A program made the translations under genes and the position numbers. A DNA stretch of 64,000 nucleotides from an uncultured Eubacteriales bacterium (GTDB lineage: Bacteria; Bacillota; Clostridia; Oscillospirales; Oscillospiraceae). Location of the stretch: the NCBI GenBank assembly GCA_949283375.1, contig CASDSM010000012.1, forward strand, positions 44,827-108,826. Reading direction: 5' to 3'. Shown here in pieces: positions 1 to 64,000 of this stretch; position 1 is the first letter of the stretch, and every line of letters starts with the position of its first letter. Under the pieces are notes generated by a model. That model ran no database searches. It was not told the DNA's origin and was given only the letters and a program-made list of their open reading frames with translations.

Positions 1-14
1 CTCACAAGAGGAAG

Positions 15-1052
15 GTGCAGCCTGTGAAGCTGATCGACACACGCGACGCGGTGGGCCATGTGCTCTGCCACGATATCACGCAGATCATCCCCGGCGTGAC
101 CAAGGACGCCGTCTTCCGCAAGGGCCACATCGTCCGGGAGGAGGATATCCCCGTCCTCCTCTCCGTCGGCAAGGAGCATCTCTACGTCTGGGAGCAGCAG
201 GAGGGGATGGTTCACGAGAACGACGGGGCGGAGGCCCTGCGCGCGCTCTGTCAGGGGGAGAACATGCACCCCACGCCGGTCAAGGAGGGTAAGATCGAGC
301 TGATCGCCGACTGTGACGGCGTCCTCCTGGTGGACCGGGCCAAGCTGCGCGCCGTCAATTCCCTCGGCGAGCTGATGATCGCGAGCCGCCACGGGAACTT
401 CCCCGTCTCCAGGGGGGACAAGATCGCCGGTACCCGCGTCATTCCCCTCGTCATCGCCCGGGAGAAGCTGGACCGCGCGCGGGAGGTGACGGGCGGCGGC
501 CCCATTTTCCGCGTCCTGCCGTTTCACCCCAAGCGGGTTGGCCTGGTGGTCACCGGCAGCGAGGTCTACTACGGACGGATTGAGGACAAGTTCACCCCCG
601 TCCTGGAGGCCAAAATGGCAGAGTACGGGGCCGAGATCATCGGCCGTGAGGTCACCAACGACGAGGCGGAGATGACGACCGAGGCGATTTTCCGCCTGCT
701 GGAGGCGGGAGCGGAGATGGTGCTGTGTACCGGCGGCATGAGCGTCGACCCGGACGACCGCACCCCGCTGGCCATCCGCAACACCGGTGCGGAGATTGTC
801 ACCTATGGCGCGCCGGTGCTCCCGGGGGCGATGTTCCTCCTCGCCTATTGGGGGGAGCGGCGGATTCCCATCGTCGGCCTGCCCGGCTGCGTGATGTATG
901 CCAAACGCACCATCTTTGACCTCGTCCTCCCGCGGCTGATGGCGGATGTCCCGGTGCGCCGCGCGGACCTCGACGGGCTGGGAGAGGGCGGTCTGTGCCT
1001 GAACTGCCCGACCTGTACCTTCCCGAACTGCGGATTTGGAAAAGGAAGCTGA
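15..1052 (+). CDS. Molybdopterin-binding (MoeA-like/MoCF_biosynth) protein
   Basis: GTG start after GAGGAAG; motifs TGSEV, TGGMSVDPDD.TP, PG.M, GLPGC; C-terminal CLNCPTCTFPNC; heads a Moco gene run. Confidence 0.8.
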   Translation: MQPVKLIDTRDAVGHVLCHDITQIIPGVTKDAVFRKGHIVREEDIPVLLSVGKEHLYVWEQQEGMVHENDGAEALRALCQGENMHPTPVKEGKIELIADCDGVLLVDRAKLRAVNSLGELMIASRHGNFPVSRGDKIAGTRVIPLVIAREKLDRAREVTGGGPIFRVLPFHPKRVGLVVTGSEVYYGRIEDKFTPVLEAKMAEYGAEIIGREVTNDEAEMTTEAIFRLLEAGAEMVLCTGGMSVDPDDRTPLAIRNTGAEIVTYGAPVLPGAMFLLAYWGERRIPIVGLPGCVMYAKRTIFDLVLPRLMADVPVRRADLDGLGEGGLCLNCPTCTFPNCGFGKGS

Positions 1053-1054
1053 AC

Positions 1055-1543
1055 ATGCGTCAATTTACCCATCTGGACCAGAGCGGCAAAGCCACCATGG
1101 TGGACATCAGCGCCAAGGCGGAGACCGTCCGCACCGCCACCGCGCAGGGCCGCATTAAAGTCAATCAGGATATCTTTCAGGCCATCGCCGCCCAGCGGGC
1201 GGAGAAGGGGGACGTCTTCGCCGTCGCCCGCGTGGCCGGCATTATGGCCGCCAAGCGGACGTGGGAGCTCATCCCTCTCTGCCACTCCCTCGCCCTGACC
1301 GATGTGCAGATCGCATTTCACATGTGCCGCGAGACCTGGGAGGTGGAGGCGGTCTGCACCGCGAAGTGCGTTGGCAAGACCGGCGTGGAGATGGAGGCGC
1401 TCACCGGCGTGAACGTCGCCCTGCTCACCATCTACGACATGTGCAAGGCGATGGGCCACGATATGGTGATCGGCCCGGTCTATCTGGCCGAGAAGAATGG
1501 CGGCAAGAGCGGCCGCTATGTCCGGGAGGGGGAGTCGCTGTGA
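1055..1543 (+). CDS. moaC: Cyclic pyranopterin monophosphate synthase
   Basis: FTHLDQSGKATMVDIS, LIPLCH and GVEMEAL motifs; ATG at 1055 in the 995..1543 frame. Confidence 0.95.
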   Translation: MRQFTHLDQSGKATMVDISAKAETVRTATAQGRIKVNQDIFQAIAAQRAEKGDVFAVARVAGIMAAKRTWELIPLCHSLALTDVQIAFHMCRETWEVEAVCTAKCVGKTGVEMEALTGVNVALLTIYDMCKAMGHDMVIGPVYLAEKNGGKSGRYVREGESL

Positions 1544-2556
1544 ATTACGTCCGACAGCTCGCCTCCCTGCCCGAGCGGCGGGGCATCCGCACGGCGGTCG
1601 TCCTGGAGGGGGACTGTCAGGGGCACCGGCTGATCTTCGCCCCCGGATTTCCCCTCGGCTGTGAGCCGAAGAACAGCCCACTCCTCGCCTCCCTCCCCCT
1701 GCTCGGCATCATCCCGGAGACCTGCACCCTCTCCCTCGGCGGACAGCGCATCTTCCTCGAGGTGCTCGAAGACACGCCCCGTCTCGTCCTCTGCGGCGCG
1801 GGGCACGTCTCCCTCGCCCTGATTCAGATGGCAAAGCTCCTCGAGCTGCCGGTCACCGTCCTGGAGGACCGGGAGGAGTATGCCCAGCGCGCCCGCGAGG
1901 CGGGGGCGGACGAGGTGGTCTGCAAGCCCTTTGAGGAGGCGCTCGACGAGCTGCCCGGCTCGATGGACACCTATTTCATCATCGTCACCCGGGAGCACCT
2001 CTATGACCGCAAGTGCCTGGAGCGGATCCTGCCCAAGGAGTGGGCCTATCTCGGCATGATGGGCAGCGCCAAACGGGTCGAGCTGGTGCGCCGCCAGATG
2101 CTGGCCGCCGGGGCGGACCCGGAGCGGCTGGCCCGGCTCCACGCCCCCATCGGCCTGAACATCGGCGCCGAGACCCCGCAGGAGATCGCCCTTTCCATCC
2201 TCTCCGAGGTGGTGCAGGCCCGGCGGCAGGGCCAGCATGCGAGCGGCTACTCCGGCGCGCTGCTGCGCGCGGCGGCGGAAGGCGGCGTCCTCGCCGTCAT
2301 CGTCTCCAAGGAGGGCTCCGCCCCACGCGGCATCGGCACAAAGATGCTCCTCACGCCAGACGGCCAGACGGGCACCATCGGCGGCGGCCTGCTGGAGGCG
2401 GACGTGCTGCGCGCCGGGCGCGAGATGCTCGCCTCGGGCGAGAGCTGCCGCCTGGCTCAGTTTGCCCTCACCCCCGCGCGCACCCAGGAGACGATGGCCT
2501 GCGGCGGCTCGGTGGAGGTCTTCCTCGAGCGTCTGGAGGCGGAGACCGCCCGATGA
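1540..2556 (+). CDS. XdhC/CoxI-family molybdoenzyme maturation factor
   Basis: GAGHV, VTREH..D, YLGMMGS, APIGLNIGAETPQEIA, GSAPR and GTIGGG...CGG motifs; GTG overlaps the moaC stop. Confidence 0.85.
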   Translation: MNYVRQLASLPERRGIRTAVVLEGDCQGHRLIFAPGFPLGCEPKNSPLLASLPLLGIIPETCTLSLGGQRIFLEVLEDTPRLVLCGAGHVSLALIQMAKLLELPVTVLEDREEYAQRAREAGADEVVCKPFEEALDELPGSMDTYFIIVTREHLYDRKCLERILPKEWAYLGMMGSAKRVELVRRQMLAAGADPERLARLHAPIGLNIGAETPQEIALSILSEVVQARRQGQHASGYSGALLRAAAEGGVLAVIVSKEGSAPRGIGTKMLLTPDGQTGTIGGGLLEADVLRAGREMLASGESCRLAQFALTPARTQETMACGGSVEVFLERLEAETAR

Positions 2557-3530
2557 GAGATCAGTTTGGCCGCGAGATCGACTATCTCCGCCTCTCTGTC
2601 ACCGACCGCTGCGGCTTTCGCTGCCGTTACTGCGTGAGCGGCGCGGGCGGCCCCTTCCTCCCGGAGGGGGACCTGCTGACGGACGGGGAGCTGGAGCGGG
2701 TGGTCCGCGCGGCCGCCTCCCTCGGCGTCACCCGCCTCAAGCTCACCGGCGGTGAGCCGCTCAACCGTCCCGGCATCGCCGCCCTCGCGGCCCGGCTGGG
2801 GGCGGTGGACGGCATCCGCTCGCTCACCCTCACCACGAACGGCGCCGCCCTCGCCCCCCTCGCGCGCGGCCTGCGCGCAGCCGGGGTGCGGGAGGTGAAC
2901 CTCAGCCTGGACACCCTCGACCGCGCGCGCTTTCTCGCCCTCACCGGGGTGGACGCCCTTGACCGGGTGCTCGCCGGGCTGGACGCGGCGGTGGAGGCGG
3001 GCTTTGAACGGGTGAAGCTCAACTGCGTCACCGGGCAGGACCTCGGCCAGGGGGACCCCGCCGCCCTGGCGGAGCTGGCGCTGGCGCGGGCGGTGGACGT
3101 GCGCTATATCGAGTCCATGCCCATCGGCTGCGGCAGGACCTTTCACCCGGTCACGCGCGCGCAGATGCTGCGCCGCCTGACGGATCGCTATGGACCGCTT
3201 CTCCCCGCCGGAGAGCGGGGCAACGGCCCGGCAGAGTATTACCGCATCCCCGGCTTTGCCGGACGGATCGGCTTTATCAGCGCGGTGAGCGAGCCGTTCT
3301 GCGCCGGATGCAACCGCATCCGCCTCACGCCGGACGGGCAGCTCAAGCCCTGCCTGCAATACCGCCCCACGCTGGACGTGCGCACCCTGCTGCGCGCCGG
3401 CGTTTCGGACGAGGCGCTGCGCGATGCGCTGCGTGAGGCGGTCTGGCAAAAGCCGCGCGCGCATCAGTTTGCACACCCCGCTGCGGGAGAGCGATTGGAA
3501 GACCGGCCCATGTCCGCCATCGGCGGCTGA
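2553..3530 (+). CDS. moaA: GTP 3',8-cyclase (radical SAM)
   Basis: YLRLSVTDRCGFRCRYC, LTGGEP, FCAGCNRIRLT...LKPCL and C-terminal MSAIGG; ATG at 2553 overlaps the upstream stop. Confidence 0.95.
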   Translation: MRDQFGREIDYLRLSVTDRCGFRCRYCVSGAGGPFLPEGDLLTDGELERVVRAAASLGVTRLKLTGGEPLNRPGIAALAARLGAVDGIRSLTLTTNGAALAPLARGLRAAGVREVNLSLDTLDRARFLALTGVDALDRVLAGLDAAVEAGFERVKLNCVTGQDLGQGDPAALAELALARAVDVRYIESMPIGCGRTFHPVTRAQMLRRLTDRYGPLLPAGERGNGPAEYYRIPGFAGRIGFISAVSEPFCAGCNRIRLTPDGQLKPCLQYRPTLDVRTLLRAGVSDEALRDALREAVWQKPRAHQFAHPAAGERLEDRPMSAIGG

Positions 3531-3555
3531 GGCCGGCGGGAAAGGAGAGAGGGCG

Positions 3556-4518
3556 ATGGGAATCCTGAGAGGGATCTGCATCAGCCAGCGGCGCGGCATC
3601 GCCAAGCGCCCCTGTGAGGAGATCGACCTGATCGAGGGCTTCGGCCTGGCGGGGGACGCCCACGGCGGCCCCTGGCACCGTCAGGTCAGCCTGCTGGCAA
3701 AGGAATCGGTGGACGCGTTCAACGCCGCAGGCGGCGGCGTCGGTCCGGGCGATTTCGGAGAAAATCTCATTGTGGAGGGCTTTGACCTGCGCCATCTCCC
3801 GGTGGGCGTTTGCTTCCAAATCGGAGACGCCCTGCTGGAGATGACCCAGATTGGCAAGGAGTGCCACAGCCACTGCGAGATCTACCACCGGGTGGGCCAC
3901 TGCATCATGCCGGCCAACGGCGTCTTTGCCGAGGTGCGGCGGGGCGGCCATATCCGCGTGGGGGACGAGGTGTGCCTGGTGCCCAATCCGGACCGGCGTC
4001 CCACCGTCGCCGTCGTCACGCTGAGCGACAAGGGCGCGCGCGGCGCGCGCACGGACGAGAGCGGCCCGCTCGCGGCGCGCATGGCGGAGGAGGCGGGCTA
4101 CCGCGTGGTGGAGACCCTCCTCCTCCCGGACGAGCAGTCCCGGCTGGAGCGCGAGCTCTGCCGCCTCGCGGACGGCCGTCAGGTCGCTCTGGTGCTCACC
4201 ACCGGCGGCACCGGCTTCTCCCCGCGCGACCGCACGCCGGAGGCCACCCTGGCCGTCGCCGAGCGCAACGCCCCCGGCATCGCCGAGGCGATGCGCTGGC
4301 ACTCGCTCCAGATCACCCCGCGCGCCATGCTCAGCCGCGGCGCGAGCGTGATCCGTGGCAAGACCCTGATCGTTAACCTGCCGGGCAGCCCGAAGGCGGT
4401 GCGGGAGCACCTGGAGTTCCTCCTGCCCAACCTGGCGCACGGCATCCAGATCTTGCGGGGGGAGGCCGCCGAGTGCGGCCATCCGGCCCACCCGCCCAAA
4501 AAGGAGGAAACGACATGA
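3556..4518 (+). CDS. MOSC domain fused to MogA/MoaB molybdopterin adenylyltransferase domain
   Basis: N-half GDAH...RQVSLL, FGENL, QIGKECH; C-half SDK, TTGGTGFSPRD.TPEAT, SRG, NLPGSPKA; RBS AAAGGAG. Confidence 0.88.
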   Translation: MGILRGICISQRRGIAKRPCEEIDLIEGFGLAGDAHGGPWHRQVSLLAKESVDAFNAAGGGVGPGDFGENLIVEGFDLRHLPVGVCFQIGDALLEMTQIGKECHSHCEIYHRVGHCIMPANGVFAEVRRGGHIRVGDEVCLVPNPDRRPTVAVVTLSDKGARGARTDESGPLAARMAEEAGYRVVETLLLPDEQSRLERELCRLADGRQVALVLTTGGTGFSPRDRTPEATLAVAERNAPGIAEAMRWHSLQITPRAMLSRGASVIRGKTLIVNLPGSPKAVREHLEFLLPNLAHGIQILRGEAAECGHPAHPPKKEETT

Positions 4519-6137
4519 GCGACCGCATGCATCCCATCCCCTTTGAGCAGCTCCTGCTGAGCGTCCTGCGCGAGATGAGGGAGAGCGGCTCCGTCCTCTC
4601 CGTCCCCGCCGTCCGTCCGCCCCACCGCCCCACGCCGTTCTGCGGCGGCACGCTGGAGACTCCGCTCGGCCCCGCCGCCGGGCCGCACACCCAGCTGGCC
4701 GGCAACCTCGCCGCCGCCTACGCCGCCGGAGCCCGCGTCTTTGAGCTCAAGACGGTGCAGATCATTGACGGGGAGGACCTGCCGGTAGAGAAGCCCTGCA
4801 TCTATGTGGACGGCGAGTGCTACAACGTGGAGTGGTCCACCGAGCTGACCGTCCCCCAGGCGAGTGCGGAGTACGTCAAGGCGTGGATTCTGATCCACCT
4901 GCTCGCGCGGGAATTTGACCTGGGCAGCCCGGAGGGCTTCCAGTTCCACATGTCGGTGGGCTATGATCTCGACGGCCTGCGCTCGGAGAAGGTGGACCGC
5001 TTTATCGAGGAGATGAAGGACGCCTCCCGCTCTCCCGTCTGGGACAGCTGCCTGGAGACGGTGCGCCGCCACCTGGACCTCTTCCAGAAGGTGACGGCGG
5101 CGGATGTGGACGCCATCCCCACCCGCATCTGCAACACTGTCACCCTCTCCACCATGCACGGCTGTCCGGTGGACGAGATCGAGCGCATGGTCTCCTACAT
5201 GCTGGTGGACAAGGGGCTCAACACCTTTCTCAAGTGCAATCCCACCCTGGTCGGCTATGAGCAGGCCCGCCGGGTGCTGGACGAAAACGGCTACGACTAC
5301 CTCAGCTTCGGCCCGGAGGGCTTCGCCCGCGACCTCCAGCCGGACTACGCCGTGGAGATGCTCCGCCGCCAGACGGAGCTGGCCCGCGCGCACGGAAAGA
5401 TTCTGGGCGTCAAGCTGACCAACACCTTCCCGGTCGCCATCTGCAACCGCGAGCTCCCGGGGGAGACGATGTACCTGTCCGGAAAGCCCCTCTTCCTGCT
5501 TGCCATCCGCACGGCGCAGCTTCTCTCGGACGCCTTTGGCGGCGCGCTCCCCGTCTCCTTCTCCGGCGGCATCGACGCGCACAATATCGCCGCGGTGCTC
5601 TCCACCGGCATCGCCCCAGTGACGGTGGCCACCCTGCTGCTGAAAAACGGCGGCTACCGCAATCTAACCCGCCTGGCTGCCCTTGTCCCGGAAAGAATTC
5701 CCGCCCAGGTGGACTGCGCGGCCCTCGGCAGGCTGATCGGGGAGACGGCGGCGGACCCCTACTACCACAAGGAGAAGCCCCGCCGCAAGGTGGCGCGGCA
5801 GATACCGGACGACCCCGCCTGCTACCGCTGCCGCAACTGCGTGGACGTCTGTCCCAACCGGGCGAACGTCCCCCTCCCCGCGCTCAAGCGGGCGGTCCAT
5901 ATCGAGGGCCTCTGCAACGAGTGCGGCAACTGTGTCTGCTTCTGCCCGTTTGGCTACCTGCCCTACCGGGATAAGTTCACCCTCTTCTCCAGCCGCGCGG
6001 AGATGGCGGCCAGTGGGAACGACGGGTTCTGCGCCGAGGACGGCTCGGTCCGCTACGCCGGGACGGTCTACACCGGCGCGGAGGCGATGGAGGCCATCCC
6101 GGAGACCCTGCGCGCCGTGGTGGAGGCAATTTCGTGA
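4515..6137 (+). CDS. YgfK-like flavo-iron-sulfur protein, short form (FMN TIM barrel plus C-terminal ferredoxin)
   Basis: MSDRMHPIPF, GPAAGPHTQLA, FELKTVQ, KPCI, YNVEWSTEL, TLSTMHGCP, KCNPTL, KLTNTFPV; CxxCxxCxxxCP and CNECGNC..FCP; RBS AAGGAGG. Confidence 0.8.
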   Translation: MSDRMHPIPFEQLLLSVLREMRESGSVLSVPAVRPPHRPTPFCGGTLETPLGPAAGPHTQLAGNLAAAYAAGARVFELKTVQIIDGEDLPVEKPCIYVDGECYNVEWSTELTVPQASAEYVKAWILIHLLAREFDLGSPEGFQFHMSVGYDLDGLRSEKVDRFIEEMKDASRSPVWDSCLETVRRHLDLFQKVTAADVDAIPTRICNTVTLSTMHGCPVDEIERMVSYMLVDKGLNTFLKCNPTLVGYEQARRVLDENGYDYLSFGPEGFARDLQPDYAVEMLRRQTELARAHGKILGVKLTNTFPVAICNRELPGETMYLSGKPLFLLAIRTAQLLSDAFGGALPVSFSGGIDAHNIAAVLSTGIAPVTVATLLLKNGGYRNLTRLAALVPERIPAQVDCAALGRLIGETAADPYYHKEKPRRKVARQIPDDPACYRCRNCVDVCPNRANVPLPALKRAVHIEGLCNECGNCVCFCPFGYLPYRDKFTLFSSRAEMAASGNDGFCAEDGSVRYAGTVYTGAEAMEAIPETLRAVVEAIS

Positions 6138-6601
6138 ACATGACCGAGCTGCTCTCCGCCGGACTCCCCTCCGGCTGCACGGTGGAGCTGGCGGAGGACC
6201 AGGCCTCCCTCGTGGACTGCCTGCGCCTGCGCGTGGAGGTCTTCGTCGTGGAGCAGGGGGTCTCCCCGGCCATCGAGCTGGACGAGGCGGACCGGGACTG
6301 CACCCACGTCCTCCTGCGCGTGGACGGGGCGCCCTGCGCCGCCCTCCGCCTCCTCTGGGAGCCGCACGCCGTCCACGTTGGCCGCCTGGTGGTGAAGAAG
6401 GCCGTCCGGGGCGGCGGTTACGGGAGAATGCTGATGCAGGCGATCGAGCGTCTGGACCGGGTGCGCGCCTGCGGCCTGCTCCAGCTGGACGCGCAGTGCC
6501 AGGCGATCGGCTTTTATGAGCACTGCGGCTACCGCTGCTACGGCCCTGTCTTTCAGGATGCGGGCATCCCCCACCGCAAATGCGAAAAGCGCCTCGGCTG
6601 A
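6134..6601 (+). CDS. GNAT acetyltransferase, ElaA/YjcF-like
   Basis: LRVEVFVVEQG...ELDEAD, GRLVV...RGGGYG, AQ.QA.GFYE..G, DAGIPH; start 6134 (GTG) or 6140 (ATG). Confidence 0.85.
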   Translation: MNMTELLSAGLPSGCTVELAEDQASLVDCLRLRVEVFVVEQGVSPAIELDEADRDCTHVLLRVDGAPCAALRLLWEPHAVHVGRLVVKKAVRGGGYGRMLMQAIERLDRVRACGLLQLDAQCQAIGFYEHCGYRCYGPVFQDAGIPHRKCEKRLG

Positions 6602-6617
6602 CCGGCCGGATTGGGTA

Positions 6618-6646
6618 TTGACAGGGGCGCATTCGCGTGCTAATGT
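6618..6646 (+). promoter_or_regulatory. sigmaA promoter of his operon
   Basis: TTGACA-17 nt-TAATGT with TG extended -10. Confidence 0.75.
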
Positions 6647-6712
6647 ATTAGCGAATGAAAGTGAGCGGGCAGGGCGGAGACGTCCTGCCCGCAGAATGGA
6701 GCGAAGCGATCC

Positions 6713-7885
6713 ATGCGATATATTCCCAATACGCCGGAGGGGACGCGCGACCGCCTCTTTGAGGAGTGCCGCGAGCGCCGCCGCGTCCAGTCCGCCCTGA
6801 CACACCTGTTCCGCCAGCGCGGCTACAGCGAGATCATAACCCCGGAGGAGGAGTACTACGACCTCTTCACCATCGCCGGCAGCGCCCTGAGGCAGGAGGA
6901 GATGGTCAAGCTGGTGGACCGGTCCGGCAAGATCTGCGTCCTGCGCCCGGACTGCACCACCCCCATCGCCCGCGTCGCGGCGACCAAGCTGAAGGACGCC
7001 ATTCTCCCCCAGCGCTTTTACTACAATCAGGCGGTCTACCGCGCCGGTCAGGAGCACCGCGGCCAGCACCGGGAGATCCCCCAGTGCGGCATCGAGCTGA
7101 TCGGGGCCAAGGGGAAGAAGGCGGACCTCGAGGTGATCGCCACCGCCGTGGACGCCCTGCGCGCCTGCGGCCTTGAGCGCTTTCACATCGAGCTGGGCCA
7201 CGCGGACATCTTCCCGGCCTTTGCCCGGCGGCTGGAGATGGACCGGGAGGAGCTCGAGCAGATGCGCGCGCTGATTGAAGGGAAGAACTTTACCTCTCTG
7301 GACGACTTTATGTCCAACTACGCCGGTCAATCCGGCTGTGAGGCGGTGCGCCGCCTGGCCGACCTCTTCGGCGGGGTGGAGGTACTCGACGAGGCGGAGC
7401 GCCTCGCCGGGCCGATGCAGGCGATCGACTACCTGCGCGGCCTCCATACCCAGCTCGACCAGGCGGGCTACGGCTCCTATCTCCGCTTTGACCTCGGCAT
7501 GGTCCATCACATTGACTACTACACCGGCCCCATCTTCCGCGGCTATGTGGAGGGCGCGGGAGACGCGGTGCTTAGCGGCGGCCGCTACGACCAGCTCTGC
7601 GCCGCCTTTGGCCGCCCGGCCCAGGCGACCGGCTTTGCCATCGACGTGGACGGCGTGGCCCGCTGCCTGCCAAAGGCTCCGCAGCCCCGCCTCGCGGCGG
7701 TGATCCACTATCCGCCCCATCTGATTGGCCGCGCTCTCGCCCTGGTGGACAGCCGCGCGCGGGGGACCTGCGAGCTCTCCCCATGCAGCCGTCTGGAGAG
7801 CACCCTGCGGCTCGCGCGGGAGAAGGGGATTGGGACGGTGCTCATCCTGGAGGAGGACGGCATTCGGGAGGTGACGGTGTCATGA
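6713..7885 (+). CDS. hisZ: ATP phosphoribosyltransferase regulatory subunit
   Basis: PEGTRD, LRPDCTTPIAR, Q.GIELIG, FDLGMV....YYTG, GGRYD. Confidence 0.95.
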   Translation: MRYIPNTPEGTRDRLFEECRERRRVQSALTHLFRQRGYSEIITPEEEYYDLFTIAGSALRQEEMVKLVDRSGKICVLRPDCTTPIARVAATKLKDAILPQRFYYNQAVYRAGQEHRGQHREIPQCGIELIGAKGKKADLEVIATAVDALRACGLERFHIELGHADIFPAFARRLEMDREELEQMRALIEGKNFTSLDDFMSNYAGQSGCEAVRRLADLFGGVEVLDEAERLAGPMQAIDYLRGLHTQLDQAGYGSYLRFDLGMVHHIDYYTGPIFRGYVEGAGDAVLSGGRYDQLCAAFGRPAQATGFAIDVDGVARCLPKAPQPRLAAVIHYPPHLIGRALALVDSRARGTCELSPCSRLESTLRLAREKGIGTVLILEEDGIREVTVS

Positions 7886-8523
7886 CGGAGCGCCTGCGCA
7901 TTGCCCTGACCAAGGGGCGGCTCCAGAAAAAGAGCATGTCCCTCTTCACCCGCGCCGGGCTGGACTGCGAGCCACTGGAGAATCCCGGCCGCCGCCTGAT
8001 TCACAGCCTGCCGAACTACCCCCTGGACGCGGTGCTCGCCAAGGCGCCAGACGTCATCACCTATGTCGAGCACGGCGTCTGTGACCTCGGCATCGTCGGC
8101 AAGGACACCATCCTGGAAAAGGGCGGTTCCTTCTATGAGGTACTCGACCTCGGCTTCGGCGCCTGCCGTTTTGCCCTGGCGGTGCCGGAGGGGCGGGACT
8201 TTTACGGCAGCTATAAAACGCGCACCATCGCGTCGAAGTATCCCAACGTGACCCGCGCCTTCTTCGAGCAAAAGGGGATGGACGTGGACATCATCAAGAT
8301 TGAGGGCTCCGTCGAGCTGGCCCCGCTGCTCGGCCTGGCGGACGGCATTGTGGACATCGTGGAGACGGGCGCGACGCTGGCGGCCAACGGTCTGATTCCG
8401 ATTGAGACGGTCGCCCGGGTCTCCGCCCGGCTGATCGTCAACACCGCCAGCATGAAGCTGCACAAGGCAGAGATCGCGGACCTGATTGCCCGCTGTGAGA
8501 GGGAAGTGAGGAGTGCCACATGA
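7882..8523 (+). CDS. hisG: ATP phosphoribosyltransferase, short form
   Basis: IALTKGRL, DVITYVE.G..DLGIVGKD, ATKY-like ASKYP, GSVELAP, DIVETG.TL.ANGL. Confidence 0.95.
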   Translation: MTERLRIALTKGRLQKKSMSLFTRAGLDCEPLENPGRRLIHSLPNYPLDAVLAKAPDVITYVEHGVCDLGIVGKDTILEKGGSFYEVLDLGFGACRFALAVPEGRDFYGSYKTRTIASKYPNVTRAFFEQKGMDVDIIKIEGSVELAPLLGLADGIVDIVETGATLAANGLIPIETVARVSARLIVNTASMKLHKAEIADLIARCEREVRSAT

Positions 8524-9806
8524 TTCAGATCGTAACGGCGGACGGCGTATCGGAACAGCGCCTGATTGCCGCCCTCAAGGCCCGCGCCGCCGCGGCGAAT
8601 GAGGAGATCTCCAAGACCGCGGCCGCCATTTTGGCTGATGTGCGCGCGCGCGGCTATGAGGCGGTGCGGGAGTACTCCCTGCGCTTTGACCGTGCTGAGC
8701 CGCGCGAGATCGGCCCGGAGGAGCTGGAGGCGGCCCGCGCGGCCTGCGCCCCCGAGCTGATCGCCGCGATGGAGCACGCCGCGGCGAATATCCGCGACTA
8801 CAACGAGAAGCTGCTCACCCACAGCCGCGAGTGGACTTCACCGGACGGCGGACGGGTGGGGCGCATCGTCCGCGCCCTCGACCGGGTAGGCGTCTACGTC
8901 CCCGGCGGCACGGCGGCCTACCCCAGCAGCGTGCTGATGAACGCGGTGCCCGCCAAGGTGGCCGGCGTCCGCGAGGTGGTGATGGTCACCCCGCCGACGG
9001 AGAATCTGAACGCCGCCGTCCTCGCCGCGGCGCAGATCGCCGGGGTGGACCGGGTGATCGCGGTGGGCGGCGCGCAGGCGGTGGCCGCCCTGACCTACGG
9101 GGCGGGCTTCATCCCCCAGGTGGACAAGCTGGTGGGGCCGGGCAACGCCTTCGTCGCCGCCGCCAAGCGCCTGGCCTATGGCACGCTGGACATCGACATG
9201 GTGGCCGGCCCCTCTGAGGTGCTGGTGATCGCCGACGACAGCGCCGACCCGAAGTTCGTCGCCGCCGACCTGCTCAGCCAGGCTGAACACGACCGGCTCG
9301 CCTCCCCCTGGCTGCTCACCGACTCGATGGCGCTGGCCGAGGCGGTGGACCGGGAGATGGAGCGCCAGACGGCCTACCTCTCCCGCAGCGAGATCATGGA
9401 GGCCTCCGTGCGCGACTACGGCGCGGCCATCGTCTGCCGCGACCTCGCCGCCTGCGTCGCGCTGGCCAACCTCGTCGCGCCGGAGCACCTGGAGATCGTC
9501 ACCCGCGCCCCGCGCGACCTGCTCGGCGGCATCTGCAATGCCGGCGCGGTCTTCCTCGGCGCATGGTCGCCCGAGCCGCTCGGGGACTACCTCGCAGGGC
9601 CGGACCACGTCCTGCCCACCAGCGGCACGGCCCGCTTCTTCTCCCCGCTGAGCGTGGAGGCCTTTTTGAAGAGTATGTCGGTGATCGAGTTTGACCGCGA
9701 GAGCCTCGCCGGGCTGCGGGAGGAGATCATCACCTTTGCCCGCGCGGAGCATCTGACTGCGCACGCGAACTCCATCGCCGTCCGGTTTGAGGATCGAGGT
9801 GAATAG
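8520..9806 (+). CDS. hisD: Histidinol dehydrogenase
   Basis: GVYVPGGTAAYPSS, GPGNAFVA.AK, IDMVAGPSE, QAEHD, APEHLE, GDYLAGPDHVLPT. Confidence 0.97.
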   Translation: MIQIVTADGVSEQRLIAALKARAAAANEEISKTAAAILADVRARGYEAVREYSLRFDRAEPREIGPEELEAARAACAPELIAAMEHAAANIRDYNEKLLTHSREWTSPDGGRVGRIVRALDRVGVYVPGGTAAYPSSVLMNAVPAKVAGVREVVMVTPPTENLNAAVLAAAQIAGVDRVIAVGGAQAVAALTYGAGFIPQVDKLVGPGNAFVAAAKRLAYGTLDIDMVAGPSEVLVIADDSADPKFVAADLLSQAEHDRLASPWLLTDSMALAEAVDREMERQTAYLSRSEIMEASVRDYGAAIVCRDLAACVALANLVAPEHLEIVTRAPRDLLGGICNAGAVFLGAWSPEPLGDYLAGPDHVLPTSGTARFFSPLSVEAFLKSMSVIEFDRESLAGLREEIITFARAEHLTAHANSIAVRFEDRGE

Positions 9807-9807
9807 G

Positions 9808-10386
9808 ATGGCGAGAACGGCAAAGCTGGAACGAAATACCAAGGAGACGCAGGTCGCCGTCTCGGTTAATCTGGACGGCGGCCCGGTCGCGGTCTCCACC
9901 GGCATCGGATTTTTTGACCATATGCTCACCGCCTTTGGCTTTTACGCCAAAATCGGCCTGGAAATCGCGGTTCACGGCGACCTGGAGGTGGACGGGCACC
10001 ACACGGTGGAGGACACCGGGATTGTCCTCGGCCAGGCGGTCCGCGCCGCCCTGGGTGACCGGGCGGGTATCCGGCGCTATGCCTCCTGCTACATCCCGAT
10101 GGACGAGGCGCTGGCCTTTACGGCGCTGGATTTCTCCAACCGGCCTTACCTTGTCTTTGACGCGCCGATGCCCCAGCCGATGATCGGGCAGTACGACAGC
10201 TGTCTGACGGTGGAGTTTATGCGCGCGTTTGCCCACAACGCCGGGCTGACGCTGCATCAGCGCTGCCTCTACGGTGAGAACGCGCACCACATCACCGAGG
10301 CCCTCTTCAAGAGCCTCGGCATGGCCCTGCGCGACGCGGTGCGCGTGGAGGGCGGCGGCGTCACCTCCACCAAGGGCGTCCTGTGA
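9808..10386 (+). CDS. hisB: Imidazoleglycerol-phosphate dehydratase
   Basis: RNTKETQ, TGIGFFDHML, D.HHTVED.GI, PMDEAL, N.HHI.EA.FK. Confidence 0.97.
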   Translation: MARTAKLERNTKETQVAVSVNLDGGPVAVSTGIGFFDHMLTAFGFYAKIGLEIAVHGDLEVDGHHTVEDTGIVLGQAVRAALGDRAGIRRYASCYIPMDEALAFTALDFSNRPYLVFDAPMPQPMIGQYDSCLTVEFMRAFAHNAGLTLHQRCLYGENAHHITEALFKSLGMALRDAVRVEGGGVTSTKGVL

Positions 10387-10402
10387 GAGAGGGGGAGCGG
10401 TT

Positions 10403-11011
10403 ATGGGATATACAGCCATCGTTGACTACGGCGTGGGCAACCTGATGAGCGTACGCAACGCGATGGGCTACCTCGGCTTTGAGACCAGAATCACCGACGA
10501 GGCCGCCGTCTTTGAGCGGGCGGACGCCATCATCCTCCCCGGCGTCGGGGCCTTCCCGGACGCGTGGGAGAAGCTCTCCCGCCCCGGACTGGACGCGATT
10601 CTGCGCCGCGAGGCGGAGCGCAAACCTATCCTCGGCATCTGCCTGGGGATGCAGCTTCTCTTTGAGCGCGGGCTGGAGGTGCGCCCCTGTGAGGGGTTGG
10701 GCCTGATCGGCGGCACGGTGGAGCGGATCGAGACCAACCTGAAGCTCCCGCACATCGGCTGGAACAGCCTGCATTTTCCCCGCGCCTGCCCGCTCTTTGA
10801 CGGGCTGGACGAGGGGGTCTATGTCTACTTTGTCCACTCCTTCTGCGGCCGTGCGTCCCGGGAGGAGGAGGTGACCGCCCTCACCGACTACGGTGTCCCC
10901 GTCGTGGCCGCCGTGCAGAACGGCAACGTCTACGGTACCCAGTTCCACCCGGAGAAGTCCGGCGAGGTGGGATTGGAGATGCTGCGCAACTTTGGGAGGC
11001 TGAACCGATGA
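10403..11011 (+). CDS. hisH: Imidazole glycerol phosphate synthase glutaminase subunit
   Basis: IVDYGVGNL, LPGVGAF, GICLGMQ, PHIGWN, YFVHS, QFHPEKS. Confidence 0.97.
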   Translation: MGYTAIVDYGVGNLMSVRNAMGYLGFETRITDEAAVFERADAIILPGVGAFPDAWEKLSRPGLDAILRREAERKPILGICLGMQLLFERGLEVRPCEGLGLIGGTVERIETNLKLPHIGWNSLHFPRACPLFDGLDEGVYVYFVHSFCGRASREEEVTALTDYGVPVVAAVQNGNVYGTQFHPEKSGEVGLEMLRNFGRLNR

Positions 11012-11745
11012 TTCTCTTGCCTGCAATTGACCTGAAGGACGGGCGGGTCGTCCGCCTGCGACGCGGCGAATTTGACACGGTCCATCAGGTTGCCGACAGC
11101 CCGCTGGAGACGGCGCGCGCCTTCTACGCCGCCGGGGCGCGCTACCTGCACGTGGTGGACCTGGACGGTGCGAAGAGCGGCGTGCGGAAAAATGCCGCAA
11201 TTGTGGAGGAGCTGGCGCGCTCGTCCGGCCTGCATGTCGAGCTGGGCGGCGGCATCCGCTCCATGGCCGACCTGGAGGCGGCGGACCGGATGGGAGTCTG
11301 GCGGATGGTGATCGGTTCGGCCGCCGTTGCCCGGCCCGAGCTGGTGCGCGAGGCGGCGGCGCGCTACGGCGCACGCATCGCCGTGGGCATCGACGCGCGG
11401 GACGGCCGGGTGCGTACTGCCGGCTGGACGGAGGACTCCGGCCTGGATTACCTCGACTTTGCCCGCCAGATGGCGGAAATTGGTGTAAAGGTCATTATCT
11501 TTACCGATATCGACACCGACGGCCTGCTGACCGGCCCGTCCTACGACCGTCTCGCGGCGCTGCAGGCGGCGGCGCCGGGGTGCCGCCTCGTCGCCTCGGG
11601 CGGCGTGTGCTCGAACGAAGATCTGAACCGCCTGCGCGGGATGGGCCTGGACGGGGCCATCATCGGCAAGGCGTACTACACCGGCGCGGTGGACCTGGCC
11701 CGCGCCGTCCGGGAGGGGGGAGTGCAATGCTGGCCAAACGAGTGA
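11008..11745 (+). CDS. hisA: ProFAR isomerase
   Basis: [31 protein letters not shown]...G, ASGG. Confidence 0.95.
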
Positions 11746-12506
11746 TCCCCTGCCTGGACGTGCGCGATGGCCGCGTGGTCAAGGGGGTCAATTTCGTCAA
11801 CATCCGAGACGCCGGCGACCCGGTAGAACTGGCGAAGTATTACTCCGACCAGGGCGCGGATGAGATCGTCTTCCTCGACATCGCCGCCACCCACGAGGCG
11901 CGTAAGACGGTGGCGGACGTGGTCGCGCGCACGGCGGCCCAGGTCTTCGTCCCGCTGACGGTGGGCGGCGGCATCCGCACGCTGGAGGACTTCCAGACCC
12001 TCCTGCGCGCGGGGGCGGACAAGATCTCCGTCAACTCTGCCGCCGTGAAGGACCCGAGCCTGATCTCCCGCGCGGCGGAGCGCTTCGGCAGCCAGTGCGT
12101 CGTGCTGGCGGTGGACGCCCGGAAGCGCCCGGAGGGCGGCTATGAAGTGGTGGTCGCCGGGGGACGCATCCCCACCGGCAGGGACCTGATCGAGTGGGTG
12201 AAGGAGGGAGAGCGCCTCGGGGCAGGGGAGATCCTTCTCACCTCGATGGACGCCGACGGGACTAAGGCCGGCTTCGATCTGGAGATGACCCGCGCGGTGA
12301 CGGCGGCGGTCTCCATCCCGGTGATCGCCTCCGGCGGCTGCGGGAGCCTCACGCACTTTGCGGAGGTCTTCGAGGAGACCGGCTGCGATGCGGCCCTCGC
12401 CGCCTCCCTCTTCCACTTCGGCGAGTTGACTGTCCCGCAGGTGAAGGACTATCTGCGCGCACGCGGTATCCCGGTGCGCCAGGAGAGGGGGAGCGCCCAT
12501 GTTTGA
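11727..12506 (+). CDS. hisF: Imidazole glycerol phosphate synthase cyclase subunit
   Basis: [53 protein letters not shown]. Confidence 0.97.
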
Positions 12507-12837
12507 CCTGGACCGTCTGTTTCAGAAGTCCGACCTGATCCCGGTCATCGTGCAGGACCGGGCGGACGGGGTGGTGCTCATGCTCGGCTTCACCGACCGC
12601 GAGGCGGTGGAGTTGACGCTCGCGACAAAGACCGCCTGGTTCTGGTCGCGCAGCCGCCAGAAGCTCTGGAATAAGGGGGAGAGCTCCGGCCACTTCCTCT
12701 ATGTGCGCAAAATGTTGACCGACTGCGACACCGACACCCTGCTCTACCTCTGCGACCCGGTGGGGCCGACCTGCCACACCGGCGCGCGGAGCTGCTTTTT
12801 CAACACGATTTGGGAGGAGGATTCCAATGCCGAATGA
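12499..12837 (+). CDS. hisI: Phosphoribosyl-AMP cyclohydrolase
   Basis: [39 protein letters not shown]. Confidence 0.95.
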
Positions 12838-13159
12838 CAGTGTGCTGACCGGGCTCTATCAGGTGGTCCTCGACCGCAGGCGCTGCCCGAGCGAGAACTC
12901 CTACACCTGCTACCTCTTTGACAAGGGGTTGGACAAGATCCTCAAGAAGGTGGGGGAGGAGTGCGCCGAGACCATCATCGCCGCCAAGAACGGCAGCCAG
13001 CCGGAGACGGTGGGGGAGATCTCCGACCTGCTCTATCACCTGATGGTCCTGATGGTCAACGAGGGCATCCCCCTCGAGGCGGTGCTGGAGGAGCTGGACC
13101 GCCGCAGCCGGAAGATCGGCAACCTCAAGACCTTCCATCAGAGCGACCACAACACATAA
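12827..13159 (+). CDS. hisE: Phosphoribosyl-ATP pyrophosphatase
   Basis: SYT..LF.KG..KILKKVGEE..E...A, E..DLLYHL. Confidence 0.95.
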   Translation: MPNDSVLTGLYQVVLDRRRCPSENSYTCYLFDKGLDKILKKVGEECAETIIAAKNGSQPETVGEISDLLYHLMVLMVNEGIPLEAVLEELDRRSRKIGNLKTFHQSDHNT

Positions 13160-13175
13160 GCGTAAGCTGAACTGC

Positions 13176-13224
13176 AAACAGCCCGGACAGAGGGGAGATT
13201 TCCCTCTCTGTCCGGGCTGTTTTT
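13176..13224 (+). terminator. Intrinsic terminator after his operon (probably bidirectional)
   Basis: AAACAGCCCGGACAGAG...CTCTGTCCGGGCTGTTTTT. Confidence 0.85.
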
Positions 13225-13290
13225 GTTGTCTGGTGCCAATGCGGTATCACAGCGACCGCCTCAGCTCATAGGGGGGCGTGCGGTCGTCTC

Positions 13291-13989
13291 TCATTGCTCC
13301 AAGCCATCCAGCCAGGCCTGCAGCTCATCTTCGGAGACGCCGGCGGCAAACCGCGTCCCCTCCAGCCAGATCCCCTCTCCCGACAGCGCCGCGAGGTCCT
13401 CTGCGCTCGACCCGACGCCGCTGCTGGCGGAGGTGCAGAAGGGGATGACGGTGAGGCCGTCCAGACGGTACGACTCCACAAAGGTGCTCAGGATGCGCGG
13501 GGCCTCGCCGTGCCAGATGGGATAGCCGAGATAGAGGGTGGTATAGCCCTCCAGCGAGAGGTCCTCCCCGCCGAGGGCGGGCCGGGCGTCCGGGTCATCC
13601 ATCTCCAGAGAGGTGCGGCTCTCGCTGTCCCGGTAGTCCAGGTCATCCTCGGTGTACGGCTCGGCGGGGACGATCTCATAGAGGTCGCCGCCGGTGAGCT
13701 GGGCGATCTGCCCGGCGACCGCCGCCGTGTTGCCGGTCGCGGAGAAGTAGGCGACCAGGACGGCTGCATCTGTCTCCGCCCCGCTGTCTTCCTCCGTCTC
13801 CGGCCCGGGCTCATCCGCCGTTTCCGTCTCTGGTGCAGTCTCGTCCGACTCTGCTTCCTGCGCCGCTCCGGTCTCCAGTGTACCGGCGTCTTCCTGCGCG
13901 GCACCCTCCCCCTCAGGGGCGGCGGTGCAGGCGCAGAGGCCGGACAGCAGGCAGAGGGCGGCCAGCAGAGCAAAAATTCGGTTTCTCAT
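13291..13989 (-). CDS. Lipoprotein with acidic linker and flavodoxin domain
   Basis: MRNRIF-hydrophobic stretch-LCAC lipobox; AYFSATGNT, GYPIWHG, FCTSASSG flavodoxin motifs. Confidence 0.82.
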   Translation of the reverse strand: MRNRIFALLAALCLLSGLCACTAAPEGEGAAQEDAGTLETGAAQEAESDETAPETETADEPGPETEEDSGAETDAAVLVAYFSATGNTAAVAGQIAQLTGGDLYEIVPAEPYTEDDLDYRDSESRTSLEMDDPDARPALGGEDLSLEGYTTLYLGYPIWHGEAPRILSTFVESYRLDGLTVIPFCTSASSGVGSSAEDLAALSGEGIWLEGTRFAAGVSEDELQAWLDGLEQ

Positions 13990-14639
13990 TCCGTCTCTCC
14001 TCTCTCTCCACACGCATAGGAGCGCAGCAGTTTGACCACAAAGGTCCTTGTCAGCTCATAGATCGAGGTGCGGACATAGGCCACCCCGGCCAACTCCATC
14101 GCCTCACGCTGTTTATCGGTGGGGACCGCGTAGGGATACACCCCGAAGAGGAAGGGGAAGAAGGCGTAGATGAACGCCTGTACCTCCTCCTGCGTCAGCG
14201 CGGGGAAAAAGCGCTCCAGACAGCGGATGACCCCCGCGACCGCCGCGGCGTAGGTCCGCTTGAAGGAGACCAGATTTTCCATCCGGCTGTTGCCCTCCAT
14301 GTCGTAGAGGTTCATCGACTCCAGCTTGAGCATGCACTCGCGCGCCTGGAGGGTGGCGGCCAGCCGGCCGGCGAAGTCCTCTGCCGTCAGCGGCCCCGCC
14401 TCGCGCGCCAGCGTCTCCAGGCTGGCGATCCACGCCTCGTGCTCCCGCTGAAGCAGGGCGAGAAAGATCTCCTCCTTGGTCTGAAAGTAGTTGTAGATGG
14501 AGGTGCGGGTGAAGGAGGTCTTCGCCCCGATGTCGCGCAGGGTGATCTCCTTGAACCCCATCGTCTCATAGAGTGCGGCGCAGGCGTTGACGATCTCCTC
14601 CCGCCTGGCGCTCGTCAGCGCCTCAGAACCCTTCGGCAT
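13986..14639 (-). CDS. TetR-family regulator
   Basis: RREEI..AC..LY...GF...TL.DIG......RTSIYNYF.TKEE HTH. Confidence 0.92.
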   Translation of the reverse strand: MPKGSEALTSARREEIVNACAALYETMGFKEITLRDIGAKTSFTRTSIYNYFQTKEEIFLALLQREHEAWIASLETLAREAGPLTAEDFAGRLAATLQARECMLKLESMNLYDMEGNSRMENLVSFKRTYAAAVAGVIRCLERFFPALTQEEVQAFIYAFFPFLFGVYPYAVPTDKQREAMELAGVAYVRTSIYELTRTFVVKLLRSYACGERGETE

Positions 14640-14646
14640 GGCCGCC

Positions 14647-15114
14647 TCACTTGCCGAGAACGGACTTCGCCCAGGCCGCTGCGCCGCTGTTGACCAGCTT
14701 GCCCGGCTTCCAGTCCGCCTTCGGGCAGAGGGCGCGCATGCTGCGCTCCGCCCCGGAGATGCCGCTGCCGCCCGAGGTGGCGAAGGGGATCAGCATCTTG
14801 CCGGAGAAGTCGCAGGACTCCAGGAAGGTGTCCACAATGCGCGGCTCCACATACCACCAGACGGGGAAGCCGACAAAGACGGTGTCATACTGTCCCATGT
14901 CCTCCACCGGCGCGGCGATGGCGGGGCGGCAGGCGGGGTCGTTCATCTCGAGGGTGCTGCGGCTGCCCTTGTCCATCCAGTTCAGGTCGGCGGAGGTGTA
15001 GGGCTGTGCGGGGCGGATCTCATACAGGTCCGCCCCGATGGCGGCGGCCATCTCCCGGGCTGCACGGGCGGTCACGCCGCTGGCGGAAAAATAGGCGATC
15101 AGGGTCTTGCTCAT
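14647..15114 (-). CDS. Cytoplasmic flavodoxin
   Basis: IAYFSASGVT, GFPVWWY, FATSGGSG. Confidence 0.9.
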   Translation of the reverse strand: MSKTLIAYFSASGVTARAAREMAAAIGADLYEIRPAQPYTSADLNWMDKGSRSTLEMNDPACRPAIAAPVEDMGQYDTVFVGFPVWWYVEPRIVDTFLESCDFSGKMLIPFATSGGSGISGAERSMRALCPKADWKPGKLVNSGAAAWAKSVLGK

Positions 15115-15115
15115 G

Positions 15116-16285
15116 TCACATGCTCTCCTTCAAAATTGAAATGATCTCGTCCCGGGTGAGTACCTTGTAGCCGCCGGGCAGGACGATGGTGCCGTCGGCG
15201 ATGCCGTTGATCATCTCCTCCGTCGCGCCCAGTTCGGAGAGGCGCATGACCAGCCCGAGCTCGCGCATCCAGCGCTCCATTGCCTCCAGACCCTCCAGGG
15301 CGATCTGCTCGTCCGTCTTGCCTGCCGGGTCCACATCCCAGACATTCACTGCAAAGCGCTTGAACTTGTCGCGCCCATAGGGGAGGAGAAAGCGGTAGTA
15401 GGGGAGGGAGACCGCCGAGAGGGTCATGCCGTGGGTGGCGTCGGTATACGCGCCCACCGACTGGCCGAGCATGTGCACCATCCAGTCCGTGCTCTTGCCG
15501 CGGGAGACCAGAGTGTTGAGCGCCCAGGTGGCAGCCCACATCAGGTTGCTGCGGGCCTCATAATTCTGCATGTCGGCGTTCGCGATCCGGCTGGCGTGGA
15601 GGACGGAGCGCATCAGCCCCTCGCTGAGATAGTCGCTGACGTTGTCGTCCGTGCCGGAGAAGTACTGCTCGCAGATGTGGTTGAAGATGTCGTAGATCCC
15701 GGCCACCATCTGATAGCGCGGCAGGGTCAGGGTGTAGCGGGGATTCAGGATGGAGAATCTCGGCATGATCTTCTCATCGGCGAAGACGTGCCCGATCTTC
15801 TGGTGGGTATGGGGGTTGGTGATGACAGCGCCCGCGTTCATCTCCGAGCCGGTGCCCACCATCGTCAGCACGCAGCCGACCGGAAGCGTCTCGCACTCCG
15901 GCTCCTCGAAGCGGAGATAGTATTTCTCCCACGGGTCCTCATCACAGTGGACGGAGACGGAGACCGCCTTGGCGTAGTCGCAGACCGAGCCGCCGCCCAC
16001 CGCGAGCAGGAGAGCGGCGTGGTGCGCGCGGGCGATCGCGACGCCCTCATAGAGCTTGTCCACCGTCGGGTTGGGCATGACGCCGGCGATCTCCGCCACG
16101 TCCTTGCCGCACTCGGCGAGGATGCGGACCACCTCGTCATAGATGCCGTTGCGCTTGATGGAGCCGCCGCCATAGATCAGCACGACGTTGCTGCCGTATT
16201 TGGCCAGCTCGGTGTTCAGTGCGTCAAGGGCGTGTTCCCCAAAATAGAGCTTGGTCGGATTGCAATAGGAAAAATTACCCAGCAT
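15116..16285 (-). CDS. Iron-containing NAD(P)H-dependent alcohol/butanol dehydrogenase
   Basis: F.Y.NPTKLYFG, YGGGSIK, NP, GGGS..D..K, TGSE, D.F.H..E, H...GQ..G....HG; RBS AAGGAGG before ATG 16285. Confidence 0.9.
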   Translation of the reverse strand: MLGNFSYCNPTKLYFGEHALDALNTELAKYGSNVVLIYGGGSIKRNGIYDEVVRILAECGKDVAEIAGVMPNPTVDKLYEGVAIARAHHAALLLAVGGGSVCDYAKAVSVSVHCDEDPWEKYYLRFEEPECETLPVGCVLTMVGTGSEMNAGAVITNPHTHQKIGHVFADEKIMPRFSILNPRYTLTLPRYQMVAGIYDIFNHICEQYFSGTDDNVSDYLSEGLMRSVLHASRIANADMQNYEARSNLMWAATWALNTLVSRGKSTDWMVHMLGQSVGAYTDATHGMTLSAVSLPYYRFLLPYGRDKFKRFAVNVWDVDPAGKTDEQIALEGLEAMERWMRELGLVMRLSELGATEEMINGIADGTIVLPGGYKVLTRDEIISILKESM

Positions 16286-16334
16286 GGAAAGGTCCTCCTT
16301 CATCTGCGTGCCACCGGACGGGGCGGACGCCTTT

Positions 16335-16386
16335 TGCTGACAGTGTGTCAGCACCTGTAGGATAGCACTATTCTGACACAGTGTCA
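16335..16386. promoter_or_regulatory. Two TGACA-N3-TGTCA palindromic operators
   Basis: TGCTGACAgtgTGTCAGCA at 16335-16353 and TGACACaGTGTCA at 16374-16386. Confidence 0.7.
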
Positions 16387-16387
16387 A
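16359..16387 (-). promoter_or_regulatory. sigmaA promoter of adh-flavodoxin-tetR operon
   Basis: minus strand TTGACA-17 nt-TATCCT with TG extended -10. Confidence 0.7.
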
Positions 16388-16516
16388 TATCCTTTTCAGA
16401 AAAAATCCCCCACCCCATGCGGCGGGGCGGGGGAGGGGGGCTTGGCGGGAGAAAGCGGCGCTGTGCCGCCGCTGCGGGACGGTACAGATGGAAAAAGACT
16501 GTAAAGCACTTGACAT

Positions 16517-17257
16517 TTACAGGACAGAGAGATACCGCTGCGCGGCAAAGCCCATCAGCTCTCCGAACGAGACGACATACCAGTCCTGCACCTGATTCCA
16601 GACGGTGAGGGTGGCCCCTGCATATGCCTGCGCGAGTATACGGCTGCATACCGATGGATATTCACGAATATTCAGTGCGCCAAAATGAATATTCACGACA
16701 CCCTGTCGGGGTGCCTGCGGCTCTGGGGAGGGGAGTCCGAAATAGGCCGCGACCGCCCGGCTGACGGCTTGTGCAATTTGCACAACGTTCTCCTGGATCC
16801 AGCGCGCGTCCTCCGGGTTGTCGTGATAGGCGAATTCGACCAGCACGGCTGGGGCGCGCGTCCGGACCACCTCGCCGAGTGTGGTGGTGGGGAGAGCGCT
16901 CACTTGCTCCGGGAGAGGATAGATCTCCCGCAGCCCTGCGGCGATCAGCTCTGCCGCCGTCCGGCTGTAGTGGGAGGCGGGGTCGTAGTACACCTCACTG
17001 CCCCGGACTGTCCCGGCGAGCGGCTCGGGCGCGGCGTTGGAGTGCAGGGAGAGGTGGAGGTCCACCTCCTGCGCGTTGGAGTCCAGAATGGAGCTGGCGG
17101 CGGTCATTTCCGGCGTGTTGCGCGCCACGGTGATGCCGCTGGCGCGCAGATAGGGGAGCATCGCGTCTGCGATGCGGTTCATATACTCCTCCTCTGTGCC
17201 GCCGGTGGCGTAGAGGTTGAACTCCTGCGTGGAGGGGGAGAGGTAGAGCAGCGGCAT
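16517..17257 (-). CDS. N-acetylmuramoyl-L-alanine amidase (Amidase_3) with C-terminal SH3b
   Basis: YLSPS.QE, E...M, LSLHSNA, PAVLVE..YHDN; LNIR..P SH3 pattern. Confidence 0.88.
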   Translation of the reverse strand: MPLLYLSPSTQEFNLYATGGTEEEYMNRIADAMLPYLRASGITVARNTPEMTAASSILDSNAQEVDLHLSLHSNAAPEPLAGTVRGSEVYYDPASHYSRTAAELIAAGLREIYPLPEQVSALPTTTLGEVVRTRAPAVLVEFAYHDNPEDARWIQENVVQIAQAVSRAVAAYFGLPSPEPQAPRQGVVNIHFGALNIREYPSVCSRILAQAYAGATLTVWNQVQDWYVVSFGELMGFAAQRYLSVL

Positions 17258-17420
17258 AGACCCGCCTCCTCATCGTGAGATAGCCCAGCTTACGCGCCTG
17301 CCTGGCGAGTTGCGACAGACAGCAAAAATATTTTTTCCTGCCGTGCAGCAATTTGCCCCGCCCGTGCGTATGGAAAGGTAGAAGGAGATCCACCAGAACC
17401 AAACGAAAGGAGCGAGCAAG

Positions 17421-18482
17421 ATGAAACAGACAGACATGAGCGGCAGATGGAGGCGCGTCCTGCCCCTGCTGCTGGCCCTGTTGCTGGCCTTGGCGGCCTG
17501 CGGCGCGGGGAGCGCCGGCAGCGATACCGCCGCAGCGGACACCGTAGGCGCCGGCAGCGAGGAGGCGATGCACAGTGAAAACGGCTCTGATGCCGGCTAC
17601 GGCGTCCTGACGGAGGATGCGGACTATGAGATGGAGACGGCCGAGAGCGCCCCGATGGACGACAACGAGGTTCCCTCCTCCGGTGATGTCAACCAGCAGG
17701 ACGCCGGGATGAAGCTGATCTACACCGCCAACCTGGAGATGGAGGCGCTGGACTTCGACGCCGCGACCGCCGGCCTGAAGGCGCTGGTGGAGGAGTGCGG
17801 CGGCTACTTCGAGTCGAGCAATCTCTACGACTACAGCGCTTCCTACGGCTCCTATGGCGGCGGACGCTCGGCGAACTACACCATCCGCGTCCCGAGCGAG
17901 CAGTACCGCCCCTTCCTCGAGGCAGTCTCCGTTACGGAGAACTGCCATGTGCTCCGCCTGGGGGAGGATATGCAGGACATCGGCACGGAATATTTTGACG
18001 TGGAGACCCGCCTTGCCACCCTGCGCACCAAGATGGAGCGCCTGCAGGAGCTTCTCAGCCAGGCGACCGAGATGGAGTCCATCATCGCCATCGAGAGCGC
18101 CATCAGCGACACGGAGTACGAGATCGAGCTCTACACCAGCACCCTCAACCGCTATGACAGTCTGGTGGACTACGCCACCGTCAACCTCTATCTGGAGGAG
18201 GTCATCGACCTGACGGAGGAGGAGGAGATCACCTTCCTGGCCCGGCTGACGCAGGGCTTCCGGGTTGGCGCCAAGCGCTTCGTGGAGGGCGTACAGGACC
18301 TGGCAGTCTGGGCGGCCTACCACTTCCTCCACCTGATCGTGATCGCCCTGCTCGCAGCGGCGCTCATCCTCCTGATCCGCCGGGGGAGAAGGCGTAAAGC
18401 GGAACGGCTTGCCGGGCGTCCGGACGCGAAAAATCTGAAGAGTAAAAATACTTCACAGGATACAGGCAGTGCGGGAAAATAA
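17421..18482 (+). CDS. DUF4349-family lipoprotein with C-terminal TM helix
   Basis: LAAC lipobox; KLIYTANLEME, TIRVP, DI..EY.D...RL, IE..I...EYEIE, DY.TV.L.L.E. Confidence 0.8.
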   Translation: MKQTDMSGRWRRVLPLLLALLLALAACGAGSAGSDTAAADTVGAGSEEAMHSENGSDAGYGVLTEDADYEMETAESAPMDDNEVPSSGDVNQQDAGMKLIYTANLEMEALDFDAATAGLKALVEECGGYFESSNLYDYSASYGSYGGGRSANYTIRVPSEQYRPFLEAVSVTENCHVLRLGEDMQDIGTEYFDVETRLATLRTKMERLQELLSQATEMESIIAIESAISDTEYEIELYTSTLNRYDSLVDYATVNLYLEEVIDLTEEEEITFLARLTQGFRVGAKRFVEGVQDLAVWAAYHFLHLIVIALLAAALILLIRRGRRRKAERLAGRPDAKNLKSKNTSQDTGSAGK

Positions 18483-18541
18483 AATGATTTTTCAACAGGA
18501 AAGGCCAGCCGGTCCGCCGGCTGGCCGAAAGGAGGATTTCA

Positions 18542-19855
18542 ATGGGGAGAAAAACAATGATTTTGCTGCTCTGCCTGGCCCTTCTCCTCTCTGCCTGCGG
18601 CGGGACGGGAAAGCTGGCTGAGCCGGGCGGCAACGCCGAAATGGACGGATCCGCCCGGGCGGATGACACATCTGAGAGCGGCCAAACCGGCTCCACCGAC
18701 CTGCTCGCCGGGCGGGAAGAGGGGCCTTCCGCTCCGGCGGAGCCCTCCTCGGAGGAGGCGCTCGACGCGCTCGCTCAGTTCTCAGTCGCTCTGTTCCAGA
18801 ACAGCGGCGCGGGGGAGCGCGGGACCTTGCTCTCGCCCACCTCCGTCCTCTTTGCCCTCGGCATGACCGCCAACGGCGCGCGGGGGGAGACGCTGGCACA
18901 GTTTGAGGACGCCTTCGGCCTGACGGTGGACGAGCTGAACGACGCCCTCGCTGCCTGGGATGCGGCGCTTCCGGACGATGAGAGCTGCCGGGTCCACCTC
19001 GCGAGCGCCCTCTGGCTGCGGGACACGGAGGACCTCGTGGTTGAGGAGGCATTTCTGGACGCCGTGGCGCGCGATTGCCGGGCGGAGGTCCGTCAAGCCC
19101 CTTTCGATGCGGGCACCCGGGAGGAGATCAACGCCTGGGTGTCGGACGAGACGAAGGGGATGATCGACTCGATCCTGGACGAGATCCCGCAGAGCGCGAT
19201 GCTCTATCTGGTGAACGCCCTGGCCTTCGAGGCGCAGTGGAGCGAGATCTATACGACCGATCAGGTCCATTCCGGCACGTTTACCGCCTGGAATGGGGAG
19301 GAACAGGCGGCGGAGCTGATGTACAGCACGGAGTACGCCTACCTGACGGACGGCAGCGCCACCGGGTTTCTGAAATACTACGACGGCGGTCGGTACGCCT
19401 TTGCGGCTCTCCTGCCGGAGGAGGGGACCTCTCTGGAGGCGTATGTGAGCGGCCTGACCGGCGGGCGCCTGCGCGAGACGCTGGCCGGGGCGCTGGCGGA
19501 GCCGGTGGTCGCGGGGATTCCAAAGTTTGAGGCGGAGACCTCCCTCGACCTCGTGGACACCCTGCGCGCGATGGGGGTCACGGACGCCTTCGATCCCGCC
19601 TGCGCGGACCTCTCTGCGATGGGGCACACGGAATCCTCCGGTGCCCTTGCGATCAGCCGCGTGCTGCACAGGACCTATCTTGCGGTTGACGAACAGGGGA
19701 CCCGTGCCGGCGCCGCCACGGCGGTAGAGGCGAGAGCTGGAGGGGCCATGCTGGAGCCACATACCGTCACGCTGGACCGCCCCTTCCTCTATCTCCTGGT
19801 GGACGCCGAGACCGGCCTGCCCCTCTTCATCGGCACGGTGACAAGCCTGAATTGA
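18542..19855 (+). CDS. Serpin lipoprotein
   Basis: LSAC lipobox; SP.S...AL.M...GA.G.T, INAWV...T.G.I, LVNA..F...W, hinge EQGTRAGAAT, DRPFLY. Confidence 0.92.
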   Translation: MGRKTMILLLCLALLLSACGGTGKLAEPGGNAEMDGSARADDTSESGQTGSTDLLAGREEGPSAPAEPSSEEALDALAQFSVALFQNSGAGERGTLLSPTSVLFALGMTANGARGETLAQFEDAFGLTVDELNDALAAWDAALPDDESCRVHLASALWLRDTEDLVVEEAFLDAVARDCRAEVRQAPFDAGTREEINAWVSDETKGMIDSILDEIPQSAMLYLVNALAFEAQWSEIYTTDQVHSGTFTAWNGEEQAAELMYSTEYAYLTDGSATGFLKYYDGGRYAFAALLPEEGTSLEAYVSGLTGGRLRETLAGALAEPVVAGIPKFEAETSLDLVDTLRAMGVTDAFDPACADLSAMGHTESSGALAISRVLHRTYLAVDEQGTRAGAATAVEARAGGAMLEPHTVTLDRPFLYLLVDAETGLPLFIGTVTSLN

Positions 19856-19870
19856 AAACAAAGCAAAAAC

Positions 19871-19900
19871 AAGCGCCTGGCAGAGATGCCGGGCGCTTTT
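19871..19900 (+). terminator. Bidirectional terminator between serpin and rsmA
   Basis: AAGCGCCTGGCA-GAGA-TGCCGGGCGCTTTT with A-tract upstream. Confidence 0.75.
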
Positions 19901-19911
19901 GAAGCAGGCCT

Positions 19912-20781
19912 TTATTTCTCGTGTAAAAGACTGTAAAGGGAATCTGCCAGACAGGCGAACTCTGGCAGCCCCAGCTGCTCCCCCCGGACGGAGTCGGGGA
20001 AGCCGCAGCCTGCGATCGCGTCCGCCAGTGCCTCCCGGGAGAGCTGACTGCCGAAGGCGGCGGTCAGACCATTGAGCAGCTTCTTGCGCCGCTGGGCGAA
20101 GGAGGCGCGGATGACGCGAAAGAGCAGCTCCTCGTCCCTTGTCTCCACCGGCGGCACGTCCAGCGTCTCCATATGCAGCACAGCGGAGGTCACCTTGGGC
20201 GCGGGGAGAAAACACTCCGGCGGCACCTCGAAGGCGACCTCGCACCGGGCGTGATACTGGCAGAAGAGGGAGAAGGCCCCGTAGTCCGCCGTCCCCGGGC
20301 GGGCGCAGATGCGCCGGGCGACCTCCCGCTGGATGAGCACCGTGACCGACCAGAACAGCCCACTCTCCAGCAGGGCGGTGAGGACGGGGGTGGTGATGTT
20401 GTACGGCAGGTTTGCGCAGACAATAGGTGTAAAGCCACTCAGCTTTTCAGAGACCAGCGCCCGCAGGTCCAGCTTCAGAATGTCCCCCGGCACGATCTCA
20501 ACGTTGGGATAGGGGGCCATCGTCTCGGCCAGCACCGGGAGCAGGGCGCGGTCCAGCTCGACAGAGACCACCCTGCCTGCCCGCTGGGCGAGCTGAGCGG
20601 TGAGTGGGCCAATGCCAGGGCCGATCTCCAGCACGCCACAGCCGCCGTCCGCGCCGGAGATGGCAGCGATTTCCTGGGGAATGGCGGGGACGATCAGAAA
20701 ATTCTGCCCCATCGACTTGGAGAAGCGAAAGCCGTGACGGGCCAGCAGGGCCCTGATTTGCCGTTCATTGCACAGATCCAT
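19912..20781 (-). CDS. rsmA: 16S rRNA dimethyladenosine transferase
   Basis: K..GQNFL, LEIGPG.G.LT, ELD, GD.L, ANLPYNITT, F.P.PKV.S, F.QRRK.L.N. Confidence 0.97.
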   Translation of the reverse strand: MDLCNERQIRALLARHGFRFSKSMGQNFLIVPAIPQEIAAISGADGGCGVLEIGPGIGPLTAQLAQRAGRVVSVELDRALLPVLAETMAPYPNVEIVPGDILKLDLRALVSEKLSGFTPIVCANLPYNITTPVLTALLESGLFWSVTVLIQREVARRICARPGTADYGAFSLFCQYHARCEVAFEVPPECFLPAPKVTSAVLHMETLDVPPVETRDEELLFRVIRASFAQRRKKLLNGLTAAFGSQLSREALADAIAGCGFPDSVRGEQLGLPEFACLADSLYSLLHEK

Positions 20782-20848
20782 CGGATGAACCTCCTGTATC
20801 GGATAAAGAGAGCATACCAGAGAAACGCGAAAAAGGGAAGTGCAGACG

Positions 20849-20886
20849 AAAATCCGGACAGCCCAGCTTGGGGTTGTCCGGATTTT
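20849..20886 (-). terminator. Stem-loop between G5/3D gene and rsmA
   Basis: AAAATCCGGACAGCCC...GGGTTGTCCGGATTTT. Confidence 0.6.
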
Positions 20887-20907
20887 GTACTGTGTCAAAC
20901 GGGAAGA

Positions 20908-22008
20908 TCAGGCGTCCACCTCGCCGGTGATGCCGGTGATCATGTAGGCGACCACGTCGCGGCGGCCAAAGTTGATGCAGTTGGAACGGGAGGTCATGTA
21001 GAGGTCCACGTCCCAGTTGTCGATCGCGCCGCCGCAGTCACCGGCAACCGCGATGCCGTAGACGAAGCTGCCGTCGGCGGACATGATGAACATCTCGGTG
21101 CCGTAGGGGATGTAGTCCGGGTCCACTGCGACCACGCCCACGCGGGCCAGACGGCCAGTAGAGCAAATCGCGCCGGCGCGCGCGGTGTAGGCGGTGGCCT
21201 CCAGCGTCACCGTGCCGGAGAAGGTGTAGGTATCGCCTCTGGAGGTGGTGAAGGTGCCCGCCTCGTCGTCGATGTTGGTGATGTACTCGTTCGTCGTGCT
21301 GTAGCCGGTCGGGCGCTCGAAGTAGACCTTCGTGCCGTAGGAGACGACCTCGTCCACCGGGTCGATGGTGGTCTCGCTGAAGACCTCCTCGACGGGCTCG
21401 CTGCCCTCTACCTCAATGGTGCGGTAGGTGATATTGTGGCTGCCCTCCACGCCCTCCTGGGTGACCGCCTCTTCGCCGCGGTCCATTTCGGGGTCGGCGG
21501 TGCGGACGGAGGAGTAGGGGAGGGGAGTGCTCTCAGTGCGGTAAGTGATGGTGGCGCGGTGAATTTCAATGATGGAGCCGGCCTCGGGGACCTCAGAAGG
21601 GTCCATGGAGATCTGGTCAAATTCGCCCAGCGTGATATTCATCCGCTCGAGCACGTCGGCCACGGTGTCGTCCGTGTTGGCGAGCATCGAGGTGCTCACA
21701 TCATCGCAGACGACGGTGACGTACTGTCTGCGCGTGATGGACACGCTGACCACATCCTCGCCCTCGTTGGCGTGGATCAGGTCAATGTCGGAGTAGTCAA
21801 CGCCCGCCTCATCGAGCGCGCCGTTGACGTCGCCGCTGCTCGACTCTACGCGATAGGTGTTCTCTCCGTCGTGGATCTCATAGACAACAGCCGCGGTGGC
21901 GGGCAGATAGAAGAGCATTGCAAGCGCCAGGCAGGTGGCGGTAAAGACAGTGCCTCTCCAGAGAGGTCTGGAGAACAGTGAACATAACAGGCCCTTGCGT
22001 TGAGACAT
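20908..22008 (-). CDS. YabE-like cell-wall protein (DUF348, G5 and 3D domains)
   Basis: N-terminal TM/signal; TV.DVL.....ITL...D; G5 segment; 3D motifs EATAYT, VAVDP..IP.GT, A.DCGGAI....VDLY; RBS AAGGAGGT. Confidence 0.88.
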   Translation of the reverse strand: MSQRKGLLCSLFSRPLWRGTVFTATCLALAMLFYLPATAAVVYEIHDGENTYRVESSSGDVNGALDEAGVDYSDIDLIHANEGEDVVSVSITRRQYVTVVCDDVSTSMLANTDDTVADVLERMNITLGEFDQISMDPSEVPEAGSIIEIHRATITYRTESTPLPYSSVRTADPEMDRGEEAVTQEGVEGSHNITYRTIEVEGSEPVEEVFSETTIDPVDEVVSYGTKVYFERPTGYSTTNEYITNIDDEAGTFTTSRGDTYTFSGTVTLEATAYTARAGAICSTGRLARVGVVAVDPDYIPYGTEMFIMSADGSFVYGIAVAGDCGGAIDNWDVDLYMTSRSNCINFGRRDVVAYMITGITGEVDA

Positions 22009-22096
22009 AATTACCTCCTTGCTGCGTTGTGCCCGGGAGGTGACCGGGCGTTTGGCTTGGGGTTGTAATTTTTGTAACCTCGTTTGACTACGGATA

Positions 22097-22125
22097 GTAT
22101 ACACTCCGCAAAGGCTTTTGTCAAG
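22097..22125 (-). promoter_or_regulatory. sigmaA promoter of G5/3D gene
   Basis: minus strand TTGACA-17 nt-TATACT. Confidence 0.75.
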
Positions 22126-22298
22126 AAAAAGTTTTCATTTCAACCCGTGGAGGGGAAAGGGAAGACAAATGGCACAAGATATAGAACGAAGAGTGTAGAA
22201 GCAGCACGAAATGAGGGGGCGAGACGTAACAAATGGTAACAAAAATGACGAAACGCAGGGACGCCAAAAGCCGCTGGCGCAGCCCCTGCGAAAATTCG

Positions 22299-23702
22299 TC
22301 AAAATGCCCAAACTGCTGCAAGCGTCGAAAAAGCGTCCTGCAAGTCGGATGCTGTCAGCTTGCCGTACCCCATCACAAAGGCGGCCGCCCCCGGCCTGGG
22401 TTCACATAAATAGTAGGCGTCCAGCGGATAGAGCTTCACCCCGGCCCCTGCGGCCCGGCGGGTCAGCTCCTCCTGGGAGAGGGGGCTGCGCACCGTCATG
22501 AGCAGGTGCAGTCCGCTCTCGCCGCCGGAGAAGAAGCAGAACCGGTCCAGGCCGGTCTGCGCGAGGGCTGAGCGCATGGCGTCCAGCCGCTGCTGATAGC
22601 GGTTGCGGGTGCGGGCGATGTGCCGCTCCATGTGTCCGCGCTCCATGAACAGCGCGAGGGTGTACTGCTCAAAGGAGGGGACGGTGGAGGAGTAAAACAG
22701 CAGCTCCCGCCGGTAGCGCTCCAGCAGCTCCGGCGGCAGGACCATGTAGCCGATGCGCAGGGAGGGGGCGAGGCTCTTGGCGAAGGTGTTCAGGTAGATC
22801 ACCTTCCCCCTGCGGTCCAGCCCCTGAAGCGCGGGGATGGGGCGGCCGGTGAAGCGGAACTCGCTGTCGTAGTCGTCCTCGATCAGATAGCGGTCCGGCC
22901 GCTCCCCCGCCCACTCCAGCAGCTCCCGCCGCCGTGAGACCGGCATGACGGTGCCGAGGGGGAAGTGGTGCGACGGGGTGATGTGCGCGATGCGTGCACC
23001 GCTCTCGCGCAGGCGGTCTGCCCGCAGGCCGCGCCCGTCCAGCGGGATGGGGAAGACCTCCGCCCCACTGGCGGCGAAGATACGCGCGATCTTGTGATAG
23101 CCCGGGTCCTCCAGCGCATAGCCCCCCTGCGGCCCGAGCAGCTGTACGAGCAGGGTGGAGAGGAACTCCGACCCCGCGCCGACGATCACCTGCTCCGGCG
23201 AGACGCGGATGCCGCGAAATTGATAGAGGTGGCGGACGATCGCCTCGCGCAGCTCGGGCACGCCCTGTGGATGGGCGGCGGAGAGCAGGGCCTGGTCCCG
23301 GCTGGAGAGCACCTCCCGGCTCAGCCTGGCCCAGGTGGCGAAGGGAAAGCTCTCTGCATCTGAGCCGGAGGTGGCGAAGTCGTAACGGCAGGAGACGCGC
23401 TCCTCCGCCAGATGGGGGATCTCCGGCGCGCCCTGCGCGGCGGGGGCGGACGGTTCCCAGCGGACCGGCAGGACGAAGTAGCCGCGCCGGTCCCGGCTCT
23501 CCAGATAGCCCTCCGCCACGAGCTGTCCATAGGCCCCCTCCACCGTCACCACGCTGAGCTGGAGCTCGCGGGCGAGCTGGCGCTTGGAGGGGAGCTTTTC
23601 CCCGGCGGCGAGACGGCCGGACTGGATCTCATCGCGGATATAGTGGTAGAGCTGCTGGTAGAGCGGGGCATGCCCGGCGGGGGAGAAGGCAAACGAGAGC
23701 AT
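22299..23702 (-). CDS. MocR/PdxR-type PLP-dependent GntR regulator
   Basis: PLYQQLY..I...I..G.L..G.KLPSKR wHTH; EDPGY, TPSHHFP.G, IEDDYDSEFR, NTFAKSLAPSLRIGY. Confidence 0.92.
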   Translation of the reverse strand: MLSFAFSPAGHAPLYQQLYHYIRDEIQSGRLAAGEKLPSKRQLARELQLSVVTVEGAYGQLVAEGYLESRDRRGYFVLPVRWEPSAPAAQGAPEIPHLAEERVSCRYDFATSGSDAESFPFATWARLSREVLSSRDQALLSAAHPQGVPELREAIVRHLYQFRGIRVSPEQVIVGAGSEFLSTLLVQLLGPQGGYALEDPGYHKIARIFAASGAEVFPIPLDGRGLRADRLRESGARIAHITPSHHFPLGTVMPVSRRRELLEWAGERPDRYLIEDDYDSEFRFTGRPIPALQGLDRRGKVIYLNTFAKSLAPSLRIGYMVLPPELLERYRRELLFYSSTVPSFEQYTLALFMERGHMERHIARTRNRYQQRLDAMRSALAQTGLDRFCFFSGGESGLHLLMTVRSPLSQEELTRRAAGAGVKLYPLDAYYLCEPRPGAAAFVMGYGKLTASDLQDAFSTLAAVWAF

Positions 23703-23760
23703 GAGCGCACCTCCTGACCTGATTGGTTGACCGGTAAAGCGCGGATAAAATGCGGTCAGT

Positions 23761-23789
23761 ATCATAGAACATCTGTGCGGGTTTGTCAA
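23761..23789 (-). promoter_or_regulatory. sigmaA promoter of MocR regulator
   Basis: minus strand TTGACA-17 nt-TATGAT. Confidence 0.75.
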
Positions 23790-23793
23790 GGGC

Positions 23794-23822
23794 TCATATT
23801 CAGCCCGCGCGCGGCATAGACT
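23794..23822 (+). promoter_or_regulatory. sigmaE promoter of spoIIIA operon
   Basis: TCATATT-14 nt-CATAGACT matches the mother-cell sigmaE consensus. Confidence 0.8.
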
Positions 23823-23887
23823 GGAGCGAACATGAGACAGGCCTGCGCAGCGGCCGCTACGCAGGCCGGAGAGGAGGGTGAGGGGAG

Positions 23888-24805
23888 ATGGAGCGCGATA
23901 TGGTCAGACGGCGCGCCGTCTGCGAGGCGGCGCAGGTGCTGCCGCGCGGCCTGCGGACCGCAGTGCTCTCTCAGGACCCCCAGCGGCAGGCGTGCTGGGA
24001 GGAGCTCCGCCTGCGTGCGGGCCGCGGCCTGTTCGCCGTGGACAGCGCCGGGCGGGAGGCTCCCCTGACCGCCGGGGGCCGGCCCTGCCCGGTCACGGCG
24101 GAGGACCTGCGCCAGACGGTGGAGATCGCCACGCGCGCCTCGATGCAGGGGGCGGCGGAGCAGCTCGCGGCGGGCTTTCTCCCTCTGCCGGGCGGCCACC
24201 GCCTCGGCCTGTGCGGCTCGGCTGCGCTGCGGGAGGGGCGGGTGCTCGCGGTGCGGACGATCTCATCTCTCAATCTGCGCATCGCCTGTCCGGTCACCGG
24301 GGCGGGGGCGGAGGTGCTGCCCGCCCTGATGGAGCGGGGCAGGTTCCAGAGCTCCCTGATTCTCGCCCCGCCGGGGGAGGGGAAGACCACGCTGCTGCGC
24401 GACCTCATCCGCCTGCTCGGCGAGGCGGGCATCCGCACCGGCCTGGCCGACGAGCGCGGGGAGGTGGCCGCTCTGCGCGGCGGCGTGCCGCAGCTCGATG
24501 TCGGCCCGCTCTCTGACATCGCCGATGGCTGTCCGAAGGGGGAGGGGCTGATGCTCCTCCTGCGCGCGATGTCCCCGCAGGTCCTCGCGGCGGACGAGAT
24601 CACCTGCCCGGCGGACACCGAGGCCCTCTGTCAGGGGGCCAACTGCGGCGCGGCCCTCCTCGCCACGGCCCATGCCGCCGGGCGGGACGAGCTGGAGCGG
24701 CGGGCCGTCTACCAGCCGCTGCTGGCCGGGCGCGTCTTCCGCCGCCTGGTCACCATCCGCCGCGAGGGCGGGGCGCGGCGCTATCTGGTGGAGCGGCTGC
24801 CATGA
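23888..24805 (+). CDS. spoIIIAA: Stage III sporulation protein AA
   Basis: EELRLR, G...LPGGHR.G.CG, SLNLRIA, PPGEGKTTLLRD, DERGE.A, LRAMSP.V...DEI. Confidence 0.93.
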   Translation: MERDMVRRRAVCEAAQVLPRGLRTAVLSQDPQRQACWEELRLRAGRGLFAVDSAGREAPLTAGGRPCPVTAEDLRQTVEIATRASMQGAAEQLAAGFLPLPGGHRLGLCGSAALREGRVLAVRTISSLNLRIACPVTGAGAEVLPALMERGRFQSSLILAPPGEGKTTLLRDLIRLLGEAGIRTGLADERGEVAALRGGVPQLDVGPLSDIADGCPKGEGLMLLLRAMSPQVLAADEITCPADTEALCQGANCGAALLATAHAAGRDELERRAVYQPLLAGRVFRRLVTIRREGGARRYLVERLP

Positions 24806-25317
24806 CCCGCCTGATGGGCGCGCTGGCGGTCTGTGCCGCCTGCGGCTGGATGGGATGGAGCCGCCTGCGGTGGTATCAGGCGCGGTGCGCGGCGCTCTCT
24901 GCTCTCGCGCACGCGATGGACCGGATGGCGTCGGAGCTGAACGCCTGCCAGACGGACACCGCCGCCCTCCTCGCCCTTCTGGCGGAGGGGGAGGACTGCT
25001 GCGCGGCGCTGTTTGCCCGCTGCCTCGCCGGGCTGGACCGGTTGGACGAGCTCCCCTTCGACCGCCTCTGGGCGGAGGCGGTCCGCGCGGCGCAGCTTCC
25101 GCTGCGCGGGGAGGAGACCGGCCTGCTCCTGCGCGCGGGGGAGATTTTGGGCCGCTACGAGGGGCGGGAGCAGGCCCGTCTGCTGCACCATCTCCGCCGC
25201 GCCCTGGAGACGCGGCGGGACCTCGCACAGGAGGAGGCGCGGCGGTATGGCAGGCTCTCCCTCCTGCTGGGACTGAGCGCCGGGCTGATGCTCTCCCTGC
25301 TGCTGATGCCGTCGTGA
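24802..25317 (+). CDS. spoIIIAB: Stage III sporulation protein AB
   Basis: N-terminal TM, LGRY...EQ, C-terminal LG...G.ML..LL; operon position. Confidence 0.85.
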   Translation: MTRLMGALAVCAACGWMGWSRLRWYQARCAALSALAHAMDRMASELNACQTDTAALLALLAEGEDCCAALFARCLAGLDRLDELPFDRLWAEAVRAAQLPLRGEETGLLLRAGEILGRYEGREQARLLHHLRRALETRRDLAQEEARRYGRLSLLLGLSAGLMLSLLLMPS

Positions 25318-25355
25318 CCGCGTGCGGACGCGAAATCAATGAGGAGTACATAGGA

Positions 25356-25550
25356 ATGGATGTCGATCTGATCTTTCGCATTGCGGCGGTGGGGATTCTG
25401 GTCTCCGTGCTCAATCAGGTGCTCGCGCGCTCCGGGCGGGAGGAGCAGGCCACCATGGTCACGCTCGCCGGTCTGGTGGTGGTGCTTATGATGGTGGTCC
25501 AGCAGATCAGCGAGCTCTTCCAGCTGGTCGAGGACCTCTTTGACCTGTGA
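25356..25550 (+). CDS. spoIIIAC: Stage III sporulation protein AC
   Basis: MDVDLIFRIAAVGILVSVLNQVL..SGREEQA. Confidence 0.95.
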   Translation: MDVDLIFRIAAVGILVSVLNQVLARSGREEQATMVTLAGLVVVLMMVVQQISELFQLVEDLFDL

Positions 25551-25939
25551 TCGCCCCTCCGGTCTGGCAGCTGGCGGCAATCGCCGTGGCGGGCACGCTC
25601 TGCGCCATCACCCTCCGCCGCCAGACGCCGGAGCTCTCCCTCGTGCTGGCGGTCGTGACGGCGGGCCTGCTCCTGCTGCGCTGCGCCTCGGCGCTGCGGC
25701 AGCTGGTCGGGTTTCTCTCCTCGCTGGCGGACCTCGCCGGACTCACGGACGAGCTGCTCAGCCCTCTGGTCCGGACGGTGGGCATCGCTGTCCTGGTCCG
25801 TCTGGCCGCCCAGCTCTGCCGCGACGGGGGGATGTCCAGCGCCGCCGTGATGCTGGAGCTGGGCGGCGTGCTGGCCGCGCTGGCGGCGTCCGTCCCGCTG
25901 ATGCAGTCCGTCCTCGGTCTGCTGGAGGGCCTGCTGTGA
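25547..25939 (+). CDS. spoIIIAD: Stage III sporulation protein AD
   Basis: hydrophobic; LRRQTPE.S, GIA.L......LCRD.G; operon position. Confidence 0.9.
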   Translation: MIAPPVWQLAAIAVAGTLCAITLRRQTPELSLVLAVVTAGLLLLRCASALRQLVGFLSSLADLAGLTDELLSPLVRTVGIAVLVRLAAQLCRDGGMSSAAVMLELGGVLAALAASVPLMQSVLGLLEGLL

Positions 25940-27015
25940 GAGGGGGCGCGCTGCTCCTCCTCGCCTTGCTGCTGATGCTGTCGCCGGCGCAGGCGTGGGA
26001 GCAGGTCTGGGACAGCGTGGACACCTCCGCCCTGGAGGAGCAGGCGGAGGACGTGCTGGAGATCCCCCTCACGCCGGAGATCAGCCTGGAGACCGGTCTG
26101 GCGGAGGTCCTCTCCGGCGCGCTGGACCGCCTGCGGGAGATCGCCGCCGGAGCGACCCGGAGCGCGGGGCTGATCCTCCTCATCTCCCTCTTCTGCGCGC
26201 TGGCGCAGGCCCTCTGTCAGACCGCCGCCCCGCGTGCCGCGCAGCTGGTGCAGATGGCGGGGGCTCTGGCGGTGACCGCCGCCTCGGTGGCGGACGTCCG
26301 CTCCCTGATGGCGGTGGGGCAGGAGGCGGTGGTGGAGCTGTCCGCCTTTGCGCGCGTGCTCATCCCGGTGATGACCACGGCGGCGGCCGCGGGCGGTGCG
26401 GTGACCGGCGCGGCGGTGCGGCAGATGATCACCCTCTTTGCCGTGAACCTCCTGCTCTCGCTCATCCAGTCCGTGCTCGTTCCGATGGTCTACCTCTATG
26501 TCGCCGCCTCCACCGGCGCGGCGGCGGTGGAAAACGATGGACTGCGCGCCCTGGCAGCCTTTCTCCGGTGGGCGGTGCAGACCGCCCTCACCTGGGTCCT
26601 GCTGATCTTTACCGCCTACCTCAGCCTCAGCGGCGTCATCTCGGGCACGGCGGACCGGGCGGCGGTCAAGCTGGCGCGCTTTGCCATCTCCGGGCTGGTG
26701 CCGGTGGTGGGCGGCATCCTCTCTGACGCGACGGAGTCGGTGCTCGCTGGGGCCGCCATCCTGCGCGGGGCGATCGGCGTGTTCGGCACACTGGCGGTGC
26801 TCGCCTTCTGCCTCGTCCCATTCTTACAGCTGGGGGTGCAATATTTGCTGTATCGGATCTCGGCCATTCTCTCCGCCATCCTGGCGCAGGGGCGGCTGTC
26901 TGCGCTGATCGGCGACATCGCCGGGGCCTTCGGTCTGCTGCTCGGCATGGTGGGAGCCTGCGCGCTGCTGACGCTGGTCTCGGTGATCTCCACCGTAATG
27001 GTGGCGGCGGGATGA
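25936..27015 (+). CDS. spoIIIAE: Stage III sporulation protein AE
   Basis: polytopic membrane protein; IPVM, VPVVG..LSDA.E.V; GTG overlaps the AD stop. Confidence 0.88.
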   Translation: MRGGALLLLALLLMLSPAQAWEQVWDSVDTSALEEQAEDVLEIPLTPEISLETGLAEVLSGALDRLREIAAGATRSAGLILLISLFCALAQALCQTAAPRAAQLVQMAGALAVTAASVADVRSLMAVGQEAVVELSAFARVLIPVMTTAAAAGGAVTGAAVRQMITLFAVNLLLSLIQSVLVPMVYLYVAASTGAAAVENDGLRALAAFLRWAVQTALTWVLLIFTAYLSLSGVISGTADRAAVKLARFAISGLVPVVGGILSDATESVLAGAAILRGAIGVFGTLAVLAFCLVPFLQLGVQYLLYRISAILSAILAQGRLSALIGDIAGAFGLLLGMVGACALLTLVSVISTVMVAAG

Positions 27016-27503
27016 TGGAGGTGCTGCGCGGCTGGCTGCTGGGGGTGCTGGCGGCCTCCATGCTGGCATCGGCGGCCCTCGCGGTGATGCCGGAGGGGCC
27101 GGTCCGCTCGGTGGGGCGGCTGGTGTGCGGCCTGCTCCTCTTCCTCACGGTGGTCCGGCCGCTGTCCAGCTATGACGGCAGCGCTGCGCAGGCGTGGCTG
27201 GACGATGCCGCCGCCAGCCTGGAGGAGACGCAGCAGGCGCTCACCGGCACGCGCGGACAGCTCACGCAGTCCATCATAGACAGCGAACTGGACGCATATA
27301 TTCAGGACAAGACGGCCGGGCTGGGGCTGGACTGCCGGGTAGAGGTGCTCTGGGACGGCTCCGGCTCCGTACCCGTCCCGGCCGGCGCGGTGGTGACCGG
27401 CGCGCTGACCGGGCGCGAGCGCGAGCAGCTCACCGGAGTGCTCTCGGAGGACCTCGGCCTGCTGCCGGAACAGATCGTCTATCGGGGAGAGGAGGGGACA
27501 TGA
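27012..27503 (+). CDS. spoIIIAF: Stage III sporulation protein AF
   Basis: L.GW, MPEG....V.RLVCGL, V.RP; operon position. Confidence 0.8.
   Translation: MMEVLRGWLLGVLAASMLASAALAVMPEGPVRSVGRLVCGLLLFLTVVRPLSSYDGSAAQAWLDDAAASLEETQQALTGTRGQLTQSIIDSELDAYIQDKTAGLGLDCRVEVLWDGSGSVPVPAGAVVTGALTGREREQLTGVLSEDLGLLPEQIVYRGEEGT
27274..27302 (+). promoter_or_regulatory. Internal sigmaE promoter inside spoIIIAF
   Basis: TCATAGA-14 nt-CATATATT, an AT-rich patch within GC-rich coding sequence. Confidence 0.65.
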
Positions 27504-28012
27504 AGCTTCCGTGGGATGCCGGGCGGCTGGGCGTGCTGCTCAAGCGCTGGCAGCCGGCCCTGCTGGTGCTCGCCGTCGGGCTGCTCCTCCTGCTCTGGCC
27601 CACCGGTTCGGACGATGCATCGGAGCGCGCGGCAGAGAGCGGAGCGACTGCGGCGGACTGGTCAGAGCAGACCCACGCGCTGGAGGCGCAGCTCTCCGCC
27701 GCCCTCTCCCAGATCGAGGGGGTGGGGGAGGCGACGGTGGTCCTCACCCTCGACAGCGGCGCGCGCCAGGAGCTGGCCGCGGATGAGGCGGAGGGGGAGC
27801 GGACGGCGGTCATCATCTCCACCGGCTCCGGCCAGGAGGAGGCGGTGCGCGTACAGGAGTTCTTCCCCAGATACCGCGGCGCGCTCATCGTCTGCGATGG
27901 GGGAGGGGAGGCACACGTCCAGCTGCGGGTCCTGCAGGCGGTCCAGGCGGTCACCGGTCTGTCTGCAAACCAAATATCCATCTGTGAAAGGACAGGAGGC
28001 AGTCAGAAATGA
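27500..28012 (+). CDS. spoIIIAG: Stage III sporulation protein AG
   Basis: TM, LE..L...LSQIEGVG...V, P..RG.LIVC.G, V..VT.L. Confidence 0.88.
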   Translation: MKLPWDAGRLGVLLKRWQPALLVLAVGLLLLLWPTGSDDASERAAESGATAADWSEQTHALEAQLSAALSQIEGVGEATVVLTLDSGARQELAADEAEGERTAVIISTGSGQEEAVRVQEFFPRYRGALIVCDGGGEAHVQLRVLQAVQAVTGLSANQISICERTGGSQK

Positions 28013-28641
28013 AGTTGTGGAAGCGAAACGCGGTGGTGGCGGCCATAGTGCTCTTTGTCTGTGTGGCGGTCTACCTCAACTGGTCCTACAGTCAGGAGGA
28101 GGCGGCGGTGAACGCCGCGGCCGGCCTGGCCGCGACCTCCTCCGAGGGGGAGACGAACAAGACCCTCGGCGAGGCGGCGCTCGTCAGCTCCGACAGCCTG
28201 AGCGCCGCGGAGGAGGGCGAGGCCGTCGCCGACACCTGGGAGTCCTCTGAGCGCGAGGCGGCCGCCGCCGTGAGCGGGGAGGAGTCCGGCGGCTACTTCG
28301 CCTCCGCCCGCCTGAACCGGGAGGAGGCCAGGGCGGAGGCACTGGCCATCCTGCAGGAGACGGTGGAGAGCGGCAGCGCGGACGAGGCCGCCGTGAGCGC
28401 CGCCTCTGAGAGCATCACCGCCATGGCCAACGCCACCCTGGCGGAGTCCCAGATCGAGAATCTGGTCACCGCCAAGGGCTATCCCGACTGCGTGGCCTAC
28501 ATTGGGGAAAACAGCGTCAGCGTCGTGGTCTCCACCGCCAGCGGCACGCTGGAGGCCTCCGACGTGGCCAAGATCACCGACATCGTCCTCGGCGAGACGG
28601 ACGTCGCCGCCAGCGCAGTCAAGGTGGTGCTGGCGCAGTAA
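28009..28641 (+). CDS. spoIIIAH: Stage III sporulation protein AH
   Basis: AVYLNW, YFA.ARL.RE..R, E..IE.L...KGY.D.V. Confidence 0.9.
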   Translation: MKLWKRNAVVAAIVLFVCVAVYLNWSYSQEEAAVNAAAGLAATSSEGETNKTLGEAALVSSDSLSAAEEGEAVADTWESSEREAAAAVSGEESGGYFASARLNREEARAEALAILQETVESGSADEAAVSAASESITAMANATLAESQIENLVTAKGYPDCVAYIGENSVSVVVSTASGTLEASDVAKITDIVLGETDVAASAVKVVLAQ

Positions 28642-28649
28642 AAGAACAG

Positions 28650-28695
28650 GCGGGCTTCCGCGCGGTCTCTGCGTGCGGAAGCCCGCTTTCTGTTT
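28650..28695 (+). terminator. Terminator after spoIIIAH
   Basis: GCGGGCTTCCGCGC...GCGTGCGGAAGCCCGC followed by TTTCTGTTT. Confidence 0.8.
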
Positions 28696-28830
28696 CCAGA
28701 AGTCAATGAATTTTCGCGGAAAGGGTTTTCATTTTGTATACGCTGGTGTATAATGACCTAAATACTGTATATTGGGCCATTGTGTCGAAAAGACCGGCGG
28801 CCCGCATGGACAGACAGGGAGGAACGGGAG

Positions 28831-29292
28831 ATGACGAGAACTGCGGCCCGTGAATTGGCAGTCCGCCTGGCCTACGAGCTGGGCTACACGAATGAGAGTG
28901 CGAGCGCCCTGCTCGCGCGCGCGCTCGACCGGGAGGAATACGACACCCTGGGCCAGGAGGACACGCTCTACCAGAGCTATCCGGAGGGACAGGCCGCCAG
29001 TTACCTGCGCACCGTGGTCGAGGGCGTCGGCGCGCATGGGGCGGAGCTGGACGGATACATTGAGAAGTACGCCATCGGCTGGCAGTTCGCCCGCCTGCCC
29101 CGGGTAGCCACGGCGATCATGCGCGTGGCGATGTACGAGATGCTCTACATGCCGGAGATCCCCAACCGAACCGCCATCAACGAGGCGGTGAACATCGCCA
29201 AGCGCTATGAGGACGAGAAGGTGGTCGGCTTCATCAACGGCATCCTCGGCTCCTTCCTGCGCGGGGAGCTCCCGGAGGAGGAGCAGTCATGA
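28831..29292 (+). CDS. nusB: Transcription antitermination factor
   Basis: R..ARE.A....Y, D..I.....GW...RL, R.A.YE, ..INEAV..AK.Y, FING.L. Confidence 0.93.
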   Translation: MTRTAARELAVRLAYELGYTNESASALLARALDREEYDTLGQEDTLYQSYPEGQAASYLRTVVEGVGAHGAELDGYIEKYAIGWQFARLPRVATAIMRVAMYEMLYMPEIPNRTAINEAVNIAKRYEDEKVVGFINGILGSFLRGELPEEEQS

Positions 29293-30224
29293 CCGCCGCC
29301 CTCGGCCTGGACACGAGCAACTATACCACCTCCGCCGCCGTCTGCCGCGCCGACGGCACGGGGGCGAACGCCGGCAAGCTCCTGGAGGTGCAGGAGGGCG
29401 CCCTCGGCCTGCGCCAGAGCGAGGCCCTCTTCCAGCACGTCAAGGCCCTGCCCGGCCGCCTGCGTGAGCTGGAGGAGCAGGGACTGCTGCGCGGCCTTGC
29501 CGCAGTCGGCGCGAGCACCCGTCCGCGCGAGGCGGAGGGGTCCTATATGCCCTGCTTCCTTCCGGGCGCCACCACCGGCGAGTCTCTGGCCGCCGCGCTC
29601 GGCGTCCCCTACTACCGCTTTTCCCACCAGCAGGGCCATGTGGCCGCCGTCTGCTGGTCGGCCGGACGGCTCGATCTGCTCGACCGCCCTGCCCTCGCCT
29701 GGCATCTCTCCGGCGGGACCACCGAGCTGCTCATGGTGGTCCCGGAGGGGAGGAGCGTCCACTGCGTCCGCATCGGCGGCACCACCGACCTCTCCGCCGG
29801 ACAGCTCATCGACCGGACCGGGCAGCTGCTGCGCGCCCCCTTCCCGTCCGGGAAGACGCTGGACAGGCTCTCACAGTTCTCGGGGCGGAAGGACGCCTTC
29901 CGCGTCCGGCTCCAGGGGCTGGAGTTCTCCCTCTCCGGGGTGGAGAATCAGGTGCGCGACCGCGTTGCCGCCCACGCCCTCCCGTCGGACGTGGCCCGCT
30001 TTGCCCTGCTCACCATCGCCTCCGCCGTCGTCCGAACGACGCGGGCGGCCCGGCGGCAGTATCCCGGCCTCCCTGTCCTCTGCTCGGGCGGCGTGGCCTC
30101 CAACACCCTGCTGCGCCAGGCGCTGGAGGGGGAGGGGGCCGTCTTTGCCGACGGAGCCTACAGCACGGACAACGCCATGGGTATCGCCGTGCTCGCCCTG
30201 CGCCGGCTGGGACAGGGGGCCTGA
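29289..30224 (+). CDS. TsaD/Kae1-like ASKHA-fold protein (peptidase M22 family paralog)
   Basis: LGLDTSNYTTS, HQQGH, LSGGTTE, G..IDR.G..L..PFP.G, GGVASN, STDNA. Confidence 0.75.
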   Translation: MTAALGLDTSNYTTSAAVCRADGTGANAGKLLEVQEGALGLRQSEALFQHVKALPGRLRELEEQGLLRGLAAVGASTRPREAEGSYMPCFLPGATTGESLAAALGVPYYRFSHQQGHVAAVCWSAGRLDLLDRPALAWHLSGGTTELLMVVPEGRSVHCVRIGGTTDLSAGQLIDRTGQLLRAPFPSGKTLDRLSQFSGRKDAFRVRLQGLEFSLSGVENQVRDRVAAHALPSDVARFALLTIASAVVRTTRAARRQYPGLPVLCSGGVASNTLLRQALEGEGAVFADGAYSTDNAMGIAVLALRRLGQGA

Positions 30225-30227
30225 CGG

Positions 30228-31469
30228 ATGGAGCAGAACATCCTCACCGTCACCCAGGTCAACCAGTATCTGAAGGCCAAGCTGGACGGGGACCGGATCC
30301 TCAGTGCGGTGGCGGTGCGCGGGGAGATCTCCAACTACAAGTGTTATCCGTCCGGACATCACTATTTTTCACTCAAGGACGGGGAGGGGGCGCTGCGCTG
30401 CGTCCTCTTCCGCTCCTCCGCCCAGCGCCTGCGCTTCCGCCCGGAGAACGGGATGAAGGTGATCGCCCGCGGACGCGTCACCGTCTTCCCGCGCGACGGG
30501 CAGTATCAGCTCTACACGGACGGCCTGATCCCGGACGGCGTGGGCGAGCTCTATGTCGCCTTTGAGCAGCTCAAGGCAAAGCTCCAGCAGGAGGGCCTCT
30601 TTGACCCGGCGCACAAGCGTCCGCTGCCCCCCTATCCGGAGCGCATCGCCCTCATCACCTCCGCCGCCGGTGCGGCGGTACACGATATGCTGCGCATCCT
30701 CAGAGCGCGCTGGCCGGTGGCCGAGGTGCTGCTGCTGCCGGTGCGCGTCCAGGGGCAGCAGGCCCCCGCCGAGCTGGCCGGGGCGCTGCGCTATGCCAAC
30801 CGCCACCGCCTGGCCGACCTCATCATCATCGGCCGGGGCGGCGGCTCGATGGAGGACCTCTGGGCCTTCAACGACGAGCGCCTGGCCCGGGAGATCTACC
30901 GCTCCGAGCTGCCGGTGATCTCCGCCGTCGGCCATGAGCCGGATGTGACCATCTCCGACTTTGTGGCCGACCTGCGCGCGGCGACCCCGTCCAACGCGGC
31001 GGAGCTGGCCGCGCCGGATCGCCGGGAGCTCATGGCGCAGATGGACCATCAGGCTACCCGGATGCGCCGGGCGATGGCCGCCCGCCTGGAGCGGGAGAGA
31101 AAGCGCCTGGATCGCTGCGCCGCCAGCCGGGTCCTGACAGACCCGCTCGCCTCCATCCGGGACAAGCGCGTCCTGCTCGACTGGCAGCAGAGCCGTCTGG
31201 CGAGCCATATGAGCGCCGCACTTCAGGCCTGCCGCGGCGCGCTCGGCGCGCAGGCTGCCGCGCTCGATGCGCTCAGCCCGCTCAAGGTGCTCGGCCGGGG
31301 ATACTCCCTCGCCCGGGACGAGGAGGGGAAGGTGATCTCCTCCGTCCGTCAGGTGTGCGCCGGTCAGCCTATCTCTCTTCGCCTGTCCGATGGGACGCTG
31401 GACTGCACCGTGATGGGGGTGCAGGAGGAGGACACGCCCGACCGCCCGCCCGCACGGCGGACACGATGA
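30228..31469 (+). CDS. xseA: Exodeoxyribonuclease VII large subunit
   Basis: GEISN....SGH.YFSLKD, GRGGGS.EDLWAFN, SAVGHE.D.TI.D..AD.RA.TPS. Confidence 0.96.
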   Translation: MEQNILTVTQVNQYLKAKLDGDRILSAVAVRGEISNYKCYPSGHHYFSLKDGEGALRCVLFRSSAQRLRFRPENGMKVIARGRVTVFPRDGQYQLYTDGLIPDGVGELYVAFEQLKAKLQQEGLFDPAHKRPLPPYPERIALITSAAGAAVHDMLRILRARWPVAEVLLLPVRVQGQQAPAELAGALRYANRHRLADLIIIGRGGGSMEDLWAFNDERLAREIYRSELPVISAVGHEPDVTISDFVADLRAATPSNAAELAAPDRRELMAQMDHQATRMRRAMAARLERERKRLDRCAASRVLTDPLASIRDKRVLLDWQQSRLASHMSAALQACRGALGAQAAALDALSPLKVLGRGYSLARDEEGKVISSVRQVCAGQPISLRLSDGTLDCTVMGVQEEDTPDRPPARRTR

Positions 31470-31495
31470 ACAGACAGAAAGGAACGATCAGAACC

Positions 31496-31735
31496 ATGCC
31501 GCCCAAAAAACGGAGTTTTGAGGAGTCTATGGCCCGTCTGGAGGCCATCGTTGCCCAGCTCGAACAGGGGGAGGCTCCGCTGGAGGAGTCCATCGCGCTG
31601 TTTGAAGAGGGGACAAAGCTGATTGCAGGCTGCACCAGACTGCTCGATACCGCCGAGCAGAAGGTGCTCAAGCTCTCCAAGGGGCCGGACGGCGAGCCGG
31701 TGGGAGAGCCGTTTATGTCGGAAAGCGAGGGCTGA
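31496..31735 (+). CDS. xseB: Exodeoxyribonuclease VII small subunit
   Basis: SFEE.M.RLE.IV..LE.G...LEES..LFEEG..L...C...L..AEQK. Confidence 0.95.
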   Translation: MPPKKRSFEESMARLEAIVAQLEQGEAPLEESIALFEEGTKLIAGCTRLLDTAEQKVLKLSKGPDGEPVGEPFMSESEG

Positions 31736-31738
31736 GCA

Positions 31739-32614
31739 GTGGAATTTATGCAGGAATTGGAGGTCTGCCAGCGGCAGATCGAGGAATATCTGGCCGGATG
31801 CTTCGCCGGCCAGCCGGCCTACCGCGCCCTCTACGAGGCGATGCGCTACAGCCTCCTGGCCGGGGGAAAGCGCATTCGCCCGGTGCTCACCGTCCAGTTC
31901 TGCCGCGCCCTCGGCGGCACGGCGGAGCAGGCCCTGCCGTTTGCGGCGGCCATTGAGATGGTGCACACCTATTCTCTGATCCACGACGACCTGCCCAGCA
32001 TGGACAACGACACCCTGCGCCGCGGCAGGCCGACCAACCATGTGGTCTATGGCGAGGGCCTGGCCATCCTGGCGGGGGATGCGCTTCAGACCGCCGCCTT
32101 TGAGCAGGTGCTCTCGGCCAGCCTGCCGGCCGGGCGCTGCGCGGCGGCCGCCCTCATCCTGGCCCGGGCCGCCGGTCCGGACGGGATGGTCGCCGGACAG
32201 GTGCTCGACATGGAGGGGGAGACGCGCGAGCTCTCTCTGGAGGAGATCACGGATATGAACGCGCGCAAGACCGGCTGCCTGCTCGAGGCGGCCGCGCAGA
32301 TGGGCGTCACCGCCGCCGGCGGGACGGAGGCCCAGCTGCGCGCCGCGCGGGAGTACGCCGCCGCCATCGGCCTGGCCTTCCAGATCCGGGACGATATGCT
32401 CAATATCACCTCCACCCGGGAGGAGATGGGCAAGAGCGTCGGCAGCGACGCGCAGCGCGGCAAGAGCACCTATGTCGCCCATCTGGGGCTGGAGGGCTGC
32501 GCCCGCATTGTGGAGGAGCAGACCGCCCGGGCCAAGGCGGCCCTTGCGGGGAGCGGCATGGACAGCGCTTTTTTCTGCCAGCTGGCGGACTATCTGGCCA
32601 GCCGGGATCACTGA
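31739..32614 (+). CDS. ispA: Geranyl/farnesyl diphosphate synthase
   Basis: GGKRIRP, HTYSLIHDDLP.MDND..RRG.PT, AGQ..D, KTG.L, FQIRDD. Confidence 0.93.
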   Translation: MEFMQELEVCQRQIEEYLAGCFAGQPAYRALYEAMRYSLLAGGKRIRPVLTVQFCRALGGTAEQALPFAAAIEMVHTYSLIHDDLPSMDNDTLRRGRPTNHVVYGEGLAILAGDALQTAAFEQVLSASLPAGRCAAAALILARAAGPDGMVAGQVLDMEGETRELSLEEITDMNARKTGCLLEAAAQMGVTAAGGTEAQLRAAREYAAAIGLAFQIRDDMLNITSTREEMGKSVGSDAQRGKSTYVAHLGLEGCARIVEEQTARAKAALAGSGMDSAFFCQLADYLASRDH

Positions 32615-32638
32615 GCAGCGGAACAGGGAGGAGCAGAT

Positions 32639-33091
32639 ATGTATTTTTCCTTTGGAAATCAGGTCCTGATTCTCTCCGCGCTCTCCTGGGCGCTGGCCCA
32701 GATCATCAAGGGGATCATCCAGCGCATTGTGGAGGGTTCCTTTTCCCTGGAGCAGTTTCTGGCCAGCGGCGGGATGCCGAGCTCTCACTCCGCCCTGGTG
32801 ACCTGCTGCGCCGTGTCCATGGGGGTGCGCTATGGCTTTGACTCCGGCCTCTTCGCGCTCTCCTGCCTGTTTGCCATTGTGGTGATGTATGATGCCTGCC
32901 ATGTGCGCAAATCCTCCGGCGACCAGGCGGAGGTGCTCAACCGGCTGATGCTGGCCCTCCAGCAGTCCAACCCTGACGTGGCGGTCCGCCAGCTCAAGGT
33001 CATCATGGGCCACACCACGCTCCAGGTCTTTTTCGGCGCGCTCCTCGGCTGCGCGGTCGCCCTGCTGGGAACGCTGCTGCTGCACGCGTGA
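32639..33091 (+). CDS. Divergent PAP2 (DUF212) membrane protein
   Basis: AQ..K, GGMPSSHSA, VMYDA..VR, GHT..QV. Confidence 0.9.
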   Translation: MYFSFGNQVLILSALSWALAQIIKGIIQRIVEGSFSLEQFLASGGMPSSHSALVTCCAVSMGVRYGFDSGLFALSCLFAIVVMYDACHVRKSSGDQAEVLNRLMLALQQSNPDVAVRQLKVIMGHTTLQVFFGALLGCAVALLGTLLLHA

Positions 33092-33103
33092 CCGGGATAT
33101 ACT

Positions 33104-34966
33104 GTGAGGTTAGATAATATGTGGGAATACTTGCAGCACCTCTCTCTGCCGCTCACAGAGCTGACCGATGCGGAGGGAGTGGAGCTCTGCCGGAATCTCC
33201 GCCGGGATCTGGTGGCCTCTGTCGCCCGGACGGGCGGACATCTGGCGTCCAATCTGGGCGCGGTGGAGCTGACGGTGGCGATCCACCGGGCCTACGACAC
33301 CACGCGCGACCGCGTCGTCTTCGACGTGGGCCACCAGTGCTATATTCACAAGATCCTGACCGGCCGGGCCGGCCAGATGGATACGATGCGCCAGTTTGGC
33401 GGTCTGGCCGGGTTCCCCAAGCCGTCGGAGAGCGTCCATGACGCCTTCATCGCCGGTCATGCCTCCGACTCGGTCTCGGTGGCGGTGGGGATGGCCCGCG
33501 CCCGTACCATCCTCGGGGAGGACTATGAGGTGCTCGCCGTCATCGGAGATGGCGCGCTCACCGGCGGCCTCTCCTACGAGGGCCTCTCCGATGCCGGCGG
33601 CAGCGGCGAGCGAATGATCGTCGTCGTCAACGACAACGGCATGAGCATCAAGAAGAACGTCGGCGGCATCGCCACCCTCCTGCGCCGGCACCACCTCAAG
33701 CCGACCTATCTCAGCTTTAAGAAATTCTACCGCGCCTTCACCCGGCGGATTCCGGGCGGACAGCGCCTCTATGCCCTGACCCACCGCATCAAAAAGGCGA
33801 TCAAGGGCACCCTCCTGCCGTCGAGCATGTTTGAGGACATGGGCTTTACCTACATCGGCCCGGTGGACGGACATAATCTGAGCGAGCTGACCCGCCTGCT
33901 CCGCTTTGCCAAGTCCATCGACGGCCCCGTCCTGCTGCACATCCGCACCGTCAAGGGAAAGGGCTACCCGCCCGCAGAGCAGAATCCGGACCGCTTTCAC
34001 GGCGTCACCCCCTTCTCCGTCCCCACCGGCGCCCCGCTGCGCGAGGCGGGGGAGAACTTCTCCGCCGTCTTCGGCAGGGCGATGGTGGAGCTGGGGGAGC
34101 AGAACCTCAGCCTCTGCGCGGTGACTGCCGCGATGGAGAGCGGCACCGGCCTGACGGAGTTCGCGAGAGCTTACCCCAGGCGCTTCTTCGACGTCGGCAT
34201 CGCCGAGGGGCACGCCGTCTCCATGTGCGCCGGCATGGCCCGGCAGGGCGTGGTGCCCGTCTTTGCGGTCTACTCCACCTTCCTCCAGCGCTCCTATGAC
34301 ATGCTCATCCACGATGTGGCTATTCAGAAGCTCCACGTCGTCCTCGCCATCGACCGGGCCGGTCTGGTGGGGGAGGACGGGGAGACCCATCAGGGCACCT
34401 ATGATCTCGCCATGCTCGCCGCCGTGCCGCATATGGTGGTCCTCGCCCCGGCCAGCTTCCGCGAGCTGCGCACCATGCTGGACTGGGCGGTGAACGAGGC
34501 GAAGGGCCCGGTCGCCGTCCGCTACCCCCGCGGCGGGGAGAACGGCTTTTCCGAAGATACCGGCCTGGATCCCACAGTCTGCCTGTGGGAGGGGACCGAC
34601 CTCACCCTCGTCTCCTATGGGACCCTGCTGGGCGAGGCGCTGGAGGCGGCCCGCCTCGCGCAGACGCGCGGCATCTCCTGCGCGGTGTTCAAGATCAACC
34701 GCCTCACCCCTCTCGACAGCGGCCCGATCCTCGACAGCGTCGGCCAGACCCACCGCCTGCTGGTGGTGGAGGAGGTCGCCTCCCACGGCTCGGTGGGGCG
34801 TGACCTTGCGACCCAGCTCGCCGCGCTCAACGCCTGGCTCGGAAGGGTGATCCTCCTCAACGCGGGGGACGGGCTGGTGCGCCACGGCTCGGTCGCGCAG
34901 CTGCGCGCCCTGCTCGGCATCGACGCGCAGCACATCGCCGCCACGATCGAGGAGGCGGTCCGGTGA
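33104..34966 (+). CDS. dxs: 1-deoxy-D-xylulose-5-phosphate synthase
   Basis: GGHLASNLG.VELT, FDVGHQ.Y.HK, GH.S.S.S, GDGA, NDN, DVGIAE.HAV, YSTFLQR.YD...HD. Confidence 0.97.
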   Translation: MRLDNMWEYLQHLSLPLTELTDAEGVELCRNLRRDLVASVARTGGHLASNLGAVELTVAIHRAYDTTRDRVVFDVGHQCYIHKILTGRAGQMDTMRQFGGLAGFPKPSESVHDAFIAGHASDSVSVAVGMARARTILGEDYEVLAVIGDGALTGGLSYEGLSDAGGSGERMIVVVNDNGMSIKKNVGGIATLLRRHHLKPTYLSFKKFYRAFTRRIPGGQRLYALTHRIKKAIKGTLLPSSMFEDMGFTYIGPVDGHNLSELTRLLRFAKSIDGPVLLHIRTVKGKGYPPAEQNPDRFHGVTPFSVPTGAPLREAGENFSAVFGRAMVELGEQNLSLCAVTAAMESGTGLTEFARAYPRRFFDVGIAEGHAVSMCAGMARQGVVPVFAVYSTFLQRSYDMLIHDVAIQKLHVVLAIDRAGLVGEDGETHQGTYDLAMLAAVPHMVVLAPASFRELRTMLDWAVNEAKGPVAVRYPRGGENGFSEDTGLDPTVCLWEGTDLTLVSYGTLLGEALEAARLAQTRGISCAVFKINRLTPLDSGPILDSVGQTHRLLVVEEVASHGSVGRDLATQLAALNAWLGRVILLNAGDGLVRHGSVAQLRALLGIDAQHIAATIEEAVR

Positions 34967-35772
34967 GCCGGGGGATGCGGCTGGACCAGGAGCTGGTCCA
35001 GCGGGGCCTTGCCCCCACGCGCCAGAAGGCGCAGGCGGTCATCATGAGCGGCCTGGTCTTCGTGGACGGCCGCCGGGTGGACAAGTGCGGCTTCGCCGTC
35101 CGCCCGGACAGCGAGATCGAGGTGCGCGGCAAAACGCTGGCCTACGTCAGCCGCGGCGGCCTGAAGCTGGAAAAGGCGCTCAAAACCTGGCCGATCGACC
35201 TGCGCGGGGCGACGGCGATGGACTGCGGCGCCTCCACCGGCGGCTTTACCGACTGCATGCTGCAAAACGGGGCGGAGAAGGTCTACGCCGTCGACGTCGG
35301 CTACGGCCAGCTCGACTGGAAGCTGCGGGAGGATACGCGCGTGGTCTGCCTGGAGCGGACGAACGCCCGCTATCTCACCCGGGAGCAGATCCCCGACCCG
35401 CTGGACTTCGTGTCGGTGGATGTGTCCTTCATCTCCCTCGGGCTGATCCTGCCCGCCCTGCGCCCCCTCCTGCGCGAGACGGGGCAGATGGTCTGCCTCG
35501 TCAAGCCCCAGTTTGAGGCGGGGCGGGAGAAGGTGGGCAAGAAGGGGGTCGTGCGCGACCCCGCCGTACACCGCGAGGTGCTTGAGCAGTTCCTCCGCCA
35601 CGCCGCGCAGAATGAGCTGCACGTCCTCGGCCTGACCTTTTCCCCTATCCGCGGGCCGGAGGGGAACATCGAATACTTGGGCTGGCTCTCCGTCCGGCCG
35701 GAGGAGCGCGCCCTGCCTGAGCTGGAGGCGCTGGTCCGCCAGTCCCATGAGACGCTGGAGACAAGCCTATGA
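34963..35772 (+). CDS. tlyA: TlyA-family rRNA methyltransferase
   Basis: RLD..L, YVSRGGLKL..AL, D.GASTGGFTD, DVG..QL, DVSFISL, L.KPQFE, G..GNIEY. Confidence 0.95.
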   Translation: MSRGMRLDQELVQRGLAPTRQKAQAVIMSGLVFVDGRRVDKCGFAVRPDSEIEVRGKTLAYVSRGGLKLEKALKTWPIDLRGATAMDCGASTGGFTDCMLQNGAEKVYAVDVGYGQLDWKLREDTRVVCLERTNARYLTREQIPDPLDFVSVDVSFISLGLILPALRPLLRETGQMVCLVKPQFEAGREKVGKKGVVRDPAVHREVLEQFLRHAAQNELHVLGLTFSPIRGPEGNIEYLGWLSVRPEERALPELEALVRQSHETLETSL

Positions 35773-36629
35773 ATGTCATTCTCAGTCCCAATCCATACCG
35801 TGATAAGGGCCTGCGCACCGTCCGCGAGGCGCAGAGGATCCTGGAGCAGGACGGCGTGCAGACGGAGATCTGCCTGCCCTTCCACCCCGACGCGAACTAT
35901 GACGCACCGGAGGGGGTGACGGTGACAGATATCCGCCAGGCCGCGCCGCGCGCGGACATGCTCATCTGCTTTGGCGGCGACGGCACTATCCTCCACTCCG
36001 CCAAGCTCGCCGCCCAGTACCGGATCCCGGTGCTCGGCGTCAATATGGGCAGCGTCGGCTTTATGGCGGAGCTGGAGCACAGCGAGCTCAAGCTCCTGCA
36101 CCGCCTGGTGGAGGGGAAGTATTCCTGTGAAAAGCGGATGCTGATGGATGTGCGCGTCTTCCGGGAAAACCGCTCCATCTTCCAGGACATCGCCCTAAAC
36201 GATGCCACCATCACCAAGGGCGCGGTGGCGCGGGTGATCGACCTGTCCGTCTACGGGGACCGGGTGAAGATGATGGAGTTCTCCGGCGATGGAGTGATCG
36301 TCTCCACCCCCACCGGCTCCACCGCATACTCCATGTCCGCCGGAGGCCCCATCGTGGAGCCGACGGCGGAGAACCTGATCATCACCCCCATCTGCGCCCA
36401 CGCCCTGCAGGCCAAGAGCTTCGTCCTCGGCGCTGACCGGGTGGTTGCCGTGCGCACCCAGCGGCAGAGCCGCAAGAGCGCCTACCTCTCGGTGGACGGG
36501 GGGCGGGCCTTCCGCCTGAGCGGGGGAGACGTGGTGGAGCTGCGCAATTCACAGCGCCATATCGAGCTGGTCCGCCTCACCGGGCGGCACTTCTACGAGA
36601 TCGTCAACCAAAAACTGGGCAGAAATTGA
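35769..36629 (+). CDS. nadK: NAD kinase
   Basis: GGDGT.L, G.N.G..GF, ALND, DG..VSTPTGSTAY.MSAGGP. Confidence 0.95.
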   Translation: MNVILSPNPYRDKGLRTVREAQRILEQDGVQTEICLPFHPDANYDAPEGVTVTDIRQAAPRADMLICFGGDGTILHSAKLAAQYRIPVLGVNMGSVGFMAELEHSELKLLHRLVEGKYSCEKRMLMDVRVFRENRSIFQDIALNDATITKGAVARVIDLSVYGDRVKMMEFSGDGVIVSTPTGSTAYSMSAGGPIVEPTAENLIITPICAHALQAKSFVLGADRVVAVRTQRQSRKSAYLSVDGGRAFRLSGGDVVELRNSQRHIELVRLTGRHFYEIVNQKLGRN

Positions 36630-36645
36630 GGGAAGGAGGGAAGGC

Positions 36646-37098
36646 ATGAAGGAGAGCAGACAACAGGCCATTTTGGAGATCATCGCCGAGCGGGAGATGG
36701 AGACGCAGGAGCAGCTGCTCACCGCCCTGCGCGCGCGCGGCTTTCGGTGTACGCAGGCGACCATCTCGCGCGACATCAAGGAGCTGCAGCTCGTCAAGGA
36801 GCTCTCGGGCGCCGGGAGCTACCGCTATGCCGTCTCTGATCGTAGGGGAAAGGGAGAGCACGACGAGCGGCTGCGCAATATCTTCCGGGAAGGGGTCATC
36901 AGTGCCGCCGCTGCGCAGAATCTGGTGGTGCTCAAGACGATGCCCGGCCTCGCCAACGCGGCGGCCGCCGCCCTGGACCGGATGGAGATGGAGGGCATGG
37001 TGGGCACCCTGGCCGGGGACGACACCGCCCTGCTCATCATGCAGACCGCGCAGGATGCGGAGGCCTTCTGCAGCGAGATTCGGGGCATGCTGCGCTGA
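36646..37098 (+). CDS. argR: Arginine repressor
   Basis: RQ..IL.II, TQ..L, TQATISRDIKEL.LVK, LKT.PG, GTLAGDDT. Confidence 0.96.
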   Translation: MKESRQQAILEIIAEREMETQEQLLTALRARGFRCTQATISRDIKELQLVKELSGAGSYRYAVSDRRGKGEHDERLRNIFREGVISAAAAQNLVVLKTMPGLANAAAAALDRMEMEGMVGTLAGDDTALLIMQTAQDAEAFCSEIRGMLR

Positions 37099-37141
37099 CG
37101 GCAGCGCGTGGGACAAGCCGCTGTGAGGAGGAAACGGGACG

Positions 37142-38842
37142 ATGCTCTCTCTGCTTCACATTGAAAATATCGCCGTCATCCAGTCGGCGGACATCCAGTT
37201 TGACGCCGGCTTCAACGTGCTCACCGGCGAGACGGGCGCGGGCAAATCCATCGTGGTGGACGCCATCGGGGCCATCCTCGGCGCGCGCACCAGCCGCGAC
37301 CTCATCCGGACCGGGGCGAAATCCGCCCTGGTGAGCGCGCAGTTCACCGGTGTGGCGGACCTGCCGTGGCTGGGAGAGAACGGGTTTGCCTTGGAGGACG
37401 GCGGCCTGATTCTGCAACGCCAGATTTTCCCGAACGGGCGCAATCTCTGCCGGCTGAACGGCCGGCCGGTCACTGTGGCACAGATGCAGGAGCTGGGCCG
37501 CCAGCTCATCAACATCCACGGCCAGCACGACGGGCAGCAGCTGCTCGACCCGGCGTGCCATCTCTCCTATCTCGACAGCTTTGGAGAGACCGGCGCCCTG
37601 CTCGCGGACTTCCAGGCGAGCTACACCGCCGTCTCCCGTCTTTCCCGGGAAATCCAGAGCCTCCAGATGGACGAGGCGGAGAAGGCCCGCCGGATGGACG
37701 CCCTGGACTATCAGATCCACGAGCTGGAGCGGGCGAACCTCCAGCCCGGCGAGGACCGGGAGCTGGCCGCCCGCCGCCAGATGCTGCGCAATGCCGGACG
37801 CCTGCTCGACGGCTTACAGGAGGCGGACTTCGCCCTCTCCGGTGGAGAGGAAGGGGATGGAGCCATCTCTCTGCTCGGGCAGGCAGAGGGCGCCCTGCGC
37901 GGCATCAGCCGCTATTCCGACGAGCTGGCCGGCCTCTCCGAGCAGCTCGCCGAGCTGCGCTATACGCTCGAGGACCTGGCGGAGCAGGTCGCCCGCCAGC
38001 GCGACCGGATGGAGGTCTCCCCCGGCGAGCTGGACCAGCTGGAGGGCCGTCTGGACGTCATCTACCGCCTGCGGAAGAAGTACGGCGACACGGTGGAGGA
38101 TATGCTCGCCTACCTCGCGCGCTGCCGCGCCGAGCGCGAGCAGATCGAGTACGCCTCCGACCGGATTGAGCAGCTCGAGCGCCAGCTCCAGAAGGCGCTG
38201 GCGGAGACGCGGGAGAAGGGGAGCGCCCTCTCCGAGGCCCGCCGCGCCGCGGCGGAGCGGATGCGCGCGCGCATCGAGCGGGAGCTCGCAGAGCTGGACA
38301 TGCCCAGGGTCCGCTTCCAGGTGGCCTTCTCTCCGAAGGAGGGGCGCTACCAGATGGACGAGACGGGCATGGACGAGGTGCAGTTTCTCATGTCCGCCAA
38401 CGTGGGGGAGGACCTGAAGCCCATCCACAAGATCGCCTCCGGCGGCGAGCTGGCGCGCATCATGCTGGCGCTGAAAAACGTGCTGGCGGAGAATGAGGCG
38501 GTGGCCACCCTGGTCTTTGACGAGGTGGATACCGGCGTCTCCGGCCGCGCCGCGCAGAAGGTGGCGCGCAAGATGTCGGACGTCGCCCGGCATAAGCAGG
38601 TGCTCTGCGTCACCCATCTGCCCCAGATTGCCGCCATGGCGGACGTCCACTTCTCGGTGGAGAAGGGCGAGCGCGACGGACGGACCTATACCGCCGTCGA
38701 GCAGCTCGACCGCGCAGCGCGCAAGCGGGAGCTGGCCCGCCTGGCGGGCGGCGAAAAGATCACCGACGCCCTGCTCCAGAGCGCAGGTGAGATGCTGGAT
38801 CAGGCGGAGGGGTATAAGCGAGGTGCTCGCCGTGACGGCTGA
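37142..38842 (+). CDS. recN: DNA repair protein RecN
   Basis: L.IEN.A.I, LTGETGAGKS, IHGQH, SGGE..R.MLA, FDEVD.GVSG, QV.C.THLPQ.AA. Confidence 0.97.
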   Translation: MLSLLHIENIAVIQSADIQFDAGFNVLTGETGAGKSIVVDAIGAILGARTSRDLIRTGAKSALVSAQFTGVADLPWLGENGFALEDGGLILQRQIFPNGRNLCRLNGRPVTVAQMQELGRQLINIHGQHDGQQLLDPACHLSYLDSFGETGALLADFQASYTAVSRLSREIQSLQMDEAEKARRMDALDYQIHELERANLQPGEDRELAARRQMLRNAGRLLDGLQEADFALSGGEEGDGAISLLGQAEGALRGISRYSDELAGLSEQLAELRYTLEDLAEQVARQRDRMEVSPGELDQLEGRLDVIYRLRKKYGDTVEDMLAYLARCRAEREQIEYASDRIEQLERQLQKALAETREKGSALSEARRAAAERMRARIERELAELDMPRVRFQVAFSPKEGRYQMDETGMDEVQFLMSANVGEDLKPIHKIASGGELARIMLALKNVLAENEAVATLVFDEVDTGVSGRAAQKVARKMSDVARHKQVLCVTHLPQIAAMADVHFSVEKGERDGRTYTAVEQLDRAARKRELARLAGGEKITDALLQSAGEMLDQAEGYKRGARRDG

Positions 38843-39008
38843 TTGTGGTCTATTGCGCCCGAAAGAAGAGATCAGGAAGAGAGTCTTGGCGGCCAAGAGA
38901 CGTCAAGGCTCTTTTTGTTTACTTTTTCCGATTGCTTCTGAATTCGTCAGGCATCTTAATAGATACCTTTAACTGTGTTCTATCAAATGAAGGAGAGTGC
39001 TATCTCAT

Positions 39009-39545
39009 CTAATCTATTAATCTATTTTCTATGAGATAATGGCTCATATTGCGTACCTGAGGATATCCTCTTGTTTGATAAATCAATTTGTTGTCATCAA
39101 AGCTAAACCCGAACATTTTATCATCTTTCGTGTTATCTTTCTTCTGTTTGACTTCTGACATAAACAAAGCCATTTCTTTGTTTGTGAACGCCAACATAAT
39201 GGTGTCCCATACTGTGCTTCTTGCTTTTGCACTTGACGGGGCGTCAGGATATTTTGCATAGATACCGACTAATATATACCAATTTGCATTTTCCTGAATG
39301 GTAAAACGGTTAAACCACAGGGAATATGGGAAATCTGCATTTTTCTTTTCGCTATAATAGGTTCTTGACATCTTAATTTGAACCGTGGAGGTTTTGTTGC
39401 ATCCATGGTCATAGCGATATAGCAACAGATCGATTCCCTTTTCCTGTGCTGATGCTGGGATAAATACGGATGCGCCCTTTATTCTTTTTGAGAGATAATC
39501 CGCAACTGCAAACTCTCCGTATTGCATTGTAAAAATCGGTTGCAT
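39009..39545 (-). CDS. AT-rich orphan protein, probable PD-(D/E)xK nuclease-like fold
   Basis: RBS AGGAGG before ATG 39545; GE..VA..L helix, KGIDLL strand and VQIK; about 35-40% GC. Confidence 0.6.
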   Translation of the reverse strand: MQPIFTMQYGEFAVADYLSKRIKGASVFIPASAQEKGIDLLLYRYDHGCNKTSTVQIKMSRTYYSEKKNADFPYSLWFNRFTIQENANWYILVGIYAKYPDAPSSAKARSTVWDTIMLAFTNKEMALFMSEVKQKKDNTKDDKMFGFSFDDNKLIYQTRGYPQVRNMSHYLIENRLID

Positions 39546-39587
39546 TTTTCCTCCTATTTTTAAAGCGTTGAGAATCATGTTATATTC

Positions 39588-39616
39588 ATTTTACCAGATT
39601 CACAGTCATCACTCAA
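39588..39616 (-). promoter_or_regulatory. sigmaA promoter of the AT-rich orphan gene
   Basis: minus strand TTGAGT-17 nt-TAAAAT. Confidence 0.55.
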
Positions 39617-39710
39617 TCTCTATTTCTTTATGAAACCTTAATCTCTCTTTCAGAGAAAAGACAGCTTCGTGTGCTATCCTGTCAGAAACAGACGGAGGGG
39701 GCGCGCTGAG

Positions 39711-39767
39711 ATGGAATTGAGTGGTATTCTGATTTTCCTGGCATTTCTGGTCATGTTGCTGCGCTGA
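39711..39767 (+). CDS. Candidate 18-aa hydrophobic small protein MELSGILIFLAFLVMLLR
   Basis: GGAGGGGG 9 nt before ATG; upstream TG-extended TATCCT; nearly entirely hydrophobic. Confidence 0.45.
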   Translation: MELSGILIFLAFLVMLLR

Positions 39768-39774
39768 TTTCCGG

Positions 39775-39803
39775 TTGACAAGGCCGGAGAGACATGCTAC
39801 AAT
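39775..39803 (+). promoter_or_regulatory. sigmaA promoter of tyrS leader
   Basis: TTGACA-17 nt-TACAAT. Confidence 0.85.
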
Positions 39804-39809
39804 ACACCA

Positions 39810-40095
39810 CAGTGATTGCGATGACGAGGAATAGTATCGCGGCATCCTCTGCCAAGAGAGCCCCCGGTCGGTGGAAGGGGGAGAGAGCGCCGTCGAGAAT
39901 ACCCCTCTGAGCAGCCACCTGAACGGGAGAAGGGAACTGCTCCCCAGTAGGGCAGGCCGGGTGTGCCCGTTACAGCACCGGAGTTTGTCAGAACTCCCTG
40001 AGGCCCCTTCTCGTGAGAGCGGGGCGAACCAGAGGTGGTACCGCGCATTTTGCGCCCTCTGTCCCAGAAGCGGGGACGGAGGGCGTTGTTATTTT
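39810..40095 (+). ncRNA. T-box riboswitch, Tyr specifier
   Basis: AGAGAG and GGTGGAA stem I loops; specifier TAC at 39900-39902; T-box AGAGGTGGTACCGCG at 40031-40045; terminator CGCCCTCTGTCCC...GGGGACGGAGGGCG plus T-rich tail. Confidence 0.92.
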
Positions 40096-40133
40096 GTCCG
40101 TCCCCAAAATCAGAGAAAAAGGAGACGAAGACC

Positions 40134-41366
40134 ATGACACTGTACGAGGAACTGACCGGCCGCGGCCTGATCGCCCAGGTTACCGACGAGGAAAAAGTGA
40201 AAGAGATGATCAACAACGGCAAAGCCACCTTCTATATCGGCTTTGACCCCACGGCGGACTCTCTCCATGTGGGCCACTTTATGGCCCTGTGCCTGATGCG
40301 CCGGATGCAGAAGCACGGCAACCGGCCCATCGCCCTGCTGGGCGGCGGTACTGCCATGATCGGCGACCCCTCCGGGAAGAGCGATATGCGCCAAATGATG
40401 ACCCGAGAGACCATTGAGCACAATGCCGCCTGCTTCAAGAAGCAGATGAGCCGCTTTATCGACTTCTCCGATGGCAAGGCTCTGATGCTCAACAACGCCG
40501 ACTGGCTGCTGGACTTGAACTATGTCGAGCTGCTGCGAGAGGTAGGGGCCTGCTTTTCGGTGAACAATATGCTGCGCGCCGAGTGCTACAAGCAGCGGAT
40601 GGAGCGCGGCCTGAGCTTCCTGGAGTTTAACTATATGATCATGCAGTCCTACGACTTCTACCACCTGTACCAAGAGTACGGCTGCAACTTCCAGTTCGGC
40701 GGCGACGACCAGTGGTCCAATATGCTCGGCGGCCGGGAGCTGATTCGCCGGAAGCTGGGGAAATATGACGCCGAGGCGATGACTATCACTCTCCTGCTCA
40801 ATTCCGAGGGCAAGAAGATGGGCAAGACGGTCTCCGGTGCCGTGTGGCTGGACCCGGAGAAGACCTCACCCTATGACTTCTATCAGTACTGGCGCAACGT
40901 GGATGACGCGGACGTGATCAAGTGCCTGAAGATGCTCACCGATGTCCCCTTGGAGGAGATCGCGAAGATGGAGTCCTGGGAGGGCAGCCAGCTCAACCGC
41001 GCGAAGGAGATTCTCGCCTATGAGCTGACCAACCTGGTCCACGGCAAGGAAGAGGCAGACAAGGCCCAGGAGACAGCTCGGAGCCTGTTCTGCGGTGGCG
41101 GTGGTACCGTGTCCGATATGCCGGAGACGTGTATTTCTCCAGAGGACCTGACAGACGGGGCAATCGGACTGGTGAAACTGCTTACCCTGACCGGCCTGGC
41201 CAGCTCTAACGGTGATGCGCGCCGGACGCTCACAAAGGACAAGTGTGTCTGTGTGAACGGGGAACGCGTCTGTGACGCGGGCTATCAGGTGCCTGCCGAA
41301 GCTCTCACCGGCGACGGCGTGGTCCTGCGCAAGGGGAAGAAAATTTATCACCGCGTCCATCTGTAA
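40134..41366 (+). CDS. tyrS: Tyrosine-tRNA ligase
   Basis: Y.GFDPTADSLHVGH, GG.TA.IGDPSG, QSYDF, QFGGDDQW.N, KMGKT, C-terminal S4 domain RKGKK. Confidence 0.97.
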   Translation: MTLYEELTGRGLIAQVTDEEKVKEMINNGKATFYIGFDPTADSLHVGHFMALCLMRRMQKHGNRPIALLGGGTAMIGDPSGKSDMRQMMTRETIEHNAACFKKQMSRFIDFSDGKALMLNNADWLLDLNYVELLREVGACFSVNNMLRAECYKQRMERGLSFLEFNYMIMQSYDFYHLYQEYGCNFQFGGDDQWSNMLGGRELIRRKLGKYDAEAMTITLLLNSEGKKMGKTVSGAVWLDPEKTSPYDFYQYWRNVDDADVIKCLKMLTDVPLEEIAKMESWEGSQLNRAKEILAYELTNLVHGKEEADKAQETARSLFCGGGGTVSDMPETCISPEDLTDGAIGLVKLLTLTGLASSNGDARRTLTKDKCVCVNGERVCDAGYQVPAEALTGDGVVLRKGKKIYHRVHL

Positions 41367-41380
41367 TAAGAATGCGGCAA

Positions 41381-41428
41381 ACGCCCGCCCTCCGGTCAAG
41401 CGGCCGGAGGGCGGGCGTCCATTCTTTT
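41381..41428. terminator. Bidirectional terminator between tyrS and reductase
   Basis: ACGCCCGCCCTCCGG...CCGGAGGGCGGGCGT. Confidence 0.8.
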
Positions 41429-41443
41429 CGGATGGGGGAGGAC

Positions 41444-43588
41444 TCAGATCTCGTTCACCGCGTTCTTGCCGGCCACATAGCCGTAGTACATCGCCATGGA
41501 GTGGGACACGCCTTTGAGCGTGATGGGATACTCGGCGGCGAAACGGCTGCCCTGGACGTTCCCGGCCACATAGAGCCCGGGAATGATATTGCGGTTTTCA
41601 TCGAAAGTATGGCAGTTTTCGTCTGACTCCAGGCCACCGATGATGACCAGCAGCAGCGCGCACTCAAACTGGTCGGCGTAGTAGGGGGGCTGGTTGAGCG
41701 GGAAGAGGCGGCTGGAGACCTTGCCGAAGTCCTCATCCACGCCCTGCGCGGCGAGCTGGTTGTAGCGCTCAATGGAGGCCAGGGCGTTGGCCTGCGCGGC
41801 CTCGTCATCCGGGTAGAGCAGCGCCACCAGCTCCTCCAGCGTGTCCGCCGTCACACAGCGCCCGTCGTCAATGGCGGCCTGGAGCTGATAGGGGCTCTTA
41901 TAGTTGCGGTAGGTCTGATTGTTTGCGGGCCCCTCCTCCGCGCTGGCGTAGTCCTCATAGTAGCAGGCGCCGCCGTGCGCGGCCGGCATGTATGGCAGCT
42001 GTTCCGGCCAGCCGGCGTCAAAGATCTGCCAGGACTTGCGGTCACGGAGCAGCTCGATCTGATTTTCGATCTGCTGTCCGGGCAGGTCCTCGTTCATAAA
42101 GCGGTTGCCGTTCATATCCAGGTTCAGGAAACCGGCGATCCCCATCACGCCGACGCCCTCCAGGTCCGCGCCGCCGCCCATGTGGTGGATCATGGGCGCG
42201 TGCGCCTGCTGCACGCGCGCGCCGGCCCACATGCCCAGCTTAATGCCGTCGCCCTGGTTGGTCATATTGCCCTCCACGTCCACGTTGGTGAACATGCGCA
42301 CGATGCCGTTCTCGATCACGTCCGGGCAGAAGTGGCGCACCATCGCCTCATTCTGCGAGTAGTCGCCGGTGGCGAGGATGACGCCCTTGCTGGCGTTCAC
42401 CTTCAGATAGCCGCCGGTCTCGGCGTTACGGACATATGCGCCCACGCAGCGCCCGTCCTCCATGATGAGCCGCTCGGCAAAGCAGCCGTAACGGGCGTCC
42501 ACATTGCCGGTGGCGACCGCTGCCTCCATATTCGCGTTGAAGGTGACCGACTGGTCCGGCTTGAACTCCACCGAGGTGGGATAGCAGGGGAACTCCTCCT
42601 GCGTCCAGTCATAGTGCTCCGGCAGGGGATAGAAGATGGGGATGATGAAGTTGTCCGCGCTCTCATCCGGGATGGGGGAGCGGGTCTCGGGGGCATAGTA
42701 GAGGTCGGGGTTGGCCTCCACCCACCAGTCAAACACCTCGCCGATGTGGTGCGCCCACTTGCTGATGATGGGCCGCTTGACCTTGTAGCACGACTCCTTC
42801 ATGTGGAAGTTGACCATTGCCTCGATCTGCTCGCGCGTCCAGGTGTCGCGCCCCCACCGGGCCTGCACATTGCCATTGATGACGGCATACTCGCCGCTGC
42901 GGCACTGGGGAGAGGCGGCCTTTTCAATCGCCACGACAGAGGCACCCTCCTCGGCAGCTGCGCGGCAGGCAGCCACGCCGGCCACGCCGCAGCCGATGAC
43001 CAGCACCTCGGTGTTCAGCTCCTCTTCCACCATGTCATCTGTGATCTCGGGCGCCTCTCCCAGCCAGTCATCGTCAGAGGAGGCGGCCGCACTGCTGTCA
43101 TCGGCGGCGACGGCGGTGCCGCTGGCCTGGGCAATGCAGTCATCCAGGCATTGCTTGACCGCGTTGGTGGTCAGCGTCGCGCCGGAGACGCCGTCGATGT
43201 CGCTGCTCTGCGCGGCCAGACACTGGGCGATCAGCTCGTCCCCGGCGACCTGACCGATGTCGGGGGTCTCCTGGGAGAGGTCGAGCTGGATGTCCGTGAT
43301 GCTGGTCTCGTCAAAGGTGGCGGTCATGGTGACCAGACCGAGACCGGTCGCAGTGGCGGTGTAGGTACCGGGGGTGTAAGTACCGGCGGCCGCAGGCGGG
43401 GTCTCCGCCGCCGTGCCGGCGTTCGTGCCGCTGTCCGGGTTGGGCGTCGTGGCGGGGGTACTGTCCTCCGCCGGGGCGGCGTTCTGCATGTAGTCGCAGG
43501 CCTGGAGCACGCCCAGGGCGGCGACGCTGGCTGCTCCGGCCGCGATGCCCTTGATAAAGTCTCTGCGGGAAATCTGGTCCTTTGCCAT
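41444..43588 (-). CDS. Tat-exported lipoprotein with FMN-binding domain and flavocytochrome c/fumarate-reductase-like FAD domain
   Basis: SRRDFIK Tat motif, LQAC lipobox, DGVSGAT flavinylation motif, VIGCGVAG dinucleotide motif, VILATGD, G.RF.NE, GLYVAGN. Confidence 0.85.
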   Translation of the reverse strand: MAKDQISRRDFIKGIAAGAASVAALGVLQACDYMQNAAPAEDSTPATTPNPDSGTNAGTAAETPPAAAGTYTPGTYTATATGLGLVTMTATFDETSITDIQLDLSQETPDIGQVAGDELIAQCLAAQSSDIDGVSGATLTTNAVKQCLDDCIAQASGTAVAADDSSAAASSDDDWLGEAPEITDDMVEEELNTEVLVIGCGVAGVAACRAAAEEGASVVAIEKAASPQCRSGEYAVINGNVQARWGRDTWTREQIEAMVNFHMKESCYKVKRPIISKWAHHIGEVFDWWVEANPDLYYAPETRSPIPDESADNFIIPIFYPLPEHYDWTQEEFPCYPTSVEFKPDQSVTFNANMEAAVATGNVDARYGCFAERLIMEDGRCVGAYVRNAETGGYLKVNASKGVILATGDYSQNEAMVRHFCPDVIENGIVRMFTNVDVEGNMTNQGDGIKLGMWAGARVQQAHAPMIHHMGGGADLEGVGVMGIAGFLNLDMNGNRFMNEDLPGQQIENQIELLRDRKSWQIFDAGWPEQLPYMPAAHGGACYYEDYASAEEGPANNQTYRNYKSPYQLQAAIDDGRCVTADTLEELVALLYPDDEAAQANALASIERYNQLAAQGVDEDFGKVSSRLFPLNQPPYYADQFECALLLVIIGGLESDENCHTFDENRNIIPGLYVAGNVQGSRFAAEYPITLKGVSHSMAMYYGYVAGKNAVNEI

Positions 43589-43691
43589 AACCGTATCCTC
43601 CTCTGCATGCTGTTTTCAGGGTGGAAAAATTTACTAATTCAGATTATACGCAGATACGGTCGAAAAAGCAAGTCTGACAAGATGCTTTGTA

Positions 43692-43742
43692 AAAGAAAAA
43701 TAAAAATGTGCGCCGCAGCGATGAGTTTCGGCGCACATTTTT
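43692..43742 (-). terminator. Terminator after rubredoxin
   Basis: AAAAATGTGCGCCG...CGGCGCACATTTTT with a T-tract on the minus strand. Confidence 0.75.
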
Positions 43743-43767
43743 CCTGTATGGCTTGTATGATGGAAGC

Positions 43768-43923
43768 TCAGACCTGCTCGAACTGGTCCTTGCCGACGCC
43801 GCACAGCGGGCAGAGGAAGTCCTCCGGCAGATCTTCAAACCTGGTGCCCGGCTCGATGCCCAGATCGGGCGCGCCGGCGGTCTCGTCATACTCCCAGCCA
43901 CAGACGACACAGACATACTTCAT
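43768..43923 (-). CDS. Rubredoxin (51 aa, below the ORF track cutoff)
   Basis: [13 protein letters not shown]...[25 protein letters not shown]; RBS AGGAG. Confidence 0.95.
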
Positions 43924-44013
43924 GATGATTCATCTCCTTATCCGATGTACCCTCGCGGGTCAATGCTATTATACCCAAAATAACAGGGCTTGTCCACAGG
44001 ACGGCGCAAATGC

Positions 44014-44502
44014 TCAGAACGCGTTCTGCTCCGGCTCGACGCCGTAGTATTCGCACACCAGCGTCAGCGCGTCGGAGAGGTTGTGCCCGCTGACCAGGAT
44101 GGAGATATCCACCTCGGAGGTGGTGATGAGCATCACTTGGATATCCGCCTGACTGAGCAGGGAGAAGACGCCTGCGGCCACGCCGGGGGTCTGGACCATG
44201 TTGGGGTCATAGAACGCCAGCTTGCTGTTGCCCGGCAGGATCTCGGGGGAGAGGGCGGGGTTGTCCTTGCGAAGCTGGGCGAGCACCGCCAGCGCGGTGG
44301 CGAGCGCGTCGTCCGAGATGGTGAAGCTCAGCCGGATGCTGCCGCCCTGCGGGGCGGTCTGGGAGATCATGTCCACATTGACGCCGTTTTCCGCCAGGGC
44401 GGTGAGCACCTGCGCCACCGCCCTGCTGTCGCAGGGCAGGGAGGAGAGGGTGATCAGCGTCACATCGGACACATAGGCGATTTTCGCGATGCCGTGGCTC
44501 AT
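44014..44502 (-). CDS. Stand-alone tandem ACT-domain protein resembling the aspartokinase regulatory region
   Basis: VLTALAENGVNVDMISQ; M...PGVAA.VF..L....I.V..ITTSEV.IS. Confidence 0.8.
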   Translation of the reverse strand: MSHGIAKIAYVSDVTLITLSSLPCDSRAVAQVLTALAENGVNVDMISQTAPQGGSIRLSFTISDDALATALAVLAQLRKDNPALSPEILPGNSKLAFYDPNMVQTPGVAAGVFSLLSQADIQVMLITTSEVDISILVSGHNLSDALTLVCEYYGVEPEQNAF

Positions 44503-45275
44503 GTCGTACCTCCTTCATTCTGTGCCGCGACCAGCTTCTGCATGTCGTACAGGCCGGGCGCGCGGACGGTGGCGAGGAACTTGGCCGCCTTGACCGCCCC
44601 GGAGGCGAAGATCTCGCGGCTCTGCGCCTCGTGGCGGATCTCGATCACCTCGTCCCGCCCGGCGAAGATCACCTCGTGGACGCCCACGATGGTGCCGCCG
44701 CGGACCGAACTGATGCCGATCTCGTTTTTGGGGCGGGCCATCCGGCGCTCGTGGCGGCCGTAGTTGTACTGCGCCGGATAGTCCAGCGACTCCGCCGCCG
44801 CGTCCGCCAGCATGAGGGCGGTGCCGCTCGGGGCGTCCACCTTGCGGTTGTGGTGGCGCTCGATGATCTCGATGTCGCAGCTCTCCCCCAGAATGGCGGC
44901 GGCCCGCCGCACCAGGTCGAGCACCACATTGATGCCGAGGCTCATATTCGCCGAGCGGAAGATGGGTACCGCCCGGCTGGCGGCGTCGATCGCCTCGAGC
45001 TGCTCTGCCGAGTAGCCGGTGGTCGCCAGCACGATGGGGATCTGCCGCTCCACGGCGAAGGCGAGCAGGCCGTCGAGGGCCTTCGGGCTGGAGAAGTCGA
45101 TGATGGCGTCCGCCGTGCCGGTGAAGTTGGCGGGGGAGACGTAGACAGGGTAGTCCCGTCCCGCCGGATTCACGTCAAAGCCGGCGACGATCTCCACCTC
45201 GGGGTCTGCCTTGCAGATGGACTCCACCACCTGACCCATCTTCCCGTTGCAGCCGGAAATGATTATCTGATGCAT
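44499..45275 (-). CDS. dapB: 4-hydroxy-tetrahydrodipicolinate reductase
   Basis: GCNGKMG, IDFS.P, ATTG, SANMSLG.N, E.HH..K.DAPSGTA, RGG.IVG.H. Confidence 0.96.
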   Translation of the reverse strand: MHQIIISGCNGKMGQVVESICKADPEVEIVAGFDVNPAGRDYPVYVSPANFTGTADAIIDFSSPKALDGLLAFAVERQIPIVLATTGYSAEQLEAIDAASRAVPIFRSANMSLGINVVLDLVRRAAAILGESCDIEIIERHHNRKVDAPSGTALMLADAAAESLDYPAQYNYGRHERRMARPKNEIGISSVRGGTIVGVHEVIFAGRDEVIEIRHEAQSREIFASGAVKAAKFLATVRAPGLYDMQKLVAAQNEGGTT

Positions 45276-45284
45276 CGCAGTCCC

Positions 45285-46175
45285 TTATCCTTTCAGCAGC
45301 CCATACTCGGCGAGTACCTGACGGAGCACGGCGAGGTTGGCCGGCTCCATCTCGCACATCGGCAGGCGCAGGTCCCCGGCGTCCATGCCGAGCAGGTTCA
45401 TCGCCGTCTTGACCGGGATGGGGTTGACCTCGATGAAGAGGGTGTCGTTGAGCTTCTGGTAGTGGGCCTGCATCTTGGCCGCCTCGGTGAAGTTGCCCTC
45501 CAGGCAGAGCTGGGTGAGCTTGTGGACCGCCTGGGGCAGGATGTTGGCCAGCACGGAGATGACGCCCTTGCCGCCCATGGCCATCATGGGCACCACCGTC
45601 GCGTCGTCGCCCGACCAGATATTCATCTCGTCCCCGCACAGGGCGACCGTCTGCGACACGAGGTTGAAGTTGCCGCTGGCCTCCTTGATGCCGTTGATCA
45701 TCGGGTGCTTGGAGAGGGCCGCATAGGTGCTCGCCTGGAAGTGGCAGCCGGTACGGCTGGGCACATGGTAGAGGATGATGGGAGTGTGGACGCGATCGGC
45801 GATGTACTCATAGTGGCGGATCAGGCCGGACTGGGTGGCTTTGTTGTAGTAGGGGGTGACCATCAGCAGTCCGTCCGCCCCGGCGGACTCGGCGTGCTGG
45901 GAGAGGGTGAGGGCGGCGGCGGTGTCGTTGCTGCCCGTGCCGGCGATCACCTTGCAGCGGCCGGCCACCTTCTGCACGGCGTACTCCACCGTGACCATAT
46001 GCTCCTGCATGCTCTGCGTGGAGGACTCGCCTGTGGTGCCGCAGATGCAGATGGCGTCCGTGCCGTTGGCGATCTGAAAGTCGATGAGCTGACCGAGCTT
46101 CTCATAGTCCACGCCGTCCCGGTGAAACGGGGTGACAATGGCCACGCAGGAGCCGGTGAAAATGGGCTTCTTCAT
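45285..46175 (-). CDS. dapA: 4-hydroxy-tetrahydrodipicolinate synthase
   Basis: AIVTPF, GTTGES.T, AGTGSN.T, VTPYYNK, Y.VPSRTG, GIKEAS, NPIPVK. Confidence 0.96.
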   Translation of the reverse strand: MKKPIFTGSCVAIVTPFHRDGVDYEKLGQLIDFQIANGTDAICICGTTGESSTQSMQEHMVTVEYAVQKVAGRCKVIAGTGSNDTAAALTLSQHAESAGADGLLMVTPYYNKATQSGLIRHYEYIADRVHTPIILYHVPSRTGCHFQASTYAALSKHPMINGIKEASGNFNLVSQTVALCGDEMNIWSGDDATVVPMMAMGGKGVISVLANILPQAVHKLTQLCLEGNFTEAAKMQAHYQKLNDTLFIEVNPIPVKTAMNLLGMDAGDLRLPMCEMEPANLAVLRQVLAEYGLLKG

Positions 46176-46217
46176 GCTGAGAGATCTCCTTTCCCTGGAA
46201 TGGACCGGCGGATGGGG

Positions 46218-47315
46218 TTACTTGCGGGTGATATAGCCCTCCGCGCACAGCAGCTCGGCCAGCAGCACGCCGCCTCCGGCGGCGCCGCGCAGGGTGTTGT
46301 GGCTCAGGCCGACAAACTTGTAGTCATACTGGCTGTCCGGGCGCAGACGGCCCAGAGAGATCGCCATGCCGCCCTCCAGATCGCGCTGCAGGCGGGTCTG
46401 CGGATAGGCGGGGTCCTCAAAGTAGTGCAGGAACTGCTTCGGGGCGGAGGGGAGTTCCAGCTCCTGCGCGCGGCCGCGGAAGGAGGCCCAGGTCTCCCTG
46501 ATCTCCTCGATGGAGGGCTTCTCCATCCCCTCGGGGAAGGAGAAGAAGACGGCGGCCATGTGCCCGTCCGTCACCGGCACGCGCAGGCACTGGCTGGTGA
46601 TGGCGGGGGACTGGGCGTCCACGATCTGTCCGTTCTCCACCGTGCCCCAGAGCTTCATCGGCTCCTGCTCGCTCTTCTCCTCTTCGCCGCCGATGTAGGG
46701 GATGACGTTATCCACCATCTCCGGCCAGGTGGTGAAGTTCTTGCCCGCGCCGGAAATCGCCTGATAGGTGCACACCAGCGCCTTTTCCAGCCCGTACTTC
46801 TCGCGCAGCGGATGTAGGGCGGGCACATAGCTCTGCAGGGAGCAGTTGGACTTGACGGCGATGAAGCCGCGCTCGGTGCCCAGGCGCCTGCGCTGGCTCT
46901 CGATCACCTCGAGGTGCTGCGGGTTGATCTCAGGCACCACCATCGGCACGTCGGGGGTGTGGCGGTGGGCGGAGTTGTTGGAGACAACGGGGCACTCATG
47001 GCGGGCATAGCGCTCCTCCAGGGCGCGGATCTCATCCTTCTTCATATTCACCGCGCAGAAGGTGAAGTCCACCTTCTCGCAGAAGGCGTCGATGTCCGCC
47101 TCGGCGTCCAGAATGACCATGTCCCGGACGCACTCCGGCATGGGCGCGGCCATCAGCCAGCGCTTCCCGGCCACCTCGCCGTAGGTCTTCCCGGCGCTGC
47201 GGGCGCTGGCGGCCAGAGCGGTGATCTCAAACCAGGGGTGACCGGCCAGCAGGGTGATAAAACGCTGACCGACCATGCCGGTGCAGCCGACAACGCCAAC
47301 TTTGTATTTTTCCAT
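46218..47315 (-). CDS. asd: Aspartate-semialdehyde dehydrogenase
   Basis: GVVG.TGMVGQ, SN.S.HR...DVP..VPE.N, NCS, TYQAISGAG, N.IPYI..EE.K, C.RVP...GH, HNT.RGAAG. Confidence 0.95.
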   Translation of the reverse strand: MEKYKVGVVGCTGMVGQRFITLLAGHPWFEITALAASARSAGKTYGEVAGKRWLMAAPMPECVRDMVILDAEADIDAFCEKVDFTFCAVNMKKDEIRALEERYARHECPVVSNNSAHRHTPDVPMVVPEINPQHLEVIESQRRRLGTERGFIAVKSNCSLQSYVPALHPLREKYGLEKALVCTYQAISGAGKNFTTWPEMVDNVIPYIGGEEEKSEQEPMKLWGTVENGQIVDAQSPAITSQCLRVPVTDGHMAAVFFSFPEGMEKPSIEEIRETWASFRGRAQELELPSAPKQFLHYFEDPAYPQTRLQRDLEGGMAISLGRLRPDSQYDYKFVGLSHNTLRGAAGGGVLLAELLCAEGYITRK

Positions 47316-47391
47316 GACTTTCTTCCTCCTAAGCTATGCCGCATCCTCAGCTTATGCGGCCTGTGTCCATGAGTTTCCGAGCGGGACGGGC

Positions 47392-47424
47392 AAAAAAGAA
47401 ATCAGCCGTTGAAAACTGGCTGAT
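47392..47424 (-). terminator. Terminator of the lysine riboswitch expression platform
   Basis: minus strand ATCAGCC...GGCTGAT followed by TTCTTTTTT. Confidence 0.75.
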
Positions 47425-47437
47425 CGTGTACTATAAT
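47409..47437 (+). promoter_or_regulatory. sigmaA promoter on + strand, antisense to lysine riboswitch, pointing to queA
   Basis: TTGAAA-17 nt-TATAAT. Confidence 0.65.
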
Positions 47438-47465
47438 GTGGCATGTGTCTGTCACATCACAATCG

Positions 47466-47643
47466 GCAGATCAGCGCACCACCGGCCCAACGCTCGGTGA
47501 CAGTCGGCAGGCTATTGGCCTGACGCCCAGGCGGTACGGCTCCGACAGCCGGACCCCTTCGGCGGCGCACCCTTTCCTGCTGCGTCTCCGGAGCGACGGG
47601 GCCCTCGGCAGCGGTACTGATGTGAGCCGCACCTCTATTCTGC
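47466..47643 (-). ncRNA. Lysine riboswitch aptamer
   Basis: minus strand AGAGGTGC..AGTA..GAAAGGG..CGCCGAA..CTGGG..AATA..GACTGTCA..TGGTGCGCT; P1 GCAGA/TCTGC; upstream of asd-dapA-dapB. Confidence 0.92.
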
Positions 47644-47655
47644 ATGGTTACAGAC

Positions 47656-47684
47656 ATCATATCACGCCATTTCGGCGTAGTCAA
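47656..47684 (-). promoter_or_regulatory. sigmaA promoter of asd operon
   Basis: minus strand TTGACT-17 nt-TATGAT. Confidence 0.8.
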
Positions 47685-47738
47685 GGATTGCCCGCAAATT
47701 GCGGCGTTCCGATTTCAGATCAGGAAGAGAGCTTTGCC

Positions 47739-48761
47739 ATGAAGACCAGTGATTTTGCATACGACCTGCCCCCGGAGCTGATTGCCCAGACCCCGCTGGA
47801 GCGGCGGGACGCCTCGCGCCTGATGACGCTCGACCGCGCGACGGGCGAGATCGGCCACCGGCATTTTTATGACCTGCCGCAGTTTCTCCGTCCCGGCGAC
47901 TGCCTGGTGCTCAACGACTCGCGCGTGCTCCCCGCCCGCCTGATCGGCCATCGGGAGACCGGCGGCGTCTGCGAGGTGCTGCTGCTCATCGACCGGGGAG
48001 AGAAGACCTGGGAGTGCCTCGTCCGCCCGGGCAGGAAGCTGCGCGCCGGCGCGAAGGTGATCTTCGGCGATGGCGAGCTCACCGCCGAGGTGACCGAGGT
48101 GCTCGAGGGGGGCAACCGCCTGGTCCGCTTTCACTACGACGGGATCTTCCTCGAGACGCTCGAGCGCCTGGGCAGGATGCCGCTGCCGCCCTATATCCGC
48201 GCCGAGCTGGAGGACCAGGAGCGCTATCAGACGGTCTATTCCAGGGTGACCGGCTCCGCCGCCGCCCCGACGGCGGGGCTCCACTTCACCCCGGAGCTGC
48301 TCAGACAGATCGAGCAGATGGGGGTGCGCCTGGCGTGGGTGACGCTCCACGTCGGCCTTGGCACCTTCCGCCCGGTCAAGGCGGAGTGTCTGGAGGAGCA
48401 CGAGATGCACTCGGAGTACTGCGTCATCTCCCCCGAGACGGCAGCAATCGTCAACGAGACGAAGCGGAATGGCGGCCGGGTGATCTGCGTCGGCACCACC
48501 TCCTGCCGGACGGTGGAGAGTTGGGCGGCGGAGGACGGGACGCTGCGCGCCGGCGGCGGCTGGACAAATATCTTCATCTACCCGGGCTACCGCTTCCGGG
48601 TGCTCGACGGGCTGATTACCAACTTCCATCTGCCCGAATCCACCCTCATCATGCTGGTCTCCGCCCTCGCCGGGCGGGAGCAGGTCCTCGCGGCCTACCG
48701 GGAGGCGGTGCGCGAGCGCTACCGCTTCTTCTCCTTTGGCGATGCGATGCTCATCCTGTGA
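47739..48761 (+). CDS. queA: S-adenosylmethionine:tRNA ribosyltransferase-isomerase
   Basis: [63 protein letters not shown]. Confidence 0.97.
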
Positions 48762-48786
48762 GCGGGCGGCAATAGGAGGAAACGCG

Positions 48787-49920
48787 ATGTTTGAACTGCT
48801 CAAGACAGAGGGCGCGGCCCGGCGGGGCCGCTTCACCTGCCCGCACGGCGTGGTGGAGACGCCGGTCTTCATGAACGTCGGCACGCAGGCGGCCATCAAG
48901 GGGGCGCTCTCCGCCCGCGACCTGGAGGAGATCGGCTGCCAGATCGAGTTGTCCAACACCTATCATCTCCACGTCCGCCCGGGGGACGAGGTGGTGCGCG
49001 ATCTGGGCGGCCTGCACCGCTTTATGGACTGGCACGGCCCCATCCTCACCGACAGCGGCGGCTTTCAGGTCTTCTCCCTCGCCTCGCTGCGCAATATCAA
49101 GGAGGAGGGGGTCACCTTCCAGAGCCATGTGGACGGCCGCCGCATTTTCATGGGCCCGGAGGAGTCGATGACCATCCAGTCCAACCTCGGCAGCGACATC
49201 GCCATGGCCTTTGACGAGTGCGTGGAAAACCCGTCCACGCACGAATACGTCGAGCGGTCCGTCCAGCGGACCCAGCGCTGGCTGGAGCGGTGCATTGCCA
49301 AACACCGGGCGCTCAACGCCGCCCCCGGCTGCGTCAACCCCGGACAGATGCTCTTTGCGATCAACCAGGGCGGCATCTATCCCGACCTCCGTATCTGGCA
49401 CGCGCGCCAGATCGCCGCGATGGACGGCTATGACGGCGTGGCGATCGGCGGCCTTGCGGTGGGGGAGAGCACCGAGACGATGTATCAGATCCTCGACGCC
49501 GTCGTGCCGGAACTGCCGCAGGACAAGCCGCGCTATCTCATGGGGGTGGGCACTCCGTCCAACCTCATCGAGGGAGTGGCCCGCGGGGTGGACTTCTTCG
49601 ACTGCGTCATGCCCGCCCGCAACGCCCGCCACGGCAAGCTCTACACCTGGGACGGGACGATCAACATCAAAAACGAGAAATACAAGCTCGATGACCGCCC
49701 GATCGAAGAGGGCTGCGGCTGCCCGGCCTGCCGGCGGCACTCGCGCGCCTATCTCCGCCATCTCTTCAAGGCGGATGAGATGCTCGCCATGCGCCTGGCG
49801 GTGACGCACAATCTCTGGTTCTACAACCACCTGATGGAGGCCATCCGCACCGCCCTGGACGAGGGGCGCTTTGCCGCCTTCCGCGCGCAGTATTCCGAGC
49901 GGCTCTCCCGACGGCTCTGA
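48787..49920 (+). CDS. tgt: Queuine tRNA-ribosyltransferase
   Basis: ETPVFM.VGT, NTYHL, TDSGGFQVFSL, D..M.FDEC, QGG, GGL.VGE, RYLMGVG, DCV.P.RNAR, C.C..C, HNL. Confidence 0.97.
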   Translation: MFELLKTEGAARRGRFTCPHGVVETPVFMNVGTQAAIKGALSARDLEEIGCQIELSNTYHLHVRPGDEVVRDLGGLHRFMDWHGPILTDSGGFQVFSLASLRNIKEEGVTFQSHVDGRRIFMGPEESMTIQSNLGSDIAMAFDECVENPSTHEYVERSVQRTQRWLERCIAKHRALNAAPGCVNPGQMLFAINQGGIYPDLRIWHARQIAAMDGYDGVAIGGLAVGESTETMYQILDAVVPELPQDKPRYLMGVGTPSNLIEGVARGVDFFDCVMPARNARHGKLYTWDGTINIKNEKYKLDDRPIEEGCGCPACRRHSRAYLRHLFKADEMLAMRLAVTHNLWFYNHLMEAIRTALDEGRFAAFRAQYSERLSRRL

Positions 49921-49943
49921 GACAGTAAAATTTGGAAATCCCC

Positions 49944-49972
49944 TTGCGTGTCCGCCGCCCATCGGGTATAAT
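49944..49972 (+). promoter_or_regulatory. sigmaA promoter of yajC
   Basis: TTGCGT-17 nt-TATAAT. Confidence 0.7.
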
Positions 49973-50026
49973 AGTCACATTATGTCGGGGATTTCTCCCT
50001 GAGTACATTGGAGGTTCACTGGTACG

Positions 50027-50350
50027 ATGAATGAAATGATTTCTTCAATTGTGATGATCCTGGTCATGGTCGCGATCTTCTACTTCATGCTGATCCGGCC
50101 GGAGAATAAGCGGAAAAAGCAGGCGCAGGAGATGCGCAACAGCCTCGCCGTGGGCGACGAGATCACGACGATCGGCGGCATTGTCGGCACCATCTGTGCC
50201 GTCAAGGCCAACAGCATCGTCATCGAGACGGGCGCGGACCGTGTCCGCCTGGAGTTGATGAAGTGGGCGATCTCCAGCAAGGGCGTCCAGGTCGCCGAGG
50301 ACGAGAAGGCCTCTGAGAGCCAGAAGTCCGCAGACGCGAAGAAAAAGTAA
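50027..50350 (+). CDS. yajC: Preprotein translocase subunit YajC
   Basis: FYFMLIRP..KR.K....M...L..GDE..T.GGI.G. Confidence 0.95.
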   Translation: MNEMISSIVMILVMVAIFYFMLIRPENKRKKQAQEMRNSLAVGDEITTIGGIVGTICAVKANSIVIETGADRVRLELMKWAISSKGVQVAEDEKASESQKSADAKKK

Positions 50351-50419
50351 GCTCCGCTGTTCTCAACAGCGCCCTCCCGGCATATCCTTTCCCAAAAGGA
50401 ACCGGGAGGGCGTTTTGCT

Positions 50420-50824
50420 ATGCATCAGGAACGAACTGTGGGGCGCACCAGAGTGGACTGCATCACGTCTCTGCTGGCGGGCGGGGCGATCGCGGTGGGG
50501 GTCTGTCTGCTGCTGGCCGCCCTGTGCGCCTGGCTGATGGTCTGCGGGGTGCTGGGAGAGGAGTGGGAGGGGCGCATACTGCTCGCCGGACCGTTCCTCG
50601 GGAGTCTGGTAGGCGGGCTCTACGCGATCCTCTGCATACGCGCCCGTCCACTCCTGACGGGGCTGGCGGTGGGTGGTCTCTCGCTCCTGCTCTGGCTGCT
50701 CGCGGGCGCGCTGATCTGGGACGGCGCATCGCCAGCGGAGGGGGCGGCGCAGGCCGCGGCGGCCCTCCTGGGCGGCGGATTGGCCGGGATTTTGGCGGCC
50801 GCGCAGAAAAAGAAGAGAAAGTGA
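50420..50824 (+). CDS. Four-TM membrane protein (TIGR04086-like)
   Basis: four hydrophobic segments; conserved position between yajC and the SCIFF genes in Clostridia. Confidence 0.65.
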   Translation: MHQERTVGRTRVDCITSLLAGGAIAVGVCLLLAALCAWLMVCGVLGEEWEGRILLAGPFLGSLVGGLYAILCIRARPLLTGLAVGGLSLLLWLLAGALIWDGASPAEGAAQAAAALLGGGLAGILAAAQKKKRK

Positions 50825-50853
50825 TTGAAGTGCGGGGGAAAAGATGGTACAAT
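50825..50853 (+). promoter_or_regulatory. sigmaA promoter of scfA
   Basis: TTGAAG-17 nt-TACAAT. Confidence 0.7.
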
Positions 50854-50886
50854 ACCGATAAGAACTCAAAGGAGGAGGGGAATTCT

Positions 50887-51030
50887 GTGAAGCATATCAA
50901 GACGCTGAGCGGCGCCACTCTGAAGAAGAGCGCCTCCTACGGCGGCTGCGGCGAGTGCCAGACCTCTTGCCAGTCCGCCTGCAAGACCTCTTGCACGGTG
51001 GCCAACCAGAAGTGCGAGAGCGCGCAGTAA
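50887..51030 (+). CDS. scfA: SCIFF ranthipeptide precursor (six cysteines in 45 residues)
   Basis: GTG start after GGAGGAGG; KHIKTL...GGCGECQTSCQSACKTSCTVANQKC. Confidence 0.95.
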   Translation: MKHIKTLSGATLKKSASYGGCGECQTSCQSACKTSCTVANQKCESAQ

Positions 51031-51120
51031 GCTGCCCGTCAAGCCCAATCAGGACATTTTGGACACATTGGTGACCTGCCGATGTGTCCATTGTGTTGTA
51101 TCAAAGGAGAAGAACGGATC

Positions 51121-52482
51121 ATGGTACATACCTTTACATCCCTTGGCTGCCGCATCGCGCTGGACGTCAGCAGCGGCGCGGTCCATGTGCTCGACCGCGT
51201 GACCTACGAGGTGCTCCGCCGGGTGGAGCACCTCGACACGCTGCCGGAGACCTGCCCGGAGGAGGTGCGCGCCGCTGTGGACGCCGCAGCGCAGGAGATC
51301 GACGAGGCCTGGGCGGAGCTGAGAGAGCTCCAGGAGCAGGGGCTGCTCTTCGCTCCGGAGGACTACATCAATCCGGAGTGGGCGGTGCTGAAGAATGCGC
51401 CGGTCAAGGCCCTCTGCCTCAATGTGGCCCACGACTGCAACCTGCGCTGCAAATACTGCTTCGCCTCCACCGGAGATTTCGGCACGGGGCGGAAGATCAT
51501 GCCCTTTGAGACGGCCCGGCGCGCGATTGGCTTTGTCATCCAGCGCTCCGGCAAGCGGCGGAACATCGAGGTGGACTTCTTCGGCGGCGAGCCGCTGATG
51601 GCCTGGGATACGGTGGTGCGCACAGTGGAGTACGCCCGCTCTCTGGAGGAGCGGTACAACAAGAAATTCCGCTTCACCATCACCACGAACGGGATGCTGC
51701 TCGACAAGGAGAAGATGGACTACATCAACCGTGAGATGAAAAACTGCGTCCTCTCCCTGGATGGCCGCCGCGAGGTCAATGACGAGCAGCGCCCGGCTGC
51801 GGGCGGACAGGGCAGTTATGACCGCATCGTGCCGCGCTATCAGAAGCTGGTGGCCGGCAGGGGAGACCAGGAGTACTACCTGCGCGGCACCTACACGAAG
51901 AAGCATCCGGACTTCGCCGCCGACGTGATGCACATCGCAGACGAGCTCGGCTTCCGGAACGTCTCTGTTGAGCCGGCCACCGGCAAGCCGGGCGACCCCT
52001 GGGCGATCACGGAGGACGAGCTGGAGGCGGCCAAGGCGGAGTATGACAAGCTGGCCGAGGCGCTGGTCCACCGGCCGGAGATCAACTTCTTCCACTTCTT
52101 TGTTGATCTGGAGCAGGGCCCCTGCGTCATCAAGCGGATGCGCGGCTGCGGGGCGGGCAGCGAGTACGTCGCCATCACCCCGGAGGGGGACATCTATCCC
52201 TGTCACCAGTTTGTCGGCAACGAGGACTTCAAGATGGGCAGCGTCTATGACGGCAGCTTCGACACCGGCCTCGCGGACACCTTCGCTGGCCTGAACATCT
52301 ACACCAAGCCGGACTGCCAGAAGTGCTGGGCGAAGTTCTACTGCTCTGGCGGCTGCGCGGCAGGAGGCTACCAGGCCAACGGAGACCTGAAGAAGCCGTC
52401 CTTTGTCGCCTGCGAGCTGGAGCGCAAGCGCCTGGAGTGCGCCATTGCCATCCGGGCAGTGCGCGCCGGACTGGCGGAGTAA
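51121..52482 (+). CDS. scfB: SCIFF radical SAM/SPASM maturase
   Basis: KALCLNVAHDCNLRCKYCFA, DFFGGEP, SLDG, SPASM CVIKRMRGCG.G, YPCHQFVG, C..CWAKFYCSGGC. Confidence 0.95.
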   Translation: MVHTFTSLGCRIALDVSSGAVHVLDRVTYEVLRRVEHLDTLPETCPEEVRAAVDAAAQEIDEAWAELRELQEQGLLFAPEDYINPEWAVLKNAPVKALCLNVAHDCNLRCKYCFASTGDFGTGRKIMPFETARRAIGFVIQRSGKRRNIEVDFFGGEPLMAWDTVVRTVEYARSLEERYNKKFRFTITTNGMLLDKEKMDYINREMKNCVLSLDGRREVNDEQRPAAGGQGSYDRIVPRYQKLVAGRGDQEYYLRGTYTKKHPDFAADVMHIADELGFRNVSVEPATGKPGDPWAITEDELEAAKAEYDKLAEALVHRPEINFFHFFVDLEQGPCVIKRMRGCGAGSEYVAITPEGDIYPCHQFVGNEDFKMGSVYDGSFDTGLADTFAGLNIYTKPDCQKCWAKFYCSGGCAAGGYQANGDLKKPSFVACELERKRLECAIAIRAVRAGLAE

Positions 52483-52690
52483 AACCACACCCCCGGGGAG
52501 TGCCTTAAGCGGACAGACACCCCTCGGGGGTGTCCTTATACGGACTGTAATCAGCCAAGGGCTGGACCTCACTGCCGCAGGCCGCGCATGCTGGTCTACG
52601 GTATATTTTGTTGTTATGTGTACCAGATGGAGGTATATCTTGTGAAATGCGGCACAATAAGCTGTAATCAAAAAGGCAACCCGTACGCAT

Positions 52691-52715
52691 AGTTTACATA
52701 ACGCAGTTTACATAA
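52691..52715. repeat. Tandem direct repeat AGTTTACATAA x2 (reverse complement of the Firmicute dif XerD arm)
   Basis: copies at 52691-52701 and 52705-52715. Confidence 0.8.
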
Positions 52716-52760
52716 TATTTCGGCATAATAGATAAAAATGGGTGGAAGCGGAAAAAAGTA

Positions 52761-52790
52761 TTGCGTAAACCGCTGCAAAGATGGTATAGT
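52761..52790 (+). promoter_or_regulatory. sigmaA promoter of proC
   Basis: TTGCGT-18 nt-TATAGT. Confidence 0.6.
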
Positions 52791-52850
52791 ATGGTTACGC
52801 CATTCAAAATGGCTGTGCAAACCGGCTTACGTTCGAAGGAGATGGTTCCT

Positions 52851-53651
52851 GTGAGCGGTTTTATGTTAGGTATTATCGGCGCCGGCAATATGGGGAGCGC
52901 CATCCTGCAAGGGGGCTTGCAGACGGGTATTATGTTGCCGGAGCAGGTCTGGCTGGCCAATCCGCATTTGGAGAAGACGGCACCGTTTGGTGAAATGGGA
53001 GTGAATACTACCACCTCCAATGTGGAGACCGCCCGGAAGGCTGATATTCTCCTCCTGGCGGTCAAGCCGCAGATGCTCCCCGCCGTTCTGGAGGAGATCT
53101 CACCCTGCACGGCGGGCAAGTGCGTCGTCTCCATCGCGGCCGGCATCTCGCGCCGCTGGCTGCGCGGCCAGCTCCCGGAGGCACAGGTCGTCTGCGCCAT
53201 GCCGAACACGCCGCTGATGCTCGGCTGCGGCGCGACGGCGCTGACCGAGCCGGACGGCGTCCCAGAGGAGGCGTACCGCTTCGTTCACCGCCTCTTCTCC
53301 GCTGCCGGTCTCGTGTGCATCCTCCCGGAGGAGCAGATGAACGCGATCATCCCGGTGAGCGGTTCCAGCCCGGCCTTTTTCTTCCGGATGGCCCGCCTGA
53401 TGGTGGACGCCGCGGCCCGCTCCGGGATCGACCGGACGACCGCGCTGGAGATGGCTGCCAAGACGATGGAGGGTGCGGCCCGTATGCTCCAGTCCAGCGG
53501 CAGGACGGCGGAGGAGCTGGAGCGGCAGGTCTGCTCTCCTGGTGGGACGACGCTGGCGGCACTCACCGCCTTCGACGAGCTGCACTTTGATGAGATGATG
53601 GATCTCGCCTTCGAGCGCTGCATCCGCCGCGCGGAGGAGCTGGGCCGCTGA
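52851..53651 (+). CDS. proC: Pyrroline-5-carboxylate reductase
   Basis: GIIGAGNMG, LAVKPQ, S.AAG, MPNTP, SGSSPA.F, V.SPGGTT; GTG 9 nt after AAGGAG. Confidence 0.95.
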   Translation: MSGFMLGIIGAGNMGSAILQGGLQTGIMLPEQVWLANPHLEKTAPFGEMGVNTTTSNVETARKADILLLAVKPQMLPAVLEEISPCTAGKCVVSIAAGISRRWLRGQLPEAQVVCAMPNTPLMLGCGATALTEPDGVPEEAYRFVHRLFSAAGLVCILPEEQMNAIIPVSGSSPAFFFRMARLMVDAAARSGIDRTTALEMAAKTMEGAARMLQSSGRTAEELERQVCSPGGTTLAALTAFDELHFDEMMDLAFERCIRRAEELGR

Positions 53652-53680
53652 GTCTAACCCCGGCCCGTCCCGCATAGAGT
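53652..53680 (+). promoter_or_regulatory. Candidate sigmaE promoter of spoIIM
   Basis: GTCTAAC-14 nt-CATAGAGT. Confidence 0.5.
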
Positions 53681-53702
53681 GGGACGGGAGGTGAGACGGC
53701 GG

Positions 53703-54308
53703 TTGACCAGATCCAGGAACCGTTTTCGCGTGTGGGCGCTCTCGCCCTCTGCGGAGCTTTGGCCGTGGCTGTTGCTCCCGGCGGCATTTCTGGCCGGCGG
53801 CCTTGCGGGCCACCTTCTGGCGGGCGTCAGTGTGCGCGCGCTGTCGGAGGTGCTGGCGCAGTACGCTGCGCGGGCGGCCGGCGGGCGGGGTACGCCCCCG
53901 GCGCTGTGGCAGGTGCTCTGGCAGACGGTTCGGGAGCCGCTCCTCGCCCTGCTCTTCGGGTGCAGCGCGATGGGGGTCGTCGCTCTGCCGGGGCTGCTGG
54001 CGGCGCAGGGCTTTCTGATGGCCTATGCCGCGTCGGCCCTGATTCGGACGTGGGGCGCGCGCGGACTGCTGGCCGCCGTGCTCTGGACCGGGGTGGGAAA
54101 TCTGCTTCGCCTGGCGGTGGTGCTCCTCATCGCGCTTCCGGGCTGGCTCAGAGCATGGGAGCTGGCCACTGATGCCCGCGTGGAGCGCAGGCTTCCGCCG
54201 GGCGAGGGAAGGCGCAGACTGCTGTTCTGCCTGGGCGGACTGCTCGCGGCGGCGGCCTATGAATATATCTGCTGGGCCTGGCTGACGCCGGCCATCTGGT
54301 CCGGCTGA
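53703..54308 (+). CDS. spoIIM: Stage II sporulation protein M-like membrane protein
   Basis: polytopic hydrophobic ORF, G...P......GF...Y pattern, immediately upstream of xerD; TTG start after GGGAGGTG. Confidence 0.65.
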   Translation: MTRSRNRFRVWALSPSAELWPWLLLPAAFLAGGLAGHLLAGVSVRALSEVLAQYAARAAGGRGTPPALWQVLWQTVREPLLALLFGCSAMGVVALPGLLAAQGFLMAYAASALIRTWGARGLLAAVLWTGVGNLLRLAVVLLIALPGWLRAWELATDARVERRLPPGEGRRRLLFCLGGLLAAAAYEYICWAWLTPAIWSG

Positions 54309-54341
54309 CCATGTAAATTTGAGACAGAGAAGGGGATACAT

Positions 54342-55325
54342 ATGCTGCAAGTCAGAAAAGAGAGCGCTCGCCGCGCGCGCAGACCGGCGGCTCCGATTCC
54401 GTTTTCTGAGTACCTGTCTGCGCTGGACCGGTCGAGAAGGCAGGATATGGTGCGCGTGGCAGACGCCTTCCGGACGTACCTGACCACCGAGAAGGGTTCC
54501 TCTGCCAATACGGTCAGCTCCTATCTGCGGGACGTCCAGCAGTTTGAGGACTATCTCGTGGAGCGCCAGCTGGACCTGGCGGAGGTGGAGCAGCAGGATG
54601 TGCAGGACTATGCCCAGTGGCTCACCGCGCGCGGAAAGTCTGCCGCGACGGTGACGCGCGCGCTGGCCTCGCTGAAATGTCTGTTCCACTGGCTGATGGA
54701 GCGGGGAGAGCGCAAGTCCAATCCGGTCCTTGGCGTCAAGACGGCGCGGGTGGAGCGCAAGCTGCCCAAGATCCTCTCCGGCAAGGAGGTCGAGCTGCTG
54801 CTCGACCAGCCTCAGTGCGTGGATGCGAAGGGGTATCGCGATCATGCGATGCTCGAGCTGCTCTACGCCACGGGAATCCGGGTCAGCGAGCTGATCGGTC
54901 TGAATGTGGAGGACGTCTACCTCTCCGCCGGCTTCATCCGCTGCGAGAGCAGGGAGCGCTCGCGCATCATCCCGATGTATCCCAAGGCGCTCAAGGCTCT
55001 GTCGGACTATCTGCGCGACGTGCGCCCGCAGATGGCGGTGGCGGGGGAAGAGGCGCTCTTTGTCAATGTGAACGGCACCCGCATGAGCCGTCAGGGCTTC
55101 TGGAAGATCATCAAGCACTACGGGGAGAAGGCGGGGATCCAGACGGAGATCACCCCGCACACCCTCCGCCACTCCTTTGCGGCCCACCTGCTGGAAAACG
55201 GCGCGGATATCCACGCGATCCAGGAGATGCTGGGCCACGCGGATATCTCCTCCACCCAGGTCTATGCCCGGCTGGTGAATCAGCACCTCAAAGACGTCTA
55301 CACCAAGGCGCATCCCAGAGCATAA
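54342..55325 (+). CDS. xerD: Tyrosine recombinase XerD
   Basis: E.G.S.NT..SY..D, KLP..LS, RD.AMLELLYATG.RVSEL, RQGFW, TPHTLRHSFA.HLLENGAD, LGH..ISSTQ.Y; alternative start 54447. Confidence 0.92.
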   Translation: MLQVRKESARRARRPAAPIPFSEYLSALDRSRRQDMVRVADAFRTYLTTEKGSSANTVSSYLRDVQQFEDYLVERQLDLAEVEQQDVQDYAQWLTARGKSAATVTRALASLKCLFHWLMERGERKSNPVLGVKTARVERKLPKILSGKEVELLLDQPQCVDAKGYRDHAMLELLYATGIRVSELIGLNVEDVYLSAGFIRCESRERSRIIPMYPKALKALSDYLRDVRPQMAVAGEEALFVNVNGTRMSRQGFWKIIKHYGEKAGIQTEITPHTLRHSFAAHLLENGADIHAIQEMLGHADISSTQVYARLVNQHLKDVYTKAHPRA

Positions 55326-55346
55326 GAGTTCTATAGATACATATAC

Positions 55347-55380
55347 AATGCCCCCGGCTGCAAACGCAGCCGGGGGCATT
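55347..55380 (+). terminator. Hairpin after xerD
   Basis: perfect 15-bp stem AATGCCCCCGGCTGC/GCAGCCGGGGGCATT. Confidence 0.7.
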
Positions 55381-55608
55381 TGAGGCTGTCAAAAAGTGTT
55401 TTTGACAGCCTTTCGAGCAAATGCAAGCATTTGCTCGAGTTTGCATTCCTCCCACGCGCACGGATTTTTGTTCCAAAAATCCGCACACTCGTCGGACTAT
55501 CGGTATTTTTGGCACGGTACATGCCCGTGCCAAAAATAAATTGTACTTTATTTGGCCCTGTGGGCCAAACTCGGTGAGACCTTTTTTGACATTCTGCAAT
55601 GCCCCCGG
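55370..55608. mobile_element. Candidate MITE/REPIN-like non-autonomous element with internal hairpins
   Basis: imperfect 27-bp terminal inverted repeats and five internal perfect stems; no ORF. Confidence 0.45.
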
Positions 55609-55660
55609 TCACCGGGAGAGCGGCGCTCCCCTCGGGGACCGGGCGTATGGAGATGTGCGG

Positions 55661-58600
55661 TCAGGCCTTCTCCAGGTAGGCGGAGGAGAGATAGTAGTAG
55701 CTGCCGTTGATGTAAGCGCGATACCAGACCCGGTCGTCGGCGCTGACGGAAACGCCGCTGACGACCTGCACCACGGTGCCGGCAGACAGGACCCCTGCGA
55801 TGTCGTAGCTGAAGCCGGGCCCGGTGCGGTAATACAGGTTGCCGGTGGTCACATAGGAGACGAGTTCGCTGCTGGCAGAGAATGTGGCAGAGACACCGCT
55901 CGTATTGTAGTAGGAGAGGCCGGACGCGGCGTAGGCGCGCACGGTGTAGGTGTACTTCGTCCCCGCAGTCACGGAGGAGTCGGTATAAGAAGTGGAGGAG
56001 ACGGTGGCGATCCGCACCCAGCCGGAGCCTGCTGTCTTGCGGTAGATACGGTAGCTTTCCGCGCCGGACACCTGGCCCCAGCGCACGGTGATACCGGAGG
56101 AGGCGCTGGATGCGGACTGGAGCGCCGGTGTGGAGAGGAAGCGAATTTTGGCGCCGGTGGTGTCATACCCGCTCAGAACAGAACCCTGCACGGCGCGGAC
56201 GGTGTAATAGTATGTGGTCCCGGAAGATACGTTGGTGTCAGTAAAGGAGAGGGCGGGGCCGCTCCCAATGCGCACCCAGCCGGAGTTGGCGGTCTTGCGG
56301 TAGACGCGATAGCTTTCTGCACCGGGGACTGCCGACCAGCGGACCTGGATGCCGCGGGAGACGGTGCTGGCCGAGACGGAGGGGGTGGAAAGCGGAAAAG
56401 CCTCGGCGGCAGTTGCGGACACTCCGGTCGTATTGTAGTAGGAGAGGCTGGACGCGGCGGAGGCGCGCACGGTGTAGGTGTACTTTGTCCCCGTTGTCAG
56501 GCCGGAGGAATCGGTATAAGAGGTGGAGGAGACAGTGGCGATCCGCACCCAGCCGGAGCCTGCCGTCTTGCGGTAGACGAGATAACTGTTTGCTCCGGAC
56601 ACCTGGTCCCAACGCACGGTGATGCCGGAGGAGCTGTTGGACGCAGAGCGGAGCACCGGCGTGGAGAGGAAAAGAACTTTGGCGCCGGTGGTGTCATACC
56701 CGCTCAGGACAGAGCCCTTCACGGCGCGGACGGTATAATAGTAGGTGGTCCCGGAGGATGCGGTGGCGTCGGTAAAGGAGAGGGCGGGGCCGCTCCCGAT
56801 GCACACCCAGCCGGAGCTGGCAGTTCTGCGGTAGACGCGATAGCTGTCCGCGCCGGAAACCGCCGACCAGCGGACCTGGATGCCGCGGGAGACGGTGCTG
56901 GCCGAGACGGTGGGCGTGGCGAGCGCGGAATTTGCCGTCGCGGACACTCCGGTCGTATTGTAGGAAGAGAGAACAGACGCGGCGGAGGCGCGCACGGTAT
57001 AGGTGTACTTCGTCCCCTCGGTCACGGAGGAGTCGGTATAAGAGGTAGAGGAGACGGTGGCGATCCGCACCCAGTCAGAGCCTGCCGTCTTGCGATAGAC
57101 AAGATAGCTTTCTGCGCCGGACACCTGGCCCCAGCGCACGGTGATGCCGGAGGAGGCGCCGGATGCGGACTGGAGCACCGGCATGGAGAGGAAAAAGGCA
57201 GAGGCGCCGGTGGTGTCATACCCGCTCAGAACAGAACCCTGCACGGCGCGGACGGTATAATAGTAGGTGGTCCCGGAGGATGCGGTGGCGTCGGTAAAGG
57301 AGAGGGCGGGGCCGCTCCCGATGCGCACCCAAGAGGAGCTGGCGGTCCTGCGGTAGACACGGTAGCTGTCCGCACCGGAAACCGCCGACCAGCGGACCTG
57401 GATGCCGTTGGAGACGGCACTGGCCGAGACGGTGGGCGTGGAAAGCCCGGAGCCGGACACGGTCAGCCCGATGGCATCAAAGCTGCCACCGCCGCTGATG
57501 GCGTAAATCGTGCAGCTGCCGTTGGCGACGGCGGTGATCGTCCCGCTGTCGGACACGGTGGCGACGTCCGGGTTGCTCGTCTCGTAGTAAATGGTGCCCA
57601 CACTGCCGGAGGTGGACAGGATGGAGGAGAGACTCTGCGTGGCGCCGGCGCGGAGGGTATAGACAGAGGAGGGCGTCACATTCTGCTCCTGGATATAGCC
57701 GGTGTACGTCTTGCCGGAGACAGTCACCTGCACCTGATACCAGTACGGGTAGTAGAGGCGGTTGATATAGCTGGTCGCGCTGGTGACGGAGCCGCCCAGG
57801 ATGGTCACACTGGAGCCGGAGGACACGGTGGCCAGACTGCCGCCCGAGGTGGAGGGGGAGGCATAGAGCTTGCTGCTCCTGGAGACGGTGCCGCGCGTGG
57901 TGGAGGTCAGGCTGACTGTGGAGGTCTGCGACGGAATGTTGTCGTAGACGGGGATGTAGAAGAGGAAGGGATTCTCCAGCGCGCCCGCATCCTCATAGCC
58001 GTTGCGGGTATTGATCGCCTCGGAGGCCACGGCATAGGTGGCGGACATGTACTGATGGCTGAAGGTGGAATAGGTGGCGTCCGGGCTGACGTTAAAGCGC
58101 ATGTAGTACGCAGTGTTCTGCCCCTTGTTGATATAGCTGTCGCCCAGGAACTGCGCTCCGCCCACAATGGCCAGAACGGGGTTGCTCCAGTTGTGGTTCT
58201 TGGCGTAGGTGAGGCCTTTGTAGACGGCTCCGCCGGAGGCGGAAGCGGTGGCCCCGATGTTAAAGAAATTATAGTAGCCGACATAGCCGGAGACGTTTCC
58301 GCGGATGGCGGTATAGCTGGTATCTCCGCCGGTCTCCTGGATGATCTTACTGGCCAGGAAGTAGGGGCTGACGCCGGTGGCGAGACCTGCGTTGTAGATA
58401 ATAGTGGCATAGTCCGAGCCGTAAATGCTGTTCATGCTCTCCAGAGTGACCGTCTTGCCGGAGGTGTTGATATAGGTGGTGGCGGTGGCCAGATCGGTCC
58501 CGGACAGAATGGCCCGCACGCCCTCGACGGTCTGCACGGAACTGTAGGACTGGTCCTCGAACTGGAAGATGTACTGGTCAATCAGGAAGTTGCGCGGGTC

Positions 58601-59530
58601 CATGTAGTAGGCCACCATCGCCCGGCTGGAGCTGACATGGGTGCCGTCGATCGGCCGGTAATGGTTGGTGCCGGAGTAGGAGGAGGAGCTGTAGTAGCCG
58701 CTGTGATTGTTCATCAGCAGGCCGCTGGTCGCTCCGTTGAGGTTGTAATCCACTGTGCTGCGCGTGCCGGTCTCCCCATTGATCGCCTCGTCCCAGGTCA
58801 GGCCGGTATCCACGGCGACAAAGATCCAGTCGGGGTGCGCCTCGTGCAGTTCCTGCAGATAGCTCTGATAGCTCGAGGGGAATTTGGCCAGCTCGGTGGC
58901 GTAGCTGTAATTGGCCCCGGAGCGCTGGCGGAGCTTTGCGCGCAGCAGTTGCTCGACTTCTTCCATCTGCGCCTGCTCGGCGAGCTCCGCTTCGGTCAGC
59001 TCCTCCTCGGTCTCCCCGGAGGCCTCTGCACCATCTTCCGTTCCGTCGGTGGCCGCATCTTCCCCGGAGGGCCGTTCACTGTCGGAGTTGCTGTCGTCTC
59101 CGGAGGGCTGTGCGCTGTCGGAGTTGCTGCCGTCCCCGGCGGTATCGCCGGGCGCCTCTTCCGGAAGAGAAGTGTCCTCTGCCTCGCTGCCGGTCTCGGG
59201 CGGAACGCTGTCCTCCGAGCCGTCCTCTGACGGGGCAGACGGATCCTCCTCCGTCTGTTGCGCATCAGAGTCCGCCGTCCCGTCAGAGCCGGACGCCTCG
59301 GGGGCGGGTTCCTCTGCTGCGGGTGACTCAGAGTCGGAGGAAGCGGGATCTTCGCCGGAGGTGGGGGTTTCGTCCCCAGCGGGAGAGGTTGCATCTTCCC
59401 CGGCCTCCGCGGAGGACGCCGTCTCTGCCGGGACCTCTGCGGCATAGGCCAGGCTGGTCCCCAGCTCCGAGACCAGCAGAGCGGTCAGCAGGAGCAGAGA
59501 GAGGACACGAGTCAGGAAGCGGTGGTACAT
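55661..59530 (-). CDS. Large secreted peptidoglycan hydrolase: acidic linker, glucosaminidase (GH73-like) domain, SH3b, Ig-like, six FN3-like repeats, SH3b
   Basis: signal peptide; FP.SY...L..L...HP.W.F, YYMDPRNF, FQFE, SP.FLAS.I.QE.G, YN.FNIGA, GQNT.Y..RFN, HQYM; NLYYRTGPG. Confidence 0.85.
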   Translation of the reverse strand: MYHRFLTRVLSLLLLTALLVSELGTSLAYAAEVPAETASSAEAGEDATSPAGDETPTSGEDPASSDSESPAAEEPAPEASGSDGTADSDAQQTEEDPSAPSEDGSEDSVPPETGSEAEDTSLPEEAPGDTAGDGSNSDSAQPSGDDSNSDSERPSGEDAATDGTEDGAEASGETEEELTEAELAEQAQMEEVEQLLRAKLRQRSGANYSYATELAKFPSSYQSYLQELHEAHPDWIFVAVDTGLTWDEAINGETGTRSTVDYNLNGATSGLLMNNHSGYYSSSSYSGTNHYRPIDGTHVSSSRAMVAYYMDPRNFLIDQYIFQFEDQSYSSVQTVEGVRAILSGTDLATATTYINTSGKTVTLESMNSIYGSDYATIIYNAGLATGVSPYFLASKIIQETGGDTSYTAIRGNVSGYVGYYNFFNIGATASASGGAVYKGLTYAKNHNWSNPVLAIVGGAQFLGDSYINKGQNTAYYMRFNVSPDATYSTFSHQYMSATYAVASEAINTRNGYEDAGALENPFLFYIPVYDNIPSQTSTVSLTSTTRGTVSRSSKLYASPSTSGGSLATVSSGSSVTILGGSVTSATSYINRLYYPYWYQVQVTVSGKTYTGYIQEQNVTPSSVYTLRAGATQSLSSILSTSGSVGTIYYETSNPDVATVSDSGTITAVANGSCTIYAISGGGSFDAIGLTVSGSGLSTPTVSASAVSNGIQVRWSAVSGADSYRVYRRTASSSWVRIGSGPALSFTDATASSGTTYYYTVRAVQGSVLSGYDTTGASAFFLSMPVLQSASGASSGITVRWGQVSGAESYLVYRKTAGSDWVRIATVSSTSYTDSSVTEGTKYTYTVRASAASVLSSYNTTGVSATANSALATPTVSASTVSRGIQVRWSAVSGADSYRVYRRTASSGWVCIGSGPALSFTDATASSGTTYYYTVRAVKGSVLSGYDTTGAKVLFLSTPVLRSASNSSSGITVRWDQVSGANSYLVYRKTAGSGWVRIATVSSTSYTDSSGLTTGTKYTYTVRASAASSLSYYNTTGVSATAAEAFPLSTPSVSASTVSRGIQVRWSAVPGAESYRVYRKTANSGWVRIGSGPALSFTDTNVSSGTTYYYTVRAVQGSVLSGYDTTGAKIRFLSTPALQSASSASSGITVRWGQVSGAESYRIYRKTAGSGWVRIATVSSTSYTDSSVTAGTKYTYTVRAYAASGLSYYNTSGVSATFSASSELVSYVTTGNLYYRTGPGFSYDIAGVLSAGTVVQVVSGVSVSADDRVWYRAYINGSYYYLSSAYLEKA
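55870..57445 (-). repeat. Three tandem ~525-bp intragenic repeats, each encoding two FN3-like domains
   Basis: unit starts (GAGAC anchors) at 57426, 56904 and 56373, spaced 522 and 531 bp, with near-identical DNA. Confidence 0.9.
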
Positions 59531-59629
59531 GTGCTTTCATCCTTTCTGATCTCTGATCGGAATGCGGACGCGGCCGGAAATGACGGCGGCACGCGTAACT
59601 TTTTGTTTCCGGAATGTCATCTATCTGTT

Positions 59630-59658
59630 ATTATAAGGGAGAAAGAGCGGAAAGGCAA
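59630..59658 (-). promoter_or_regulatory. sigmaA promoter of the hydrolase
   Basis: minus strand TTGCCT-17 nt-TATAAT. Confidence 0.7.
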
Positions 59659-59908
59659 CCACTATATGCGGGAAAAACGTAAAAATACCGTCCTCTGTGG
59701 CATGTTTTGCGTCGGAAAGAGGAGATGGAGGAGGGGAAAACGGTCGGAGGAATCGATGTAAGGCGAAAGTGCTTTTCAACCGAAAAGGAGTGCATGACAA
59801 AGAGTGCCTGCCTGAGAGAGGATGAAGTATTGGTAAGTAAATAAACTTTACAGATAGAACGGTCTGCCCACCGGGGCAGTGAACGGGGAAAATTCTCAAA
59901 AGAACCGC

Positions 59909-59937
59909 TTGACTTTGCCCGAGGAACCCGCTATACT
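59909..59937 (+). promoter_or_regulatory. sigmaA promoter of tRNA-Pro
   Basis: TTGACT-17 nt-TATACT. Confidence 0.85.
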
Positions 59938-59950
59938 ATAAAAGCTGCGA

Positions 59951-60024
59951 CGGGGTGTGGCGAAGCTTGGTATCGCGCTTGGTTCGGGTCCAAGAGGCCG
60001 CCGGTTCGAATCCGGCCACTCCGA
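59951..60024 (+). tRNA. tRNA-Pro(CGG), CCA not encoded
   Basis: acceptor CGGGGTG/CACTCCG, anticodon arm CTTGG-TTCGGGT-CCAAG, T-loop GGTTCGAATCC. Confidence 0.96.
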
Positions 60025-60034
60025 TTTTACAGTG

Positions 60035-60081
60035 AGCGTCTTCGATGCGATGTTAGGATTGCCGTCGAAGACGCTGTTTTT
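60035..60081 (+). terminator. Terminator after tRNA-Pro
   Basis: AGCGTCTTCGA...TCGAAGACGCT followed by GTTTTT. Confidence 0.8.
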
Positions 60082-60134
60082 CTATACCGGCGCGCCGTCC
60101 TGCGGCGATGCCAGCGAAGAAAGGGGAACGAGCG

Positions 60135-62006
60135 ATGCAGCCGTCCAGGACACTTGAGAGAATGCTGCTGCGCGTCCAGAAGCCGGCCCGCTATGTCGGT
60201 GGGGAGTACCGCAGCGTGATGAAAGACCGGGCGAAGGTGGACCTCCGCTTTGCCTTCTGCTTTCCGGACACCTATGAGATCGGCATGTCCAACCTCGGGA
60301 TGCGCATCTTGTACGGTGTGATGAACGAGATGGAGGGGGTCTGGTGCGAGCGTTGCTTTGCCCCCTGGGGCGACATGGAGGAGGAGATGCGCCGCGCCGG
60401 CCTGCCGCTCTACGCCCTGGAGAGCGGCGACCCCATCCGCGACTTCGACTTTGTCGGTTTCTCCCTCGGCTATGAGATGGCCTATACCAACGTGCTCAAC
60501 ATGCTCGACTTGGCCGGCATCCCCCTGCACACCTGGGAGCGGGGAGATGGCGACCCCATCGTGATCGCCGGAGGCACCTGCGCCTACCACTGTGAGCCGC
60601 TGGCCGACTTTATCGACCTCTTCTCCCTCGGAGAGGGGGAGGACGTTACCCGGGAAATGCTGGAACTCTACCGGCGTGGAAAGCGCGAGGGTTGGACCCG
60701 GCGGGAGTATCTGCGCCGCGCGGCCCAGATGCCCGGTCTATACGTCCCCTCCTTATATGATGTGCGCTACCGCGAGGACGGGACCATCGCCTCGATCACG
60801 CCGCGCGACGGGGCCCCGGCAGTGGTGACCAAGCGGATTGTCCAGGACCTCGACCGGTCCTATTACCCGGTACAGACCATCGTTCCCTCCACTGAGATCG
60901 TCCATGACCGCGTCATGCTGGAGGTCTTTCGCGGCTGTATCCGCGGCTGCCGCTTCTGCCAGGCGGGCTTTTGCTACCGGCCGGTCCGGCCGAAGAGCCC
61001 GCAAAAGCTGATCGAGCAGGGGATCGCTGCCTGCCGGGACTCCGGCTATCAGGAGATGACCCTCTCCAGCCTCTCCACCAGCGACTACCGCGGCTTGGAG
61101 GAGCTGTGCGACGGCCTGCTGGACTACTGCGAGAGCCGGAACATCAACCTCTCCGTCCCGTCGCTGCGCGCAGACAATTTCTCCACCGCCCTCCAGCAGC
61201 GGCTGCAAAAGGCGCGCAAGAGCTCGTTCACCTTTGCCCCCGAGGCGGGCACGCAGCGCCTGCGCGACGCAATCAACAAGAACGTCACGGAGGAGGACCT
61301 GCTGCGCTCCTGCCGCACCCTCTTTGAGGGCGGCGGCAACGCCGTCAAGCTCTATTTCATGCTCGGCCTGCCCACCGAGACGGACGAGGACGTGCTGGGC
61401 ATCGCGGACCTCGCGCAGAAGGTCTATCTGACTTGGAAGCAGTACGCCTCCAACCGGGCGCGCGGGGTGCGCATCACCGTCTCTACCTCATTCTTTGTGC
61501 CAAAACCCTTTACCCCCTTCCAGTGGGAGGGGCAGATCTCCATGGAGGAGTACCGGAGAAGGGTAAATCTCCTGCGCTCGAGCATCCGCAACAAGGCGAT
61601 CATCTATAACTGGCATGACCCGGACACCAGCTATGTCGAGGCGGTCCTCGCCCGTGGCGACCGGCGCATGGGCCGCGCGATCGAGGAGGTCTGGCGCCGC
61701 GGCGGACGGCTGGACGCCTGGAGCGAGTATTTCCAGTTTGACCGCTGGATGGAGGGCTTCCGCGCGGCGGGGCTGGACCCGGACTTTTACGCCCTGCGTG
61801 AGCGCCGGCGGGAGGAGATCCTGCCCTGGTCCATGGTCTCGGTGGGCGTCCGGCCGGAATACCTCTGGCGGGAGCGGGAGCAGGCCTACCGCGCGGCCAT
61901 CACCCCGGACTGCCGCCACCGCTGCATGGGCTGCGGGGCGGACCGGCTGCTCTGCTCGGGCAAGTGCGACGCCGTGCTCCCGCCGTCTGCGGAAAAGGAG
62001 GATTGA
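60135..62006 (+). CDS. TIGR03960-type B12-binding radical SAM protein
   Basis: V.KPARY.GGE, FPD.YE.GMSNLG, E.FRGCIRGCRFCQAG, SLSTSDY, APEAG.QRLR..INK, LYFM.GLP.ET.ED. Confidence 0.9.
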   Translation: MQPSRTLERMLLRVQKPARYVGGEYRSVMKDRAKVDLRFAFCFPDTYEIGMSNLGMRILYGVMNEMEGVWCERCFAPWGDMEEEMRRAGLPLYALESGDPIRDFDFVGFSLGYEMAYTNVLNMLDLAGIPLHTWERGDGDPIVIAGGTCAYHCEPLADFIDLFSLGEGEDVTREMLELYRRGKREGWTRREYLRRAAQMPGLYVPSLYDVRYREDGTIASITPRDGAPAVVTKRIVQDLDRSYYPVQTIVPSTEIVHDRVMLEVFRGCIRGCRFCQAGFCYRPVRPKSPQKLIEQGIAACRDSGYQEMTLSSLSTSDYRGLEELCDGLLDYCESRNINLSVPSLRADNFSTALQQRLQKARKSSFTFAPEAGTQRLRDAINKNVTEEDLLRSCRTLFEGGGNAVKLYFMLGLPTETDEDVLGIADLAQKVYLTWKQYASNRARGVRITVSTSFFVPKPFTPFQWEGQISMEEYRRRVNLLRSSIRNKAIIYNWHDPDTSYVEAVLARGDRRMGRAIEEVWRRGGRLDAWSEYFQFDRWMEGFRAAGLDPDFYALRERRREEILPWSMVSVGVRPEYLWREREQAYRAAITPDCRHRCMGCGADRLLCSGKCDAVLPPSAEKED

Positions 62007-62012
62007 TGCGAC

Positions 62013-62693
62013 ATGGCGAAGATGCACAGCCACCGCCTGCGCTATGAAAAGAGCGGCCTTGCCGTCTACATCTCCCATCTGGACACGATGGCCTGCTTCC
62101 AGCGCGCCTTCCTCCGCGCCGGACTGGAGATCTGGCAGACGGAGGGCTTCAACCGCCACGCCTATGTCTCCATCGCCCTGCCGCTCCCGGTGGGCTTCTC
62201 CAGCGGGTGCGAGGTGATGGAGTTCGACCTCCAGACCGAGCTCCCGCTCGACGAGGTGCCCGCGCGGCTCAACGCCGTCCTGCCGGAGGGCATCCGGGTG
62301 GAGGCGTGCTATCCCGCTCGCGACCCCTTCGGCCTGCTCCGCCTGCTGGACTGGGAGATCCGCCTGGAATACGACAACGGTGTGCCGGACGGGGTGGAGG
62401 CCGCCTTCTCCGGGCTGCTCGGCCGGGACAGCCTGGTGGTGCAGAAGAAGTCGAAGAAGGCCAGACGCGGCTATACCGAGGTGGACCTCATCCCGCTGGT
62501 CCGCAGCTGGTCGCTCACGCGGGAGGGGGGAGAGGTCCTTCGGCTGGACTGCCGCCTCGCCGCGCAGAATCCCGGACTGAATCCCCAGCTCCTGCTCGAG
62601 GCGTTTGCCGCCCACGCCCCGGCTCTCGCGCCGGACTTTGTCCGTTGCCGCCGGGTGGAGGCGTGGCGGGAGGACGGGGAGCGCTTCCGCTGA
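62013..62693 (+). CDS. TIGR03936-type radical SAM-associated protein (DUF2344)
   Basis: R.RY.K.G...YISHLD, RA..RA, .EGFN.H, ALP.G..S..E, L...LP.G, KK.K. Confidence 0.88.
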   Translation: MAKMHSHRLRYEKSGLAVYISHLDTMACFQRAFLRAGLEIWQTEGFNRHAYVSIALPLPVGFSSGCEVMEFDLQTELPLDEVPARLNAVLPEGIRVEACYPARDPFGLLRLLDWEIRLEYDNGVPDGVEAAFSGLLGRDSLVVQKKSKKARRGYTEVDLIPLVRSWSLTREGGEVLRLDCRLAAQNPGLNPQLLLEAFAAHAPALAPDFVRCRRVEAWREDGERFR

Positions 62694-62721
62694 GCGTGCC
62701 GGATTCCGCCCGCTTCGGTCC

Positions 62722-62750
62722 TTGACAAGACTTGCAGCATTCGTTATAAT
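62722..62750 (+). promoter_or_regulatory. Perfect-consensus sigmaA promoter upstream of speD leader
   Basis: TTGACA-17 nt-TATAAT. Confidence 0.9.
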
Positions 62751-62756
62751 AAAATG

Positions 62757-63085
62757 GTCATGTGATATGATTGTTCAGAGTATCCATGCAAATATTTTCT
62801 CAGACTCCGGGCGGCCTGGCCGGGCGCGGGGTCAACTGCCGGGCGGCGGCACAAGCCGCCGTTATTGATTGAGTTAAAAGCTCAATTTTATAAGTTGGTT
62901 ACTTTATAACCATTGCGCCGCAGGGCGCATCAACTTGTAAAACGGTCAATAAGAGTAGTAAAAGTAAGTATTTGCTATATAGACTCTGACGATGTATCCG
63001 ATCTCATGGGGAAATCTCTTTCTTTCCCCGTGGGGGATTCTGCCTTTTTACGAGCGGTGCGCAGCGGGCGCGCCGCTCGTTTTTT
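62757..63085 (+). ncRNA. Unassigned structured leader/sRNA upstream of speD
   Basis: nested stems with G-U pairs (62862-62952), hairpin 63003-63034, terminator 63050-63085. Confidence 0.6.
63050..63085 (+). terminator. Intrinsic terminator ~60 nt upstream of speD
   Basis: ACGAGCGGTGCGC-AGCGG-GCGCGCCGCTCGT followed by TTTTT. Confidence 0.85.
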
Positions 63086-63143
63086 GTCGCCTGAGGGCCG
63101 GCCCGGCCCGGGCCGCGGAACAATAGGTAAAGGGGCTGTTCCC

Positions 63144-63905
63144 ATGGGAGAGAGATTGAAACTGTACGGCTTTAACAACCTGACCAAGGCGCTGAGCTTC
63201 AACATCTACGATGTCTGCTATGCCAAGACGCCGCGGGAGCAGCGGGAATATATCGCCTATATTGACGAGCAGTATAACTCCGAGCGCCTGACCAAGATCC
63301 TCACCACCCTGACGGACATGATCGGCGCCAAGGTGCTCAACATCGCCCGCCAGGACTACGAGCCGCAGGGGGCCTCGGTGGCCATCCTGATCGCGGAGGG
63401 CTCCATGAAGCCGGCGGGGGAGATCCAGCTCGGCCACCTCGACAAGAGCCACGTCACCGTCCACACCTATCCGGAGTACCATCCGGAGACCTTCCTGGCG
63501 ACCTTCCGGGTGGACATCGACGTGGCCACCTGCGGGGAGATCACGCCGCTGTCCACGCTGGACTACCTGATCCGCTCCTTTGACTCGGACATCATCACGA
63601 TGGACTACCGCATTCGTGGCTTCACCCGCGATGTGAACGGGAGAAAGCTCTTCTGCGACCACCGGGTGACCTCCATCCAGGACTACATTGACCCGAGTAT
63701 CCTCCAGCAGTATGACGCGGTGGATATCAACGTCTACGAGTCCAATCTGTTCCACACCAAGATGATGGTCAAGGAGATCGACCTGCAAAACTATCTGTTC
63801 AAGACGGACGTCTACGAGCTGCCGCCGAAGACCCGGCTGGAGATCATGAGCAATCTCCGCCGCGAGATGATCGAGATCTTCAGCGGGAAAAATATCTATT
63901 GCTGA
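63144..63905 (+). CDS. speD: S-adenosylmethionine decarboxylase proenzyme (E. coli-type class 1A)
   Basis: LKLYGFNNLTK.LSFNIYD.CY, YN..RLT.IL, A.QDYEPQGAS, HLDKSH.T.HTYPE, FR.DI.V.TCG.I.PL..L. Confidence 0.95.
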   Translation: MGERLKLYGFNNLTKALSFNIYDVCYAKTPREQREYIAYIDEQYNSERLTKILTTLTDMIGAKVLNIARQDYEPQGASVAILIAEGSMKPAGEIQLGHLDKSHVTVHTYPEYHPETFLATFRVDIDVATCGEITPLSTLDYLIRSFDSDIITMDYRIRGFTRDVNGRKLFCDHRVTSIQDYIDPSILQQYDAVDINVYESNLFHTKMMVKEIDLQNYLFKTDVYELPPKTRLEIMSNLRREMIEIFSGKNIYC

Positions 63906-63921
63906 TAAGAGGGAAGGACAA

Positions 63922-64000
63922 ATGCCGCTGTCACAGGAGCGCGCGCCCATCTACGAGGCGCTGCAGGACTTTCGCCGGAGACGTGTGGTCCCCTTCGATG
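63922..64000 (+). CDS. Arginine/lysine/ornithine decarboxylase (SpeA-like), N-terminal fragment running off the window
   Basis: MPLSQERAPIYEALQDFRRRRVVPFD after RBS GAGGGAAGG; follows speD. Confidence 0.75.
   Translation, partial: MPLSQERAPIYEALQDFRRRRVVPFD

Follow-up and report, generated by a model that had tools for sequence, protein, structure and literature searches.

A short YgfK that joins the N-terminal barrel directly to the C-terminal ferredoxin domain: a candidate ferredoxin- or flavodoxin-dependent 2,8-dioxopurine reductase

In the 64,000-nucleotide stretch of an uncultured Oscillospiraceae contig that we analysed (hereafter the window), a YgfK-like protein of 540 residues is encoded where E. 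coli YgfK (b2878) has 1032, which raises the question of whether so short a form can still act as a reductase and, if so, where it takes its electrons from. A function was assigned to YgfK, or DOPOR, an NADPH:2,8-dioxopurine oxidoreductase, only in 2025, which placed the enzyme at the committed dearomatisation step of urate removal by gut bacteria, a process relevant to hyperuricaemia and gout, and for the E. coli protein it was shown that 2,8-dioxopurine is the substrate and NAD(P)H the reductant (bioRxiv 10.1101/2025.04.24.650524; 10.1101/2025.05.19.654654). The database name of these YgfK proteins is 'Selenate reductase', and in the 2,8-dioxopurine paper selenate was neither required by nor stimulating to the E. 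coli enzyme. Our literature search found no paper about the short YgfK, and the two pathway papers are silent on a truncated or shorter form. The short YgfK is a new architectural variant of an already known parent enzyme, and its gene probably encodes a functional two-module YgfK/DOPOR that reduces 2,8-dioxopurine in a ferredoxin- or flavodoxin-dependent manner, a reading in which the donor most of all, but also the substrate and the binding of FMN, is inferred.

Translation of the window gave a stop-free frame for the short ygfK, whose ATG is preceded by an AGGAGG Shine-Dalgarno sequence 7 nt upstream and shares ATGA with the stop of the preceding gene (Table 1). We placed the start at this ATG and not at the GTG at 4473, because the N-terminus MSDRMHPIPFEQLL corresponds to MGDIMRPIPFEELL of E. 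coli YgfK. A preliminary description of the locus had reported a 540-residue protein with the N-terminal motifs of YgfK, its C-terminal cysteine clusters and no GxGxxG motif, all of which was borne out. The invariant motifs of the barrel include GPAAGPHTQ, ELKTVQ, EWSTE, LSTMHGCP, KxNPTL, KLTNT and SxSGG, with LSTMHGCP forming the loop of a putative catalytic Cys217. The order along the chain is RRKVARQIPDDPAC, then C436-x2-C439-x2-C442-x3-C446-P, then C467-x2-C470-x2-C473-x3-C477-P, and the C-terminal 2x[4Fe-4S] domain with its CPNRAN and CNECGNC motifs is present together with the tail. Pfam Fer4_9 and Fer4_10 matched residues 432-480, Fer4_20 and Pyr_redox had no match in the short YgfK, and its 540 residues contain no G.G..[GA] motif at all.

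Table 1. Features of the short ygfK locus, with positions in the window unless a contig is named.
Feature	Position	Strand	Basis and remarks
hyuA + ssnA	C12:42110-44853, just upstream of the window		ssnA TIGR03314, 565 bits, above cut-off; hyuA 53% identical to hyuA of locus L013
MoeA-like MoCF_biosynth-domain protein, Cys-rich C-terminus	15..1052	+	Pfam PF00994; follows hyuA + ssnA
moaC-like gene	1055..1543	+	ORF translation; syntenic PF01967 MoaC gene in locus L015
xdhC-family Moco insertion/maturation factor	1540..2556	+	Pfam XdhC_C, XdhC_CoxI; NF045664, TIGR02964
moaA (GTP 3',8-cyclase)	2553..3530	+	TIGR02666, 324 bits, above cut-off
MOSC + MoaB/Mog-type gene	3556..4518	+	Pfam MOSC, MoCF_biosynth; longest ORF from 3424
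Short ygfK (540 aa + stop)	4515..6137	+	Candidate ferredoxin-dependent 2,8-dioxopurine reductase; TIGR03315 and E. coli YgfK alignment
YgfK N-terminal domain, residues 1-430	4515..5804	+	DHOD/DPD-like (beta/alpha)8 barrel, presumed FMN and substrate site; AF2, Foldseek
2x[4Fe-4S] ferredoxin domain, residues 431-490	5805..5984	+	After barrel and short linker; Pfam, E. coli YgfK 903-962
YgfK C-terminal tail, residues 491-540	5985..6134	+	Conserved; three short strands and helices; aligns with the end of long YgfK
GNAT acetyltransferase	6134..6601	+	Overlaps/abuts the ygfK stop; Pfam Acetyltransf_1, _7, _10

Alignment to full-length YgfK mapped the junction and revealed what the short form is missing. 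The NCBIfam profile TIGR03315 aligned over positions 1-438 of 1012 to residues 2-431 and a second time over positions 888-970, with positions 439-887 unmatched in the gap between, and the score of 608.1 bits (517 bits in the genome scan) fell in both cases below the curated family cut-off of 835.3 bits. Against E. coli YgfK, residues 1 to ~435 were 42% identical to residues 1 to ~452 and residues 437-513 were 49% identical to residues 903-984, and the block absent from the short form (E. coli ~453-900) contains Fer4_20 (453-532) and Pyr_redox_2 (552-839). The short YgfK is therefore the N-terminal barrel joined directly to the C-terminal ferredoxin domain and tail, with ~450 GltD-like residues missing, and both alignments agree with the preliminary proposal of a PreA-like fusion of barrel to ferredoxin. 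Full-length YgfK shares the homologous barrel, 2x[4Fe-4S] domain and tail, as well as the slot beside ssnA; unlike it, the short form has no Fer4_20, FAD and NADPH block and no dinucleotide motif. Because these are absent, the short YgfK presumably cannot read NAD(P)H alone, and use of NAD(P)H by it would not be expected.

The fold of the barrel is argued from an AF2 model, because the PDB copy that we searched holds no solved YgfK barrel. The model was confident and compact (pLDDT 92, pTM 0.93, with the tail at pLDDT 85-94), and Foldseek against the PDB returned pig DPD as the best match (E 4e-11; 1H7W, 7M31 and others) with DHODHs next (E ~1e-9), the DPD match covering ~550 aligned columns at ~14% identity with a TM of 0.40 normalised by query length. 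This match spans the FMN barrel (domain IV) and C-terminal ferredoxin (domain V) of pig DPD, an enzyme whose GltD-like N-terminal Fe-S, FAD and NADPH domains lie in the same chain in a different order. Pfam gave no match to residues 1-430 at E<=0.01, including to DHO_dh (PF01180), and PDB searches with the short YgfK sequence and with a 47-sequence profile picked up only the ferredoxin domain and marginal DHODH matches, those of the profile (E 0.055-0.07) lying over residues 299-357. The model thus supports a DHOD/DPD-like barrel in residues 1-430 followed by the 2x[4Fe-4S] domain. Of the 'FMN barrel' named in the preliminary description, then, it is the barrel that the model upholds, and FMN binding is suggested by fold similarity at ~14% identity together with a marginal sequence signal (E ~0.06).

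The neighbourhood of the gene points to uric acid. The operon runs in the order ssnA-hyuA-Moco genes-ygfK with a YheO-like regulator divergent, and the same synteny is seen in genus relatives of the source organism, while other short homologs lie between ssnA and hyuA/xdhAC within complete ygeX-ygeY-ygeW-yqeA clusters. The source genome also encodes xdhAC and ygeY-ygeW-yqeA; ygeX was sought there and not found, which leaves the downstream end of the pathway incompletely accounted for in this genome.

With the NAD(P)H module gone, the donor becomes the central question, and dihydropyrimidine dehydrogenase offers a similar design. In the PreA/PreT enzyme, the flavin barrel and C-terminal ferredoxin belong to PreA and the NAD(P)H module to a separate PreT. 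PreA (E. coli YeiA) is established to have a flavin barrel followed by 2x[4Fe-4S] in a chain without an NAD(P)H module, as in the short YgfK, and the two share a fold class (DPD and DHODH being the top Foldseek matches). Unlike PreA, the short YgfK has a barrel of another sequence family (DHO_dh unmatched, as above), its gene has no adjoining PreT-like gene, and its substrate would be a purine and not a pyrimidine.

On that precedent, the short YgfK could be the PreA-like half of a split enzyme, one of the alternatives in the preliminary description. A gene elsewhere in the genome would then supply the NAD(P)H/FAD/Fe-S subunit, and the donor would still be NAD(P)H, but we consider this unlikely. 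Searches by tblastn with the middle block of E. coli YgfK found no GltD-like ORF within +-10 kb of the 24 short loci or of 7 genus loci, although dedicated subunits of the uric-acid pathway are otherwise tightly clustered. Across the source genome, a TIGR03315 scan with ORF reading revealed only two GltD-like genes, neither standing alone: one adjoins gltB and the other an NfnA-like gene, which are therefore their obvious primary partners. A dedicated PreT/GltD-like partner accordingly found no support in the genome, where there is only gltBD and an NfnAB-type pair, or near the short loci. What speaks for a split enzyme, besides the precedent, is the NfnB/GltD-like protein of 465 aa (C36:90094-91491), which scored 292 bits against TIGR03315 positions 440-836 and is 34% identical to the middle block of E. 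coli YgfK. A GltD-like protein encoded elsewhere, this NfnB-like one for example, could dock in trans.

Electrons for the short YgfK most likely come from a soluble low-potential carrier, because the NADPH module is absent and no partner is encoded nearby, and judging from these gene-level absences ferredoxin or flavodoxin would most likely be the donor, which is the one alternative of the preliminary description left standing. What speaks against it is that the short-ygfK clusters share no conserved gene for ferredoxin or flavodoxin, which would leave the task to a housekeeping carrier. In its favour, the source genome encodes PFOR (1731 bits), and the XdhAC type of the cluster likewise lacks an FAD subunit and, in C. 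sporogenes, makes no use of NAD(P)H. We found no correlation between the short YgfK and a missing YgfM/XdhB-type FAD subunit; XdhB-like genes adjoin ygfK in its short (Blautia) and its long form alike, and YgfM proper is uncommon beyond E. coli. A comparable arrangement has been described for C. difficile UacX and clostridial PydA (PydAc), which have an FMN site and no FAD/NADPH domain and were assayed with reduced methyl viologen, reduced ferredoxin being proposed as the donor (bioRxiv 10.1101/2025.05.19.654654). These enzymes serve the same or an analogous pathway step as the short YgfK, and the XdhD/XdhAC that accompany them are without an FAD subunit. UacX belongs, however, to PF01180 (PydA-type) and its barrel is not of the YgfK family, and UacX and the short YgfK are analogous rather than orthologous because the short YgfK reached this design by the loss of one module of YgfK.

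In the mechanism that we propose, reduced ferredoxin (generated, for example, via pyruvate:ferredoxin oxidoreductase) or flavodoxin would feed the exposed clusters, and the 2x[4Fe-4S] domain would wire the electrons to the flavin, like the C-terminal clusters of dihydropyrimidine dehydrogenase. The N-terminal DHOD/DPD-like barrel would bind FMN and the purine and perform the reduction, by which the short YgfK would serve anaerobic uric acid breakdown through reductive dearomatisation of 2,8-dioxopurine (isoxanthine), and hydrolysis by SsnA, encoded in the same operon, would pull the product forward.

The substrate assignment could itself be questioned, in that the short clade might reduce another purine, a pyrimidine or a hydantoin-type substrate, or might run oxidatively. 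Such a different job would fit a barrel identity to E. coli YgfK of only 42%, nine barrel positions that are invariant among short forms and differ in E. coli YgfK (including C241->L beside the KxN motif), and the undetected ygeX of the source genome. We nevertheless regard it as quite improbable: E. coli YgfK is identical at 92 of the 101 invariant positions of the short forms (73 of 82 in the barrel), the short ygfK fills the slot of the long gene beside ssnA in otherwise identical uric-acid clusters, and no second reductase candidate was found in the uric-acid clusters that carry it.

That the short form is an established variant is evident from its distribution. The same junction recurs across many Bacillota genera and in a Fusobacterium MAG, the protein clusters that show it (41-94% identity) numbering in the dozens; at the 90%-identity level there are dozens of clusters with the short form (535-567 aa, 47-94% identity), and 50%-identity clusters likewise include short representatives. 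Carriers span many genera and families and include named Oscillospiraceae, Butyricicoccus, Anaerocolumna, Blautia intestinalis, Ruminococcus and Lachnotalea, together with Clostridium sp. KNHs205, Tissierellia, Filifactor, Fusobacterium and Veillonella sp. R32. In the tree, the window protein falls within a clade of 17 representatives, all of them short (SH-aLRT 99), and YgfK is present in 11 of 36 congeneric species, every one of which has the short form and none the long. Selection has kept the gene under constraint, with a dN/dS against the closest orthologs of 0.11-0.13 for the whole short ygfK and 0.04-0.05 for the ferredoxin domain, the C-terminal tail (0.27-0.33) being less constrained, and across 47 sequences the eight cluster cysteines show no or almost no variation. 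This is the opposite of the full-length relatives and strain-specific, relaxed short allele that the preliminary description had envisaged for a degenerate deletion. Although the junction has a Cys motif on either side, the trace expected of a deletion between similar short sequences, and ygfK of one genus relative (G011) is split into two frames, a nonfunctional in-frame deletion allele of full-length ygfK is scarcely credible given that 11 congeneric species and numerous genera have the short form intact, and given the constraint on sequence and cysteines, the strong RBS and translational coupling in the operon, and the confident, compact AF2 model.

What survives of the proposed in-frame deletion is its role as an origin. 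In short forms of other clades, the 'LPLLDC' that opens Fer4_20 runs straight into the ferredoxin motif C-x2-C-x3-CPNRAN, and a joining of two Cys motifs is a plausible evolutionary origin of the junction, which is an old event and not a recent lesion, and apparently a repeated one. A single origin for all short forms was rejected (AU test, p 4e-33). The tree is unrooted, and parsimony favours loss of the module over its gain because the same module is concerned at the same site. Whether the NADPH-input module is an evolutionarily detachable plug, lost independently several times at one Cys-motif junction to give a widespread ferredoxin-driven reductase in strict anaerobes, is a proposal that we see as evenly balanced; together with the FAD-less XdhAC, it would put both reductive steps of uric acid breakdown on low-potential electrons.

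If this proposal is true, a low-potential donor would make a difficult dearomatisation thermodynamically more favourable than NADPH does, and, if the NADPH-independent form is common, many Clostridia would run the pathway on ferredoxin-linked electrons, at the YgfK step no less than at the XdhAC step. Gene-based surveys of uric acid degraders in the gut that rely on the TIGR03315/IPR017701 cut-off or on BLAST with long YgfK at 80% coverage would then systematically miss organisms with the short form, since at 608 against 835 bits, and with about half of a long query covered, family models and coverage-filtered BLAST under-count urate degraders. At 540 aa, the short YgfK would be a natural minimal catalytic core suited to a first structure of the YgfK barrel, and repeated loss of the same module would make the family a clean case of modular evolution in redox enzymes.

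Translation of the window revealed a 540-codon open frame, short ygfK, which has an AGGAGG Shine-Dalgarno sequence 7 nt 5' of its ATG and begins in an ATGA overlap with the stop of the MOSC/MoaB gene before it. Because the N-terminus is conserved (MSDRMHPIPF, against MGDIMRPIPF in E. coli YgfK), we place the start at ATG 4515 and not at the upstream GTG 4473. Alignment to E. coli K-12 YgfK (1032 aa) matched residues 1 to ~435 with 1 to ~452 (42% identity) and residues 437-513 with 903-984 (49% identity), such that the E. coli counterpart jumps from ~452 to 903, and the segment missing from the short form bears Fer4_20 (453-532) and Pyr_redox_2 (552-839). The NCBIfam YgfK model TIGR03315 (1012 positions, cut-off 835.3 bits) aligned its positions 1-438 to residues 2-431, with a second aligned stretch at positions 888-970 and a total score of 608 bits. 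Pfam matched only a 4Fe-4S dicluster domain (residues 432-480) and nothing in the first 430 residues, two canonical CxxCxxCxxxCP motifs were present (C436/439/442/446 and C467/470/473/477), and a search of the protein for G.G..[GA] returned none. These results confirm in every particular the architecture given in the preliminary description, a YgfK barrel plus ferredoxin with no GxGxxG motif.

Features of the short ygfK cluster and related loci (window positions unless a contig is named; C31 and C32 are contigs of the same genome, G011 a same-genus relative)
Feature	Location	Strand	Remarks
YheO-like regulator	just upstream of window, same contig		divergent
ssnA	upstream of window, after YheO-like regulator		TIGR03314, 565 bits, above cut-off
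hyuA-like hydantoinase	upstream of window, with ssnA
MoeA-like gene	15-1052	+	345 aa, MoCF_biosynth (MoeA/MogA-like) domain, Cys-rich C-terminus (CLNCPTCTFPNCGFGKG)
short ygfK	4515-6137	+	540 codons
GNAT acetyltransferase	6134-6601	+	abuts ygfK stop
hisZ, hisG, hisD	6713-9806	+	directly 3' of cluster; start of histidine biosynthesis operon, ordinary
three-subunit XDH, fused XdhAC-type gene	C31:95913-101963		near contig end
ygeY-ygeW-yqeA	C32:86902-90496
split short ygfK ortholog	G011:C161:17185-18791		two overlapping frames

From 47 short forms, AlphaFold2 gave a confident model (mean pLDDT 92, pTM 0.93), whose top Foldseek match in the PDB was pig dihydropyrimidine dehydrogenase (DPD; E 4e-11, with ~550 columns aligned over roughly the entire query), followed by Class 2 dihydroorotate dehydrogenases (E ~1e-9). 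By sequence, a profile showed a barely visible link, to dihydroorotate dehydrogenase only (E ~0.06, residues 299-357), and protein and profile searches of the PDB returned no solved YgfK barrel structure. The predicted fold supports the label "FMN barrel", and the short form may bind FMN; an FMN barrel in E. coli YgfK was also concluded from modelling (10.1101/2025.05.19.654654). E. coli YgfK shares 92 of the 101 residues that are invariant in the 47 short forms (73/82 in the barrel, 19/19 in the ferredoxin domain and tail), including the motifs GPAAGPHTQ, ELKTVQ, EWSTE, LSTMHGCP, NPTL, KLTNT and SxSGG, and the LS...CP loop may be the counterpart of DPD's catalytic Cys671 loop.

The window opens inside an operon that runs, after hyuA, through the MoeA-like gene, moaC, xdhC, moaA, the MOSC-MoaB gene, short ygfK and the GNAT gene, with genes abutting or overlapping each other and synteny identical in genus relatives. 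The MoeA-like protein matched no NCBIfam model above cut-off; a homologous locus in another genome (L015) holds a syntenic 395-aa PF00994 protein at the matching position, and the MoeA-like protein may have a specialised role in handling Moco in these clusters. The GNAT start (GTG 6134; alternative ATG 6141) overlaps the ygfK TGA at 6135-6137, and the gene is absent from the uric-acid clusters inspected in other carriers. In those carriers, short ygfK lies between ssnA and hyuA/xdhAC within complete clusters, which also have a YheO-like regulator, ygeX, ygeY, ygeW or a UacY-like gene, yqeA and a permease. The pathway specified by this set is that of 2,8-dioxopurine (isoxanthine); E. coli YgfK is its NAD(P)H-dependent reductase of 2,8-dioxopurine, and SsnA traps the resulting product (10.1101/2025.04.24.650524; 10.1101/2025.05.19.654654). 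The genome also has PFOR, ygeY-ygeW-yqeA and an XdhAC-type gene that fuses 2Fe-2S and MoCo parts and has 55% identity to its counterpart at homologous locus L013. Whole-genome tblastn of this 98.6% complete genome did not detect ygeX (2,3-diaminopropionate ammonia-lyase), the sole match being a 27%-identity PALP on contig C22, so the last pathway step is unaccounted for, though ygeY-ygeW-yqeA, xdhAC, ssnA, hyuA and ygfK are present. The fused XdhAC-type gene, which is FAD-less, is directly preceded by a conventional three-subunit XDH (MoCo, 2Fe-2S and XdhB-like FAD subunits), and the pair looks like the xanthine-to-urate and urate-to-2,8-dioxopurine enzymes side by side.

We consider it likely that short YgfK is a YgfK-type 2,8-dioxopurine reductase driven by a low-potential carrier, with the doubt mostly on the electron donor. 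It is probably ferredoxin-dependent: its exposed [4Fe-4S] clusters would receive electrons from a low-potential carrier of the housekeeping kind. This is the most economical reading, argued from absence, since searches within 10 kb of the 24 short loci and of the seven genus loci met no GltD-like ORF. The gene clusters are also devoid of a conserved gene for a small ferredoxin or flavodoxin. XdhAC in these clusters likewise comes without an FAD subunit, and C. sporogenes XdhAC does not use NAD(P)H (10.1101/2025.04.24.650524). In C. difficile, FAD-less UacX replaces YgfK and was assayed with reduced methyl viologen, reduced ferredoxin being proposed, and 2,8-dioxopurine reduction is reported to be thermodynamically unfavourable with NADPH alone (10.1101/2025.05.19.654654); a low-potential donor would ease this step. 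The preliminary description had also raised a separate GltD-like subunit, and the genome does hold two GltD-like genes, but one is the immediate neighbour of gltB (1559 aa) and the other that of an NfnA-like gene, with which it forms an NfnAB-type pair; we regard a partner subunit supplied in trans as improbable.

The short form is real and conserved. A word-indexed search of 5.8 billion proteins revealed dozens of 90%-identity clusters (535-567 aa, whole-query coverage, 47-94% identity), and exhaustive HMMER searching among representatives at 50% identity gave 432 relatives at E<1e-30, comprising both ~540-580-aa and ~970-1100-aa proteins. In a multiple alignment, short forms just 41-70% identical to the query have the identical junction, in which the barrel leads through a short linker directly to the ferredoxin motif. 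Homologs of ~540 aa with this junction, for which the preliminary description had proposed a search, occur in many genera, a scan of one genome per species finding carriers in Oscillospiraceae, Butyricicoccus, Anaerocolumna, Blautia intestinalis, Ruminococcus, Lachnotalea, Clostridium sp. KNHs205, Tissierellia, Filifactor, Fusobacterium and Veillonella sp. R32; barrel and ferredoxin matches are 10-232 nt apart in short loci versus about 1300-1460 nt in long ones. Within its own GTDB genus the gene was found in 11 of 36 other species, all short (48-94% identity, the 94% relative being Candidatus Onthomonas avicola), with no long form among the 36, and in none of the 24 genomes that sampled the order's other families. 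Against the two 94% orthologs, Nei-Gojobori dN/dS was 0.11-0.13 for the whole gene and 0.04-0.05 for the ferredoxin domain. In G011, a same-genus relative, the ortholog is broken into two overlapping frames covering residues 1-383 and 378-538, owing either to pseudogenisation by frameshift or to misassembly; the G028 copy has a single in-frame TAG close to the start of a contig.

In a maximum-likelihood tree of 100 N-terminal domain sequences, the window's protein falls within a 17-representative clade made up of short forms only (SH-aLRT 99), with other short forms scattered among long ones such that well-supported branches of this unrooted, quick-search tree force at least 7 changes. A single clade of all short forms was rejected (AU test p 4e-33). 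The scattered short forms pass from 'LPLLDC', which opens Fer4_20 in long YgfK, directly to the C-terminal ferredoxin C-x2-C-x3-CPNRAN, and against E. coli YgfK the motif region of the query can be aligned with either end of the missing block. The pattern agrees with the module having been lost repeatedly and in frame, from between two similar Cys motifs; the tree, however, is unrooted and its quick-search supports are imperfect. The in-frame deletion joining two Cys motifs that had been suggested is plausible as an evolutionary origin but not as a degenerate allele, and a strain-specific deletion with the full-length gene in close relatives is dismissed by the all-short congeners, the low dN/dS and the same junction in distant short forms.

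We also observed a third form of 836-872 aa (proteins P0065-P0113 and P0122), mainly in Megasphaera (loci L040, L044, L046 and L055), that keeps the barrel, Fer4_20, FAD Rossmann domain and C-terminal ferredoxin while the NADPH-binding-domain segment is gone (barrel-to-ferredoxin gap ~840-880 nt versus ~1320). This form abounds in metagenomes, where its clusters reach 3108 members.

Short YgfK shares with PreA, PydAc and UacX a common design of flavin barrel plus dicluster domain and no NAD(P)H module, whereas by descent it is a YgfK and PF01180 does not recognise its sequence, so it is not a PreA/UacX homolog in the family sense. As it is also without the central block and scores under the TIGR03315 cut-off, it should not be filed simply as 'YgfK'. 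The database name of short forms, 'selenate reductase', is irrelevant to YgfK activity (10.1101/2025.04.24.650524). No account of the short form turned up in the searchable literature; given that UacX was already noted to share its design, it does not come as a categorical surprise. Its value is to specialists in gut purine metabolism and to annotation: the TIGR03315 cut-off excludes every short form, and neighbourhood analysis based on IPR017701, or BLAST at 80% coverage with a long query, would leave short forms uncounted as YgfK.

What the first reader, a model, noticed from the sequence alone, without database searches (positions are those of the whole stretch)
39009..39616. Solitary AT-rich nuclease-like gene inserted where spoIVB-spo0A usually follow recN
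Seen: a ~600-bp patch at roughly 35-40% GC with its own TTGAGT-17-TAAAAT promoter and AGGAGG RBS. The protein has E in an N-terminal helix, GID and VQIK, the spacing of a PD-(D/E)xK/QxK nuclease core. No methyltransferase, antitoxin or integrase is adjacent. Established: solitary restriction-like nucleases in small accessory islands are often anti-phage genes, and recN is commonly followed by spoIVB-spo0A in spore formers. Inference: a horizontally acquired single-gene defence candidate at a synteny breakpoint.
Basis: partly seen in the sequence, partly recalled or inferred. Interest (0 to 1): 0.65.

Follow-up and report, generated by a model that had tools for sequence, protein, structure and literature searches.

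The report
Orphan DREN-like nuclease gene islet
A foreign, AT-rich single gene wedged between recN and tyrS encodes a small DNA-cutting enzyme of the type used by Argonaute-linked immunity. It is the stranded, slightly truncated half of an undescribed two-gene cassette that travels on small mobile elements in gut bacteria.

Summary
About 920 bp at 38% GC lies in a 65% GC genome between the recN stop and the tyrS promoter/T-box leader. It carries one gene (39009-39545, minus strand, 178 aa) with its own extended -10 promoter, RBS and terminator. Five of seven congeners have recN followed directly by tyrS. None of 60 relatives has the gene.

The protein is a confident PD-(D/E)xK fold (pLDDT 93.7). 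Its best structural matches are the DREN (DUF4365) nuclease domains of SPARDA. It has the same D-QxK catalytic motif (E11, D39, Q56, K58).

- In 37 of 44 homologous loci the gene is followed by a DUF6508 gene. The two are fused in Spirochaetales, and the pair is often the end cargo of a ~7.7-kb integrase/resolvase element. Here the partner is absent.
- An 8-bp tandem duplication (39010-39025) frameshifts the last 8 codons.

The spoIVB-spo0A "synteny breakpoint" is not real for this genus.

Neither protein is in PADLOC, and no held paper mentions DUF6508. The cassette is a plausible but untested defence or element-benefit module. This copy is an orphan remnant of uncertain activity.

The parts
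37142..38842 (+). recN, the native left flank
   Evidence: 566-aa ORF. It is 67-78% identical to RecN of congeners. SMC_N/AAA_23 Pfam hits on the identical contig.
38843..39774 (.). Inserted DNA between the recN stop and the tyrS -35 box (about 920 bp; exact junctions not definable). The AT-rich core is about 38885-39660.
   Evidence: In 5 of 7 congeners the recN stop is followed within 10-60 nt by the tyrS promoter. GC profile.
38881..38920 (.). Hairpin (GAGTCTTG...CAAGGCTC) followed by a T-run on the + strand. It can act as the recN terminator and lies downstream of the nuclease gene.
   Evidence: Sequence. The arm AAAAGAGCCTTGAC is shared with the terminators just after orphan homologues in L038, L040 and L066. 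The simple terminator scan did not call it because the loop exceeds 8 nt.
38983..39008 (-). Out-of-frame remnant of the ancestral C-terminus (DEIALSFI-stop)
   Evidence: Frame 0 of the minus strand reads NRLDEIALSFI**. This matches the conserved tail ENR[LI][DE]EIxxSF[ILT] of close homologues.
39010..39025 (.). Perfect 8-bp tandem duplication (TAATCTAT x2) that frameshifts the gene's last codons
   Evidence: the repeat finder D15 and sequence. It is also present in a 99.9%-identical contig from an independent metagenome assembly.
39009..39545 (-). Gene X: a 178-aa DREN-like PD-(D/E)xK nuclease, ending ...ENRLID* instead of ...ENRLDEIALSFI*
   Evidence: Translation. AF2 model pLDDT 93.7. Foldseek best hits are SPARDA DREN-APAZ chains, then R.SwaI, EcoRV and HinP1I, and a phage DUF4365 protein. 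Conserved E11, D39, Q56, K58.
39550..39555 (-). Ribosome-binding site AGGAGG, 4 nt before the ATG
   Evidence: Sequence.
39588..39616 (-). Sigma-70-type promoter of gene X: TTGAGT-17-TAAAAT with a TG extension
   Evidence: A comparable promoter stands upstream of homologues.
39711..39767 (+). 18-codon hydrophobic mini-ORF (MELSGILIFLAFLVMLLR) with a GGAGGGGG RBS, inside the inserted DNA; status unknown
   Evidence: Sequence. It is absent from the recN-tyrS spacer of five congeners.
39775..39803 (+). tyrS promoter TTGACA-17-TACAAT, where the native right flank resumes
   Evidence: It aligns with the promoter that directly follows recN in congener G008.
39812..40062 (+). T-box leader of tyrS
   Evidence: Rfam RF00230, 101.9 bits, E=1.2e-22.
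40134..41366 (+). tyrS (tyrosyl-tRNA synthetase), the native right flank
   Evidence: ORF. It is 77-86% identical to the gene downstream of recN in congeners. tRNA-synt_1b Pfam hit.

Best explanation
The patch is a horizontally acquired mini-islet of about 920 bp. It holds one stranded gene (X) from a mobile two-gene cassette.

X is a small, stand-alone, probably Mg2+-dependent nuclease of the PD-(D/E)xK superfamily. It is closest in fold and catalytic motif (D39, Q56-x-K58, plus E11 on helix 1) to the DREN/DUF4365 nuclease domain of SPARDA.

In its usual form X is co-transcribed with, or fused to, a DUF6508 protein (Y) of unknown fold. The X-Y pair rides as the terminal cargo of a ~7.7-kb integrase/resolvase element, or as a tiny islet between housekeeping genes.

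Inferred: the cassette is an accessory nucleic-acid-targeting module, either anti-phage/anti-plasmid defence or an element-benefit function. In it Y would regulate or target X, possibly by controlling its oligomerisation, which is how DREN is switched on in SPARDA.

In this genome Y is missing and an 8-bp duplication has replaced the conserved 8-residue C-terminal tail. This copy is therefore an orphan whose activity is uncertain. It may still work as a solitary nuclease, as other orphan copies appear to, or it may be starting to decay.
For: Insertion and horizontal transfer:
- GC is 37.6% against 65.2% for the window.
- The gene is absent from 60 relatives.
- Five congeners show an empty recN-tyrS site.
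- Homologues keep 33-42% GC even in hosts whose flanks are 58-67% GC.
- They occur in Clostridia, Lachnospiraceae, Erysipelotrichaceae, Spirochaetales and other bins at 61-81% identity.

Nuclease fold:
- AF2 pLDDT is 93.7.
- The 11 best PDB matches are DREN-APAZ chains (prob 0.85-0.99), followed by R.SwaI, EcoRV and HinP1I.
- The best viral match is a DUF4365 protein.
- 48 of 87 family members weakly hit PF14280.
- NbaSPARDA DREN uses D41/Q60/K62, and the isolated domain is monomeric and inactive (PMC12205087).
- The family conserves E11, D39, Q56 and K58.

Partner Y:
- Y is DUF6508 (E 1e-15).
- It follows X in 37 of 44 independently sampled loci that have enough downstream sequence.
- X-Y fusions exist (L045, L046, P0121, P0122).

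Mobile context:
- X-Y sits next to a resolvase plus tyrosine integrase at the end of a shared element that is inserted at different host sites.

Orphan copies can be functional:
- The orphan loci L038 and L040 share flanks and give dN/dS 0.015.

The frameshift is real:
- The same allele is on a 99.9%-identical contig of another assembly.
Against:
- X fails every curated model: Pfam, NCBIfam, PADLOC and PHROGs.
- Profile-profile comparison with a small DUF4365 alignment is not significant. Only the catalytic motif aligns, at E=0.015.
- TM-scores to DREN are low (0.30-0.37).
- Defence association is modest. Many X-Y and orphan loci lie between housekeeping genes. DUF6508 also occurs in metabolic neighbourhoods.
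- No match in 50,697 phage or 72,556 plasmid records.
- The truncated tail is conserved in close homologues, so this copy may be impaired.
Confidence: 0.62

Rival explanations
1. X-Y is a toxin-antitoxin or addiction module of the integrative element, with the nuclease X as toxin and Y as antitoxin. The copy here survived loss of Y only because the 3' frameshift, or low expression, disarmed it.
For: - X and Y are tightly coupled or overlapping small genes at the edge of a mobile element.
- The nuclease is of a type that kills cells in SPARDA.
- This orphan copy carries a frameshift.
Against: - Intact orphan X genes without Y exist in several hosts (L001, L038, L040, L043, L047).
- Orphan copies are under strong purifying selection (dN/dS 0.015).
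- X and Y occur as single fused polypeptides, which is unusual for toxin-antitoxin pairs.
- The isolated DREN domain is inactive on its own.
Confidence: 0.12
2. X is a solitary type IV-like (modification-dependent) or otherwise self-sufficient restriction nuclease. It works without Y, so the copy here is a functional single-gene defence.
For: - Orphan X copies are conserved.
- 7 of 87 members weakly hit Mrr_cat.
- Y also follows McrC in a McrBC operon of Lancefieldella rimae, beside AbiTii and AbiE genes.
- A distant X relative sits in an operon with an HsdR-like ATPase that lacks its nuclease head and an Stk2-like kinase.
Against: - No recognisable DNA-binding or modification-reading domain.
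- 84% of sampled loci keep Y.
- This copy has lost its conserved C-terminal tail.
- No PADLOC model matches.
Confidence: 0.15
3. X is a free-standing, homing-endonuclease-like selfish gene that spreads by cutting empty sites.
For: - DREN structurally resembles the PD-(D/E)xK homing endonuclease I-Ssp6803I (PMC12205087).
- Similarity between loci is confined to the ORF.
- Copies sit as single-gene islets in intergenic spacers.
Against: - Insertion sites differ in every host and share no flanking homology.
- Most copies are linked to Y and to an integrase-bearing element, which explains the mobility.
- No intron or intein context.
Confidence: 0.05
4. X is a housekeeping repair or recombination nuclease that works with RecN.
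For: It lies adjacent to recN.
Against: - X is convergent with recN and has its own promoter.
- It is absent from all 60 relatives and has foreign composition.
- Its neighbours differ in every other host.
Confidence: 0.02

Closest known systems
DREN (DUF4365, PF14280) nuclease domain of SPARDA DREN-APAZ effectors (NbaSPARDA 9jsz/9jt2, XauSPARDA 9qcc, 9vx6)
   Same: - Best structural matches (Foldseek prob 0.85-0.99).
- An N-terminal helix bearing an acidic residue, and the same D...QxK catalytic motif at nearly the same positions (D39/Q56/K58 against D41/Q60/K62).
- Similar size of the nuclease core.
   Different: - No APAZ domain and no Argonaute partner.
- X has its own ~80-residue C-terminal extension with an invariant R159-G160.
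- X is not recognised by the PF14280 model.
- Its partner is DUF6508 instead of a pAgo.
- Activation by tetramerisation is only an analogy.
Mrr-type / type IV restriction nucleases (Mrr_cat, PF04471) and McrBC
   Same: - D-(Q/E)xK PD-(D/E)xK core.
- Solitary, with no methyltransferase.
- The partner family DUF6508 also follows McrC in one McrBC operon.
   Different: - Only 7 of 87 members give weak Mrr_cat hits.
- No winged-helix reader domain and no GTPase motor.
Type II restriction endonucleases R.SwaI, EcoRV and HinP1I
   Same: Shared PD-(D/E)xK fold (ranks 12-16).
   Different: - Low scores (prob 0.28-0.77, TM 0.24-0.37).
- No cognate methyltransferase nearby.
- Much smaller protein.
Accessory cargo genes at the ends of phage satellites and small integrative islands (PICI-type defence hotspots; from my own knowledge)
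   Same: X-Y sits immediately after the integrase/resolvase at the edge of a ~7.7-kb element that also encodes HNH_3, DUF5681 and a PC4-like protein. The element is inserted at different host sites.
   Different: The element has not been shown to be a satellite. In the window no element remains, only the one gene.

Membership tests
PD-(D/E)xK nuclease superfamily | [quoted passage not shown] | tested here: met
   AF2 model pLDDT 93.7, pTM 0.89. The 16 best PDB hits (ranks 1-16) and the named BFVD hits are PD-(D/E)xK proteins.
PD-(D/E)xK nuclease superfamily | Acidic residue on helix 1, D on strand 2 and (D/E/Q)xK on strand 3, all conserved | tested here: met
   D39 and Q56 are invariant. E11 and K58 are at least 90% conserved in 87 sequences.
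Pfam DUF4365 / DREN (PF14280) | Match to the family HMM above its gathering score | tested here: not met
   P0001 gives no PF14280 hit even at E<=10. A six-frame search of the own genome with PF14280 finds nothing. 48 of 87 relatives give weak hits, best 1.1e-5. hhalign against 5 bona fide members aligns only the GID...QVK segment, E=0.015.
Pfam DUF4365 / DREN (PF14280) | D-Q-x-K catalytic residues as in NbaSPARDA (D41, Q60, K62) | tested here: met
   D39, Q56 and K58, compared with PMC12205087.
SPARDA system | Nuclease fused to APAZ and encoded next to a short pAgo | tested here: not met
   The protein is 178 aa with no APAZ. Its neighbours are recN and tyrS. No Ago was seen in any homologous locus examined.
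Type II restriction-modification | Cognate DNA methyltransferase in the same locus | tested here: not met
   None within the islet or its flanks. The only PADLOC hit is a spurious MTase_II match at E=0.016.
Type II toxin-antitoxin | Adjacent small antitoxin gene, with the toxin lethal when alone | tested here: not met
   No partner in the window. Orphan homologues are intact and under purifying selection. Toxicity itself is not testable here.
X-DUF6508 cassette (defined in this report) | X followed within about 30 nt by, or fused to, a DUF6508 (PF20118) gene | tested here: not met
   37 of 44 sampled loci have it. The window has no Y-like sequence in any frame, so it is an orphan derivative.
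Homing endonuclease gene | Recurrent insertion at one conserved target, or in an intron or intein | tested here: not met
   Flanks differ in every host, and similarity ends at the ORF.
Known anti-phage defence systems (PADLOC-DB 2.0.0) | Match to a model of a known or candidate system | tested here: not met
   No significant hit for X, Y, the fusions or divergent members.

The most novel reading that the evidence does not exclude
The X-DUF6508 pair is an undescribed two-gene (sometimes one-chain) immune or interference system carried by small integrative, satellite-like elements of gut anaerobes. A stand-alone DREN-like nuclease would be held inactive and then switched on by the DUF6508 protein, whose confidently predicted fold has no solved relative. 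That would be an Argonaute-independent way of arming a DREN nuclease. DUF6508 would then be a portable regulator of nucleases, since it also follows McrC and is fused to an ADP-ribosylglycohydrolase elsewhere. Orphan X copies such as this one would be solitary nucleases retained by their hosts.
Probability: 0.3. Interest if true: 0.65.

Novelty: new variant of a known kind. Interest (0 to 1): 0.45.

Why it matters
- It adds a compact (184 aa) stand-alone relative of the SPARDA DREN nuclease.
- It gives the first functional lead for DUF6508: a conserved operon and fusion partner of a nuclease. No paper in the held library mentions this family.
- If the pair proves to be a defence or interference module, it would show a second, Argonaute-free way of controlling a DREN-type nuclease. 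It would also name a common cargo of a small integrative element family in gut Clostridia. One X-Y allele is listed in more than 4,000 blocks of the assembly index.
- For this genome the practical message is more modest. The gene is a recent foreign passenger, partnerless and frameshifted at its tip. It is not a break in sporulation-gene synteny.

Tried and rejected
- Direct family assignment of X failed. Pfam, NCBIfam, PADLOC, PHROGs and PDB sequence searches gave only noise (HDNR, MTase_II, PI3K).
- hhalign of the X family against five bona fide DUF4365 domains was not significant.
- The idea that the 257-aa gene upstream of X in L003 is a DUF6508 relative was rejected. Only an 8-residue tail (LNRLKEI) aligns, and Pfam gives no hit.
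- No remnant of Y was found in the window.
- No target-site duplications or terminal inverted repeats bound the islet. The only candidate is an 11/12 direct repeat, CAG(G/A)CGGAGGGG, at 38801 and 39689. It is too short to tell from chance.
- The 'UvrD' helicase near X in L006 and L036 is probably housekeeping PcrA, since it has a tudor domain and sits next to an RlmD-like methyltransferase. I do not count it as a defence context.
- Phage and plasmid collections gave no match.
- Foldseek of the DUF6508 model against the PDB found nothing; the best E-value was 2.5.
- The Bacillus altitudinis DUF6508 neighbours are not X-like.

Full report
**1. The observation**

The window is 65.2% GC, but 38880-39700 is 37.9% GC and the gene itself is 37.6%. 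One ORF fills the patch, on the minus strand.
- The longest reading starts at 39578. The start behind the AGGAGG box (39550-39555) is at 39545 and gives a 178-aa protein beginning MQPIF. All homologues start there.
A comparable box (TTGAxT...TGnTAAAAT) precedes homologues in other genomes.
- The flanks are recN (37142-38842, +) and a T-box leader (39812-40062, Rfam 101.9 bits) with tyrS (40134-41366, +).
- No methyltransferase, integrase or small partner gene is present.

**2. It is an insertion, but not a sporulation-synteny breakpoint**

The gene is unique in its own genome. It is absent from 36 species of the same genus and 24 of the same order.

In five of seven congeners examined, the recN stop is followed within 10-60 nt by the tyrS promoter and T-box. 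The distance from the recN end to the tyrS start is 374-438 nt there, against 1298 nt here. So about 920 bp (38843-39774) were inserted into a native recN-tyrS spacer.

spo0A and spoIVB exist in this genome but on other contigs. The recN-spoIVB-spo0A order of Bacillus is therefore not the ancestral state here.

One congener (G006) has a different insertion at the same place: a 359-aa membrane protein, a duplicated 3' fragment of recN and an HD-like 179-aa protein. The spacer may be a recurrent landing site.

The identical locus is on a 470-kb metagenome scaffold. A 99.9%-identical copy is on a contig of another assembly. The islet therefore exists in natural populations.

**3. The protein**

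No curated model recognises it: Pfam, NCBIfam, PADLOC, PHROGs and PDB sequences all fail. It belongs to a real family, though.
- 311 proteins are at least 69% identical.
- 257 clusters at 50% identity match among 1.8 billion representatives. Nearly all are single-domain proteins of 170-200 aa.
- In 87 diverse members P30, D39 and Q56 are invariant. M1, F5, E11, S32, K58, S60, R159 and G160 are at least 90% conserved.
- 48 of the 87 give weak hits to DUF4365 and 7 to Mrr_cat.

An AlphaFold2 model built on that alignment is confident (pLDDT 93.7, pTM 0.89).
- Its 11 best PDB matches are all DREN-APAZ chains of SPARDA complexes (9jsz, 9jt2, 9qcc, 9vx6; probability 0.85-0.99, though TM is only 0.30-0.37). 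R.SwaI, EcoRV, MepB and HinP1I follow.
- The best viral match is a DUF4365 protein of Leptospira phage LE1.

The NbaSPARDA paper gives D41, Q60 and K62 as the DREN catalytic residues. It also reports that the isolated DREN domain is monomeric and inactive until it is tetramerised on the Argonaute filament (PMC12205087). X has D39, Q56 and K58.

A profile-profile comparison with five bona fide DUF4365 domains aligned only this motif and was not significant. A PF14280 search of the own genome finds nothing. I therefore file X as a sister family of DUF4365 within the PD-(D/E)xK superfamily, not as a member.

**4.

(a) A missing partner.
- In loci sampled through X from genomes, metagenomes and IMG/VR, X is followed within 12-30 nt (or overlapped) by a 133-161-aa gene. 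That gene is DUF6508 (PF20118, E about 1e-15).
- Counting only loci with at least 450 nt of downstream sequence, 37 of 44 have it.
- In Spirochaetales bins and in two library representatives, the two are one polypeptide (L045, L046, P0121, P0122).
- The window has no trace of Y in any frame.

(b) A frameshift.
- A perfect 8-bp tandem duplication (TAATCTAT x2, 39010-39025, family D15) shifts the frame after ...ENRL. The gene ends ID* instead of DEIALSFI*.
- The ancestral tail is still readable out of frame, down to a TGA at 38983-38985.
- It fits the conserved tail ENR[LI][DE]EIxxSF[ILT] of close homologues.
- The lesion is therefore recent. It is present in the second assembly too.

**5. Mobility and context**

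DNA similarity between the window and 25 homologous loci stops at the ORF ends. Promoter architecture and one terminator arm (AAAAGAGCCTTGAC) are shared with other orphan copies.

The gene is AT-rich (33-42% GC) even where its flanks are 58-67% GC. It occurs in Clostridium liquoris (two copies), Porcincola, Evtepia, Stomatobaculum, Lachnospiraceae, Oscillospiraceae, Erysipelotrichaceae and Spirochaetales. It also occurs on short contigs binned as Akkermansia and Bacteroidales.

Only 1 of 400 other genomes of the phylum has any family member.

In many loci X-Y is the last cargo of a shared ~7.7-kb element inserted at different host sites. The element encodes a PC4-like protein, DUF5681, an HNH_3 endonuclease, a resolvase and a tyrosine integrase. 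In one genome X-Y is flanked by IS66 copies.

Elsewhere X-Y or X alone is a tiny islet between housekeeping genes, as it is here. One such X-Y allele is listed in 4,076 blocks of the assembly index.

There is no match in 50,697 phage or 72,556 plasmid records.

**6. Is it defence?**

Evidence for:
- The family is accessory, patchy and horizontally spread, and it rides at the edge of integrative elements.
- One orphan copy lies about 4 kb from an MmeI/Eco57I-type enzyme.
- A distant X relative sits in an operon with an HsdR-like ATPase that lacks its nuclease head and an Stk2/PD-T4-6-like kinase.
- DUF6508 on its own follows McrC in a McrBC operon next to AbiTii and AbiE genes in Lancefieldella rimae.

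Evidence against or neutral:
- PADLOC has no model for X, Y or the fusions.
- No held paper mentions DUF6508.
- The DUF6508 model is confident (pLDDT 93.5) but has no structural relative in the PDB (best E 2.5).
- DUF6508 is more widespread than X (10 of 401 genomes). It also occurs beside esterases, LigB and ZIP transporters, after WYL/WCX regulators, and fused to an ADP-ribosylglycohydrolase.

I put defence or interference at roughly even odds for the cassette.

A classical toxin-antitoxin reading is weakened in three ways:
- Intact orphan X genes exist.
- dN/dS is 0.015 between two orphan copies that share flanks.
- X-Y fusions exist.

**7. Mechanism**

Shown:
- The foreign islet and its promoter, RBS, ORF and terminator.
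- The PD-(D/E)xK fold with an intact D-QxK motif.
- The conserved operon and fusion link to DUF6508.
- The loss of Y and of the C-terminal tail here.

Inferred:
- X is a metal-dependent DNase.
- Y regulates or targets it, perhaps through oligomerisation as in DREN.
- The cassette benefits its mobile element or host by attacking foreign nucleic acid.
- The copy here is either a weakened solitary nuclease or an early pseudogene.

**8. Limits**

The exact insertion junctions cannot be fixed because the spacer is not conserved between species. The origin of the 8-bp duplication (slippage, or a transposon footprint) cannot be decided.

Noticed in passing
window 39711-39767 (+): An 18-codon hydrophobic mini-ORF (MELSGILIFLAFLVMLLR) with a GGAGGGGG RBS lies between the nuclease promoter and the tyrS promoter. 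It is part of the inserted DNA, because five congeners lack it in the recN-tyrS spacer. No similar sequence was found near homologues.
   Followed up: partly
L026 (congener G006) 2975-5546: A different insertion sits at the same recN-tyrS spacer: a 359-aa membrane protein, a duplicated 3' fragment of recN (residues ~452-560, 83% identical) and an HD-like 179-aa protein. This suggests the spacer is a recurrent recombination site in the genus.
   Followed up: partly
L089 1300-9012; also L091, L092, L032, L034, L037, L039, L050, L052, L070-L074: A ~7.7-kb integrative element family carries a PC4-like protein, a 329-aa unknown, DUF5681, an HNH_3/NUMOD4 endonuclease, a resolvase and a tyrosine integrase, with X-DUF6508 as terminal cargo. 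It is inserted at different host sites and is possibly a phage satellite. Clostridium liquoris DSM 100320 has two copies.
   Followed up: partly
L083 2779-7187 (Lancefieldella rimae): DUF6508 overlaps the end of McrC in a McrB-McrC-DUF6508-AbiTii row, within an island that also has AbiEi/AbiEii and a type I RM fragment.
   Followed up: no
L120 3417-4475 (-): A 352-aa protein fuses an ADP-ribosylglycohydrolase domain to the C-terminal half of DUF6508. This hints that DUF6508 is a portable module attached to different enzymes.
   Followed up: no
L122 2460-8569 (-): An operon holds an HsdR-like SWI2/SNF2 ATPase lacking the N-terminal nuclease region, an Stk2/PD-T4-6-like Ser/Thr kinase, a 141-aa unknown, a distant X-family nuclease (186 aa), and 284-aa and 161-aa unknowns. 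It is a candidate multi-gene defence system.
   Followed up: partly
L064 and L067, just downstream of X: The DUF6508 gene starts normally (MHKKLTAYLSTLEADGFGKWIVD...) but diverges after PIQ and no full ORF was called. It is probably a decaying partner, an intermediate on the way to orphan X.
   Followed up: no
window 38801-38812 and 39689-39700: An 11/12 direct repeat, CAG(G/A)CGGAGGGG, stands 888 nt apart, one copy in the 3' end of recN and one near the right edge of the inserted DNA. It could be a recombination footprint or chance.
   Followed up: no
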